Assembly (NCBI GenBank): GCA_034226945.1
Contig: CP120461.1
Location: 124,001-188,000 of the forward strand
Direction: 5' to 3'
Source of the DNA: Picochlorum sp. SENEW3
Taxonomy: Eukaryota
Length of the DNA stretch: 64,000 nt
Shown: positions 1-64,000 of the stretch, in pieces
Numbering within the stretch: the first letter of the stretch is position 1
How the letters are laid out: each line of letters opens with the position of its first letter
The notes under the pieces: generated by a model
Told to the model about the DNA's origin: nothing
Database searches by the model: none
Seen by the model: the letters and a program-made list of their open reading frames with translations, nothing else
Position numbers and translations under genes: made by a program

Positions 1-245
1 ATGACAGACTGAATGAAACGGACAGCTTTCTGTCTCAAGACACACCAACAAAGAAATGGAATTATTTCACCAGAGTTTATTTTTTCAGAAATACGCCTAA
101 TGTTTTGTTTGTTTCAAAAGCGATGCAGATCTCGACTTGGAAACATTCCTTAATTGATATATTAAATCGGATCTGGGCGTACGCCTTCCGGGAAAAAACG
201 GCTCTTACAAAGTCAGTATCATCATCATCATGTACGAATGCCATA

Positions 246-1138
246 CTACGCGGCTTCCTTCTGGGCCTCCTTTTCTGCGGCACGCTCAGCCTGCTTTCTC
301 TTTTCTCTCTCCACGAATTCCTTCATTATTTCCTTGGCAGCCTTGAGCTTGGACAGGATGTTTTTGTAGGTGACCAAATCAGCATTGACACGCTCCTGAG
401 GAATGCCAACCCCTTCTACCAGGCCTCCAAGTGCCTTTGGGTCCTTGGCACCTGCCAATTCGAGCATTCTGAACAACCCTACGGCGAAAAATTTGGTATA
501 CAGGAATTTTCCTGATGAAACCTTTTCGGCAATGGATGCCATGATCTGCTGGCATTCATTGCCATCAGAGGAAGGGAGGAGGGCGTCCACAGAACCTGCA
601 GATGTTGCTGCCGCCTCCAGCATGGATGCGTCCTTCCTGTACTGCTCTGGGCTCTCTTCGAGAGCAGAAATATATGCGTTGAAGACTGCTTCTTGCTCTG
701 CCTCTGGGAGTCCCTGCAAAACCTGATCAAAAATGGAGCAAATGCCGAGTGCCATGACTGGGTTGTACACATAGTTTGCATTCCACCTATACAAGTGCTG
801 CTGCACCAACAGCTCCAGGACGACAGTGCTGTACAGAGATGGCAGTGGCCTGTTGAATGCCTGCAAGAACTTGGCCTTGGCATCCGCAACTGTTGGCGTG
901 GCTGCAGAAGCGGTAATCGTCAGAGACGTGCGTCCAGAGGAAACACTCTGACGAGGCACTCTCTGAACACGAACAAAGACGGAATGTGCCTGTCTTGGCC
1001 TACATCATAAATATATCGTCAAAATCAACCAATGCATTCCATATACGGGTGAAAAGGTGCGATCGACCTGGGACCACAGAACGTCAGGCTGACGGCACAC
1101 GTACCTCTGCAATGCAGCCACTGGGACTGAACATCCAT
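246..1138 (-). CDS. THF1: Thylakoid formation 1 / Psb29 protein, chloroplast
   Basis: ORF 246-959 contains PTVADAKAKF...YSTVVLELLVQQHL and FLYTKFFAVGLFRML, typical of THF1. A probable first exon from ATG 1138 splices (AG|gtcgat...tgtag|G) in frame and adds a transit peptide. Confidence 0.9.
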
Positions 1139-1478
1139 GGTTTATTTTAGTAAAATTCATCGTTTAGTGTACGAGAACAGAGAATTATAGAGTAGAGAGT
1201 GATGTCTCGTGTTGGATAGAGTCTCCCCTGTCAAACCAATCGAAGGCTCGTATCCTGCGTCGATTGATCGAATCGATGCTGTATATTTGTATAATATCAA
1301 AATATAAGGGTAATCTTGGGGCAATGGTTGCCTAAGGATGATTGGCACAGTGGCCATTCATGATTCGACTCGAATCATTCGACTCGAATGCCAGTCAAAA
1401 GCACGTTGAGCACATTTGCTGATGGAGATGTCATATGCTGTATCTATGGGTTACATCGTATTCATACATGTGATAATA

Positions 1479-3440
1479 TCATGCCCTTTTGGTCGCACCA
1501 ATCAGGACAGAGCCTCGAGCCAAGTTTGGTCTGCCACCCATGGCAGGGCCTGCTGCGACAGGGTCTTCGTCATCGCCCTCGTTCCCTGCGGCCTTGATCA
1601 TGTCCATGAGACTCTTTGGTCGGATATCTTTGATACCTCTGCAGTCCTCGTCTACAGAAATAACTTTGAGCAAAAATTCTTCATTCATAGACCTTGAGAT
1701 GACAACGACATGATCATTGGCTTTCAGGATACCTCCTGCTGTGGCCATGGCCACAGCCTCTTCGAGGAGGCCTTCGCCAGAGCTTGAGGAGGGTGTTGCC
1801 AGGACGGGGACGAGTCCGTAGGTCAGCAGGGACTGGCGGGCTGTTGAACTACCTTCCAGGATCCACCTCATACCGTCTCTCTTCAGGTATGGAATGACGA
1901 GGGTCAAAATGGGTTGACTTGGACGATACTTGGCAACAAGGGCTGCAGTTTTGCCGGTATGTGTGAGGCACACGATGAGTGCTGCGGACACACTTTCTGC
2001 CGTTTTAACAGCTGCGGCAGCAATACTTTCAAGCTTGGTGTTGTATGATTTTGCACCTCTCTCACCAGGATGGCTGCTCAATGATGCCAAGTTGGCGCTT
2101 GAGAATGCAATACCAATGTTTGCCTCGCTCATGACACCAGATGATGCTCTCACCAGTCCTCCCTTTTGGCTTGGATGTTCTGGATCAGATGCTTCTTCGA
2201 CAACACGGAGAGTGTATTCACTCTCAATGGCAAGATGCTCAAAGTGATTCTCATGATCATACACTGCCTCTGCTTCTCTGCAAATGGCGACAGTCGTCTT
2301 GACTGTGTCTAGTCCATACTTGCCTCTGTACGTCTCTGCACCAAGGAGAATACCGTCCACACCATCCAAAACAGCATTGGCAATATCAGTTGCTTCTGCA
2401 CGTGTGGGCCTAGGAATACCAACCATGGAATCGCAGACACGAGTAATAATGGCTGGTTTGCCCAAGATGGCGCATGTTGAGCACATTGCCTTTTGCACCA
2501 TGGCCATCTTCTCTGCCTGGACATCCAGGCCCAGGTTTCCACGGGAGATAATAACACCATCAGATGCAAGCACTACAGACCTAAAATTCATCAGAGACTG
2601 ACGAGTTTCACATTTTGAAATAAGCTTGACATGATCAAGGTGCTGCTCCTGCAAAAAGTCCCTTGCCTCTGCCACATCCCCCACATCTCTGCAGAATGAG
2701 AGTGATACGAAATCAATCTCAAATTCCTTTGACAGAGCTGAAATAGCTTCCTTGTCGAAATCAGTCAGACATGGGAGATCATTCTGAAGATTTGACAACC
2801 CCTCCTGTGATCTCTCTTGGTGGAAAATCATCAACAATCCATCCAATACAGCATCATTCTTCACATTACAAATCACCTCTGTTGGAGTCACATCCTCAAC
2901 TTCCAAAAATACAGATGATGTCTCAGAACCGGTTACCAAATATCGACCGACAAAGATGGAGTCTCCTGGCTGACACATGGCAGGGAATTTTGAATATGTC
3001 ACTGGGAAGACTGTATTGCTACACTCTGCAGTCTGATCTGCCGTGATCGTAACTGTATCACCTTCAGAGATTGTCAATCGCTCAAAAATACCTGGCCAAC
3101 CATTCTCATCCACACCATACTTTCTTCGAATCATCAACTCCCTACCCAAAGAGTCCAGCATCACAGCACACAATCTGCGTGTCCTCTTCATAGCCTCTTG
3201 CAAATTCTTCAACGAAATTCTATGATAATCGATTGGCGCCCATGTCAAATCAATACGCGCGCAGGTCACTCCAGCATTGAGCAAATCACACAATGCCTCC
3301 ACAGACTGGCATGCTGGACCAATGGTGGCCACCACCTTGGTCTTGCTCAGCAAATTGCTGCTACCATCCGTGTGCAACACCTGATTCAAGTCCGAGTTCT
3401 TAAACACATGGTTCTTCGCACGAGTTATATGCCTCGCCAT
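1479..3440 (-). CDS. Pyruvate kinase, plant cytosolic-type subgroup
   Basis: KTKVVATIGPA, SRGNLG, TRVCDSM and PRPTRAEATDIANAVLDG motifs. First ATG at 3440; probable 5'-UTR intron at 3481-3785. Confidence 0.93.
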   Translation of the reverse strand: MARHITRAKNHVFKNSDLNQVLHTDGSSNLLSKTKVVATIGPACQSVEALCDLLNAGVTCARIDLTWAPIDYHRISLKNLQEAMKRTRRLCAVMLDSLGRELMIRRKYGVDENGWPGIFERLTISEGDTVTITADQTAECSNTVFPVTYSKFPAMCQPGDSIFVGRYLVTGSETSSVFLEVEDVTPTEVICNVKNDAVLDGLLMIFHQERSQEGLSNLQNDLPCLTDFDKEAISALSKEFEIDFVSLSFCRDVGDVAEARDFLQEQHLDHVKLISKCETRQSLMNFRSVVLASDGVIISRGNLGLDVQAEKMAMVQKAMCSTCAILGKPAIITRVCDSMVGIPRPTRAEATDIANAVLDGVDGILLGAETYRGKYGLDTVKTTVAICREAEAVYDHENHFEHLAIESEYTLRVVEEASDPEHPSQKGGLVRASSGVMSEANIGIAFSSANLASLSSHPGERGAKSYNTKLESIAAAAVKTAESVSAALIVCLTHTGKTAALVAKYRPSQPILTLVIPYLKRDGMRWILEGSSTARQSLLTYGLVPVLATPSSSSGEGLLEEAVAMATAGGILKANDHVVVISRSMNEEFLLKVISVDEDCRGIKDIRPKSLMDMIKAAGNEGDDEDPVAAGPAMGGRPNLARGSVLIGATKRA

Positions 3441-4556
3441 AGTGCTCAAATCTTTAGGGAGATGTATTATTCTCGAGCAACTGCACCGACAAAAATATCA
3501 TCGTCAGGATACTCCCATCCACTCATGTATTTGATGGGAAAGAATGCACACCCCTCGTAACCCTCCCCAAACGTATCGATTCATATCCTCCCCAGCCAAC
3601 CTCTGTAGAATCTACCTCATCACCCCGATGACATTACTATATATCTTTCCAGTACCCCAGACCCCTTCCAAACGCGAGGAAAGGAAGCACCGTCGACGTC
3701 AATGCACACGCAACCCATTGGGGATGCAGGCTAGGTCGAACGATTATTCATTCCATCCCACAATGTATGGCACACAAATACGTACCTAGGTTTAAAAAAA
3801 GATTTTTTGTCCTATTAGGGATCATCGGTGCACCTAATACATGGCACTCTGCGTGCCACAGTGATAGAATTAGAAGATACACATCTCCCATCACATCTAC
3901 TCTTTGATAGGACACTAAAATCCTGCGCCCAATGAACCAGAATTTGCCACCTGGAACCGACCATGCTCCCGACTGTGTCTGACATCCGGTCCAACATGTT
4001 CTTGGATAGGAAGAATCTACCAGAGCATCTTCCAGACCCGCATTCTGTCCCATGTCCGTGTCACCTCGGAGGAATGCTCATGGACACCCACAATGGGCGA
4101 TCGCTGGCATTGTTATTAGTATATAATTGGTTGTAGGCATACATATATAGCAGTGGCATTTGTCATACTATCAGGGGATCCTTGATAGATTTCTTCGACG
4201 AATCTAGGCACACACCGCGGGCGTGTGATCACCCGAGAGAGACAATAGAACTGTGTAATCCTAGGGTGTATTATGGTTTTATAGTACACGATTATAGTAT
4301 AGTTTGAGAGGTGCGTTGATACCCGTTGACTGGGAAGAAGAGCGACGGACACAAGGTTGAAGATCAATCAAATGCTGCCTTGAAACACGTTTCCAAGGGG
4401 ACAGTATCGATGGTGGACTGCAGATATGGGTCAATGTGTATTTTATTGGTATTTTACTAGGGGATTGGGTGGATTTGATGATGTTGTCGTTGTTCCCATG
4501 CATGACACCTCGGTCTGTTCACACGTGCAGATACATTCTTCTAGGAAACAACAATC

Positions 4557-5006
4557 ATGTGCCGAATGCAAGGAAGGCTTGGTGTAGTATCTGTGGCTGG
4601 TGGAGGCAGTGTGGTCGCTGGAAGGCGACAGCAGCGGCCAATCTGCAGATCTGTGCGCCAGTCCCCTTCTCAGCAGACCCAGCAGACTGGTGAGGAGGTG
4701 GCAATACAGAGCCGAGGTAGTGGTAATATCACGCCTCTGTTTACTACCGATTGTTTGAATTCAACGCATGGGAGTGCTGTGGTGGAAGAGGAAGGCTTTG
4801 GTGGTACACGTGTCTTGCCTGTGGTGGTTATTGTGCGGCAGGTGACTCAGCAGGTGAGTGATGTCCTCCGCAGTTTGGTTTCTACGGATGAGGAAACTGT
4901 CATGGAGATGATTGAGGGGAGCGAAGAGCCATATCCAATGTCGAGTATACATGAGAAGAGAGAAAAAGTTCATAATATGCTGGCTGATTGGGATCGTTTT
5001 GCCTAG
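4557..5006 (+). CDS. Hypothetical protein (149 aa), Arg/Ser-rich N-terminus resembling a transit peptide
   Basis: ATG-initiated ORF filling an otherwise empty gap; no recognisable domain. Confidence 0.5.
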   Translation: MCRMQGRLGVVSVAGGGSVVAGRRQQRPICRSVRQSPSQQTQQTGEEVAIQSRGSGNITPLFTTDCLNSTHGSAVVEEEGFGGTRVLPVVVIVRQVTQQVSDVLRSLVSTDEETVMEMIEGSEEPYPMSSIHEKREKVHNMLADWDRFA

Positions 5007-5127
5007 GTACACACACACACACATGAGAAAACTGATTCATTTTTGATACCTGTTCTTTTGAGTGCTATATGCACACCGCGATATTACATACAAATGATAT
5101 CCTATTTTTGTGAAACAAGAAACTTGG

Positions 5128-5934
5128 TTACGAACTCACATCCATGGCCTGCACATCGATTGGCAGCTGAGACAGGGACGGGTACTCGCGCTGTCTCAAC
5201 ACGGTTGTGGTTCCTGGTGGAATCACCTTCTCGTGCTGCCTGCTATACGTCTTTCCTTGAAGGAATTCATGGTTTCTAAGATACTCCACACCATCCTTGG
5301 TGATCACGCACACATCCACATTGGACCCAGATCCCAAATCATTATACACACCAGATCGAATGGCTCTCGTCACCAAATCAATACCCTCCTCACGTGTCAT
5401 CCCATCCTTGTATCCAGCTTCAAACACCGCCATTGCATTCAAACTGCCAGATCCCATGGTACAATATGGCAGAGAATCCGTGGACCCATGTGGATAAATG
5501 GTGAACAATTGTGGCCCTTTGCAGTCCACACCTCCCAACACCAGGGCAGCACTGATGTACCCCTGATACTTGAACAGATGGCTCTTCAACAATGTCATCG
5601 CACTATTCACTCTACTCTGTTTCCCTGTCGCATAGCGATGCAACTCTAATTGAGATGAAATCATCCCAGTCACATTCTCAGTGTCAGCAGCTGTCCCAGC
5701 CCCACAGCAGTAGATGTTAGGGGCAATGTAGTGAATCTTCTCGCAATTCTTATCAGCCACAGTAGTACCAGCTGTTGACCTGGTATCTGCCCCAAGAACC
5801 ACGCCGTCTTTATAAATCAACCCCACAATCGTGGTACCAGTCTTTGTAAACCCAGGTGCCAGCCCAGCCTTTTTGAGAAGCAACTCATTCCTCACCATGA
5901 GTTCCGTGCCAAAAGCTTTACTATCCGATTTCAT
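5128..5934 (-). CDS. PBB1: 20S proteasome subunit beta type-7 (beta2)
   Basis: Propeptide followed by KTG/TTIVG (catalytic Thr); [22 protein letters not shown] and DLGSGSNVD motifs. Confidence 0.95.
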
Positions 5935-6259
5935 TGTAAATATATTGTATAAATATATCTCAAGAATGCGATGCGAGCGAATAGATGTGTTTCGATGGGG
6001 GAATGATCAGGAGTGCCTCTTGTCGGTATAAACAATGCCACTTCTGTACACTGATGTATTATTACAGTAAAATATTAATTATGTGGCAGCAGCATGGCCC
6101 TCAAAGGCTTGTTTGAATCCTGTGTACTCAAAAGTCCCGAATGGGGTGTCCACCATGACGAACGGAATGACCCCGTGTTCGATGAATGTCTACATAGACC
6201 TTGGATACAGAGCAACCTATTCAAATCTAATTTTCTATATAATCACTACAGGCGGCAGT

Positions 6260-7025
6260 ATGTTGGAGAAGAAGCCTCTTGCCGTGGATCCCACCGTACC
6301 AACTGTGAATGGTTTGGTATTGCTGGATAATGAAGGAAAGCGGGTGGCTGTGCAGTATTTCGGAGAGAAATTGTGCGTTTACATTTCATTCATGTTCATG
6401 ACCGACGAGCGCTTCCGTTGATTGGTCGAATTCCTTCCATCCAAACACCAAGTTTGTCCTTGTTGTGTGCTTTTTCTTGGCTTTTTGTCCTGGGAAATAT
6501 AGTATGGAAACATCCTGCTGACATGTTTGTGATACATATATATATTTTTGTAGGATGGGTGATGTGTCTGCTCAATCGGAGGTTGAAATGTCATTGTACA
6601 CAAAGACTGTTAGAACAAATGCTCGTGGGGAAGCTGAGATTATCATGTTGGATGATGCGGTTGCTGTGTATAGATTTGTCGGGGACTTGATGTTTTTTGT
6701 ACTGGGAGATGTTGATGAAAACGAGATTATTCTGTCTGATGTACTGACCGGGTTTTGTGATTCTATTACGCTGCTCTTGAGGAATGCTGTGGAGAAGAAG
6801 ACTGTGCTAGAGAATTTGGATCTTGTGTTATTGGCCATGGATGAGATATCAGAAGGAGGATTGTTGTTAGAAACGGATCCAGCCGTGATTGCGACGCGTG
6901 TGACGATGAGAGCTGGGGATGATACCGGAGACAGTCCCATGGGAATGGACAATCCAGGGTTGCAGAGTCTCTCAGCGGCGTTTGGCAATGTCAAGGAGCA
7001 GTTGGCGCGATCGCTGCTCAAATAG
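6260..7025 (+). CDS. COPZ: Coatomer subunit zeta (2 exons; intron ~6373-6553)
   Basis: Exon 1 LLDNEGKRVAVQY joins in frame via TT|gtgcgt...tgtag|G to exon 2 containing DENEIIL and LENLDLVLLAMDEI. Confidence 0.92.
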
Positions 7026-7078
7026 TGCATATATTTGTGTGTAATATATTAAGAGCAAAACGTCTACATATTCATTTC

Positions 7079-8669
7079 TTATTCTTGCGTACTCGTCGTT
7101 GGTGCTTGTTCACCAGTGGACAGGACTCGTGCAGAGACTCCATTGGTGACGGCAGTCTTTGACGGTCGTTGCGGCAACTTTGTCATCTTCTTTTGTTCCA
7201 GGCGATCATTCCATTTGAAGCATCGTTCAATGCTATTAAACCAATCGGTTGTTTGGTCTTCGTAATTGATTGTTGGGACGGGATGAGGGCTCATCCTGAC
7301 ATGTACAGCATCTCCTGCTTGAAGATCAGATGTATACTTACCATCAAATGTGGCAATAGCTCCACTTCGCGCATCTCCTGCTATTCGAAGAATAAGCTGT
7401 GCATAGTCAGGTAAAATGACTGGTCTGAAGGAGAGAGAATGAGGGCAGATTGGAGTGAAGAGAATTGCTGGCACTGTTGGATGAACCATGGAGCCTCCTG
7501 CTGCAACAGAATAGGCTGTTGATCCCGTCGGTGTTGCCAACATGACACCATCAGCTTGAACTTTCGTGATGAACGTTTCTCGCTCATACACCTCAATGTT
7601 TGACAGATATGGAGCCGATCCTCTTGACAAGACAACTTCATTCAACACTTCATGGCTCTGACCAGGTACTCGGCGTCCATTTCTAAAGACTTCACACATC
7701 AATCGCATTCTCAGAGTAATTCGTACTCCGGTAAGAGGAGACCCGTCAACAGAGTTTGTCAACCGACATGTATCCAACTCATCGCTCCCATTGATGACGG
7801 CGTCCAAATGTTCTCTTGCACGCTCAAAGTCATGGCATGTCAAAAATCCCAATGATCCTAATTTGAACGATATAATGGGAGGGATAGCACATCCAAACAA
7901 GTGCGTGGCATGCAGCATCAACCCATCACCCCCAAGACAAACGATGAAATCGACATACTGATGCAAGCAAACGGAATCCTCTGGTGCCCAGGTATCAACG
8001 TATGGCATGTCTAGAGAGAAATTTGGTACCGTCTTTTTCAACTCTTCATAGTCTGATGGCTCTATCAAAACGCGTAATCCTTGCTCTTCACCTAGAAACT
8101 TCATTGTTGAGATGAAGTCATCCAAAAGTTCTTCACCCAACTTTTTCAACACCATCACGCTCTTTGGCCTCGCCTTCCATACAAGAAGATGCTGCTGTGA
8201 ACTAGGATGCTCAAACTGTAAACTACCATCGGCTGCACACACATGTATTCACTCATCAAGACATTAATATAGGGTGTACCATTCAAAACAGAGAAGAAGA
8301 AGAATCCCCACAGAATGAGGACGTACATGTCACAGTCTCCCTTGTACAGGAGAATCCATCTGATCGCAAAATGTAGATATCAGACTTTTTCTCCCAATTT
8401 TTAGCCCTGCTCTTCAGGCACGTCCCGCACCCGTTGTATCCCGTGTTTCCCTGGCCAGCAGAAGCAGATACACACACGTTATCCCTTCGCCTTTTTATGG
8501 CTCTACCCCCATCTGAACCTCTCGTTACATCTTTATTGTATGTAGGAGGTCTATGATACATGCTATCCAATCGCCCGATGCCATATCGTCCTCTCTTTTG
8601 CCACGCACTTGGCACCTCGGCGCCTTTGGAACAGCTCATTTGCGTCGAATTCATACATCTATGCATCAT
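7079..8669 (-). CDS. NAD(H) kinase (2 exons; intron ~8233-8326)
   Basis: LGGDG, GSLGFL, LNEVV, QADG...TPTGSTAYSVAAGG and TPICPHSLSFRP motifs. The upstream ORF 8283-8669 splices in frame (T|gtacgt...gcag|CC). Confidence 0.92.
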
Positions 8670-8916
8670 TGTTCACGTCCAATGCTTCTCAATATTACTA
8701 TTATGGTACTATGGTGACCCTGTCTGTCTGTCTGTGAAGCACCGCTGAGTGCTCGCAGAAGGAAGGCACGAGGTTACTGCATATCCGACTCTGTCGCTAT
8801 TTTCCTCCTTGTATTTCTTTCCTCAGAGTATGAAATGAAATTAGTGGGATATTTTACAATAAATTACTGGATACCCGAGTCGCATCATTCTCTATGATGG
8901 TTCACCCTCCTTGTCA

Positions 8917-10107
8917 TCATGACCCACTGGGATGTGGGTCCCCCGATGTGGGGGAATCCAGGCTCATTTGAATCTTCAGACTCCCTCTTTTGGATGCTGC
9001 TTCAAACGCTTCCAACCCTTCTTCAATAGGAAACACAGCATCAACCATGGTGTTGACCAGGTCCTTTGTTGACTTTTGTTCTAACAATTCCAAACCCTTC
9101 TCCATGGGTCCACATCTCGATCCTATGAGTACTTTTTCATTCACAACAATATCGTTGGCAATGGCACTCCAAGCTGGCATGTCTATGCTCGTGTCAATAG
9201 CACATGTGCTCTTCAAAATGACCCTCCCTAATGGTCGACACAGTGCAGCAGACATGAGAATACCAGATGGATGCCCTGAGGCCTCAACAACCACATCAAA
9301 CGATCCATGGTATGATGTTATGGCATAATCATTTGTATCTGACACTACGACCCGTTCTTGGACTCCCTTCACCAACATCATCTTGTTTTCATGTTTTCCA
9401 AAAAATACAACAGAGCACCCTACAGATCCTAGTACATGGGCTATAAGCAGCCCCAATTTACCATCACCAACAACAGCCACTTTTTCATGTCCTTGATCGG
9501 GATTCACCAAAGCCTGCTCGACAATCCGATATGCCGCAGCCAACGGTTCACAAAAGGCTGCTTCTGCATCACTGATGTCATCCCTCACTGGATGACAGTT
9601 ATCCAGAGGAACTTTACAATATTCCGCCATGAGACCATCTCGATTAATAATGCCAATCACTGTCCTACTTGGAGCATGATTACGAAGGTATACCTTGGAC
9701 ATTCCTGATGCAGAGACTGTCGATGGAACACACTCGACAGCATTGCATGCATCATCACATGGGCAGTTGATCTCCACGACCACCCGCGCGCCCAGCATCG
9801 GATGGGATTCTAATCTCTCTCCAGATACGGTATCGACAATCTCGACGATCCTTCCCACGCCTTCATGCCCCAGAATGCTTTCATATCCTTCTACATACCC
9901 TCTTGTAATCTCAATGTCCGTGTTACAGATGGCCACCCGAAGCATTTTGAGCACTGCCTGGTATCTTGAACTGGATGATGGATACTCTCGGATGCCTGAA
10001 CCATCAGAAAGACGAGCATTGGCGGAGGTGGTACTGCTCAATGGACTCGGCCAATCGGCCTTATACTCTAACAACCCTGTCGATGAGGAATACACAAGGG
10101 CCTTCAT
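8917..10107 (-). CDS. Zn-dependent medium-chain dehydrogenase/reductase (MDR-like)
   Basis: Starts MKALVY; ICNTD and GHEGVG catalytic Zn ligands, EPLAAA, GDGKLG Rossmann motif, GSRCGP. Confidence 0.88.
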   Translation of the reverse strand: MKALVYSSSTGLLEYKADWPSPLSSTTSANARLSDGSGIREYPSSSSRYQAVLKMLRVAICNTDIEITRGYVEGYESILGHEGVGRIVEIVDTVSGERLESHPMLGARVVVEINCPCDDACNAVECVPSTVSASGMSKVYLRNHAPSRTVIGIINRDGLMAEYCKVPLDNCHPVRDDISDAEAAFCEPLAAAYRIVEQALVNPDQGHEKVAVVGDGKLGLLIAHVLGSVGCSVVFFGKHENKMMLVKGVQERVVVSDTNDYAITSYHGSFDVVVEASGHPSGILMSAALCRPLGRVILKSTCAIDTSIDMPAWSAIANDIVVNEKVLIGSRCGPMEKGLELLEQKSTKDLVNTMVDAVFPIEEGLEAFEAASKRGSLKIQMSLDSPTSGDPHPSGS

Positions 10108-10889
10108 TACAGTGTTTTTTTCTTCTATTATTGTGTTTCGTAGGACGATGTGCGGAGGCAATCACACGCAGGAGGCAGCGGCCAAGGCGTATAAAACATT
10201 GGCACCGATTGAACAGAGTCGTTGACCGAACCTTCTTCTCCTTGGTTCTTGCAGACCATGCTCTCCCACTATATGGGTGTGCATTCGACGGCATAATCCC
10301 GAGTATACGCCCTTACACACCTATAAAAATCGCATAGAGGTGATGGAGCCATGGTCCTCTACTCATGCAAGCCTTTCCGAGTCCATGCATTGCTCCATGC
10401 AGCCTCCTGGAGGCCTCAGGAACCATGACAGGGCACCATGGAGTTTCTTGGAATCCCCGATGTCATACGGTGTTCGATTGGATGCTCGGCATGGCTATCT
10501 GGATCCGTTTTGAGTGGTTGAGTATCACGTTGTTCGCCGAGTATTGAATATAAAAGTCGATTCTTTGACAAGACGTAGGTGCGTGGTTGAATATAGATGG
10601 CTGAGGTGGGGGACAGAGTGGTCGGCAGCGAGTCACGAGGCGTGAGAGAGACTGGCTTTTTGGTATCATTGTTTTGCGTATGGTGGCGTCAAAAGATACA
10701 ACATGGTTGTTTTGGGGTGCTTGCTGAGGGGTAGGGGGGACGGGATTGAATGGGGCTTGCAGGTCTTTTGGGTTAGTCACCGGGTAGGGTGTACATCCTT
10801 TACGCGGCGAGGAGGCTCAGCGAATTGGTGTTTATCGACGTGAAGAATGTGTATTGATCGACTATGATGTGTTTTCAAGGGCTGCAGGT

Positions 10890-12440
10890 ATGGCTGACAC
10901 ACAGAAGCAGGGAGACGGTGGTCCCTCTGAACACGACATGTTGCTGGATGCGGCTGCCGTCTTGGCTGAACAAACAGCTGCACCAGAGGAAGAGAAAAAA
11001 GAAGAGCATGAGATGTCTGTGGATGCTGTATGGATTGGTGACGGGGTTATCAAGGAGGAACAGTTTGGCAAGCACATGACGTGTTACAGGGGATTTGAGA
11101 GGAGGGATGTGGGCCAGGTCTTGGTGGGGGATTGCGTCTATTTGTTGCCTGCAGAACCTCATTTACCAAAGTTTATTGCTCAGATAAAAGATTTGTTTGA
11201 TGCCGAAGACGGGAAAAAGATGGCATCTTTCTATTGGTATTTCAGGCCAGAGGAGATTGAGATTGATGCCAAGTTGCCTATTTTTGATAAAGAAGTATTT
11301 GCTGGCGATGAGGTGGCCTCATATCCTTTGGATTTGATATGTGGTAGATGTGATATTTTGGACCCAAAAGCCTTCTTGGGAAAGAGGAAGAGGGGGATTG
11401 ATGCGTCCATGGACCATGTGTTTGTGTGTTCCAGGAAATATGTGCCAGAGGAGGGACGGGTGGTTCCTATCGAAGGAAAGGAAGATGCCGTCTCCGAATA
11501 TGACAGGCACCATATTCTTGTGAATAAGAAGATTGAAGAGAACCCAGCAGTTGCTGGGAAGAAGGTTGCCGGTAGTGACTCGAAGACTCCAAAGCGTGCA
11601 CCTCGACGCAAGAGAAAGGAACCCGAACAGTACTCTCCAGAAAGACCAGTCATCAAAACGACGCGAGGAAGAGTCGTGAACCCGCCAAGGACGTCCTTGT
11701 CGTACAGAAATTTGGATGACAATCAATTGGAAGTGCAGATGGAGGCGCAAAATAAGCCTCAGAAATCAAAGTATGGCCGATGGACAGAGGAGCGATATGA
11801 CGCAGCTCAGGCTTCCTTGGTGAAGATATTGAAAGCTCTTGGAGCGAACAATCCCCACAAAGCAATCTTACGCCCCCTTTTGCGAGAAGAAGCACGAAAA
11901 GCGATTGGTGACACTGGTTTGTTGGATCACCTGCTCAAGCATCTTGCCGATCAGGTTGTGTCACCTGTTGGTGAACGTTTGCGTCGCCGGCATAACAGAG
12001 AGGGTCACATGGAATACTGGTTGCAGGATCCACAAGATGCTGTCAAGGAGGAAAAGATGCTCCATGAAGAAATGACAGCATTGACAGCTGAGTTGAGAGA
12101 GATCAGAGAGGCACGGAATCTCATACAAACGGTTAGGAATGAGGCTGCAGATGCCATCCAAACCATGAAAGTGTTCACCAATAATGCAGATATGGCAGAG
12201 GCGCCAATGACCAGTCCTGTGGCAATGCCTGAGGAAATAAACCTGTCGTTGAGAAGAATGGCGGCAATGTTGGACCGCATTGTCTACGATTTTGGCATGC
12301 TGAGAAACAGGGTGGATTCCATGGCCATGGATCTTGCTCGTCATGAAGGAATGCAGCAAAATCTGGAAAAGTGGGCTACTGAGATGTCAGCACGACTAGA
12401 ATCAATCACACATCTCAACAACCACACACGGTATGTCTGA
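10890..12440 (+). CDS. BAH-domain plus DYAD/SWI1/AMEIOTIC1-like domain protein with C-terminal coiled coil
   Basis: BAH: VGDCVYL...FIAQIKDLF...WYFRPEE...EVF...ICGRC...FVCSRKY. DYAD: GRWTEERY...ILRPLLREEARKAIGDTGLLDHLLKH...RRRHNREGHMEYWL. First ATG follows an acceptor-like tgcag; the 3' end may have a further intron. Confidence 0.85.
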   Translation: MADTQKQGDGGPSEHDMLLDAAAVLAEQTAAPEEEKKEEHEMSVDAVWIGDGVIKEEQFGKHMTCYRGFERRDVGQVLVGDCVYLLPAEPHLPKFIAQIKDLFDAEDGKKMASFYWYFRPEEIEIDAKLPIFDKEVFAGDEVASYPLDLICGRCDILDPKAFLGKRKRGIDASMDHVFVCSRKYVPEEGRVVPIEGKEDAVSEYDRHHILVNKKIEENPAVAGKKVAGSDSKTPKRAPRRKRKEPEQYSPERPVIKTTRGRVVNPPRTSLSYRNLDDNQLEVQMEAQNKPQKSKYGRWTEERYDAAQASLVKILKALGANNPHKAILRPLLREEARKAIGDTGLLDHLLKHLADQVVSPVGERLRRRHNREGHMEYWLQDPQDAVKEEKMLHEEMTALTAELREIREARNLIQTVRNEAADAIQTMKVFTNNADMAEAPMTSPVAMPEEINLSLRRMAAMLDRIVYDFGMLRNRVDSMAMDLARHEGMQQNLEKWATEMSARLESITHLNNHTRYV

Positions 12441-12587
12441 AATGCATCACAATGACTTCTCATACAATGCTGCTGCTGATGTATGTTGAGACACAAATGT
12501 GCAGAGACACTACATCCCTGAGTAAGGAGAAAGAACAAGTACACGAGGACAATCACAGTGGAAAAATGGACCAACAAGCATAATCAA

Positions 12588-13206
12588 TCAAGTACGCTCA
12601 TGAATAATCAGCTCATCCAGCTTCCAGTCCTCGAAACTACTGTCAGGAAGATATCGCCTGATTATGAATGGAATTTTCTTCTCTCTAAGCTCTTTATATG
12701 CAATTTCTAACGGATCAGTCTCCCCTTCAACCTCCACCATGGGAGGTGCATTCATACTAAGCTGCAGTGCTCTGGTACCCAACACCCTAGCCTTCTCGTA
12801 CTTTGTCAAATATCGCGTGGTAATTCTCACTGCATTCCCTTGACCTTGTCCTTCTTCAGTTAATACGTCAACCTCCACACCTGTACATCACAACGTGACA
12901 AACTCGTCAGTCGCATACATGCACAATGCCCCAATCACGTGGAGCAATGCAACCCTAAAATGACATACCATCGGCAGCTGCAGCAGCGTCTACATCAATA
13001 TCATCTTCATCCATCTCATCCTCTCCCCATTGAGGATCTTTGACGGCCTCGTCTTCGAAATCATCTCCGTCAAACCTGCACGAGAGAAAATACACACCCA
13101 TCAGTTCTGTCATGGTTGCAAACCGATTCTTATACATAAAAATATCATAATTAATGGGTGAATGGAGGACGTACACATCGCCTCCTGCGTCTGCAAAATC
13201 TTCCAT
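12588..13206 (-). CDS. RPB6: RNA polymerase I/II/III common subunit RPB6 (3 exons)
   Basis: [28 protein letters not shown]...[11 protein letters not shown] signature; acidic N-terminal exons joined by GT-AG introns (intron 1 ~13077-13174). Confidence 0.95.
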
Positions 13207-14876
13207 GCTTCCTTCTCAGAAAGAGGCGTCTTGACTCTCCGGATGTTGCCGTATTATATTACCTACTATAATTATATATAAATTACTCGTGCTGGAGGAG
13301 GGTCAGGGGCTCAGTTTCTTGCCCAAGTCCATCATCAGAGCCATCCGGGTTTTCGTGTGGGCAGAACCCTGTGTGGGGAACAAAATGGCCTTCTGCAATC
13401 TCACGCTCGACCAATGCTCTCAGGTGATCCATATAACTAGCACCTTTTCTTTTGGCAAGAACAAATGTGTTTGCTGCCTTTGTTTTCACGTGTGGAACGT
13501 GGATGACGTATCCAAATGGATGGACATGGAAGGTGAACCCCTCGCCTCGAAGCTGATTGATGAACGCAATCTTATTCCCTCCATATCCAACGAATCTCTC
13601 ATCACACCAAGGCAAAACTTTTTTATTCAGCACCAAAAATGGTTCGTATTTGGGCTGATAGAATGCCCTGTACGTCATCGGAGCCTCCAACATAATCCAC
13701 TTGGATGTGTTGGTGGGACCATGGCCCCACGGAGCATCTTGGCCATTGAAGGCATCCACCTGGCCTGAGAGGTACTTTTCTCTCATGACACTCTTTCCAG
13801 CAATGGCCATGTTTCGAGCAAAATTCTGGCCCATGATGAGATCCTGATTTCTTTTGGTTATTTCAAACGCAGGAAGGACCAGGGCCTTTTTCTGGGATGT
13901 CAATTCTACCAATTGATTGTACACGGTTGGGTCTCTATATCCTGGGGCCTCCATACCCAGGCCTGCACAGGCAACAAAATCAACATCCAGCATGAATATC
14001 ACCTCTGTTTCTGCCAACTTGATTGCCCTATTTCTCAAGGCATTGATGGGGTATTCCTCTGGATCGAGTGGATCGAGAAATTGGCCCACGAGTTCAATGG
14101 TTAAAACACATGAAGCTGTCTTCTCCATAAAGTAGTGGAAGGCATCAATCCCACGAATGGCGTCGTCCAAGGTTGTGTTTGGGTATGTTGGTATTATGGT
14201 GGTATCCTCAGGACTCTTTTTGTACAGAGGAATGTACACGATGGCGACAAGGGGGTCGTTCCACGAGTAACACTGGTTTTCCAACATTTTCAATCGATCG
14301 TCAGAGAGCTGGGTCATCAGGGTAATGCTCTCCCTTGGCCTCGTTTTTTTACTTTTCCAGGTCTGCACAGAAACTAATCGAGGAACATCTTCATCATAAT
14401 AGCACGGAACGTCAGGTTTTGGACGAGGAGGGGAAAGATCCTGTTCCTCCTCCTCAACCACCGGCACCAGCTTCTCAGCAGACGTCTCCTCCTCTTCCTG
14501 CAGCAGCAGTCTGTGGGCGACGCCCTCCATTCCTTGACCATAGATCATCTGATCTATTTTATTTGTGCTATAAGCACCATTCAGGCCCTGCAGACGGACA
14601 TGTTCGTGAGAATTCGTGTCAAGTTGGCCTGGGGAGTGCACGAGTCGGTTGTCGTCAGAACAAACGCTGCTCAACATACCACGCAGAGACTCAAAACGAT
14701 GCAAAGAAATACTCTTTTCATCATTTTAATATCGTATTGACACTATATTTGCATAATGGGGCCTTTATCTATCAATCACGGACGAAGCGATCTGCACTCG
14801 TCCTCTACTGTCTGTTAGCACCTTAAGACTGCGGCATTACCCATCTAGCATCATTCCGTTTCTATTTTTTATTTTA
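13091..14876. repeat. Tandem duplication unit, copy 1 (~1.78 kb)
   Basis: Near-identical to 15790-17574 at an offset of 2699 bp. Confidence 0.97.
13283..14724 (-). CDS. GT49 / LARGE-like glycosyltransferase, copy 1 (intron 14588-14679)
   Basis: ITLMTQLSDDRL, YPINALRNRA, LDVDF (DxD), ALVLPAFE, YEPFLV, DERFVGYGGNK and HVPH motifs. Exon 1 MMKRVFLCIVLSLCV is a signal/anchor joined by GTG|gtatgt...ctgcag|GGC. Confidence 0.88.
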
Positions 14877-14893
14877 AATAAATAACAGCAGAA

Positions 14894-15789
14894 CTAGTAC
14901 TTTTTGCCCGTGGCTACGCCACTTGCCGAATCTCAATGGTGCCATTTCGCGCCATTGCGCTCAATATTAATATTGAGCCATTAATGGTGCCGAAATTTTC
15001 GGCCCGAAAACCTGGACTCAAGTCAAGTTTGCAATTCATTGGCACTCAGATTGATCAATCATGAGGCATTCATGACCAAAGTCCGATGATCGGAAAGCAT
15101 TTATGTGGCTCCATGGTTCTACAATATAGATGGAATTTAGACACCGTTTGTGGAGTTTGAAGTCAAAAATCACCGTATGGCTCTGTGTGGGTCATCTCCC
15201 CAAGGCTGGTCTGGTCAACATCACTGTCAGACCTCTGTCAACCGCGATCTATTCGAGCATGTGTAGATACAATGGCTCCTCATAGCTCTTTCTTCTCTTT
15301 TGGAGCCTTACAGAGTCTATGAGGTCAATTGCAAAATTTGAAATTGGCCGACTGGGGAGCCATGGCCATGGCTGGATCCAGTCCACGGCCATCAACGATG
15401 GTCCATGATCGAGTTTGGTCCCAAAAGCCCGTCAATCGACTCGTTTTGACGAGCTCTATCGCATGGTGGCCTCGAAAAGTGCAAATTCTTCACGAGTGAG
15501 GAGATTGACGGCAGTATATTTTTCTGGGCACACCCTCGCGAAATCCATTCGCTCGGGCAGGGCTTTTGATAGTGGCATATTTCCGGATTTTTAATGCCAA
15601 ATTCAGTCTCACCATATTTCGCTCGTCAAATATGCCGCGTAATATGCCATTTCGTACTAAATATACCATCAAAATATGTCATATCCTGATGAAATATGCG
15701 AAGTTTGGCCATGTATACGCTGGCTGTAGATGGTACTACAGCATTTCAGCAGTCAAACTTTGAAAGAAATCAGACTGCAAAGGCATCGA
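14894..15789 (-). mobile_element. Probable non-autonomous Helitron (~896 bp)
   Basis: Minus strand begins A^TCGATG at 15789 and ends GTGGC-GTA-GCCAC hairpin, GGGCAAAAAGTA, CTAG^T at 14894. No TIRs, no short TSD, no long ORF. Confidence 0.7.
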
Positions 15790-15905
15790 TACACACCCAT
15801 CAGTTCTGTCATGGTTGCAAACCGATTCTTATACATAAAAATATCATAATTAATGGGTGAATGGAGGACGTACACATCGCCTCCTGCGTCTGCAAAATCT
15901 TCCAT
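15790..15905 (-). pseudogene. RPB6: Duplicated RPB6 fragment (exon 1 and most of intron 1)
   Basis: Identical to 13091-13206 but cut off by the insert before the native splice acceptor. Confidence 0.85.
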
Positions 15906-15981
15906 GCTTCCTTCTCAGAAAGAGGCGTCTTGACTCTCCGGATGTTGCCGTATTATATTACCTACTATAATTATATATAAA

Positions 15982-17423
15982 TTACTCGTGCTGGAGGAGG
16001 GTCAGGGGCTCAGTTTCTTGCCCAAGTCCATCATCAGAGCCATCCGGGTTTTCATGTGGGCAGAACCCTGTGTGGGGAACAAAATGGCCTTCTGCAATCT
16101 CACGCTCGACCAATGCTCTCAGGTGATCCATATAACTAGCACCTTTTCTTTTGGCAAGAACAAATGTGTTTGCTGCCTTTGTTTTCACGTGTGGAACGTG
16201 GATGACGTATCCAAATGGATGGACATGGAAGGTGAACCCCTCGCCTCGAAGCTGATTGATGAACGCAATCTTATTCCCTCCATATCCAACGAATCTCTCA
16301 TCGCACCAAGGCAACACTTTTTTATTCAGCACCAAATATGGTTCGTATTTGGGCTGATAGAATGCCCTGTACGTCATCGGAGCCTCCAACATAATCCACT
16401 TGGATGTGTTGGTGGGACCATGGCCCCATGGAGCATCTTGGCCACTGAAGGCATCCACCTGGCCTGAGAGGTACTTTTCTCTCATGACACTCTTTCCAGC
16501 AATGGCCATGTTTCGAGCAAAATTCTGGCCCATGATGAGATCCTGATTTCTTTTGGTTATTTCAAACGCAGGAAGGACCAGGGCCTTTTTCTGGGATGTC
16601 AATTCTACCAATTGATTGTACACGGTTGGGTCTCTATATCCTGGGGCCTCCATACCCAGGCCTGCACAGGCAACAAAATCAACATCCAGCATGAATATCA
16701 CCTCTGTTTCTGCCAACTTGATTGCCCTATTTCTCAAGGCATTGATGGGGTATTCCTCTGGATCGAGTGGATCGAGAAATTGGCCCACGAGTTCAATGGT
16801 TAAAACACATGAAGCTGTCTTCTCCATAAAGTAGTGGAAGGCATCAATCCCACGAATGGCGTCGTCCAAGGTTGTGTTTGGGTATGTTGGTATTATGGTG
16901 GTATCCTCAGGACTCTTTTTGTACAGAGGAATGTACACGATGGCGACAAGGGGGTCGTTCCACGAGTAACACTGGTTTTCCAACATTTTCAATCGATCGT
17001 CAGAGAGCTGGGTCATCAGGGTAATGCTCTCCCTTGGCCTCGTTTTTTTACTTTTCCAGGTCTGCACAGAAACTAATCGAGGAACATCTTCATCATAATA
17101 GCACGGAACGTCAGGTTTTGGACGAGGAGGGGAAAGATCCTGTTCCTCCTCCTCAACCACCGGCACCAGCTTCTCAGCAGACGTCTCCTCCTCTTCCTGC
17201 AGCAGCAGTCTGTGGGCGACGCCCTCCATTCCTTGACCATAGATCATCTGATCTATTTTATTTGTGCTATAAGCACCATTCAGGCCCTGCATACGGACAT
17301 GTACGTGAGAATTCGTGTCGGGTTGGCCTGGGCAGTGCACGAGTCAGTTGTCGTCAGAACAAACGCTGCTCAACGTACCACGCAGAGACTCAAAACGATG
17401 CAAAGAAATACTCTTTTCATCAT
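15982..17423 (-). CDS. GT49 / LARGE-like glycosyltransferase, copy 2
   Basis: Same exon structure with intact donor (gtacgt) and acceptor (atgcag). Two visible amino-acid changes versus copy 1: AFNG to AFSG and EPFL to EPYL. Confidence 0.88.
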
Positions 17424-17716
17424 TTAAATTTTGTATTGATACTATATATGTGCATAATTGGGCCTTTATCTATCAATGACGGACGAAGCGATCTGCGCTC
17501 GTCCTCTACTGTCTGTTAGCACCTTAAGACTGCGGCATTACCCATCTAGCATCATTCCGTTTCTATTTATTTTACTTGATGCCACGAAAAATGGCAAAAG
17601 GATTAATTGATTGTGTCGGATTGGCGCCAAGCTGGCAGACTGACGTCATACACACTTGTATACTTGATGATGATTATCATGATAAGAGATTGATAAAAAT
17701 GAATTAACGACGTTAT

Positions 17717-20699
17717 CTATCCGAGTTTCATAGTAGCCATCTCCTCTGCCAATTTGATAGCATCTGGGATTGCCTCCTTCTTTGGTCCCATTCCCTGGGC
17801 ACTTGTGGGCTTGCCTCCTCCCTTGCCATCCATGGCACCGAGTGCTTCCTTGACCCATGCACCAGCAGGCAGGGTTGCGGACATGTCTTTTGGTACAGAA
17901 GCGACAGCCATGGCTTTATCTGGGCCTTCTGAGAAGAGCATGACTGGCATACTTGGGTACTCTTTGTGGATGGCGTGGCCAGCTTCTTGCAAGGCTTTGG
18001 CATCCAGCCCGACGCCTTCCACTTGCATGATGAGTTGCTTCTTGCCTGCCTCGGAAGCTTCTGTGGCAGCTTTGAGAGCTGCTTCGACAGCTTTCGCTTT
18101 GTTTGCGGTAGCGACCCTCTTCTGCTCTTCGAAGGCTTTTTTAGACAGTGTTTCCAAGCTTGATCTCAGGTTGGCCTTGACAGATGCAGAAATTACTGCG
18201 GCGTCAATCTCAAGCTTGAGCTCGGTGTTCAGATTGCCAATTTCCGATGCAGGTAATGCAAGGGCATCCTCCATCTTCTTTGCGAGTGCATTCCCAGCGT
18301 CGATGGCATCCTTGGCATCCTGTCCAGTCACAGCGACAATGCGCCTCACACCCTTTGCAATTCCCTCCTCAGAAATCAACGCGAATTCCGTGGCTTCGGA
18401 TGTATTTGAAAGATGAGTTCCTCCACAGAATTCAATAGCAAATTCTGTGTTCTCGGAGTCTCCTGCGAGCAAATCATCCACAGGCTTGCCCACAGAGACG
18501 ACACGAACAGGGTCTGGATATACCTCACCAAATACAGCTCGAAGACCATTGATTTCCTTCGCTTGAGCGAGAGGAACATCTTTAGCATACACATCTCTTG
18601 GAGAAGATACAAAATCGCAGCAAATCGATTCAATGTCTGCAAGTTTGTCAGCAGGAACAGCACCATTGTTTGTGAAGTCAAACCTCAACTTGTCAGGCAT
18701 AACAATAGATCCCCTCTGCTCCACATGATCTCCCAAAACCTGTCGCAACGCATAGTTAAGAATATGAGTGAACGTATGGTTGGGTGCTATACGACTTCTC
18801 CTGACATAATCAACGTCCATGGCAACAGAGTCGCCTGTCGCAACCACACTGTCCCCTGCCTTGGTGTGATGAAGCACATACCCGGCAGCAACAATCACAT
18901 CTTCAATGCCAAGAGTAACATTAGAAGACGTAATGGTACCTGTATCGGCAACCTGACCACCAGCTTCTGCGTAGAATGGCGTCTTGTTCATCACCAACCC
19001 AATTGGCTCACCAACTGGGACATCCTTGGTGCTGTCAACGAATCCATCTCTGGTCAAAATTGCCTGTACCTGTCCCTCAATGCTTCCTTTCTGATATTTG
19101 AAGGAATCATCCGTAAGGCTGATGCCATTGGAGGTCAACCACGCAGTAGCCTCTGCTTCAAACTTGAGAGCCCCTGCACCTCCCTTTTTGGCAGATGCAC
19201 GACTGAGCTCCTTTGCCTCTTCCAAAGCCACCTCAAACCCTTTCATATCCACACTCATTCCAGATTCTTCGGCCATCAATTGTGTCAAATCCGGTGGGAA
19301 ACCAAACGTATCCCAAAGAACAAATGCATCCTTCCCACTGATCTGATCTCCCTGAGTTGAGTTTGCAAACTTTTTAAACTGCTCAATACCTCGCACGAGT
19401 GTCTTGGAGAATGAAGCTTCTTCCTCTCGAATCACTTCGCGAATATATTCCTTCTTCTCGACCAATTCTGGATACGTACCACCCAGCACCTCCACAACAA
19501 CATCCACAAGGCTGGAGAAGAACCCTTCTGGCCCACCCAATGTCTGTCGACCATACCGAACAGCACGCCTCAACACACGCCTCAACACATACTCGCGTCC
19601 CTCATTTCCTGGCCTAGCACCATCCGCAATCGCAAAGCACAAGGTACGAATATGATCCGCCACAACCCTGTATGCCATATCCTTGTTGTTCACATCATCC
19701 TTGCCAATCTTATCCGTATATGGCTCCGCATGACCAGTCGCCTTTTGAATAGCTTCAAAAATAGGAATGAAAAGATCCGTAGCGTAATTACTCCTCTTCC
19801 CCTGCAAAATACTCGTCACACGCTCCAACCCAGCACCAGTATCAACATGCTTGGCAGGCAATGTCTTCAACTCCCCATCTGCCTCCCTATTGAACTGAAT
19901 AAACACAATATTCCAAATCTCCAACACATCAGGATCATCCATATTCACCAGCTCTGGCACCTCTCGCCCTCCAATTCGGTCGAAATGAATCTCAGACGAA
20001 GGCCCACATGGACCCTGCTCTCCCATCTCCCAGAAATTATCCTTTGCCCCAAACGGCAACACCCTATGCTCTGGAAGATACTTCAACCAAATATCCCTCG
20101 ATTCCGTATCCGCTGGAAGCCCCAACGCCTCATCACCTCCAAAATAGGACGCATACAACTGCTCTTTAGGCAATTTGTACACCCCAGTCAACAACTCCCA
20201 TGCCATACAAATAGCCTCTTCCTTGAAATAATCTCCAAACGACCAGTTCCCCATCATCTCAAAGAATGTATGGTGATAATTGTCCTTGCCCACATCGTCA
20301 AGATCATTGTGCTTTCCTCCAGCACGAATACACTTTTGAGTATTACAAGCCCTCTTCAACTTGGACAAATCGCTGTTTGGATCCACCGTTCCCAGAAAAA
20401 TTGGCTTGTACTGGTTCATCCCTGTCCATATATCACATATATCAGCAAATTCGCTTCACATCTGGATCAAGCGCAACACACGTACCAGCATTGGCAAACA
20501 ACAGCGTGGGATCATTGATTGGAACAACGCTCGAACTGGGCCAATTCACGTGATTTTTTGATTTAAAGTATTCAATAAAACTGGTTCTAACCTGATCCCC
20601 AGTCCAATTCGTTGCAGCCATTTTCACAGCAGTTCTGGGGTGTGCGCTACTCAAATTACCCATTCGTCCACGGATGTGCGCAGATATACACAATCGCAT
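17717..20699 (-). CDS. AlaRS: Alanyl-tRNA synthetase (intron 20422-20485)
   Basis: [38 protein letters not shown], editing motifs HTFTH and EFCGGTH, C-Ala GKGGGK. Confidence 0.97.
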
Positions 20700-20989
20700 C
20701 AATCAAAGGTATACTATGTGTATCTGACGGATTAAAAGTATTTACAATGCACAAGAGTGCGGTTGGTATTCTTTCATGAGATCTAGATGTCTGTCTCTTA
20801 TGCCTAGGAGAGATCTCTCTCCACATACATCCATGGCCATGGCATCACAGTAGCAGGTATACGGCTTCTACTCTTGTTACATTGTGGACTCGTAGTAATG
20901 TACAATGAAAAATGAAGGAACAAAACTTGAAAGCAAAGCAGCATTGCGATGAAGATGGTAATCATAATAATACAAGGGATTTGTTTGTT

Positions 20990-22375
20990 CTACTTGCCTG
21001 GAGGCAGTTTTGGTGCGGTGTCAGAGGCGGGATACTCGTCAGCGCCGTCATCTGGGCCAAAGGATGGGATGGACTGGAGGCGTGTGGTGAGGGAGAGGCG
21101 AATCTCCATGTCTCTGAGCTGATGCCCTACGCTCATGAGCCAGAAGAGAATTTCACCCAGTTCAGCGGAAGTGCATTCTGACTTGTTGCTCTTCCACACG
21201 CCGTCATCATGTCTTCCAATCAATCTATCCACAAGGGAATTCATGGCTTCCATGACGTCAGCAGAGGCACACTCTGTGAGTTCTGCGACATTCTCCCCAC
21301 TGAGGGTTTTCAAGTATGCCAGCAATTCGCTTTCCAATTCCTCCGCCAAGACTGATTTCGGGTCTTCTTCTACGTGGTAACTTTTATTGTTGTTGGAATG
21401 GCTGTGGATTGTCATATTCTGTTGGCTCTGTGTGTATGATGCCAACCTGGCCAAGTGTGTGTCAATGTCATCTGTTGTAGACGTGTCTTTTTCTTCTTCG
21501 TCGTCTTCAGGGTCGTGTCTGGATTGCAAAAGTTCCCGTCTCAAAGCAGCAACCTCCTGTTCTAATTGCTCGATATACTCTGCTGCAGGAATCTCTTGGA
21601 CGCCGTGTTCATAATGCCAGCGCAGCACCTCTCCCTGGATGCCCACCTTTTGTGTCCCGGCCGCAAACACTCCGACATCTTCCCCAATATACTCGATGCT
21701 TTCGTCATCATCGATGCTCGAGCCTTTCTTCTGCTTGTTCTTCTTCTTTTCAACAACATGGGGTAAAAATCCCCTCGGCACCCCACCATCTGATACAATG
21801 ATGTCATTCACAGTGTTTGTGTACACCCCTCCTCGTGGCGAGGCGACCTCTAGTCTCTTGGCAAGCTCCAAGCGATGATGCGCATTGCAAAACATGTATC
21901 CTGTCATCAAGACGCTGTACATGAGCTGCGTCAGATTCTCCTCCCTGGATGAAATTGTAATCTCAAAATACTCTGGGGGAAGCGTTCCAATCAAATTACT
22001 AATAGTCTGGCGGATAGCAACCATGGATGTCTTGGGCAACATGGGACCAGAACCATTCTTGCCGTCTTCATACTCTGAAATCCTGTGTGTTGCTGGAGAC
22101 AAACTCAACACATACTCCAACAAGGCCTCTTTCCTCGTCTTCACGCCCGCATTGGCTCTGGCTTCCTTCCCATCATTCTTTTTATTCTTATTATTTCTAT
22201 TGCCCCAAAAGGCACGCACTCTACTCCCATGATGATACCCTCTCTGCCTTGACTTTACAGAGTGCCAGGGCCCTCTCACCTGTACTCCTGAAAATATGCT
22301 CTTGGGTTGGTGGGAATGGCATCTATTCATGGCCCGCACCCCACACATCTGATGGTGATGATAAGTGAGGATCAT
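20990..22375 (-). CDS. DUF760 family protein, probably chloroplast
   Basis: LLEYVLSL...IRQTISNLIGTLPPEYFEITISSREENLTQLMYSVLMTGYMF and a second repeat LLAYLKTL...LGEILFWLMSVGHQLR. Start uncertain. Confidence 0.8.
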   Translation of the reverse strand: MILTYHHHQMCGVRAMNRCHSHQPKSIFSGVQVRGPWHSVKSRQRGYHHGSRVRAFWGNRNNKNKKNDGKEARANAGVKTRKEALLEYVLSLSPATHRISEYEDGKNGSGPMLPKTSMVAIRQTISNLIGTLPPEYFEITISSREENLTQLMYSVLMTGYMFCNAHHRLELAKRLEVASPRGGVYTNTVNDIIVSDGGVPRGFLPHVVEKKKNKQKKGSSIDDDESIEYIGEDVGVFAAGTQKVGIQGEVLRWHYEHGVQEIPAAEYIEQLEQEVAALRRELLQSRHDPEDDEEEKDTSTTDDIDTHLARLASYTQSQQNMTIHSHSNNNKSYHVEEDPKSVLAEELESELLAYLKTLSGENVAELTECASADVMEAMNSLVDRLIGRHDDGVWKSNKSECTSAELGEILFWLMSVGHQLRDMEIRLSLTTRLQSIPSFGPDDGADEYPASDTAPKLPPGK

Positions 22376-22893
22376 GCTCTCCGTATTCTTGTTCTTCAAT
22401 CACAAGTAAGTACTGAAGGGTAGGGTGCTCTGTCACTCGTTCCCTCAACAACACTCGTCGTCGTGGTAGAACTACTACAACACTCCTTTTCAATCCGAAG
22501 CTGCTCTATGTATTAAATAGAGGTATTTAAGAAGGAAAACTAGCGTATAGAATGTAAACCACGCGTGGTCATCAACAAGAACAAGTAAATCGCAGAGAAA
22601 TCAACGCGGTCAGGGTTCTGCAAGTCTTGTTGCGACTCGGCGTACAACTATGACACTAAATATTAATTAGAAAAATTGTCTTCTCAGGAATAAACTGATG
22701 CGAGAGTGTGTGGATACGGATATGCTCATATCTATTCCGTAAATCGATAACAAAAAAATGAATTTGAGTTTCTGTATTCGCTCAAATGCCCAGGTCAACT
22801 GATTATTATTCTGCTGATATTCTTCTAACAAGAACAAATCGTTATTCATGAAGAATGTTGTGATAGAGAGAGTCGTTGTTGTATGATTTTGTG

Positions 22894-24744
22894 ATGAATT
22901 GTTGTTCCGGAGAAGCTTGCCTGTTCGTCGGCTCAATATCAGGTATATCCTCTCATACGACAGCTGCTACTTGTAATTCTTTATTGTTACCACGTCATAG
23001 AAGAGTTCCAAGGTGGGGCTGGGTATCCAGTAGGGCGAGGAGGAGAACTCAACTGTCTTGTGCTGCTGAGAACAAGGACACTCGTGGAGGAGAAGAGTAT
23101 CAGCGTGATACTGGTGAATCTTTCAAGTTACCAAAGATTGCGCTGCCTGGTACACATGAAGATGATGCTCAGATACTGGCGTTGGCTGTTCCTGCGGCGC
23201 TTGCACTAGCAGCTGATCCATTGTTGCAGGTGGTTGATACAGCTTTTGTGGGGCATGCAGGACCTGATGCGTTGGCAGCCCTCGGTATCAATTCGGCGCT
23301 CTTTACGTTTTCCTTTCTGGTTTTTAATTTTTTAGGAACGGCGACGACGCCGTTGGTGGCGCGGGCAAAGTCTTCTCAGAATGCGACCAAGGCTGGGCTT
23401 GTCACTCTGCAGGCACTGACTGTGGCTGCTGTGTGTGGGAGTCTGCTGACTGTTGCGTTGTTGGTTGGGAGCGACCAGGCACTGCATGTGATGGGGGCTG
23501 ACCCCGAGGCTAATCCTGTGACGTATGAGATGTCGCAGCAGTTTTTATACATTCGGGCATTTGCAGCACCTGCTGTGATGTTGTGTACTGTTGGACAGGG
23601 TGTGTTTGGGGGTCTTCAGGATATGAAGACGCCGCTCGGAATAACGGCATCTGCTAATATGATTAATTTAAGTTTGGATGTTTTTCTTATTCTTGGTCTT
23701 GGGTGGGGTGTTCGAGGCGCAGCGTGTGCCACAACAGTGGCAGAGTGGACGGCAGCATCTTGCTATCTGTATTTTTTGTGGACACGGCGGGAGTCGTTGG
23801 GTGGGTCGTCAGCGCCGGAGGCTATGAAGAAGATGGATGCACAGGAATTGATTGCATCTTTTAGGCCTTTTTTTAATGCTGGTGGAGCTGTTCTGATGCG
23901 GACGATACTGCTGTTGGGTACCAAGACTGTCGCCTCGGCAACTGCAGCGAGGCTTGGGTCTACAGCGATTGGGTCTCATCAGGTCGTGATGCAATTATGG
24001 TTACTCACGAGTATGTTGGTGGATTCTTTGGCAGTGTCGGGACAGAGTCTTATTGCTGTGGAGTTTGGTAAAGCCAAGGTGGACAGTATGAAGGCTATGA
24101 AAGCGCAGCCGGCAGATATGCTGATGTCGGAAGATGTTACAGTGACGCTCGATACTTCTGGGGCACGACGAGTAGCGAATAGATTGTTGCAGCTAGGAAT
24201 TGGTTCTGGGGTGGTGCTTGCAGCAGCATTCACCCTCACATCCCCATGGATTCCAAAGTTGTTTACTGAAGACCCTGATGTAGAACGAACGATTCTTGGA
24301 ATTCTACCCATTGCTCTGGCAATGTTGCCTGTGAATGGTGCTGTTTATGTTCTTGATGGTATTTTGGTTGGGTCACGGGATTTCACGTGGATGGCCAAGG
24401 CCATGACACTGGCAGCGGGGTCTGCTGTTGTGTTCCTAGCAGCTGTAGAGCCTCTTGATCTTGGATTACAAGGCGTCTGGTATGCGCTGGCTGCATTAAT
24501 GATTCTTAGAATGAGCACTCTGGTATGGAGGTACCAATCACGCCGTGGTCCATTTTCCCCAGAAGGGCAAGAGGTGATTCTGAAAGCAGGGAACAATAGT
24601 ATGGATGTTGTTCTGGAAACTAATGGTGCAGATGCAAACGATCGAGGTGTATCCAAAACAAAAGGACACATCTCGCCAATGTACAATAATAATAATAATG
24701 CATGTACAATGAAGGACAGCCAGGAAGAAGATTGTATTACATGA
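22894..24744 (+). CDS. MATE efflux family protein (DinF / plant DTX44-47-like), probably plastid
   Basis: ILALAVPAALALAADPL...VDTAFVGH, GLQDMKTP, GVRGAACAT and DSLAVSGQ motifs; many hydrophobic helices. Start uncertain. Confidence 0.9.
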   Translation: MNCCSGEACLFVGSISGISSHTTAATCNSLLLPRHRRVPRWGWVSSRARRRTQLSCAAENKDTRGGEEYQRDTGESFKLPKIALPGTHEDDAQILALAVPAALALAADPLLQVVDTAFVGHAGPDALAALGINSALFTFSFLVFNFLGTATTPLVARAKSSQNATKAGLVTLQALTVAAVCGSLLTVALLVGSDQALHVMGADPEANPVTYEMSQQFLYIRAFAAPAVMLCTVGQGVFGGLQDMKTPLGITASANMINLSLDVFLILGLGWGVRGAACATTVAEWTAASCYLYFLWTRRESLGGSSAPEAMKKMDAQELIASFRPFFNAGGAVLMRTILLLGTKTVASATAARLGSTAIGSHQVVMQLWLLTSMLVDSLAVSGQSLIAVEFGKAKVDSMKAMKAQPADMLMSEDVTVTLDTSGARRVANRLLQLGIGSGVVLAAAFTLTSPWIPKLFTEDPDVERTILGILPIALAMLPVNGAVYVLDGILVGSRDFTWMAKAMTLAAGSAVVFLAAVEPLDLGLQGVWYALAALMILRMSTLVWRYQSRRGPFSPEGQEVILKAGNNSMDVVLETNGADANDRGVSKTKGHISPMYNNNNNACTMKDSQEEDCIT

Positions 24745-24834
24745 AAGAACAACCGTATGTTTGTATGAATGAAATATAAGATCTAGTACTGCAAAAAGCC
24801 GTGTGTATGTAACAACCACGTTCATGAGCATTAA

Positions 24835-25944
24835 TTAATTCTTGTGGTTTTCGACAAAAGATTTGGCCTGTGACATCATATCCTCAGCGTTGGCAAACAT
24901 CTCCTCACTCTTGGCCTTGACATAGTCATCCAAAGTCTCTTTATTTGCATGAATCTCACTGACGAATTGTGAGACATCCCCCGCAATATCAGTGGCGCCA
25001 CTCGCAAGGGCTCCGATAGCAGTACCAATGGCACCAGTGATTTGCGCTCTCATATCGTTCAAGCTAGATCCAAGTCCATTGAATTCGAACAGCACAAGCC
25101 TATCCGATTTTCCAATAGTCTTGGAGATTTTGCAGTCCTTTGTTCTGAATGAAGGAGCGGTGTGGCGCTTGGAAACAAATTTTCCAGCGTTGTGACCATA
25201 TGTGAGGTATGGTTTTGAACACTTGAGATAGGAAACCTTGTGGTCTGGCCCTTCCTTTTCGACTTCGCAACCTCCCAGTCCAATCTCTATTTCAAATCCT
25301 GGCATTGTGATAGCTGCTGGTTTCTTTTGAGATGGGGTGAACCTCGCCGGTGAGCAATACTTGTCCTCAAACATGCTGACACTTTGCTCAAGTTGGACAT
25401 CAAGACCATTATACGCCAGTCCCATGTTTTTGTAGCTCTGGTGAGCTGCATCCACCCATGCTGAAGGCTTATGCAATTGGTTCATTGGAGGAAGCTCTGG
25501 GCGAGCATTTAATGCAAATTGTCCCAATGCCTGGGCAGCGTCAATACCCATTCCAGCAAACTGTTGTAAATCAGCACGTCCACTTCTCAAGGCATCGAGC
25601 ACTTCCTGAGGATATCCCAATGCCGAGTCAATCAAAAATGTACCGGCGAGTTTTGTTGCATCAAAAATGACTCCAGCAGAGTTCATGACGAAATTCGTGG
25701 CCGCACCGGTGGCGTCCGTCAAAACAGTGTACACATTTCCAACAGTGTCAACAAACTTGCCAGCCTTTGCCTTTGCTCCTGTCACAGCAGCCTGTCCAAC
25801 CTGGACAGCTCCTTGTGCGACTGTTCCAAGTCCCTGAAGAGCCTCTTGTGACGCTTTTCCTCCGTGGAGGTTTGCCGCATTGGCTCCCGCGGCGACCCCA
25901 AGGAGAGCCACGGTCACCACAGACGATGTTCTAGAGTTTCCCAT
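24835..25944 (-). CDS. Hypothetical secreted protein (369 aa)
   Basis: Hydrophobic signal peptide (VVTVALLGVAAGANA), Ala/Gly-rich helical regions and a central segment with 4 Cys; no family recognised. Confidence 0.75.
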   Translation of the reverse strand: MGNSRTSSVVTVALLGVAAGANAANLHGGKASQEALQGLGTVAQGAVQVGQAAVTGAKAKAGKFVDTVGNVYTVLTDATGAATNFVMNSAGVIFDATKLAGTFLIDSALGYPQEVLDALRSGRADLQQFAGMGIDAAQALGQFALNARPELPPMNQLHKPSAWVDAAHQSYKNMGLAYNGLDVQLEQSVSMFEDKYCSPARFTPSQKKPAAITMPGFEIEIGLGGCEVEKEGPDHKVSYLKCSKPYLTYGHNAGKFVSKRHTAPSFRTKDCKISKTIGKSDRLVLFEFNGLGSSLNDMRAQITGAIGTAIGALASGATDIAGDVSQFVSEIHANKETLDDYVKAKSEEMFANAEDMMSQAKSFVENHKN

Positions 25945-26216
25945 GAAGAAGTCAATAAATCAATACGTATCGTGCGAATAGTTTCATATAGAATTCATTA
26001 CCCTCTGATATCTGTCCTCTACAGAATCATGAATCGTTGGGATGTTGGATGAACAAACTCAGGGATGTGTTCCTCAACCAACGGTGTGCTGCTGGGTCGA
26101 ACCTCGCTGGGTCGAACTCGCTCAGTCGAACCACCTGTGCCATATACTGGACACAAATGGACCACCGCGACCACTTGATAATCTCTCTTAGATTTCTCGC
26201 AAGTTTCAAAATTACA

Positions 26217-27326
26217 ATGAAAGGTACGGTATACAGCATACACACGCAGGGATTGTCACTGTGCCCCCCAACAAGCAGGACGAGCGGGCTCTTCTACCCA
26301 AGACGACGAGCATTGTCTTGGTGACGCGTTGGCACTGCATTCACACCCATACATCGATGTACTGATGCAGGATCATTCGTAGTAGTAGCATGCTTCATGG
26401 CAATCTTTGCCGCCATGGGTTGCTCTGCCCAGGAGCTCTCATTTGTTGATGGGCCCCAAATCATCTCTGTCACCCCAAAGGACCAGGGAGCAACCATCGG
26501 GTTCCTTGCACCAAAAAAGACAGCTACTAGTCCAGAAATCTTGGAATACGAGATACAGTGCTCTGTGCCAGGCGCTATAAACATGGGAGTCGCAGTATTC
26601 ATCCTGGAGGATGTAGATGACTTGTCTGCTGACATTTATGGCTTGGAGAATGGAATGGACTACTCGTGCAACATGGTTGCACGTGGAGCAACTGATGGCC
26701 TTTTACCACGTGCCATCAACTCTCCAAACTCAAACCCAACACCAATCTTTAGTCCATCAAAATCCGGTTCAGCCACAATTTATGTCAAGACCCCAGAGAA
26801 GGCAGCTCCAGAGCAGAAACCACAGCAAGAGGAAGAGACGGCAACCTCTGTTCCACCAACAAATCCAGAACAGGCAAACAGCAATGTTGTTCTTCCAAAG
26901 GCACCATCTATCAAGGATATGGAGGTCAACGCCAACGGCAATGTGGAGATTATCTTTGGACTCCCAGCAGGTGAAGAGTCTTCACCAATCAAGAACTTCA
27001 TCGTTGCCTGCCAGAACAATGGAGACTCTACCATTGCTAGACAGACCATGGTTCCAGCTGGATCTACTTCCGCTGTCGTCGAGGGTCTCACTCCAGGAGA
27101 GTACACATGCTCTGTGGCTGCATCCACTGCTGATGGCATTGGCGCATCTGCCACCCGTATGATCAGCGTGGATGCCCCATCCAAGGCTCCAGAGCAGACC
27201 GAGACCTCCCAAGAGGATACAGTAGAAAAGCAAGATGGATCCGAGCAGCCAGACCAGAAATCTGCTGCCATCATCCCAACCGTGTCTGCTGTGATCATCT
27301 CTGTCCTGGCCATCTTGTTTATCTAA
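26217..27326 (+). CDS. Cell-surface protein with two fibronectin type III-like domains and a probable GPI signal (7-nt first coding exon; intron 26224-26370)
   Basis: ATGAAAG|gtacgg...gcag|GA gives the signal peptide MKGSFVVVACFMAIFAAMGCSA. FN3 motifs GLENGMDYSCNMVA and GLTPGEYTCSVAA; terminal hydrophobic tail. Confidence 0.8.
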
Positions 27327-27471
27327 GGAAACTTTCATTCGTTCATTATCTGACAGTTTTATTTCATATAATTGATACACAAGGCATTTTGTAATCAATA
27401 CGTATTTCATTGGACCCAACCATGCGTTAAAAAGACGAGTATATGAAAACAAACGAGGCTGGATTTCAAAA

Positions 27472-29856
27472 ATGTCCTTTCTCCAGGACGATTCGTTGCC
27501 TCTTTTGAAAGTGCGATGGTATTCTTTCAAAGAGCCTCACAGTATGTTTTATTTGGTTGTAATATTCAGGGTTTGACGGCTTTCTACGGGTTTGGGTATT
27601 CCAACAAGAAAACAATTGGTACAATTTTTCCGTTTGCAGAATCCTCCCAGTCAGGTATCCCGGATATTCCCCATCGAGGAAGTATTGTACGATTTTGTGA
27701 ATCTGATACTATTGCGTTGGAGAAGGCGTACAGGTATGCTGCTGAATACCCATGGTGTTTGTCTTTCAAGGGTTTGTAAAGGACACTGGAGTGTTGTGTG
27801 TAGGGCTGATCGGGATGCAATTGATGCGGTGTGGTGGGAAGAGGAGGCGTATGTTCACAGTATAAAGAGTTCAAAAAGCTCTGATGTTGCTTCGCCGAGT
27901 AAAAGCGGTGGTGGGATTGCTGCTGTGGATGGATTGGCTGATACGCCACCAGGGTCTCCTATGAAAGGGTTGCAGGAGCACGGGTCGGCCTCGTGGGTGG
28001 ATTTTATTGGTTCGCCAACGAAGGAGATGGCGTCTCAAAAGAATGAGACTCTAGGGGTGTTGGTTCGAGGTCGAATATTTGAGGTGGATTTGAAGAGGCG
28101 GATGATGCAGCCGTGTTATTGGCCAGGAGCAAGGCATCGAGTGCTGCGGGGGACGTGGTTTGTGGAGAAGCAAGGGGATTATGTTCCTGTGCGAGAGATG
28201 ATTGCTGAAAAGCTGGAACAGGCATTTTTATCGAGGGCGTGGGATCCGTCGAAAGGGTTGCTCAAGATGCAGCGAGATGGGCGGCATGCTGCCAGGATTG
28301 AGTTGACATCTCATCAGGGTGCTGTTGTGATGTATGCGTTATTTTATTCGGGATATGAAGTGTATATTGTGTGGGATACGAGTTTTGCATGGATTAAGAA
28401 GAAGTTTAGTAAGAGTGGTGGGGAGAATAGATTGTCGTTGAGACGTGGGTATACGGAACCGCCCACACCAGCTGCATTACAGAAGGAAGCGGATCTTGCG
28501 CAAGAGAAGGAGGATGAGGAGGTTGCCACGTCGCCAACGCCTCAGTCTCTTATATTAGCGATTCATGGGATTGGACAGAATCTGAGTGGGGCGAATATTG
28601 CCCAGGATGCCCTGGAGATGAAGAAGGCTCTTCGCAAGGTGGTGGCAAAAACTGACAAGGATGAGGATGGGGTTCAGCAGAGAATCGAAGTGTTGCCGGT
28701 GCAGTGGAGAAAGACATTAAATCTTGAAATCGATTCGTTAGCTGCAAGTTTGATGCCTCCTGGGATTCCATCGCTGCGACACATGTTGCATTCCACAGCA
28801 GTGGAAGTCTTGTTTTATCTCACACCAATGCATCGAGCAGCCATCTTGGATTCTGTCGTGAACTCGATGAATGTCGTGTATCGGAAATTTTTGAGTCGAA
28901 ATCCCGAGTTTCAAGGGCGAGTATCTATTTTTGCTCACTCGTTAGGTAGTGTGCTTTGCTGGGATGTTTTGTGCAATCAAGAAGGAGGTCTTGATATGCA
29001 CGGGTCTGAGACGGCAGGCACTGCTTGGGCTCCCAACGTTATTGATATAGGGAGATTAGATTTTGAAGTTGATAAGTTTATTATAGCTGGGTCTCCTTTA
29101 GGGTGCTTCCTTTCCTTGAGAGGGGTCAATCAGTCTGTTGGCACTGGCCTTGGTACTCCCTCATCTGCAGCCTTGATGCATTGCAATCCTAATAGACCTG
29201 GTTCACAGGATGGCTTGCCCAAAGTAAACAGAATGTATAATATATTCCATCCATATGATCCAGTTGCGTACCGACTGGAACCCTTGGCATATAGCCAAGA
29301 GGCATTAGAGGGGCACAAGCAGGCCTTGGTTGAGCTTGTCGGAGGAGGTAGACGGATTCATATTGCTGCTCAAGAGCTTGGAGATAATGTTAGCATGGCT
29401 GCATCAAGATTTGGATCGTCCATTGCGGGAGCCTTTACGTTCAGTCGAAAGTCGAAAGAGGAACCATCATCTGGTGATGCTGAGGAGCACATGTCTGTTC
29501 CAGAAGAAAGAGCCAAGGAGGCAGGTACACCTGGGAAGACGTCCGATGCGAGGCAATCAAAGCCATCTGAGGGCGACCCTTTGTCAAAAGTTGATACGAA
29601 TAGCAGCATTGCGAGGATTACTGGTGGTCTATTGCCTGCAGAGGGCGGACGACCCACCCGTGCCGAGGGGCGCATGGATTTTGCATTGCAGGAGGCATCC
29701 CTAGAGCACCAGTACCTCGCTGCTCTATCCGCTCATTTCATGTATTGGAACTCTCCTGATGTCGCCTTGTTTGTTCACAGGGCAATACACAATCTCGACG
29801 TTATTTCCGGAGAGCCATTGGTTGAAGAAGAAGAAGATGATGAATGTATTACATAA
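27472..29856 (+). CDS. DDHD-domain phospholipase A1 (SGR2 / PA-PLA1-like), 3 exons
   Basis: Spliced N-terminus KVRWYSFKEP...RFCESDTIALEKAY; RGTWF, IHGIGQ, PVQWR, AHSLG (lipase Ser), NIFHPYDPVAYRLEP and SAHFMYW motifs. Confidence 0.9.
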
Positions 29857-29862
29857 ATACTT

Positions 29863-32659
29863 CTATTCGTCTTCCGATTTTTCAAAAGTAAACGGACTGA
29901 AAGGATATCCATCTCCATGATAAAACTTATTCTGGAATTCTACCCAATGGAGACGTAATGCGTGTAAAAATGCAGACAAAGACTCCATAACCATCAACAC
30001 TGCAAGCGTGGCGGCAGCAAACACAGCAAATCCAATCACAATACCCACAGCGCTGCCAGTTTGAAGTGCTCCCATCAACACCTTCTCATAAAACACTGCA
30101 GACAATTGAGAATGGGCCAATGAAAGTGCCCACAGACGAAGATACGACGCTGTATTGGACACAGCTCCCAACACAAATTCAATGGTGTGGATCATTTGGT
30201 GAACAAACACCTCGCCAAAGTTGAACTCTTCCTCTTGACTGCTCGTATCTTGTTCTTCAACCGAGTCCGAAGCCCCAGAAACGAACAATGCAGCTTCTTC
30301 GTCGTTTCCAACTCTGCTTCTATCCTCAGATGGCAAGATACCATAACTCACACTTCTCGACTGCTGCCTCTCCTCATGTCTCTTCTTCAAGATGAATGGT
30401 TTGGGAATGAGCATCCAAGGAACCGTCACGAACATTGCCAAAAGAAGCATGACTTGTAAGAAGCCTTGTCCTGGGAACATTTTATTCTCTGGGCACTGTC
30501 CAGAGCAATCCACATCGCCAGGAGATAAATACATATAAATAAGTGTGTGGTACAAGTCTGCTGTCGAGCCGGTCACCCACTTGAGGATGATCAGGAAGCA
30601 TAAATAACCAAATGAGGCATTCAAAAAGATCATCTGAGGAATGAACTCGCATATAGTCGAGAGAGAATCTCCAAAATAGCGTTGGTTGAACAGTGAATGA
30701 ATGATACCAACATTCATCTGTGTCACTCCCATAACAATCGACATTTTCATCTTGAGGGAATTCGAATACGGCAGCTCCGTTCTAGTACCTCTCCATGCCG
30801 GATCGAATCCGAGAGGATACGGTGATCCTCTCTGCTTCATCGCCAATCCATCCTCAAATGCAGAGGGACACAGCGACTCGTTAAACTGCATCTCCACTGG
30901 ATTCCAGATGTTTTCATTTTCAGCACACACATATTTTGAAGGGCCAAAAATCGTCGTTGCCATGGCAAAGAATTCATTATACAGCATGCCAACATAAATG
31001 GAGAAGAGAGCCATCAACAGAATGATGTAACGACCCCCAAACATCATTCCAACAATATCACCAAGTTTCTGACTCTCGAGCTTCTTTTCGGACAACACAA
31101 GCCACAGAGCAAACAACAACATCAAAAACCCGTGACCAATATCTCCAAACATGACGGCAAATAAAAATGGAAACGTGACAATCGTCATCACAGCTGGATT
31201 GGCTTCTCTATACCGTGCAATCCCATACGCATCCACAATGCCTTGGAATCCAGACATGAATTTTGACGTCTCATAATGCGTCGGCGGCATTTCATAGGTA
31301 ATCAAAGGCTGGAAGACAGTTCCTATTGTAGAATTCGCCTTCAAAGAAGCCTCATGCAATATATTCTGCACAACATGCCGCTCGCACGCTGGCACCCACG
31401 CCTCACCCATAAGCACCTTTCTAGTCACATCCACACTCAATTTGTTCAACGTATGATAAATGCCCGTTTCCCTATGAACCATATCACTCCACGTATCAAG
31501 CTCAGACGCAGCGGTTCTCAATGCATTCTCCAACAGCCTCTTCCCCGCATCAATCGTGGTATGCAACTCTCTCAGCTTCACCGTCACCTCTGAGCTCATC
31601 TGATGCTGCTTCGATAACTCCTCCGGAAACGGGTACCGATTCGCCGAGAACGCGTCACATATTTTAATAATCTTCGCCTTTGCCCTCTCTCCAGCAAAGA
31701 ACACAACATACACAGCCTTCTCCTGCTTCTCCCCAGTCACAGGGTCATTCACAGCCCCCACTGGAACATACTTGAGGTACATATTTCCCCTCGTCGCCCT
31801 ATACAACAACCTCTCAAAAGGAGCCAACTTATCCACAGGAATTGTTCCAGCAACAAATCCCAGCTGCACCGCCTTTGGCTGCTCACTCAGCGGTGCCACA
31901 GTCTCGAGCAAAGGAGCACCTATGTCAGAAGGGTCGCCGCCTGAGAACCAGTCACATAAACGAAGCATTATTCCTCATAATGCATACAACAATCAATCAC
32001 ATCATCAATCACGTACTTTCACGAGTATAATCAGCCTCCCTCTCAGACCCCATGGCATCAGCCTGAGACCGAGAATCCTCAAAAAATGTCCCAGCAGTCT
32101 CCAACACCAGCTGAAGCTCCAACAATTCATTATACGACCGCTGCAACCTATCACTATTCGCATTCAACTCCAACAACTCCTTCTCTAAACGAGACAGCCG
32201 ATTCTCTAACAAGTCAAACTCAAGATGCCTATCCCCCAGCCTGTTCCCCACTGGAAGCCCAGCCTTGGCCACCTGCTCTGAAATAAACCGCACCTGACGG
32301 CCCATTTCATCACAGCGCTTGATCTGACTCGCATATGTCTTTTTAAACGCCGATTCATTCTCATTTAGATCCTTAAATTGAAGCTTACCCAGTCGACCGA
32401 GGGCTTCGACCGTGTCATGAGCTGCCTCGGCTGGAATCATGAGCTACACAACCATCACAAAAGGGCTCTGTGAGACCCATACTAAAATATTTTGATACTT
32501 TAAACACGAAGATGCTCTCAAAGACAGTAACCCAATACGCTGGTGGGTATTCTGTAATGTTTCTAGGGTCATCCTACTCGGGGTGAGATCACAGCCGAGA
32601 TCAATCCATTTCCTACATACCTGCATCAGCTGCATTTCCTCGCTCCTAAAGAGCTCCAT
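29863..32659 (-). CDS. VHA-a: V-type H+-ATPase V0 subunit a (multi-exon)
   Basis: MELFRSEEMQL, FPFLFAVMFGDIGHG, SNTASYLRLWALSLAH and LRLHWVEFQNKFY motifs. Confidence 0.96.
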
Positions 32660-33084
32660 GATTCCCCGTCGTTGGCCTAAACGGTGACTTGCTAGGAAAG
32701 GTTGGGATCTGGGGACGACGCAGAGGGTGCTTTCCCACCCCACACAACAGCCTTGATATAGAACTAGCTTTGTGAATTAATAGATAATATCAGTTAGATA
32801 CGTATATTGATGGCAATCGATGGGGTATTGGTCGGGGTATACAGGCATCCTGAATGGGGGTTGTTTTTCTCCTTGAATAAAACATTAGATACATTCTGCA
32901 ACACATACAACCTTCTGAATGAGGAGGAGCATATACTCTGCTATGTATGTATGTATGGCATGTGTCTGGTCTTGATGTGTTACACAAAATCTGTCACTCT
33001 TGGTTTCCTCTGAAGAAAGAATTCGAAAAGAAAATGAAATGAAAATCAATCAACTATAGTCGTCATGAGAAGCAATACAGGTCA

Positions 33085-34911
33085 TTAGTATCCAATTCTG
33101 CCATGTTCAAGGGCACATGCCTGGCCGTTCAGTGTGACTGCGTTTGGAGATGCGTTGCTGAGATTTGGGCCTTCGATGATGATTCCTATGTTTACTTCGG
33201 AGCCTGGTGCTATAGATAGCCATGATTCTGTGCCTTTTCCACGGATTGTTCCGGTATTTGTCAGTGATGGTTCCCAATTCCATGCTGAGAGAATTGCTGT
33301 GATGGGGTCTCCAGAGATTTCCAGATCCCAGCCACTCTTGATGGTGTCTGAGCCAGTGTTTGTGACAAAGACATTGTATACGCGGGCTGACGCTGTGGCT
33401 GTGGGCCAAATACCTGATTTTTCAATTCTGACAGAGCACGCTGCTGATGGATCTGTTGGAGGCAGGGGTGGAGGAGGTGGCGATGGTACTGTAGGTGGAG
33501 GAGGAGGTGGTGGCGATGGCACTGTAGGCGGAGGTGGAGGAGGTGGCACTGGCGATGGATCCGTTGGTGGTACTGGCAATGGTTCTGGTACAGGTGATGC
33601 CTTGTCATCTGACCTTGTGTACCATGGCTCTAATCCGAGATTGTTCTCAAGGTATTGCATCTTCCTCCACTCCAAATCGATCCAGTTATCTGTCACAAGA
33701 CCCCCTGTGTCTCCAGAGTTGGCATTCCAGCTCCAATAGAACCAGTTGGGAATGGCAACATGCCTACCATCCTTGGCTGGACCCTCATTGTTCAAGTAAT
33801 CTGCAAAGTCATTCATGAATGTAATATCATCTTCCATTTCAAACTTTGACCCAAATTCTCCGATAGCGATAGGGAAGATGATGCAGTCTCCATTGCTGTT
33901 GCAGTATCCTGGCTCTTGCGTCTTGGTGCCAAATGATGTGCTCAAGCGATAGAACAAGCCATCCCCTGTTGCATTGTTTGTGTTGAATGTCACGGACGAA
34001 GGATACACGTGGGGGCTTAACATTACTCTGTTTTTGTATGGCTTTGTCATGAAGCTATTGAAGAATGGCCTGGGATCGCCGAGTCCCAATTCTTCAATCC
34101 TTTCAGTGGCAAATCCATCTCCCCAGTTTGCAAACAACAGCCCTTGCTGAGTTCCTTCAACAGCATACATGACATTTGCTCCTGTGGCTTCAATTTGGTC
34201 CATAGCAAGCAAGTATAAATCGGTCATTTTGTCCCATGACACTCCATAATTGTCGGGCTCATTGAGGATGTCGACAATCAGCTTGCTCTCGACTTCTTTG
34301 TCGGCTGTCAGATCCTTGATCAAGTCAGCATATTTGGATGCCCATGCATCTACGTCCTCAAGAGCGGTCTGATCTTCTCGTAAATGATTATCAATCATCA
34401 CATAGAATCCATTCTTGGCATAAAATTCAACCACATACATGAAACGATCCCTGACCGAGTTCTTTGGGAGGTACCCATTGCATGTGTTGCCTGCGTAGGC
34501 TGACTTTGGTGGAGGATTCTCAAGTGCAGGAGGAGCTCCGAGGTTCTTGGTTCCCAAAGGCGCCACACTCTCAGCCAATACTTTATCGGTAGGGATGATG
34601 CAGTTCTGGCGTTCAAAATCACGGGGAGTCAGATCGAAATCCTTAAAGCTGAATGGCAGCCTCACAGCATTGAATCCCAAGAGCTTTTGCCTCCTGACCA
34701 CTGTGGCAAAATCTCCTGAGAGGGCATTATTACTCCACAGACCATCCAACATGGTCTGCCCATTATTGAAACCGAACCAGTTGAATCCTTTCAACGTGAC
34801 TTTGTTCCCTGATGAGTCTATTATTTTTGATCCTGAAGCCTTCAAGCCAGCAGCAAGGGGGCTTGTCACCATGACAACCAGCAACACGATTGCCGGCAGC
34901 GTGAGCTTCAT
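33085..34911 (-). CDS. Secreted GH5 endo-glucanase with Pro-rich linker and C-terminal CBM2/CBM49-like module
   Basis: Signal peptide; GFNWFGF, NAVRLPF, NEP (acid/base), SPHVYP, IGEFG (nucleophile), WSWNANSGDTGG; C-terminal Cys-bounded Trp-rich module. Confidence 0.9.
   Translation of the reverse strand: MKLTLPAIVLLVVMVTSPLAAGLKASGSKIIDSSGNKVTLKGFNWFGFNNGQTMLDGLWSNNALSGDFATVVRRQKLLGFNAVRLPFSFKDFDLTPRDFERQNCIIPTDKVLAESVAPLGTKNLGAPPALENPPPKSAYAGNTCNGYLPKNSVRDRFMYVVEFYAKNGFYVMIDNHLREDQTALEDVDAWASKYADLIKDLTADKEVESKLIVDILNEPDNYGVSWDKMTDLYLLAMDQIEATGANVMYAVEGTQQGLLFANWGDGFATERIEELGLGDPRPFFNSFMTKPYKNRVMLSPHVYPSSVTFNTNNATGDGLFYRLSTSFGTKTQEPGYCNSNGDCIIFPIAIGEFGSKFEMEDDITFMNDFADYLNNEGPAKDGRHVAIPNWFYWSWNANSGDTGGLVTDNWIDLEWRKMQYLENNLGLEPWYTRSDDKASPVPEPLPVPPTDPSPVPPPPPPPTVPSPPPPPPPTVPSPPPPPLPPTDPSAACSVRIEKSGIWPTATASARVYNVFVTNTGSDTIKSGWDLEISGDPITAILSAWNWEPSLTNTGTIRGKGTESWLSIAPGSEVNIGIIIEGPNLSNASPNAVTLNGQACALEHGRIGY
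33450..33595 (-). repeat. Coding low-complexity repeat (PPPPPPPTVPS)n in the GH5 linker
   Basis: GGA/GGT triplet runs on the plus strand. Confidence 0.85.
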
Positions 34912-35647
34912 CGCTGATAAATTTATTCAAGTATTGATTATTATTTGCTTCTGCATATCATTAGGAGGAAATAGCCCGTGAGTAAGGGGGGTGTTGATCA
35001 AGTGCAGCTGAGGTCAGAAGGGTTACTGGTGCCAAACTTGAAGAACCTTGCCGCTCTCGTGAGGGAGTTTCTATAATGTTTGGATTCACCAATCGTACCT
35101 TGAACAATGAAATATTACTATGAAAGGTGCGGCGTATGGACTGTAGGTATCACTTTCTCAAAATAGGCCCACACAAGCTGCATTCATCCATTCACTGGTT
35201 CACGTGACGATGACGTCTCAGGCGGCTACTTTCTGAATGGCGGCAGGGGTTTTCTGCTTTGATAACGGCCAAAGAATATACCATCTATAAATTTACAATT
35301 TGTTTCGGAGCATGAACATGTATATATGCGCGATCGAACTGCATTGTCCGCTCGAACTCTTGTGACTCGAACTGACGGTCAACGTTGACTGCGCAGTCAC
35401 TACTGGTCAGACAACGCGTTTGATCAAAATCACTCCAATGGCCACATGGGCTGGTCTACGTTTGACACTTGTTGGTAGATTCTGGTTACATGAGAATGTA
35501 GGGTAAAAGAATGTGCATAGTATACAAAATCCTGCTGCAACAAGGTACTGTATCAGTCAAATATACAAAATCCTGCTGCTCTTAAAAAGCAGGATACAAA
35601 CGCCCTAATTCGAAGTCCATGGAGAGGAAACTCCAACCAAGTGCGGG

Positions 35648-37402
35648 TTAGGCGAGTGTGCAAGCGACACCATTGAGTGTTGCCGAGTTTGGTTTGAGAC
35701 TCTGTGTTGGGCCACTGACAAGGAACCCCACATTGACCTCGCTGTTTGGGCGGATAGTCAGCCAACTGAGGGATCCAGTTCCGGTGAGAATATTATTGTT
35801 CAAAATAATATCCCAATTCCATGCCTGAAGTACATTTGAATAGGATGGGCCGCTCAATTGTAAGGTCCAAGGCGTTTGAATTTGGTTTCCAGAGAGATTC
35901 TTAATGAACAGGTTGAAGGATCCAGTATAACCTGCTCCATCTTGCCATATGTTTCCGATGTCAATTCTCACGGAGCATTCTGTATCGCCAGTCACGGGAA
36001 GAGATGGAGATGGAGTGGGTGATGGTGGCAATGGTGATGGTGATGGTGATGGTGATGGTGTTGATGGAGATGGAGATGGAGATTGAGTAGGAGATGGTGG
36101 CAATGGATTTGAAGGGCCTGTATCTCTACTGCTCCAGGGCTCAAGACCAATGGTTGTCAAGTAATCGATCTTATTCCATTGAATTGATACCCAACTGTCG
36201 TCTACAAGACCTCCTGTATCACCGGAGTTGGCATTCCAGCTCCAATAAAACCAATTGTCGATGGGATTGTGCCTTCCATCGTCAGCAGACCCTCGATTGT
36301 TCAAATATCTCGCAAAGTCCTTCATTGAAGTGAGATCAATCTGCTGAGCAAACTTGGAACCGAATTCTCCAATGGCGACAGGAAACTTTTGGCACTTGGA
36401 TCCATCACAATATCCCTGTGTCATTTTTGTGCCAAAAGATGTGCTCAATCGGTCGTACAAGGCATCTCCAGTCACAGCATTATAGTTGTATGTGACGGAG
36501 GGAGGATACACATGTGGACTCAAAATGACTCGATTTTTGTATGGTTTTGACAGGAGAGAATTGAAAAATTGCCTCGGATCACTCAATCCTAAACTCTCAA
36601 TTCGTTCAGTAGCAAATCCATCTCCCCAGTTTACTTGGAGCCCAGACTGGCCTGTGCCCTCAATAGCAAAAATTGTCCCAGGCGACTTTGCTTCAATTGC
36701 ATCCATTGCTGTGAGATACATGTCACCCAGCCGAGACCATTGGAGACCATAATTATCTGGCTCATTCAAAAGATCAACGATCAGTTTGTCTTTCAAATTC
36801 GAGTCTTTTGACAGATCTCTGACGAGGTCAGCCCACTTTTGACTCCAACCAGTGACATCCTCCAGAGCTGTCTGATCTTCCCTCAGGTGATTATCGACCA
36901 TGACATAAAATCCATTCTTCGCAAAGAATTTCGCAACCCAAATGAATCTGTCTCGAGTACTTGTATTTGGAAGGTATCCATTGCAGACATTACGAGAGTA
37001 GTTCGGTGGGCTGGGCAGGTCTGGGGCAGCACCTGGACTGGAACTCCCTGGAGGAGTCACGCTCTCAGCAACTGCTTGATCAGATGGTGGAGAGCAATTC
37101 TGAATTACAAATGACCTCGGATTTTTGTCCAAGTCTTTGAAACTGAATGGTAATCGAACTCCATTGAATCCCAAGAGCTTTTGTCTCCTCACAACCGTGG
37201 CAAAATCACCTGATAATGGATCATTACTCCACAAACCATCCACCATGGTTTGGCCGTTATTGAATCCAAACCAGTTGAATCCCTTGATCTTCACCACATT
37301 CCCATTCGTATCTACAATATTGGACCCTTCGAGTTTGACCGCGAAAGAAAATTCCGAAATGTATCCCAGAAGGAGGAATCCCAAAATGATGGAGCGCCTC
37401 AT
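35648..37402 (-). CDS. Second GH5 endo-glucanase paralog with (SP)n linker and CBM-like module
   Basis: Same motif set as 33085-34911; clearly paralogous but well diverged. Confidence 0.9.
   Translation of the reverse strand: MRRSIILGFLLLGYISEFSFAVKLEGSNIVDTNGNVVKIKGFNWFGFNNGQTMVDGLWSNDPLSGDFATVVRRQKLLGFNGVRLPFSFKDLDKNPRSFVIQNCSPPSDQAVAESVTPPGSSSPGAAPDLPSPPNYSRNVCNGYLPNTSTRDRFIWVAKFFAKNGFYVMVDNHLREDQTALEDVTGWSQKWADLVRDLSKDSNLKDKLIVDLLNEPDNYGLQWSRLGDMYLTAMDAIEAKSPGTIFAIEGTGQSGLQVNWGDGFATERIESLGLSDPRQFFNSLLSKPYKNRVILSPHVYPPSVTYNYNAVTGDALYDRLSTSFGTKMTQGYCDGSKCQKFPVAIGEFGSKFAQQIDLTSMKDFARYLNNRGSADDGRHNPIDNWFYWSWNANSGDTGGLVDDSWVSIQWNKIDYLTTIGLEPWSSRDTGPSNPLPPSPTQSPSPSPSTPSPSPSPSPLPPSPTPSPSLPVTGDTECSVRIDIGNIWQDGAGYTGSFNLFIKNLSGNQIQTPWTLQLSGPSYSNVLQAWNWDIILNNNILTGTGSLSWLTIRPNSEVNVGFLVSGPTQSLKPNSATLNGVACTLA
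36001..36105 (-). repeat. Coding hexamer repeat (GATGGA/GATGGT)n encoding a Ser-Pro linker
   Basis: Visible tandem hexamers. Confidence 0.85.
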
Positions 37403-37961
37403 GAGGATATAGCTTCTCTGATAGCTTCCCGTTGACGCGTGCTGCTCTGGCGTTTAAATATTTCTATGAATCACAAAGTACAGAGCCATTCAAACTTGTG
37501 TAATGATTACATGAATTCCAATATACGACTGCCAAAGGCCTTGCCCACTGACGGCATTGGACACGAGTCTACGGTGAAGTCAAAGACGTACCTCGTTCGC
37601 GTGTGTCGAATACGCCGTATTCTAGTTCAAAAGATCCAAACTTGTCCAAAGACGTATTCTTTTCAAAAATCAAGGCAATTTAGGAGATTTATTAAATGAA
37701 TTCGTATGGACGCATGCCCAGAACTTGTCATGTGACCATAGTCCATACATACATCCGCGGTCCTCCGCGGCTCCACAGATGGCGATTGCAGACGGATGCA
37801 CCAGCATGCCATGTCCAAAAAGGTGATGGATGGCTCCATTTTCCAAGAGCAACAATACACAGTCTGTCTCGCACAAGAGGTTAAAAATAAGTTCTACCAA
37901 CCTGCGCAGAATCTATTGAATCCTTGTATTCGCACGCATTGCGTTCTCGATTTCCTAATGA

Positions 37962-38567
37962 TTATAAGGAATCATCACTACTTCGGAAATCATGTTCCCG
38001 TGGGACATCTATTGCTGTCGTAGAATCAATTGATTGAGCAATCCGCGCACGTTCCCACTCTTCCCGGAATTTTGAAGACGTCACAAGCAATACAGGCCAC
38101 ATAATTGCCATTCTCCACCGATGCTGCTCTTTGTAATGGGTCGAATCGTACAGTCTCAGAAACTCTCTGGTCTTTCCAAACCAAAGCCACACAGCTCCCA
38201 CAACTGCAAGTGTCGGCACAACACCAAATCCATTTGCATGTCTATGATGAACACCTGTTGCTCCAGGTCTCATGACTGTCACACTTTCAGAAAAATACGT
38301 CCTACCATGTGCATTCTCATTTCTATACTCTCTTTTATAGGTCTGACTTGGCTCTTCAACCGAAATGCGCTCCATGGCCTCATCCATTCTCCTCTGCATA
38401 CTCTCCATTTCCTCTTCTATGGTTCTAAAATGATCAACAAAAGGCTCCAGTCTCTCGTATTGTCGAGGAGGAAGAGCAAAGGCATGGTGTTCTCTGAGTG
38501 TCCTCCGACCACCCTCCAGGCCTACCACGCTGCCTCCTCGGTATCCATGTATTCTCAAATGTGACAT
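37962..38567 (-). CDS. Hypothetical protein with coiled coil and C-terminal hydrophobic segments
   Basis: 201-aa ATG ORF filling the intergenic space; no family recognised. Confidence 0.6.
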   Translation of the reverse strand: MSHLRIHGYRGGSVVGLEGGRRTLREHHAFALPPRQYERLEPFVDHFRTIEEEMESMQRRMDEAMERISVEEPSQTYKREYRNENAHGRTYFSESVTVMRPGATGVHHRHANGFGVVPTLAVVGAVWLWFGKTREFLRLYDSTHYKEQHRWRMAIMWPVLLVTSSKFREEWERARIAQSIDSTTAIDVPREHDFRSSDDSL

Positions 38568-38778
38568 TCGTACTACAGCGCTATATATACACTCAAGGGA
38601 TGCTGCTAGAGCAACTTGGGAAGAAGTGACAAATTCTAGAACAAGCCCAAGGCTATGGCGATTTCATCCCACCTCACCCTCTCCTGTACTACCAAATGAA
38701 TATAAAAACAATATATTTCGTGTCTTACATACTAGAAGTATCATGCAATAACAATGCCACACTCGCATGAAAGAAGAA

Positions 38779-40515
38779 TCAGAGCCACGTGGCATTGGAC
38801 CTCTGGGTCAACAAGTCATGGATTGTCCTTTGCAAATCCCGTACATCGCTAGCCAAGGCATCCTGACGGTCCATGAGCTGCTTCATCATATCATTTGTCT
38901 TCTGCTGTTGCTCCTCAAACATTGTCACCATGTCCAAATGCAGCGCCAGGATGGTGTCTCTGATGGATGCCGAGTCACCTTGAGTGTCCAGCGTGTCTCC
39001 TGCATCTTTCATCCGAGTATGTGTATTCAATGCGATCGATGGTTTTGTATGTTTCTTATTCTGATCATTTGATACAACAGTAGGGTCTTGTGTACTCGAT
39101 GAGGTTGGTGTGTCACTGGGTTGGAGTCCACCAGCTCGAATTCTCCAAGGTTCTGACCCTCGGGAAGCAACAGAGGCGCGTCTTTCTACTTCATCGCGGC
39201 GTTCCAATGAAGAAGATACAAGTTTCTGTTGTACATCGTTCGATACAGACGGTGATGCCACTTCGCTCAATGGTTGTCGAGTTTGCTGAGATGCATACTC
39301 CCTGCTCTGTGCAATCTCTACCCCATGAGCACTGTGTCGCTCATGTGCATCGACCAGAGGCGATACGCGCGAGCGAGGTGTTCTTTGAGGTCGCACAACT
39401 TCACTCTCTAGACGTTGCACACGCTCGTATGCATGCAGTGGCAAATTGTGATACGAGTGCTGCCAGCTCACATCCAAAATTGGACAGTCTGTGTCACTAT
39501 TTTCTGTGCCGTGCCCGCAATACAGCGTATGCAGAGGCTTTTTGGAAGCCAACCCAGCCTCAAACAGCAATACATTCCCGTCAGAAGTTCCAACAGCAAC
39601 ATGTCCAGTCTGTTCATGGATGCTCAAGGATGAAACTCCACTATGCACACTTGTCATGGCCGTTGGAGACGCAATTGAAGAGGCACATCTCAAATCTTGC
39701 ATTTTCAGCAACCCATCAATCCCCGCAGAATACAAAAGGAAGGGTTCCAAGGGAGCCAGTGCCACCTTGCATGGACCTTTGTGCATGTGTCTAAACTTGT
39801 CACATGCAATGATTGTTTCCGTTGTGTAATCCCAGACACAAACCACACCATTTCTATCACTTCCTGCTGCCATGTAAGGCTTTCCCGTACCAATTGAAAT
39901 ACTAGGAAAGCAAATATCACTCTGCACGGCTGAGGATGCTGGGCACACACAAGAGCCTAGACTTTCCTCCATCCTCAACGAGTACAACTTTACTTCACGA
40001 CCAGAAACCGCTAGAAACCGATCCTCAGGGTGGTGAGCTACGCCGAACATCACGCTGGGATCTTCTAGGTCGTGGGATTTGCACATCTTTTTGGTCATAT
40101 CATGAATGCATACAGTGCCTCGACTGCCCACCGCCAACGTTTTCGACCCAGTACTCCACGACAAGCTACTCACTTTATCATTCTCTACGCTATCCGTTTT
40201 CAGCGTGCTCATATACGTCCCATTCGCGTATCGGATTTGAACCTGCCCATTCTCCAGACCAACAGCAACCACTTTGTTATTCCTGTTCCAACTGACTGCC
40301 GTCGCAGACAACCCCAAATCCACCTGTACAAGATTCTTGGCATCATCACGAGAAGCTTCGCGTGTTTCAGAAAGACGCGTGGTTCCCCCCACATGACCGC
40401 CGGGGGCTGTCGAAAGCAACTGACCGACGGTGTGGGTCCACACACGAAGCGACGTTCCGGCACAAACAGCCAGACTATTCGCTGGATAATCCCCTTTTGG
40501 TCCTATCTCTGACAT
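38779..40515 (-). CDS. NEDD1: WD40 protein, NEDD1/GCP-WD-like
   Basis: N-terminal WD40 repeats, disordered linker, and C-terminal helix IRDTILALHLDMVTMFEEQ plus coiled coil resembling the NEDD1 gamma-tubulin-binding tail. Confidence 0.7.
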   Translation of the reverse strand: MSEIGPKGDYPANSLAVCAGTSLRVWTHTVGQLLSTAPGGHVGGTTRLSETREASRDDAKNLVQVDLGLSATAVSWNRNNKVVAVGLENGQVQIRYANGTYMSTLKTDSVENDKVSSLSWSTGSKTLAVGSRGTVCIHDMTKKMCKSHDLEDPSVMFGVAHHPEDRFLAVSGREVKLYSLRMEESLGSCVCPASSAVQSDICFPSISIGTGKPYMAAGSDRNGVVCVWDYTTETIIACDKFRHMHKGPCKVALAPLEPFLLYSAGIDGLLKMQDLRCASSIASPTAMTSVHSGVSSLSIHEQTGHVAVGTSDGNVLLFEAGLASKKPLHTLYCGHGTENSDTDCPILDVSWQHSYHNLPLHAYERVQRLESEVVRPQRTPRSRVSPLVDAHERHSAHGVEIAQSREYASQQTRQPLSEVASPSVSNDVQQKLVSSSLERRDEVERRASVASRGSEPWRIRAGGLQPSDTPTSSSTQDPTVVSNDQNKKHTKPSIALNTHTRMKDAGDTLDTQGDSASIRDTILALHLDMVTMFEEQQQKTNDMMKQLMDRQDALASDVRDLQRTIHDLLTQRSNATWL

Positions 40516-40851
40516 TATTTAATATCTATCTATTCAAACTGACATTCAATCCTTCTCAGAGTATCTGTCAAATTTTCCCGCCTTGGAATCACAGGTGTCG
40601 TCAGGAAACAACTGATTCCTTCTTCAGCGCACTATTTGAGTATATGACGGTTTTACTAATGATATTTTGACAATAAAGCATCTGCTATGGCTGTGCCAAT
40701 AGTCAACTGTGATGAGCAAGGTTGGAAACACGATTTGAAAAGGTGGCGCTCAAAAAATCTGACAGATGTGGCATCTGCTGTTTTCTCTTCCCTACCATGA
40801 CGCTTTCCTTGGTGCCAATATTTAAATATATACTACTATCAATCAACGACG

Positions 40852-41259
40852 ATGGATGTAAATAAAGAAGAGCAGACGGCGCATTGGGATGAGTCCAAAG
40901 CCTCTTTGGAACAATTGAGAAGGTCGCTAGAAACATTCTCAGCAGAGCGAGAGTGGGATAGGTTTCACACGCCTCGAAATCTATTACTTGCCATGGTTGG
41001 AGAAGTAGGGGAGTTGTCTGAAATCTTTCAATGGAAGGCGGATGATCAGTGTTCTCCAGGGCTTGCTGGTTTTTCTGCAGAAGAAAAATGTCACCTCGGT
41101 GAAGAGCTTGCAGACGTGCTTTTATACTTGATACGGCTTTCGGATCGGTGTGGGGTTGATTTAGGCGCTGCTGCGGTTGACAAGATGCGGAAGAATGCGA
41201 TAAAGTACCCAGCGAAAGAATGCAAAGGCAGGTCTGATAAATACACTGCATACAATTGA
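40852..41259 (+). CDS. DCTPP1: dCTP pyrophosphatase 1 (MazG-like)
   Basis: ERGW-type EREWDRFHTPRNLLLAMVGEVGELSEIFQW, EELADVLLYL and KNAIKYP motifs. Confidence 0.93.
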   Translation: MDVNKEEQTAHWDESKASLEQLRRSLETFSAEREWDRFHTPRNLLLAMVGEVGELSEIFQWKADDQCSPGLAGFSAEEKCHLGEELADVLLYLIRLSDRCGVDLGAAAVDKMRKNAIKYPAKECKGRSDKYTAYN

Positions 41260-41261
41260 TT

Positions 41262-42667
41262 TTACACGCTCGAGTTCTTCCATGGTGTTAGTAGAGTATT
41301 GAATACAATTTGCCACAAGTTTCGATTCATTTCGTCTGCGCAGACGCCGTCTTCTGTTGACATGATGCGCTCGACATTGCCAACTGGCATTTGTGGGACT
41401 GGTTCCCCAAACTCATTTACCCCATTGCTGTGGTCAACACGAAGGAGGTCGCAATTGGCGCATGATGTGCGCCAGCCAATCGAGCACATATAATGCCAGT
41501 TGTTATCTGCGCCACCGGGTGGCGTATGTTTTGAGAGAGAGATTCCGTCATAGTCTAGGAATGCAAATGGCTCCCCCTTGGACTCAACCCATCCCTTCAT
41601 GAACGTGTTTCTTGCGATATACATCTCTCGTTTCTCCTTGCTCACCACCCTAACTGTTGGAACGCTGATGATAAATACTTTCCTCACACTTGGGGCAACG
41701 TCGCTGAGCATGGTAAGGTACTCCTCCGGTACCTCCTCACCATTCTGCCAATATGCCACCGAGATGAGCAGTACAGGCTTGACTCCTGGGGGCAAACTTT
41801 TCAGATATGCAGGAATGGATTCAATTTGATTCACAAAGCGAGGAAGATGCAAATAGTTCAGATGAACAGGTGCTCTTGAGCACTTTGCCATGGCTGTCTC
41901 AGCCATGAGGGTCCCAGGGCCAGATGTTGTTCGGAAAAAAGAGGGAATCTTGGCCAAAAGATGCCCATCATTTGGCGCTACAGACGATTCATTGGATACA
42001 CTTGTGGATATTCGAAACATATCAGCTTCTCTACAAACCAAATACTGCGCATGTGCGTGTTGATGGTAATCAATAAGCCTTTTCTGTCCACGAATCATCA
42101 TCACCAATCTCAAGAAAAACTGTCTCATCATGGAGTCTCCCATTACTGCAATTGGACTCCCGCGGGAATGCAAATAATGTAGTAACTGCCCTCTCCCAAG
42201 TTCTTCGTATTTGCAAGTACTATCTGTTGGCTGATATGAATATCTGTCATTCTTGCGACCTCGTACAGGTCCAATATTAATGAAATCACCCTCATGATCA
42301 GATCTGCAACAGCGCTCTCCACATGGTTTTGGACCATGTCTCACTGTTGACATGAATGGGTCTTGGCAACCCTTGGAGGGCACTCTAGAGTATTCGAATT
42401 CCCCAGATTCTGGGAAAACACATGGCATCTCCTGCAGTAGCACAATAAAGATATGATTGTCAGTATGGGTCACAACCAACCAACACGTCACCAACGTACC
42501 ACTTGAATGTCGAAATTACAAGGAGATGGATGGCAGTGTCGTCTACGAATATCAATGTCGCCAAATAGGCAGGACGAGGGCTTGTAAGAGACGCACTGCT
42601 CAGCCTTGGTCTTGACAGACAGCGCTGCGACCAACAGTATACACAGCAACACCCTCGCATTTCCCAT
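41262..42667 (-). CDS. Secreted or Golgi SGNH-like (PC-esterase/TBL-like) acyl esterase or transferase, 2 exons
   Basis: Signal peptide in exon 1, Cys-rich N-terminal region, VMGDSMMRQ (GDS motif) and distal DNNWHY (Asp/His). Confidence 0.6.
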
Positions 42668-43243
42668 TTTATATCTTTGTATCATAGTCTTGCTATATAA
42701 TGAATGAAATACTGTAGAAAAAGGCAGCGTGGTGCTCAGACAACAAGTTCGTTGCTACCTCCCACTACTTGCTGCCGTGGCAGAGTTTTGATAGTGCGTT
42801 AACTCTGCTGAGAATACAATTAAAATATACTAATATAGTAGTAATCCAAGGAAATGCAGCGCTGCTGGTTCTCCCACGCAACGTCTATTTGGAGTTGAAG
42901 AGATCCCTTCCCAGACACCAGGCACCGGTAGAATGGAAGCACGCACGAACTCTGGATCGGACACAATTTTCAGTCTTTAGTATACTAATGTAATTAAAAG
43001 GTAATTGCTTTTGATCGGTTTGTTCACTGATCATCTAGGCTTGACTCGCCCATCCGATCTGGCACTGGCTTTTTAATGTTTTATATACGGAGTTTTGCTT
43101 GCCGAAGCTCGGCATTGGTTCTTTGGTTTGAAATCGCAGACCAAGCACTCCAGGATTGGATACTAATACTTTTATTAGATCCTGTAAAGTCGATAGAATC
43201 AATATGGAATCGCTATAACGGATACATACGTTGTGAAACAAGC

Positions 43244-43858
43244 ATGAATCCTTTGACTCAGATTAGGAATACTCAATTGGCTACTAGGCGAGAAATTGAG
43301 CTTGGATTGGACGAGAAAGGATCTTGGCATGATAGATATAAACATTCTGCATACGTCTATGCTGGTGGACTCTCGTATGAGCTGACTGAAGGGGATGTGT
43401 TGGCTGTGTTCAGTCAGTATGGAGAGATTGTCGATGTGCATCTGGTGCGGGATAAGAAGACGAAAAAGTCGCGTGGTTTTGCATTCTTAGCGTACGAAGA
43501 TCAGCGATCAACCGTTCTAGCTGTGGATAATTTGAGTGGGTCTCGCGTGGCGGGAAGAATAATCAGAGTGGAACACGTCGATAATTATAGGAAACAAAAG
43601 GCTGAGATGGAAGGAGAGGAGTACACATCCGATGCTGATGTTGATGATCAACGCATTATAGTTGAACAAGCCCCAGAGGAGGATGTGATTGAGCATAGAA
43701 GAGAGCAAGATATAATAGAGGAAAAAAATGAACCTAGCAGGAGTAAAAAGCCAGCTGTTCCATCCTGGAGAGATTTAGTTGCTCGTCGAGAACAAGCATT
43801 AGAGCAAGAAAAAGAAAAGGAAAAGAAGAAGAAGAAAAAGAGGAGAAGGAGAGACTAG
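43244..43858 (+). CDS. RBMX2: RRM protein RBMX2/Snu17 (RES complex)
   Basis: MNPLTQI...SWHDRYKHSAYVYAGGL...SRGFAFLAYEDQRSTVLAVDNL...IRVEHV. Confidence 0.93.
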   Translation: MNPLTQIRNTQLATRREIELGLDEKGSWHDRYKHSAYVYAGGLSYELTEGDVLAVFSQYGEIVDVHLVRDKKTKKSRGFAFLAYEDQRSTVLAVDNLSGSRVAGRIIRVEHVDNYRKQKAEMEGEEYTSDADVDDQRIIVEQAPEEDVIEHRREQDIIEEKNEPSRSKKPAVPSWRDLVARREQALEQEKEKEKKKKKKRRRRD

Positions 43859-43877
43859 TACATGTATTACAATAGTA

Positions 43878-44803
43878 TCAAGTGTATTTCTTGGCTCTTT
43901 CTTGTCTGGTCCCAATACTTGTCCTAACGCATTGCCTAAAGTCCTCACCCTCATATCCCAACATGCCACCCACGACAACATCTTCGACCAAAGAAGCGTC
44001 AGCTTCTTCAATGGCATCTCCATCCTGAATTGGCAGCACAAGCCGAGCAATAGCATCCACAGCAAGGCTTGCCTGATCCTGAAGAGGACCTTTTGGTATG
44101 TCAGAAATGTAGGTATATTTACTCGTCTTCTCCTTGTATTCCCCAAGGAATCTCTCCATTTCAAACTCGATATCTTGCCTGCATATTCACAATACATACC
44201 GTGTTTGAGCATGAACAAATGACCACTGGCAGAGATGATGAGACACCATCTCTCCTTATCCTCAGGAATGCAATGCCAACAAAGTTGGATATATAGATAT
44301 ATAGAAACGTACGACACTCTAACTCTCCTAGCAGAATCTACAATCAACTTGTCCGACACGATACCACAGCCTTCCTTGACCATCCAAAGCACGAGCAGCA
44401 CATAACGCCTCTGAGCACAATCCCCATATTTAGATTGAAGATCAGCAAGAGCTATCTGAAATCCCTCTGGCGCTGCCTCATACACCATTCTACAGTATTC
44501 AGGATACGCGCAGTCATCATTCCCAACGCCTCCTTCAGCTGACGTTAATCTAGAAAGCAATCCAACCACTGGCAGTGCACCCTGAACAGTTTTCAACAGT
44601 CTCCCAATGCCAGAGTTCTTGTTGTCGCCATTCCCACCGTCTGGTACAGTCGATTGACATTTTATGGTCATTGAGGCATCGCCATAACGAACGTGAGACC
44701 TATCTTGGCGACGATGGAAAACGTGCTGAACATTCTTCCTGCTGCCAGGTGAGGAGACACTGGGAAATGATCTCACTCCCCTTTCAGCATGCAACGACGA
44801 CAT
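43878..44803 (-). CDS. PSA3: Photosystem I assembly factor PSA3-like (intron 44179-44312)
   Basis: Transit peptide; LPVVGLLSRL...GGVG...YPEYC...YVLLVLW...ARRVRVS|QDIEFE after splicing. Confidence 0.75.
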
Positions 44804-45118
44804 TTCTGTAATAAATGGCGCTATAGAAGTATCAAAATAGTGCTTTGAGAGACATGTTCAGCGTCATCATCATTAGCAAAGAGGGATTTCTTGCGATCTT
44901 GCTTGAGAAACTTGAAAAGATTCTTCCCACTAAATGGCACATTGGACCGAAGGTGTTTGTTGACGCACTGTTGACGACTGTAGTCCATGATACCCACCAT
45001 GGGGTTTCAAATGAAGCATTCCGTTCACATTTAATGACATAAATACGTCAAACTACACCTAGACGGTAGTCCAGACGGCATCAAACTCAGTTTTTGTTAG
45101 AATCTTTCGCTCGGACGC

Positions 45119-45922
45119 ATGGCTGCGACTCAGGACGGTGGCTTTTTGGCGGTGATGAAATCACCTGGCCCTCTGAAAGAAAAGCCAAAACAATTGCAAA
45201 AAGCATATGAGAGATGGATCGGGTTCCAGCCCCCTGTTGTGGAAGGATTGGCGTCAGGTTTCTTTGGGGCCTTTCAGGGGGCCTTCCTAGGAACCCTTAT
45301 GGGCACGATGACCAAGGGTGGTTTGGAACAATCTCAAGCAACTGGTGTTGGACCAACAGCTCAAATGATGAAAATGGGCGGACCGGTGACACAGGCGAGG
45401 AACTTTGCCGTCATGACTGGAGTGAATGCAGGGATTAATGCATTCATGAGAAGGCATAGAAAAGTGGATGACATCCAGAATTCTCTTGTAGCTGCTTTTG
45501 GTTCCGGTGCATGTTTCTCTTTGGTTTCTGGGATGGGATCCCAGCCTCCTGTTCCAGGAACACCTGCACCAAACCCGCTGATGGGCGCCTTTTCTGCTGG
45601 TGTTGTATTTGCATTATTCCAGGGCGCTTTTTACAAATTGGGTGAGACTTTCTCGGGACCAAAGTCCAATGATACTGAATATGCTAGAGTAAAAGCCATG
45701 TTGACTCACTTAGGGCTTCAAAAGTATGAGAAGAATATGAAAAGGGCACAGCTTAATGATAGGACGTTGATGCTGTGGGATACCCCAGCATTGCAGGAGG
45801 CTAAAGTTCCAGCTGGCCCTCGCCTGATTATTCTCAATCATATCAACACGTATAAGGGCCGCAAGGGCTCTCTTCATGATTATTTGAACCCAAGTGTTCC
45901 AGTACAGTCTTCTTCATCTTGA
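45119..45922 (+). CDS. Tim17/22/23 (PRAT) family protein with C-terminal SAM domain (HP30/TRIC-like)
   Basis: QARNFAVMTGVNAGI, AAFGSGACFSLVSG, FALFQGAFYK and a SAM-like LGLQKYEKN...VPAGPRLIILNHI segment. Confidence 0.88.
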   Translation: MAATQDGGFLAVMKSPGPLKEKPKQLQKAYERWIGFQPPVVEGLASGFFGAFQGAFLGTLMGTMTKGGLEQSQATGVGPTAQMMKMGGPVTQARNFAVMTGVNAGINAFMRRHRKVDDIQNSLVAAFGSGACFSLVSGMGSQPPVPGTPAPNPLMGAFSAGVVFALFQGAFYKLGETFSGPKSNDTEYARVKAMLTHLGLQKYEKNMKRAQLNDRTLMLWDTPALQEAKVPAGPRLIILNHINTYKGRKGSLHDYLNPSVPVQSSSS

Positions 45923-46047
45923 GTTTATGTGTAGAATTTTGAGATTGTAAGGCTCTTGAATTGTCACAAAAATATATATACGAACATCCATGAAGAAATT
46001 GAATAAAACACAAACGAACACATAACCAACATGTGGGCTTTGAATGC

Positions 46048-47097
46048 TCAGACAACAGGAGTGGCCTCAATGATGGCTAGTTCTCCACCCGTGCGGATAA
46101 TTCTCTGCAAACTGAATCCTGACTTTTTCAAAATTGGCCTCCACTGCTTTTCTGACCTTTCTTTGCCGTTGACCAAAGAAAGCATTTGCAAGTCCAAAAA
46201 CGCCTGGATGTGGCTCAAAGGCTTTGTATCATCCAGCAACACCTCCATGATCAACACCTTGGAGCCCTGCACCCTTGATGCAGATGCATGGATCGTCTTC
46301 ATAATATCCACGCACTTGTCATCGTCCCAATCATGAAGAATATGCTTCAGCAAGTACACATCAGCTTCTGGCACCGATTGAAAAAAGTCACCTGCAACAA
46401 GTTCCACTCCTGTGTCTCCGTTCCACAAATCCTTTGCATCGTCAATCATCTTTCCTGTATCAAATACAATAGGTCTGATGGATCCATTGATCTTGCACAC
46501 ATCTTTGAGCAAATGCCCCTTTCCCCCACCAATATCAGCTACTCGAGACTCCCCCAGCCCCTTCCAGTCATAGCCATCCAACAAGAATGGAGTATTCCTC
46601 AGACTATTGTCCTGCATTACTTGGTTAAAGTTGTGCAATTCAAATGCATGCTCATTGTACCATTCCCATAGAGGTTTGTCATTACTGTACAACTCCCAAG
46701 ACGTCTTGTCTGGACTGCCAGCCTTCACAGACTCCTCCATATATGTGTACCCCAGGTACGACTCATTCATCACATGATTCACCATGGTACTCATAGATCC
46801 AGGAACAGATCGTAACATCTCCGAGCTGGCACTGTTCGACCACTTGTCTGTCTGTCTGTCCAGAGAAAACAAGCCCTGACTTTCACAGGCTTTCATCATG
46901 CGATCACACGCATCTGCTTTCATCCCCACTTTGTTCGCAATCTCAGACGATGTTATTGGGCCAAATTCATGAAGCACATCGGGCACTTTGGCTCTAACAA
47001 GAACATACATTGCTTTTGCAATGACCACTGACGTGGCAAGTTCCATGGGCTTTGGAACCAAAGAAACCTTGGGTTCCTTTGACTGAAAGAGTCCCAT
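46048..47097 (-). CDS. Class I SAM-dependent O-methyltransferase (COMT/ASMT-like, Methyltransf_2)
   Basis: Dimerisation domain; DIGGGKG, GDFF, LKHILHDWDD and GKERSE motifs. Likely start MGLFQSKE at 47097. Confidence 0.9.
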   Translation of the reverse strand: MGLFQSKEPKVSLVPKPMELATSVVIAKAMYVLVRAKVPDVLHEFGPITSSEIANKVGMKADACDRMMKACESQGLFSLDRQTDKWSNSASSEMLRSVPGSMSTMVNHVMNESYLGYTYMEESVKAGSPDKTSWELYSNDKPLWEWYNEHAFELHNFNQVMQDNSLRNTPFLLDGYDWKGLGESRVADIGGGKGHLLKDVCKINGSIRPIVFDTGKMIDDAKDLWNGDTGVELVAGDFFQSVPEADVYLLKHILHDWDDDKCVDIMKTIHASASRVQGSKVLIMEVLLDDTKPLSHIQAFLDLQMLSLVNGKERSEKQWRPILKKSGFSLQRIIRTGGELAIIEATPVV

Positions 47098-47638
47098 GGT
47101 TAATTTTTTGTTACGTATATCTATATTGGATTTGGTGCTACCTCGGTCGACATGGCAGTAGTAGTAGGGTGACAATCCGTACTGTGTCATACTTGAAGCG
47201 TCACATGCGGCGCATGTGGCAGTTCAGCACCCAACTATACACGGCCAAGCCTCGCCCTGGAGTGCACCCTACAGGCATATCGATCGAGGTCCTCGTAACA
47301 GCAGTTGTTACAGGAATTCCTTGAGGAGAAGATCGACATCATCGCGATGAATGTACAGGAATGTACATTACAATGTACCGTTGTTTGTTGGCCACACAAA
47401 TTTGATTGTCGTCACCACTGTCACTCTGATTGATGAATCTCGTCATACATGGATCCATGTCAATTATAGTTTATGAAGTTGACTAGTACAAAGCCTCTCC
47501 ATTCAAACAACGTGATTTTAGTTGTTTGAATCGTGCAACATTAATTTGAATAGTTGTATCCCTGATCAATCGATTGATCTGATCGCATTGTCCAGACATT
47601 GAATCACATATTACAAGAAAAGTGAAATCGAGTACGCA

Positions 47639-49132
47639 ATGGGACCTCCGCCTGGCGTATCAAATTCCTCTGGAGGGAATCCTACCAAAGAATCGCTCAC
47701 ACATTTTGAAAGAGAGCGTATGGAGAGGATTCGTCAGAATAAAGAGAGGATGAAACTGCTTAATCTGGAGAATATGATGCCTGTTGTGGCAGAGCAAAAG
47801 GCGCAGAAGAGGCCTGTGCAGCGCAAGGGACTAGAGGCGAAGAGGGCAAAGACACAAGAGGTGTTGCCTCGGAGACGGTCGTCGAGACTTCAAGGGGCTC
47901 CTGCGGATGGAGCTGAGATTGTGGCGGAATCAAAGGGGTCTGTGGTGGTGGGTACGTCGTCTGGAGCCGAGAAGCGGCAATTGGATGGAGGAGTATCTGT
48001 GGATGCCAGCCAGCCTGCTGAGCGTCATTCAAAAGAAGATTTGCCATTTGAGAGCGACAATGCAGAGAAGCAGGATGATGATAGTATTTTGAAAACTCTG
48101 GATCGATGTGGACGGGTGCGTCCTGGACGGGGGTCGCCAAAGAGCAATCTGTCGGCATTGACACTCAATGAGGATGATGTTGCCAAAGTGACAAAGAGTG
48201 CCTGCACGCATCTAGCATTTATGCCGTGTCCTGGAGAGCTGATACTCGCGGCAGCTGATAAGAGAGGTAATGTTGGTATTTGGAAAGTGGACGAGGAAGG
48301 AGAGGGCTTTGATGGGGTCGTGCAGTGCACCCCTCATTCTCAGTATGTGAGTGGACTGGCCTGGAGTAGCACCAGCATGGCCAGTTTGTTCACGTCATCG
48401 TACGATGGAAGCGTCAGAAAATTAGATGCTGAAAAGAAATGTTTCATATATGAATGGGGAGATGAAGATATGGAGTATTCGTCCATGGCTCTATCCCCAG
48501 CAGCAGGAGGAGACTCGTGTGTCCTTTGCCTTGGGGACAACCAAGGATGCCTGGATCGAATCGACACGAGGCAGAAGAAGAAGCGGATCGACACAGCTCC
48601 TGTAGTAATACACAACAGAAAAGTCAATACAGTCCATATGGACCCGCGTGCCGCCCATTTGATGGTGACATCGAGCACCGACTCAACTGTTGCTGTGTGG
48701 GACTTGAGGAAATTTGGGTCTCCCAAAAAGACAAAACCAGTGTGCGAAGGATCTCACAGACAAACCTGTCAGAGCGCCTACTTTTCTCCTGATGGAAGTC
48801 AGCGAATAGTAACGACGTCCTTTGACAATACCATTCGAATATGGGATGCCAAAAAAGGCATGATCGACAAGGACACCATATCCATTCGGCATGATAATCA
48901 AACAGGCAGGTGGGTCCTGCCTCTTCGAGCCGTGTGGGCCCCCGATTCGCAATCCATTCTGGTGGGCAGTATGAAGCGACATGTGGATATATTCAATGCG
49001 CATGATGGTTCGCTGCAGCATCAGCTCCAAAGTGAGTACATGACTGCAATTGCAGCAAGAAATTGCGTCCATCCGTCCATGTCTGTTGTTGCATCAGGAA
49101 CAGCCAGTGGCCGAATCCACATATACCGTTGA
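47639..49132 (+). CDS. WDR76: WD repeat protein WDR76/CMR1
   Basis: FERERMERIRQNK...RRSSRL N-terminus; AADKRGNVGIW, SSYDGS, HDNQTGRW and ASGTASGRIHIY motifs. Confidence 0.88.
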   Translation: MGPPPGVSNSSGGNPTKESLTHFERERMERIRQNKERMKLLNLENMMPVVAEQKAQKRPVQRKGLEAKRAKTQEVLPRRRSSRLQGAPADGAEIVAESKGSVVVGTSSGAEKRQLDGGVSVDASQPAERHSKEDLPFESDNAEKQDDDSILKTLDRCGRVRPGRGSPKSNLSALTLNEDDVAKVTKSACTHLAFMPCPGELILAAADKRGNVGIWKVDEEGEGFDGVVQCTPHSQYVSGLAWSSTSMASLFTSSYDGSVRKLDAEKKCFIYEWGDEDMEYSSMALSPAAGGDSCVLCLGDNQGCLDRIDTRQKKKRIDTAPVVIHNRKVNTVHMDPRAAHLMVTSSTDSTVAVWDLRKFGSPKKTKPVCEGSHRQTCQSAYFSPDGSQRIVTTSFDNTIRIWDAKKGMIDKDTISIRHDNQTGRWVLPLRAVWAPDSQSILVGSMKRHVDIFNAHDGSLQHQLQSEYMTAIAARNCVHPSMSVVASGTASGRIHIYR

Positions 49133-49228
49133 TTTCTTTGTTCTTTTCTTCATTAAAAAATTGATTTCTGAATTCCATCGGGGTATCCGTGATCAATTCT
49201 CACGTGACATCAATCAAGGAAAAACGTC

Positions 49229-50487
49229 ATGTCTGAAAATGGAGCAGCACCGGCTGGTCTGAGCAAGAGAAAGGTGCGATTTTGTACTCTTTACAGTGAT
49301 ATCAGAAGGAAAAGAAGGGGTCAAGCGGGAAATCTGTCGGTTCTCTTGGGATGATTCCAAAACGTGCCCTTGTCGTTGGTATCGCTGATATTCCCATAGA
49401 AAGCTTCATCTTCTATCTGTGATTGCTTTGTAGAGCGATGCAGCGTCTTTGGATGGAGACAGGCCAGCTATCAAAGCAAAGCCAAGGATGGAAAGGAACA
49501 GAGTCTTGGTGACTGGAGGAGCTGGGTTTGTTGGAAGCCATTTATGCGAGTATCTTGTGAAACGAGGGGATCATGTACGTATCTTTGGGTATAGTTGCAT
49601 TATTCATTGTGTAACCGATGAGAGTATGGCTCACGCAGGTTATTTGCCTGGACAACTTTTTCACTGGTAGCAAGGACAATGTTGCACACTTGCTCCCATT
49701 CTCGAATTTCGAGCTCATCAGGCATGATGTTGTGGAGCCAATACTTCTTGAGATTGATCAGGTGTATCATTTGGCCTGCCCTGCGTCTCCTGTGCACTAC
49801 AAGTATAATCCCATCAAGACCATGAAGACTGGATTCCTGGGAACAATCAATATGCTTGGGCTTGCAAAGCGTTGTAAGGGTCGATTTCTGTTGAGTTCTA
49901 CATCAGAAGTGTATGGTGACCCCTTGGAGCATCCTCAGACTGAAGAGTATTGGGGTAACGTGAATCCTATTGGGGAGCGCTCATGTTATGATGAAGGTAA
50001 GAGGGCAGCAGAGTGCATCACAATGGATTATCACAGAGAGCACGGATTGGAGGTTCGAATTGTTAGGATTTTCAATACATATGGCCCACGAATGGCCCTG
50101 GATGATGGGCGTGTCGTGTCCAATTTTGTAGCCCAGGCAATTAGAGGAGAGCCACTGACCATTTTTGGTGACGGTCAACAGACTCGTTCTTTCCAATATG
50201 TCAAAGATTTGATCCGTGGGATGGTGGCAGTCATGGATAATGATGAGCATATTGGCCCGTTCAATATTGGAAACCCAGGAGAGTTCACCATGCTTGAATT
50301 GGCAAAAATGGTGAGAGAAGTCATCAATCCCGAGGTGGAGATTTCGTTTGTCGAGAATACTGCTGATGATCCGAGCAGACGTAGACCAGATATATCTAAA
50401 GCGAAAGAGTTGTTGGGATGGGAACCAGAGGTATCTCTCAAGGAAGGACTGCTGCCCATGATTGATGATTTTAAAAAGCGACTATGA
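49229..50487 (+). CDS. UXS: UDP-glucuronate decarboxylase (UDP-xylose synthase), 3 exons
   Basis: [36 protein letters not shown] and [10 protein letters not shown] motifs. Confidence 0.96.
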
Positions 50488-50960
50488 ACTGTTCGTCGGT
50501 GGTGTTTTTGTTGATTGCCAGTGTAAACCCTAAAACCCCTACATGTCAAGGTGATTTGTCAAATTACTTGTCACAATTTCTAGAATGCCGCACCTTGCTC
50601 AAATTGTTGGATTGAATTGCCTCAGGATGCACCCATTAAAAGATATAGAAATATTTATCTGTACCAATACTGGAAGTATCGAGACTGACGAAGTTACTTT
50701 TCAATTTGCAAGAGATTCGCCTTGTAGCCGGATTTTGATATTTGCGTCATAAAGGTTCGTATTTTGGGCTGCTATGAGGGGTATATTCATTTCACATATG
50801 CATTAAAATTATTTTAATGGGTTTATTCGAGGAGAACTGTCAAATCCTTCAGTGCGTGATAATCTCTCATGCTTGACGACACATGAGATACGTCGTTGAT
50901 CCGTCTTCATTTTGCTCTGCAGCCCCTTAATTCATAATAAAAATATAATTGGTTTACATC

Positions 50961-53066
50961 ATGGTTGATGCGCAAGGGTATTTGGCGTTGGCCTATACCT
51001 TTAGTGTGTTGGTAGCTGTTGGGCTGGCAGTGTATGCCTTTGTCAAGGGGTACATGCTTCGCTCCAAGATTGGGGATACAGAAGCATTTATTACAGCAAG
51101 AGGGCAAGTTCAATGGTTCAGAATTGGATGGTCATTCTATGCTGGAGCTGTTGGTGCATGGGTTTTGACATCACCAGCAGGATATGCTAGTTATGCTGGA
51201 ATGATGGGTCTGGTGTTTTATGCGCTGGCTGCTGGATCACCATTCCTCATGATCGCCTACGCTGGAGATTCCATTAGAAATCAGTTGCCCCATGTCATGT
51301 CTCTGACCGATTTCAGTGGGTGGAGATATGGAGAGCTTCCAAAAGCATGTGTTGTCTTGGTCATATTGTTCAACATGAGTATTGCATTGTTGGCAGAGTA
51401 CTTTACCATTGGGAAAATCTTCAAGTACTTTGTCAAATCTGCACCCTACCCCATGGTTATTGTGGTCGGTATTTTGACACTTGCATACACAGCCTATGGA
51501 GGTTTGCTGGTGTCAATCTTTACAGACACCATCCAGGGTATTGCTAGTGTCTTCTTCTTCTTTATCCTGGCAATCTACATGGCAGCAACATTCAGACCTG
51601 GAGAACTGCCTCAGAATCAATGCGAAGATATTGCTGTTCCAGAGCAGAATTCGACTATGCTGTACTGCTACGATGCTCTTCCATGCAGACCATATGATGC
51701 ATTCAATTACTACCCTTGCATCTCAGGAACACCGCAGTGCTCTGCGTTTGCCGAACTTGGAAACGCAGATGGATGTCCAATTGCAGGATATTCTTCTATA
51801 TTGACAATGCCTTTGTCATTGTTTGCTGCAACTGTGTTTTCTGAAGCCATGTGGCAGAGAGCTTGGGCATCTCAAGACAAGAGAAACCTTCGCATAGGTG
51901 CTTGGGTGGGATGCGCTGGAGTGATCATCATGGTGTTCTTTGCAGGATTGACTGGTCTCTTGACAGCATGGGCAGAAAACCCATTACTCACCTATGGTCC
52001 TACAACAGAAGTCACCTACAATGGAGTCACTGTAAACGCTTCCCAGGAAGCAGAGCCTGACCTACTCCTTTTCCAAGTCTTGTACAAGGGAAAGTTTCCA
52101 GACATTCAAGGCGGGGAGTTTGCGTATGTACAGCAACTTGACCAGCCAGATTTCTCTGGAAACTTATTCAAAGCATTCCCTAGTATTCAAAACTGGATTG
52201 GTGTCATCTTGGTGGTATTGGCTGTGGTCATGAATGAAGGAGCTGTTGACTCCATTCAAAATGGTATGACTGCAGCGGTTGCCTCGTACTTTGAGCCAAT
52301 CATTAAGCAATGGAATTTATGGTGGACAAGGGGCGTTGTCGTTGTGCTTAATGCCATCTTGGTCGGTATTGGTGCTTGGTTGGCTTTGGACAATGTCAAA
52401 GTCAAAGTGATTCAGCTCTTCTTGATCACCAACCAACTCTCCATTTGCTTCTTTGCTCCAGTCCTTGTGGGGCTTAGCACGCGTTTGCACCGTTATATTG
52501 GTGGAGGATCCTTCCTCTTTTCTGGCCTCTTCTCTGTCTTCTGTCTGAGTCTCTATGGAGTGAACTATTTCTACAATACCTGTCCTCCAAGGGGACTGTC
52601 TCTGGTAAACCCAGATGAAGCAGTGAATGGTGAATGCTCACAACCACCAAGTGGCTATACTGACAATTTCACAGGAAAGAAATACAATTCTGGAAGCTTT
52701 GCTAGTGCCATGTATTACACATGGATTGGAAATGGGTATGCATGGGACTTTTTCTTGGTACCAGCATGTGTCTCTGTTGGATCCCTCCTCCTCAGTGCTT
52801 CCTTCTTTGCATTGATCAAGGATGTCAAACCAATCGCAAACAGGTTACAAGCATGGGGTATTGATCCAGATTATCCATCCTGGGGAATCAAATCCGTTGC
52901 AAACCACGGACACCTCTACGAAGAGGGGCATGCCAAACGCTTTGGCAGCAAAGTGGTGAACCGAAGCCTCAGCACCAGGGAGCAGAGCCAGGGTTTGGAT
53001 AAAGAATCTTCAGAAGAATTGGCTGATGCCAAGAGAAGTTCTGATGACACATCAGAAGCTGTTTAA
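50961..53066 (+). CDS. Sodium:solute symporter family protein (DUR3-like)
   Basis: Multiple TM helices; YTAYGGLLVSIFTDTIQG, WQRAWAS and AVDSIQN motifs. Confidence 0.82.
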   Translation: MVDAQGYLALAYTFSVLVAVGLAVYAFVKGYMLRSKIGDTEAFITARGQVQWFRIGWSFYAGAVGAWVLTSPAGYASYAGMMGLVFYALAAGSPFLMIAYAGDSIRNQLPHVMSLTDFSGWRYGELPKACVVLVILFNMSIALLAEYFTIGKIFKYFVKSAPYPMVIVVGILTLAYTAYGGLLVSIFTDTIQGIASVFFFFILAIYMAATFRPGELPQNQCEDIAVPEQNSTMLYCYDALPCRPYDAFNYYPCISGTPQCSAFAELGNADGCPIAGYSSILTMPLSLFAATVFSEAMWQRAWASQDKRNLRIGAWVGCAGVIIMVFFAGLTGLLTAWAENPLLTYGPTTEVTYNGVTVNASQEAEPDLLLFQVLYKGKFPDIQGGEFAYVQQLDQPDFSGNLFKAFPSIQNWIGVILVVLAVVMNEGAVDSIQNGMTAAVASYFEPIIKQWNLWWTRGVVVVLNAILVGIGAWLALDNVKVKVIQLFLITNQLSICFFAPVLVGLSTRLHRYIGGGSFLFSGLFSVFCLSLYGVNYFYNTCPPRGLSLVNPDEAVNGECSQPPSGYTDNFTGKKYNSGSFASAMYYTWIGNGYAWDFFLVPACVSVGSLLLSASFFALIKDVKPIANRLQAWGIDPDYPSWGIKSVANHGHLYEEGHAKRFGSKVVNRSLSTREQSQGLDKESSEELADAKRSSDDTSEAV

Positions 53067-53236
53067 CTCAACCAACCTATTACTATTCATTTTTTTCTGT
53101 GCATGATGCGTCTTGGCAAGGTCATGTAAAGCATTCATTACCCAATGGCCATGGTGGCAAATTGAAAAAAAAAATTCTCATGTGCTGTCGGATTATTCCC
53201 TCACGGTAGAAGATTTAGATTCTTTATATATTAAGA

Positions 53237-55020
53237 ATGGTTTTCTCAGGGTTTAGGCAGGGATGTCGCAGTCTGCATCGCGCTTGCGTTGGTTTCGCAT
53301 GGACCCGAGAAGCCTGCGGTATACGTGACGCCAGCCATCGTGCCTTAAGCAGCTCGCAAGCATACTCTGACGTTGTAAAACATTCATATGAAGGAATATC
53401 AGGTTGGGGTCGCGTGATTGGTGCTGCTTTTGTTGCCGGGACTGGCACAGCACTGTACTATTCAAACCTTGACAAGACACCTGCGTCATGTGGAGGTCCA
53501 GGCGTGGCAGCTGGTGCACACAGACCTGAGATGCCGACATTTTCAAAGGAAGAGGTGGCAAAGCACAAGACAAAGGATACTGGGATATGGGTGACGTACA
53601 AGGATGGAGTGTATGATGTGACAGACTGGGTTGACATTCATCCTGGGGGCGCTTCGCGATTGATGTTGGCAGCTGGCGGTCCGATCGATCCGTTCTGGGC
53701 AATGTATGCACAGCATAATACCGAGCAAGTTCAATCAATTTTGGAAGAATATCGGTTGGGTAATCTTGAGGGAGGAGGATCGGTTGCTGTGGGGAATCCA
53801 TATGAAAATGAGCCCACAGATAGACATCCATCCCTCGTGGTGCGGTCAACCACACCTATGAATTCAGAGACGCCGATGGAGCTTTTGGGAGAATCCCTCG
53901 TTACTCCAAATGATCTATTTTTTATAAGAAATCACTTGCCTGTGCCTGACATTGATGGAAAAGAGTATTCGTTTGAGGTTGAAGGGGAGGGTTTGAAAAG
54001 GCTGAGTCTGTCTCTGGATGACTTGAAGAGCAATTTTAAAAAGCATTCGATTACTGTGACAATACAGTGTACAGGGAACCGAAGGAAAGATATGATGGAT
54101 AGTACGTGTTTCATTGTACTGTATATACATGTATATTCGCGTATTTCTCATGTGCTTGATGTGTGTCATTTGTAGCTCCCTCGCCAAAGGAAATCAAGGG
54201 GCTCGAGTGGCAAGGAGCTGCCATTGGGACTGCCGTGTGGGGAGGCGTGTTGCTCCGAGATGTCTTGAAAGAGGCAGGTATCGATGAAAATGATCCAGAC
54301 ATTGAGCACATTCGATTCTATGGGCACGATGGTGATATCACAGGGTCAACATATGGGGCATCGATTCCACTAGCAAAGGCCATGGATGTCCGCGGGGATG
54401 TGCTTCTGGCATACGAGATGAACGGAAAAGAATTGACGAGAGATCATGGGTATCCTCTCCGAGTGGTTGTTCCAGGCGTTGCTGCATGTCGTAGTGTAAA
54501 ATGGCTGAAGAAGATTGAAGCAAGTAGGCACGAGAGTGAATCCTTTTGGCAGCAACGTGACTACAAGACCTTTTCTCCGAATGTGGACTGGGATACTGTC
54601 GACTGGACGTCGTCACCTGCGATACAGAGCATGCCAGTGACGTCTGCTATTACCTATCCTGCTCCTGGATTTTTTGTCGAGAGGGATGGCGATGATGACC
54701 TCACCGTGACAGTGAAGGGGTATGCATGGAGTGGAGGAGGTAATGGGATCATACGGGTCGATGTGTCCACTGATGATGGCAAAACATGGCAAGATGCGAG
54801 CCTCAAAAAAGCGCACCAACAATCTGGGAGAACCTGGGCTTGGACTCTATGGGAATGTGATGTGGAAATCCCAAAGGGGCATATTGGCCCATTGGATATT
54901 GTTGCCAAGGCCACAGACGAGAGTTGCAACACGCAACCAGAACGAGCAGAAGGTATTTGGAACTTGAGAGGGGTCGTATGCAATACGTGGCCCAGAATTC
55001 GTATCGATATTAAAGAGTAA
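53237..55020 (+). CDS. SUOX: Sulfite oxidase with cytochrome b5 domain (intron ~54103-54175)
   Basis: Presequence plus TM; b5 motifs HPGG and MYAQH; FFIRNHLPVP, QCTGNRR (Mo-ligand Cys), DHGYPLRVVVPG, SVKWL and WNLRG motifs. Confidence 0.93.
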
Positions 55021-55025
55021 GATGA

Positions 55026-56531
55026 TTAGAAACGTGACAGATAGAGCGTTGCATCCGACGTCACTGCACAAAACATGTCCACATCTCCTGGTGCCTGTGC
55101 CACACCAATCCATCGGGAATTTCCTCTAAAAGATGCAGAAACACGGCTCTGTCTCATTGTTTCGGCAATGGATCCAACTTCCGTTACGGGCCCAGCAGCC
55201 CTACCAGCTGCTGCCTGCTGTTTCTGAACATTTGACTGAAATGCTTTGGAGACATTATGAAACCAAGCACCACACGCGAGCTCATAATCGAGTCCTCCAA
55301 CAATACAATACCGAGGATTTGATCTCATAAAATGCAAGGAGGTTATCTCGTATTTGGAGCAATGCGTCCATCTATCCACCTTTTTCCACATTCTTGGATC
55401 CCAAACACAGACGTCTCTATCTTCCCCTGCTGCCCCCAGGAGAGGACAGTCCCGACTTGTCGCTGCAATGGTGTACAAATGGCCCCCATATGGGCCTGTA
55501 TTCAGTCGATTCACCCGAGCACCAGTGCCACCGATGCGTAAATCCCAGATCGTGACAATATTTCCCTCTGCAACCCCCAAGAGCGGTGCTCCATCTCCTG
55601 TCTCCGCTTCAGAGACATCTGACGACAACAGCAACACATCATTGGGATTATACAAGGTACTAAACCTTCTCATTGGTATACTTTCATCGAAAACAGTGAC
55701 ATCTTTGGGAAAATGCCTTGCTATGGCAACAATATTTCTAGAGCACGGTGAGACAACACCTCCAGTCCATCCTGCTTCCCGCACCAACGCACCATCTTCA
55801 GGCTGAAGCGTGTACATGGAACGTACACCAACATCATTGTCATTACATTCCCCGTCAAGCACGGTGCAAAGAGCTCTCCCATACATATCCGTGCTTATCA
55901 TGGTGCTCTCTCCAGACGACTCTGGTGCCGAAATATGCAAACTTTGGATTTCTGACTGCATCTGCAATGAAGGCAACGCTTTACATTCCACACGCTTCCC
56001 CTCAGATGCTACTGTTGGAAGATACACACCACCCTTGCCTCTTCTCAGCATGCCCGCTCCGTTCGCCTCAGACCCACCCAAAACATCATCACTGTCAACG
56101 ACAAACACCTGCTTCCCAGAGGACACAAAAATCCTTTGCTGCCCCCCACTCAAACCTTGTATCGCTACTCTATTTCCATGCATACTACCAGGAGATATAT
56201 CTTTTCCCCCAACATCTAATTCGCACTGAACCAGCTGAGACAATTCCGGAACAGTCTGCTGCACATCTGGGCGTGCCAGGTACCTCAAAACATTCATCCT
56301 CGCCTGCTTCAATTTCTTCGACCCCTTAGTACACAAACTACTGTCTGCATCAACAACTCGTGGAGATGCAGTACTATGTGATGCTATTCTCTGTCGCTTC
56401 CCACAACAAGGCTCAGCAGTTTCTAGCTGCCCAGAACCCTCTTGTACTCCCATCCCATCGCCGAACGAATGTCGACATATTCCCTTGGATTCTGATTTAT
56501 TTTTACTACCTGATGAAAATCCTTCTGGCAT
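55026..56531 (-). CDS. WD40-repeat protein of unknown function
   Basis: VTIWDLR and VCVWDPR repeats in a 501-aa ORF. Confidence 0.75.
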   Translation of the reverse strand: MPEGFSSGSKNKSESKGICRHSFGDGMGVQEGSGQLETAEPCCGKRQRIASHSTASPRVVDADSSLCTKGSKKLKQARMNVLRYLARPDVQQTVPELSQLVQCELDVGGKDISPGSMHGNRVAIQGLSGGQQRIFVSSGKQVFVVDSDDVLGGSEANGAGMLRRGKGGVYLPTVASEGKRVECKALPSLQMQSEIQSLHISAPESSGESTMISTDMYGRALCTVLDGECNDNDVGVRSMYTLQPEDGALVREAGWTGGVVSPCSRNIVAIARHFPKDVTVFDESIPMRRFSTLYNPNDVLLLSSDVSEAETGDGAPLLGVAEGNIVTIWDLRIGGTGARVNRLNTGPYGGHLYTIAATSRDCPLLGAAGEDRDVCVWDPRMWKKVDRWTHCSKYEITSLHFMRSNPRYCIVGGLDYELACGAWFHNVSKAFQSNVQKQQAAAGRAAGPVTEVGSIAETMRQSRVSASFRGNSRWIGVAQAPGDVDMFCAVTSDATLYLSRF

Positions 56532-57039
56532 CGAGCGTTGTCTACGCTACAGAATTCCAAATTGAAAAAGGCTCAAGTGCATGCAACATGTGTATTCACA
56601 GCCCCTTCATACCCTGCCCTGCGAGATCTTGAAACGAAATTCAACTGAAAACTTTTAAAAGGATTTTAACTCCGGTATCTCTATGAATCGAAGATGGGAT
56701 ACCATTCAGGCTGTTCAATTCCTTATATAGATACATTCAGTAATATCTCTCAGACCCAATGTCCCCCATGCTTTGTATTCCTTCTTGGTGCAAACTACCG
56801 TCAGTAAAATTAGTATGTATACTTATTTGACCTATTAAGGTGATAGAAGGGGGCGAAAAGGTAGTGTAGTACGCGAGTCGTGGCATCGCCGTTGACAGTT
56901 GGTTGCAACAATTTCGCACTCAGATTCTCTGTCCACGGATTTCCCTACATAAGAGTTCACAGATATCAGAAATGAATATTACTTCTATTACCAGGCTTTG
57001 TGGTGCATAGATTGCGGAGATTTACGATTTATTTCAGCA

Positions 57040-60000
57040 ATGGTGTCGCGAGAAGGGCGAGAATTGTTACTGCAATACTCTCGTTTCAAGGCTTCGTCTG
57101 CCCAAGATGCAACAAAGATTGAAGATGATTCAGAAAGTGGGGTTGTTTTGGATCCTCAGGTGGTGCTGAAGGAAATTGGTCAAATCGTACCTGGGCACAG
57201 ATCGAGTCGTGTGACTCGTGATGACATTATGCTGTGTTATAAGGTTGTCAAGTTGATTGAGCAACCGTCATCTGGGGTTTTGTGCAGTCTGGCTCTGTAC
57301 AAGGCTTGCTGTGGATTGGAAAAGAGTGTCGTGTCAGAGCTGTATGGGTCTGCAGTGATTGGGTCTCTTCTGTTGGCTGGTATTGGTCTTTCGAAATGCA
57401 TCGATACAGATATTGGTTCTGTTAAAATGTATACAGAAGAGTTTCTGGGAGCCGTTGAGGATGCTGTGGAGAGATTGTCGGGACCTGAAGGAGGTGTTTG
57501 GGACCAGTATGGTATGACGCTGTTCAAGTCGATGAACAAGTTGGCAGTGGGGCTGTTGACTCAGAATGAGCAAGATTTGTCTCTGGATGTCTGTAAGCGT
57601 GGGATTTTGAGTGTTGCTGGAGTGTGTCATGCAGCGTTGCCGAGAGGATTGAAGGCAGTTGTTGGGATCTCGCAGCATATCTGTGGAGACTCGAAAAGGC
57701 TTGATCTAATGGTTCGCGCCATGGATGTTGGGATTTGTGGGATTCGAGAGGATATTGATGCGGTCAATGGGCGAGGATTGGCAAGCAGCGGTAATGATGA
57801 TGATGTATCTGGTTGTGTGAGTATGCTTGAGCAGAGCATGTCCTGTGCTCGGCGAGTTCTCGTGAGTATACTGGACCAGGACAATATTGAAGCATTTTGG
57901 AGCGATTTTGAGTTTGATAGGATGGATGTAGTGCTGCGTTTGTCATCATGCGTCGAGTTGATCTGTGGAACTTGTAGTGGGACTCTTCATGCAGCAGTTG
58001 CTGCTCTTGCTGCCATGAGCCGAATGCTTTCTTACGAGGACTGGGATGTATATAATACGGGTGGTCGCTACATTTGCTTGGTGAAAAAGGTGCTCGGCAT
58101 AGATGTCCACAGCAGCTCATCGAGTCTCAGCCATTGGACGGATTGTAAAGATGCTGTTCGAGAACTTTATTGGTTCGCTGGGGTTGTTCGTAGACGTGCA
58201 GAGAATTTGATCGATGGCACGTGCGATGAGAGTAGAATTGACATGGTCTTAGACATGCTTTGGGGATCTTTAGCATCTTGCATTGTGGCTGAGAAGCATA
58301 TGAACAGTGGTGCTGTGAAAGCCTCGCACGAGTTGGCTCAGCAGGCAAGATGCTTGATGTTCCTTGCATTTCAGAGTCCAAAACATCATGGTATAGTGCG
58401 TCAAACATTTATTGCTTGTGCATGCCTTGCGTGGAACCTGCAGATGCCAGAATATGTGACACAGTTGTTTGCTCTTGCCATCAGCCATGTTGCAATGACA
58501 GAATTAAAGAATAACGATATGATGGATTTCTCCAGCCTTATAGAAGAACTCGAAATATATACCAAAAAGCATAAAGTGCAGGGTGGCCTTGTAGAGCATG
58601 CAATTAGGGATTGTATTGCGACATTTTCACAGTGTGGGTCTGAAAGTAGCACAACGACGTTTCAATCTCAAGTTCAACAGATTGTCGCGGTAGCCAAACG
58701 AATTTTCAATCCAGGGAAATGTGCTGACCAATATGTTCGTATCATGTTGTCATGCTACGAATATAAAGATGTGTTCCCAGACTTGTTTTCAGCAGAGGAA
58801 TTTTCTTGTGATTTGAAACAGTGTCTTGAGAAGACAAAAACCAAGATTGGGAAGAAGCGCATCGAGGATATCATATCTGTGATTGATATACTGCAAATAA
58901 AGGAAGGTGTTGGGCGTCTGCTAAAGGAATCCGCAGAACATCAGGCACATATTGTGGCTATGCGGCGAAAGAAGCTGACAGAAAACCCTGCTTTGGTTCA
59001 TGCTGAAGAAATCAGTTCCATGGAAAGCGAGTACATTGATTACATGCTCTCGACTAAAGAATCGTGGGATAATACCATTCGAATTGCTCATGAGATGGTT
59101 CACATCAGCAAACGAGTGAACACATTGTCATCACATGGCTGTGTGGCAGACCAATTGGAGGCTCTCATCCATCTGCATGATCCCATCAATCCAGATTTGT
59201 CAGGTTTCTGGGAGCATTTATTCAACCCATATAAATATGGTTGCATTGAAATGAATCACATCGTTGGTGAAATCCGGAAGGGCAGTGCAGCAGATTCTCT
59301 AGCACTGTTTGATTTGCACATGGCAGGGAGCAGGTTCCATGCCATGCACGGAGAGCCACGGGTGGCACTTTTCCATGCAATCGAGGCGCACCGTTATATC
59401 TCTCTCAAGACAGTGGCACGAGAAGGCATTTATGGGATGAGTAACGGAGCAGGAGGACAATGGTGGTCACTGATTTCTCGACACTTGTGTGCTGTCTCCT
59501 GGCTAGGATTCTTGTTTGCTACTTGCGGAATGTACGAGGAGGCTATCCAATCCTACAAGGAGGGACTGAAATACGTACGTCTTCAGATATCATATGTTGC
59601 ATCATAATTCGATGAATGCTCATTCAGAGCTTTTTGTGTGCAGGCTTGTTTGGTTGGCTGTTTGATGGCATCAGCATACTTCTCCATGTCTTTGGCAGAG
59701 TTGTATTATGATGCAGGCGACTTTAGCAGATTTAATCAACTCAAGAGTAAATCTATCAAGATTGTGACCGCATGTGGGCAACGAGCGGGCCCGGTTTTTA
59801 TCTGTTTGAAGGCACAACTTGAGTCGCTCACTGGGTTGAGTTATAGGAAGTCGCTGCGTTTTGAGGATGCGGCACAGAAAATATTCCAAGCAACAAAGTC
59901 TCTTGATGAGATACAGACCGATAGTTGGTACGAACAACGAATAAGAGCGTTTTGTGCACTGGAAGAGCTGAACATTATGGTTGATGAGAAACCCTCAGAT

Positions 60001-62319
60001 TTTGTGTTCAAGCATTTGGATAGCCGCAAGGAGCTCATAGTCTCTTCCACATCACACCCATTCTTGCTGGGAACGCCTTTTTATAAGCTCATATTACTTC
60101 AAGCTCAGTTACTAAGTCAATCGTTCTTTAAAAGGCGCGAAAAGCTGGGTCCTCGGCTTTGGACTGCAGAAGTGTCACAGCATGGGGAGTCTGAAGGTGA
60201 TATCAGGATGCTGTGGACATTGCATCATGACGCGAGCCCATCTCCATTCTGCCAACGAGTCATTGGACTTTTGTTGGCTCCCATGTGTGCTTCACGAGGA
60301 TATCGATATACCTCTGCGGCACTCCTGCATTCGTCCTCAAATGCAACACTTCAATTTCAACAAGAGTTGGTAGGCTTGACAAAACATTTTCAGAAATTGC
60401 TAAAGGATCCAAACGGTGTTTACCAAGTGCCAGAAAAATATTTGAACACCGGAGGTTTTAGCCATGATATCAGAGAACGTAAAGGCATGGAGCACATGGA
60501 GTTGGTTGCCCAACAGTTGGTATATGGTTGGCTTGAGCAGCTGCCCAGTCTTGTCATCTGTGGAGTGTCCGTGTACTCCAGTGCCATTTATGGACGCATG
60601 GAAACTTTTAAAGACAAGATAGTGTTACACAGGATACGAAAAGGTCAAATTCCAATAATGGTTGAAATTCCTTCTCCTGAAGTTGAATCCAACCACCCAA
60701 TCCAGATGCTACATGGCACCAAGTCCTGTGGGAGTCTTCAGCTGCTCAGGGATAAATTTCAAGACATACTCCACCGCAGTAATGCTAATATGAAATCCAT
60801 TTCATCCCAATCCATAGGTTCCCGTGATCAAAGGATTTGGTGGGAGGAAAGGGTCGACCTGGACAACAGCATGCAGAATCTCTTACAAGAGCTTCAGTCA
60901 GATTGGATTGGTCCATGGAAATGCCTGTTCAGGGACGTCAGTTTCGTAAAAGAAGAGACAGAATGCGTTGAAAACGATGAAGTTGGTTTACTGGCAGCCC
61001 TCTTATCACTTGAGAGACAATCACTTGGCCGGAAAGATTTCGAGATTATATCTAGCATGATTACTAGGGCACTCGGGTCAAAGAGCCAGGACGGTTGTCT
61101 CGACATCTCCTCAGGTGATGCATTGGCTGCACTCTTTCGCAAACTAGATATTGGAAAGATAGCATCTGACAATTCTGTCTGTCGGAAAGTCTCATTTAAA
61201 GATGAGGCTCCAAAGTCTCCAGAACTCGTGACAGTTCTTCGCTCAGACAACCTTGGCGATATATCAGATCAATTCTCAAGTTTCCACATCAAAGAAGAGG
61301 AAAATAGCCACAAGACAGTTCCAGAAACCCCAGGGAATTTGCAGTCAGTTGGTGCACAGTCTGGGGTTGCTACAACTGTGAAAAAGAAGAAGCACAAGTC
61401 TAGACTGGCACAGATGCATGCAATGGCCACTCCAGGACCGAGGCGTGCACTCGGACCTCATAATGGCTCAGTAGCAGGAGCCTGGAAGACTCCTCGGACA
61501 GCGGCAAAAGAAACAACTTCTGTTACTCCCCTGATGGATACTGTCAAGACTGCCCCTCGATTGCGTACAAGCAAACCCAATAGTCTAGAATCCAGCAGTA
61601 GCATCCCTGTGGCTTTAATTTTGGACCATGCTGTTCAGTGCCTTCCTTGGGAGAGCTCATTTTCCTGCGTTCAGGACGGCGTGTGGGAATTTTATCGGCT
61701 GCCTTCGCTGCCAATTTTTTGCGACACAAAATCTCGAAAGGAAGCAATTTGTGTAGACTCGTGCTACTATGCAATCAACCCCGAAGGTGATCTTAAGTCA
61801 ACGCAACAGACTTTTGAGAAATGGTTCAGAGAATTGAAGGGATGGACAGGAAAGGCCGGCTCGCCTCCTAATGCACAAGAACTCTCAAGTGCTCTCCAGG
61901 AAAAGGATCTATTTATATATTGTGGGCATGGTGCTGGAGAGCAGTACATTCCTATTCCACGCCTGCGTTCGTTAGAATCTTGTGCATCTTCCCTTCTGAT
62001 GGGTTGTAGCAGCGGTAGATTGAGATGGAACAGTGATGGACTGTATGAAGCATCTGGCGTCATTCTTGCCTACATCATTGCGGGCTGCCCAGCAGTTATA
62101 GGAAACCTGTGGGATGTCACTGACAAAGACATTGATAGGTACTGTCAGGAAATTGTCACGAAATGCATCTCATCTTGCTCGACGACATCCTCAGAGGACG
62201 GCAAGGGGCAGCACATGTCCATTGGCCAAGTGACACAAACATCTCGCCACGCCTGCAAACTCCCCTACCTCATTGGCGCAGCTCCAGTATGCTATGGAAT
62301 ACCAGTTCATTTTCGCTAA
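57040..62319 (+). CDS. ESP1: Separase (peptidase C50), intron 59575-59643
   Basis: WWEERVDLD, CLPWES, RLPS, INPEGDL, YCGHGAG (His), LMGCSSG (Cys) and GNLWDVTDKDID motifs. The two ORFs join by TAC|gtacgt...gcag|GCT. Confidence 0.94.
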
Positions 62320-62374
62320 TTCATTGACGTTTGGATTTACATACATATGGTACTTGAATGAATATATACGAATG

Positions 62375-62965
62375 CTACTGTAAATCACCCATGTCTCCGG
62401 CCTCATCCTCATCACTTGATGACAAGAACCCATCTGACTCATCCTCATCCTCCTTCCCATCCTTATCCTGTGGCAACTGACCAGTCCTGTTCAACCTCGT
62501 CACATCATCCGGCTGCGCATACTTTTTCACATACTCGATCACCTTTCTCTTGTACGCCTCTGGATCCCTCATATGCAATGCTGCAGCTTCCCCATTCAAC
62601 GGATCCGATGGATTCGGATACAACAGCAACTGTGGTAAAAATGTCTGAAACACATTGACAAGATCAAACATGGGACTCCACGTTTGATTGATCACATCCA
62701 AGCACACACTCCCAGCCTGCTCATCTATATTTGGATGAAATATTCTATTCACAAACCCAATCGAAGGGGATTTATACGGGTACGCTTCAGGCAATTCTAC
62801 ATGAACCTTCCAAACACCTCCCTCGTACGGACTATCAGGAGGGCCATGAAACTCTACGTGCATATCAGAAACATTGTCCTCTACAAGGTCGACCTGAAAG
62901 TCAGACATCATGAGTTTCATGACATCCATCTCTCGTCGCTTGCTAGGACTCGCTGAAGAAGCCAT
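62375..62965 (-). CDS. Ubiquitin-conjugating enzyme E2 (UBE2H/Ubc8 / plant UBC4-6 class)
   Basis: [13 protein letters not shown] and [26 protein letters not shown] motifs; acidic tail. Confidence 0.94.
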
Positions 62966-63559
62966 TTGTATTGAAGTATCGTTCTCTCTACTATACCCCC
63001 GCCTAGCGCTGCTCGACTCGGAGGGGTGGATGATTTCAAGCACCTGGATGTGTTCTTTTCCTTCTTCTCTCCCTGTTGCTCTCTAGGCGAGCCTTTCACC
63101 GTTCTATATATTCAAAAATATGTGGGTGCTCAGTTTGTTCAAGGAAACTGTTATGTGAAGGACAACGCGTGAAACTTGTCCTTTATTTTCGGAAGTCAGG
63201 TGGCACATTGTATTAATTCCTTCCGAGGACAGTTTAAGGAATTCAGTATATGGAGCACGTTTTTAAAAACATTTTAAAAAGGAAGCGTCTGGGTGCGTAT
63301 CTGATGCAGAGCCAATGTCTCTATGAATAGCCTTGTAGTTATTAATAAAGACAAAGAAAATTTGGAAAAGTAGTACCGGCGGTGGGGAGTATGAAAGAAT
63401 GAGGACAATACGGTCTGTGTCAAGGAAAAGTTGATTCAAGTAGGTCGCAGTCTTGACGTATACATTGCTGCATCGAGCTCTAAAGACGAATTCCATTTAT
63501 TTACAACGAATTAAACCCCGTGAGGCGTGTATTGGTCGCGGGGAAAAGGGTGAGTCGTC

Positions 63560-64000
63560 ATGGTCAATATCAAGTTGAAGGTGGGTGGGCAGAGAAGGCC
63601 TCGTGACGATGAGGATGAGGATTACGACCCTCTTCAGGAAGAAGATGCTCGTGATAATGACTTTGTGGTGGATGGTGATGAGTTGGAAGAGGAGGACGAC
63701 TTCGATGAGGAGGACCTGTATGATGATGATGATGACGACATTCCTCAGGTGAAGAAGACCACCAAGAAGAAGACAGTGACTCGAAAGACTGCACAGCCAT
63801 CGAGAGGATCTCGGAAAAATGCATTGAGGGGTGCAACTGGTGTTGCTGCATTGAAATCTGAGAGGAAAAGGACGGCAGCCATGATTGAAGACGAGGATTA
63901 TGATTTGGAGGAAGACTTTGATTCTGATCGAGATGCGGAAGAAGGGGCATATGTGCTTGGAGCAGAGGACACGGAATTTCACGATTTTTCTCAGCTTGAT
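63560..64000 (+). CDS. 5' part of a gene with an acidic N-terminus, possibly TFIIH helicase XPB (runs off the window)
   Basis: Frame is open from ATG 63560 to the window end (MVNIKLKVGG...EFHDFSQLD). The last residues resemble the DFxxL-LKPDH start of the XPB conserved region. Confidence 0.5.
   Translation, partial: MVNIKLKVGGQRRPRDDEDEDYDPLQEEDARDNDFVVDGDELEEEDDFDEEDLYDDDDDDIPQVKKTTKKKTVTRKTAQPSRGSRKNALRGATGVAALKSERKRTAAMIEDEDYDLEEDFDSDRDAEEGAYVLGAEDTEFHDFSQLD

Follow-up and report, generated by a model that had tools for sequence, protein, structure and literature searches.

The GT49 locus of Picochlorum sp. SENEW3 raises the question of whether a rolling-circle transposon created a gene duplicate or came to lie between two copies that already existed. 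We analysed a 64,000-nt stretch of contig CP120461.1 (the window), in which a unit of 1.79 kb occurs twice in tandem at an offset of 2699 (Table 1), with starts exact to 13090/1 and 15789/90 and 912-913 bp between the copies. The copies are 98.65% identical over 1783 bp, with 21 substitutions and 2 indels, and the left junction of copy 1 is the native one. In the studied genome (G000) the unit has exactly two copies plus a 64% paralogue on contig C11. The original prediction of a tandem repeat with this offset was borne out, public contigs carry both junctions, and the quoted letters were confirmed at both.

Table 1. Features of the duplicated GT49 locus (positions in the window)
Feature	Position	Strand	Details
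RPB6, complete gene	12588..13206	-	143 aa; exons 13206-13175, 13075-12969, 12880-12588
Duplicated unit, copy 1	13091..14876		RPB6 5' part, GT49 and 152 bp upstream of the GT49 ATG
Putative GT49, copy 1	13283..14724	-	449 aa; exon 1 14724-14680, intron 14679-14588, exon 2 14587-13283
Junction filler	14877..14882		6 nt
Tourist-like MITE terminal inverted repeat (TIR), remnant	14883..14893	-	11 nt; starts at the T of the repeat's A^T site
Helitron 3' portion	14894..15112	-	CTAG end at 14894; hairpin 14910-14922
Tourist-like MITE family A, interior	15113..15557		~142-580 of 613; both inverted repeats gone
hAT-type MITE end (family B)	15558..15789		CAGGG TIR plus ~230 bp of 575; broken inside
Duplicated unit, copy 2	15790..17574		Right junction native, collinear with outgroup
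RPB6 stub: orphan exon 1, truncated intron 1	15790..15905	-	Runs into MITE fragment
Putative GT49, copy 2	15982..17423	-	449 aa; changed at conserved sites (N296S, F332Y)

The repeat could be a haplotype mis-assembly in which two alleles were set in tandem: the difference of about 1.3% is of a size seen between alleles, no single contig record crosses the whole stretch, and the data are contigs rather than long reads. However, X1 contigs (contigs only, from what may be the source sample) cover both junctions with 0 differences, junction contigs also occur in X2, X11 and partly X4, and the graph branches at 13090/15789. The X1 depth was 61.5 in the flank, 107.7 in the collapsed unit, 56.8 and 56.7 in the copy-specific bubbles and 60-66 in the insert, and both X1 and X11 depths fit two copies of the unit per flank copy. 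Mis-assembly, which the original prediction had itself named as a refuting outcome, is largely refuted by these data, and we give it almost no weight. One X2 joint, linking 13038 and 13426, was considered as splicing and rejected; both its ends are GATC, and X2 contigs break at GATC, resembling a proximity-ligation library.

The left breakpoint lies within RPB6 intron 1, 15 nt before the 3' end of the intron. The RPB6 model was predicted from splice consensus and the outgroup locus (L046), and its spliced translation, together with a single match in the genome, confirmed that one complete copy is kept; the protein matches Pfam PF01192. The idea that the duplication restored an RPB6 gene hit by insertion is weak: there is no sign that the gene had ever been disrupted, and any surviving outcome would keep an intact copy. 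Both GT49 copies are intact, as had been claimed, with open frames throughout. Exon 1 of copy 1 encodes a hydrophobic N-terminus, and this copy retains the ancestral N296 and F332. The in-frame TGA of copy 2 (17344-17346) is intronic in a gene model that the outgroup shares, and we therefore rejected a pseudogene. The PF13896 domain was found in both copies (111.7 and 110 bits; cut-off 27), with a DxD motif whose first D is present in 43/43 homologues, and both are classed from their sequences as putative GT49 glycosyltransferases.

The duplication had been thought recent. Both related loci carry one GT49 gene (2/2), and the outgroup locus, which is 15% diverged, is collinear across 17574; the single copy is the ancestral state. 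Among contigs from two other studies, an X11 contig bridges the left insert junction, with 33 letters on the unit side, and extends to 15818 on the right, and X4 contigs contain the left insert junction as well as the right junction with 10 letters beyond it. The junctions are thus common to several sampled lineages, and the event is older than the split of at least two others, so that it is neither recent nor private to this genome.

The similarity of the copies is patchy. They differ at 0/192 positions in the RPB6 part and 6/1305 in GT49 exon 2, compared with 7/92 in the GT49 intron and 8/72 in the proximal upstream region, while the distal upstream region is unchanged (0/80). The longest identical run is 846 bp (P=4e-5), and the unconverted intron and promoter parts diverge by 7.6-11%. 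At 9 of the 13 sites listed, both copies have a letter absent from other strains and the outgroup, strain alleles being read from 40 of the 135 table rows of collapsed contigs with the small-share runs X17-X24 set aside. Gene conversion keeps tandem duplicates alike in concerted evolution, and letters derived in both copies point to such conversion here. That conversion removed most of the divergence between the copies is well supported, and the age of the duplication is thereby hidden.

The insert between the copies had been described as unique and as one element. It has 17 matches in the genome, 16 of them outside the locus and one full-length, and it is made of four pieces from different transposons, with no dispersed copies that have the same two ends. 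In X1 and X11 the contigs of the insert have the depth of single-copy sequence. The MITE repeat remnant matches locus L011 at 11/11 letters and L013, L014 and L016 at 10/10, against a background of 52 of 126102 window 10-mers. The family A fragment, joined at 15113 with 1-bp microhomology, is 91-93% identical to four full copies with 32-bp TIRs and 3-bp target site duplications (TSDs), which read TCA, TAA, TTA and TTA (4/4). PIF/Harbinger elements have TIRs and a 3-bp TWA-type TSD, and by both features family A and its sisters would be Tourist-like MITEs of this superfamily. A search for an autonomous partner in the genome returned only the DDE_Tnp_4 locus on contig C8, with no matching TIR within 10 kb. 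In the hAT superfamily, a CAGGG-type TIR accompanies an 8-bp TSD, and both were found in 2/2 full family B copies (L008, with 27-bp TIRs, and its relative in L011). The family B fragment is 81% identical to L008 and breaks at 15789 with a 2-bp microhomology (AT) to the unit. X11 contigs have no cover at 15558-15687, a contig gap that proves nothing and carries no weight here.

The filler plus the next 2 nt repeats 8 nt from the end of the unit in inverted orientation, a weak match (P=0.07). No donor for the mosaic or the filler was found in the genome, and the filler has three other matches with two mismatches, compared with nine for the control. We rejected it as a decayed RPB6 target flank because, in a sample of 3000 A^T sites, 32% do equally well, and as a transduced donor flank because the genome holds no donor. 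A 14-nt match at L055 lies at an unrelated site, with no A before it and no link to the fetched repeats.

The Helitron 3' end at 14894 is a true one, as predicted, and other copies keep this boundary: the same CTAG end occurs on contig C4, and loose X4 ends at 14893 carry other flanks. A 5-bp GC stem forms the hairpin 16 nt from the end. Compared with an intact RepHel element (C4, from 449894), the piece is identical at 73/73 positions and 69% identical thereafter, and a 35-bp palindromic segment (14965-14999) is absent from the C4 element. The latter has an open frame of 1818 aa with PF14214, PF05970 and PF21530 and with HMH and YLYKY motifs. The proposed 5' TC end at 15789 failed, since this boundary lies 226-233 bp inside the hAT-type MITE and other copies have unrelated boundaries; the genome holds no sibling copy ending there, and the sequence is not like the region upstream of the C4 frame. 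The C4 element's own 5' end was sought through that upstream region, which is single-copy, and was not located. The A^T fits of the two sides differ, the 3' side corresponding to the MITE repeat and the 5' side to the RPB6 intron. The base after CTAG belongs to the MITE inverted repeat, which has its own A^T, and the Helitron target is therefore this repeat rather than the RPB6 intron site first suggested.

The window had also been called otherwise free of transposons. Outside the insert, neither the fetched repeat loci nor four ORFs of element loci have a counterpart in it, which upholds the statement within that limited test, but the genome itself holds 10 Helitron_like_N matches and several MITE families. 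Nesting and truncation are common in it: at L011 a hAT-type MITE, flanked by an 8-bp TSD, sits within a Tourist-like MITE, L068 is a 3.7-kb transposon nest, and L065 has a truncated MITE at TTA in one duplicate copy, the site being empty in the other. None of nine ORFs from neighbouring repeat regions matched a Pfam family.

We consider it likely that the locus holds a real, old and converted duplication with a Helitron nested in a MITE repeat. For its origin we favour, tentatively and with a probability of roughly 0.4, a tandem duplication by non-homologous joining, followed by a build-up of nested transposons at its junction. In an ancestor of several of the sampled strains, end joining or a backward template switch would have set a second copy of the segment head to tail with the first. 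Homologous repeats at the outer boundaries were sought and none found, both outer junctions being collinear with the outgroup, and non-allelic homologous recombination was rejected for lack of repeats flanking the outer unit ends. The junction, beside a useless RPB6 stub, may have been one of the few harmless landing sites in a compact genome. A Tourist-like MITE would have inserted there, followed by a C4-family Helitron at the A^T of the MITE inverted repeat, a canonical insertion whose 3' side is seen directly and whose place in the order is conjectural. A second Tourist-like MITE and the hAT-type MITE would then have nested in or beside the Helitron, and deletions with 0-2 bp microhomology would have trimmed the nest to 0.9 kb; one of these, at 15113, would set the studied genome and X4 apart from X11. 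Gene conversion would have acted between the copies meanwhile, both GT49 frames remaining open, perhaps for dosage or for a new role. The rolling-circle element probably arrived after the duplication and did not cause it. Its end is identical to that of the intact element at 73/73 positions, against a divergence of 8-11% between the paralogous copies, which fits a younger Helitron (hand estimate, P about 0.04-0.11). The events involved are of known kinds.

Several points speak against the nested order. Under it, four insertions and no fewer than two outer deletions must all precede the divergence of the strains, and the TIR match is 11 nt long and post hoc, when a 14-nt match exists at L055. 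At the right junction an A^T site is followed in the A^TC pattern, which by chance would occur in 5% of joins with 2-bp microhomology and 0.8% of all joins, and the left break, 11-17 nt from the Helitron end, suggests some link to the Helitron hairpin. The order also leans on alleles from those 40 of 135 rows and on a diverged outgroup.

These points leave room for other origins. One repair or replication event might have copied part of a nest that already existed elsewhere, running from the unit end through a short fold-back into the MITE repeat, and out inside the hAT MITE to the unit start. Both junctions would then come from one event, the right with its 2-bp microhomology and the left with a fold-back that has 2 nt in common with the MITE repeat, and neither outer junction has a transposon terminus. 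Filler and microhomology are common at copy-number breakpoints (PMC4056370), and template switching near DNA transposons has been described (PMC8277862). However, the genome has no donor, the insert is at single-copy depth, the fold-back is weak and the Helitron end appears younger than the duplication; we regard this course as rather unlikely. Alternatively, a Tourist-like MITE at the unit's right end could have duplicated the unit by alternative transposition of the hybrid-element type, with later nesting and loss of its ends. The unit ends in TTA, a family A target (TTA/TAA stands at 5.6% of local intergenic positions), the body of the MITE remnant faces this TTA, and cut-and-paste elements create tandem duplications in which an element separates the copies (PMC3744419). 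Neither breakpoint retains a MITE terminus or TSD, though, and the sole DDE_Tnp_4 locus lacks matching inverted repeats nearby, which makes this origin unlikely.

The rolling-circle origin proposed originally would have RepHel move a composite from a cryptic internal TC past CTAG, join its 5' end to the RPB6-intron A^T and join its 3' end 1.79 kb upstream, so that the target duplication would be a giant one. What survives from this proposal is that the tandem gene duplication is real and has part of a Helitron at its junction, but the case for a causal role is weak. The 3' end is a true Helitron end with an intact partner in the genome, the A^TC pattern has a chance of 0.8-5%, bypass of the 3' end was shown for Helraiser (PMC4778049), and rolling-circle elements lie at Drosophila duplicate breakpoints, by a mechanism left unresolved (PMC4067079). 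Against these stand the three unusual steps needed, a TC inside a hAT MITE with neither sibling nor likeness to the C4 upstream region, and a 3' flank accounted for by the other target; moreover, Helraiser needs its left terminal sequence and Helitrons make no target duplication. Our literature search found no description of a kilobase target duplication made by RepHel. We judge this origin quite improbable, and the full course, with a cryptic TC start in the hAT MITE, terminator bypass, ends joined 1.79 kb apart on sister chromatids and both GT49 genes kept under conversion, very doubtful. A tandem Helitron concatemer with later excision was rejected, there being no scar at 17574.

The locus clearly illustrates, on a small scale, that high identity of tandem copies may mean conversion and not youth, and that a breakpoint is not necessarily the work of the transposon whose end lies at it. 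The 13.85-Mb algal genome also contains nested islands of MITEs and an intact RepHel Helitron that may be active, and a Helitron integration assay in a haploid-like alga is thus conceivable. If RepHel did make the duplication, there would be a direct path from rolling-circle integration to whole-gene duplication, one that papers on DINE-1-associated duplicates leave open.

The locus resembles several known systems. Its patchy divergence and derived letters common to both copies are those of concerted evolution of tandem duplicates, with no difference in kind. The proteins share with CAZy GT49 / PF13896 enzymes, which are LARGE- and B4GAT1-like, the domain above the Pfam cut-off, the DxD motif and the hydrophobic N-terminus, but would form an algal subgroup of putative enzymes. 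As in canonical Helitrons (Helitron1, Helraiser and wheat Xuan-Feng; PMC4778049, PMC13286980), there are a CTAG 3' end, a subterminal hairpin, a T after the end, an AT-rich 3' flank and a RepHel partner with HUH and PIF1 domains; here, however, the 3' part survives only to a length of about 220 bp, with no demonstrable 5' end, the insert is not repeated as a whole and the target is a MITE repeat. Duplications from Ac/Ds reversed ends and P-element hybrid element insertion (PMC3744419) are likewise direct and tandem, element DNA lying between the copies but not at the outer ends, whereas here the breakpoints carry no element terminus or TSD. With DINE-1/HINE in Drosophila and FoHeli1 in Fusarium, too, the breakpoint of a functional gene duplicate or of a deletion has a rolling-circle element at it or close by, the cause being unresolved (PMC4067079, PMC13342296); in contrast, the present case is from a green alga and has a canonical Helitron end nested in MITEs, with base-level evidence for the Helitron's other target.

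The two copies of the unit align at 98.65% across 1783 bp; they differ by 21 substitutions, an indel of 2 bp and a T-run difference of 3 bp. The genome under study (G000; 13.85 Mb in 14 contigs), of which the window is the segment C9:124001-188000, contains these two copies plus a paralogue on contig C11. Four of the 24 listed public sequencing runs were placed on window positions 11800-15825, as contigs in every case, and no single record in these four runs spans the whole stretch. In run X1, one contig record spans the left junction (14838-14921) with zero differences. Another spans the right junction (15453-15818); its unit-side part of 29-30 letters falls slightly short of the 31-letter threshold. 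It ends at the 30-mer where the flank contig also stops (13119), the outcome expected when two entries run into one repeat. The X1 depth was 61.5 in the flank, 107.7 in the collapsed unit, 56.8 and 56.7 in the copy-specific bubbles and 60-66 in the insert, although contig depth does not equal copy number, and X1 and X2 possibly represent the source sample. The tandem duplication in the original prediction is therefore real and mis-assembly is very improbable; the feature had been partly misread.

Both GT49 copies are intact, as had been claimed, each encoding 449 aa: exon 1 has 45 nt, the GT-AG intron has 92 nt, and exon 2 is long. The outgroup locus L046 shares this structure. Homologues include a Nannochloris protein (57%) and a Picsp-labelled protein (56%); together with the short introns they suggest that the genome is that of a small trebouxiophyte green alga. 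GT49 is a LARGE- and B4GAT1-like family. The copies differ at six codons, four of them silent, the others N296S and F332Y, both in copy 2; among the best 43 of 110 homologues aligned, 40 carry N and 37 carry F. From two changes, relaxed selection and a new role cannot be told apart. One complete RPB6 copy (143 aa) is also kept. The left breakpoint falls in RPB6 intron 1, 15 nt upstream of its end, so copy 2 holds just exon 1 and the cut intron. That RPB6 is intact most plausibly reflects which outcomes could survive, rather than the rescue once proposed. Given the close spacing of GT49 and RPB6, the control signals of RPB6 probably extend into the 3' end of GT49 and would have been copied along with it; transcription of the RPB6 stub may run on into the insert.

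Both related loci found among 33 candidate stretches (2/2) carry a single GT49, and in L046 (85% nucleotide identity) the sequence is collinear through each of the outer junctions. The window genome is not alone in having the duplication. Contigs of X11, a strain from another study with 44 differences from the window across 1637 bp of the unit, bridge the left junction and extend to 15818 on the right (depths 197.6, 329.5 and 196); X4, likewise from another study, has the left junction and 10 letters past the right one. Divergence between the copies is patchy: from left to right, 0/192 differences in the RPB6 part, 6/1305 in exon 2, 7/92 in the intron, then 0/45, and upstream 8/72 in the proximal and 0/80 in the distal part. 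The longest identical run is 846 bp (P=4e-5 if differences were evenly spread). At 13 unit sites (40 of 135 rows shown), X4 equals X11 and differs from both window copies, the strain contigs being collapsed so that per-copy letters are not separable; the outgroup agrees with X4 and X11 at 9 of these and with the window at 4. Both copies share derived letters and the duplication is present in other strains as well, a combination that requires gene conversion. The unconverted parts diverge by 7.6-11% (outgroup, 13% in the intron and 23% upstream) and are a better guide to age than 1.3%. With the junctions common to X11 and X4, this argues against a recent duplication.

The insert, originally called unique, gave 17 matches in G000 in a genome-wide search, falling into separate blocks. 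The predicted Helitron 3' end (CTAG) at 14894 was borne out by an intact element on contig C4, whose frame carries Helitron_like_N, PIF1 and Pif1 2B domains. This element is possibly still active; its 5' end was not located in the C4 locus. The X11 contig departs from the window at 15110, and compared by eye its loose end agrees with the continuation of the C4 Helitron at 26 of the first 30 letters, so more of the Helitron was present in the past. The MITE interior differs by 5.9-7.7% from full copies, which differ by 4.6-6.8% among themselves and have 3-bp target duplications in 4/4 cases. The MITEs are assigned as Tourist-like and hAT-type by the superfamily rules on target-duplication length. 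Elsewhere in G000, the near-identity of two 7.5-kb Helitron-type elements is a sign of very recent movement, and six open frames in L065 gave no Pfam match.

Features of the duplicated locus and of related sequences (bare coordinates refer to the window, L numbers to other loci)
Feature	Position	Observation
Gene order		BAH-domain gene (+), RPB6 (-), GT49 (-), insert, RPB6 stub and GT49 (-), alanyl-tRNA synthetase (-)
GT49 stop to RPB6 start	13207-13282	only 76 bp
Helitron 3' part	14894-15112	73/73 identical, then 69%, to C4 element
Three short palindromes	14959-14999	absent from C4 element; window genome +6 bp versus X4 and X11
MITE interior	15113-15557	from 613-bp MITE, 32-bp inverted repeats
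Block boundary	15557/15558	hAT-type repeat start coincides exactly with expected start of Tourist-like MITE inverted repeat
One end of 575-bp MITE	15558-15789	CAGGG repeats, 8-bp target duplication; cut in interior
Older tandem pair	33088-37453	GH5 cellulase plus CBM2 genes, 68% nucleotide identity
Distant third GT49-like paralogue	G000:C11:87419-88012 (L020)	64% nucleotide identity
Small open frame, more distant relative	L047:7260-8484	between GT49 and RPB6; hydrophobic stretch, Q/G/Y-rich tail; absent from window and L046
Intact RepHel Helitron	G000:C4:449894-455570 (L033:2395-8071, minus strand)	1818 aa; 705-aa open frame begins directly past 3' end
Helitron-type elements, 7.5 kb	L035:2280-9780 and L039:1586-9085 (C4 and C10)	99.9% identical
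Separate Helitron-type family	L036, L037, L038	93-97%
Tandem repeat, 1.9 kb	L065:2627-7392 (G000:C9, about 20-24 kb ahead of duplication)	94.6%; truncated Tourist-like MITE at TTA in spacer, empty site after second copy; retrotransposon-like remnants in vicinity
Direct repeat, 820 bp	L066:3262-5166	99.1%; ends about 100 bp from full Tourist-like MITE
Nested island	L068:3383-7522	family A MITE expanded to 3.7 kb by several insertions; 329-bp inverted repeats adjoin it

We tentatively favour, with a probability of about 0.40, an account in which the unit would have been duplicated by non-homologous joining, transposons would have nested at the junction later and the nest would then have eroded; we infer this order of events, the component parts, the occurrence in several strains and the uneven divergence being demonstrated. 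The account is favoured because the Helitron end looks young and G000 has other nests and truncations, and is weakened because many steps are needed and the left break lies near the Helitron hairpin. No donor for the insert was found elsewhere in G000, which also favours it and makes the one-step capture of an existing transposon nest unlikely. Alternative transposition by a Tourist-like MITE, consistent with the unit ending in TTA, the target of that family, is less probable again.

Helitron integration, the cause originally proposed, ranks below these three accounts. In its favour, the right join, where AT is common to the MITE interior and the RPB6 intron, allows the reading A^TC with an A^T target; chance gives this reading for 0.8% of joins of any kind between these sequences and for 5% of those with 2-bp microhomology. 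However, the supposed 5' end at 15789 is interior to a hAT-type MITE and has no second copy in G000, and the left terminal sequence is essential for Helraiser (PMC4778049). The 3' flank also points to a target other than the RPB6 intron: beyond CTAG, the next 11 letters correspond to the inverted repeat in a sister Tourist-like family, read from the T of its A^T (11/11 in MITE locus L011; 10/10 in L013, L014 and L016). This match was noticed post hoc; the background in the window is 52 of 126102 10-mers, and a match of 14 nt occurs at one unrelated site. Taken at face value, the Helitron would have inserted normally, into a MITE; a fold-back may account for the remaining 6 letters of the left junction (P=0.07). 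A gene-sized target duplication made by RepHel is more doubtful still.

In the literature searched, which mostly excludes subscription papers, we found no account of this locus and no description of a RepHel-made kilobase target duplication. Every ingredient of the locus already has precedent in the reports compared (PMC8277862, PMC5876387, PMC4778049, PMC4067079, PMC13286980, PMC13342296, PMC4056370, PMC3744419, PMC4224331). In these reports, rolling-circle elements lie near duplicate breakpoints with the mechanism left open (PMC4067079), and tandem duplications made by cut-and-paste elements have been demonstrated (PMC3744419).
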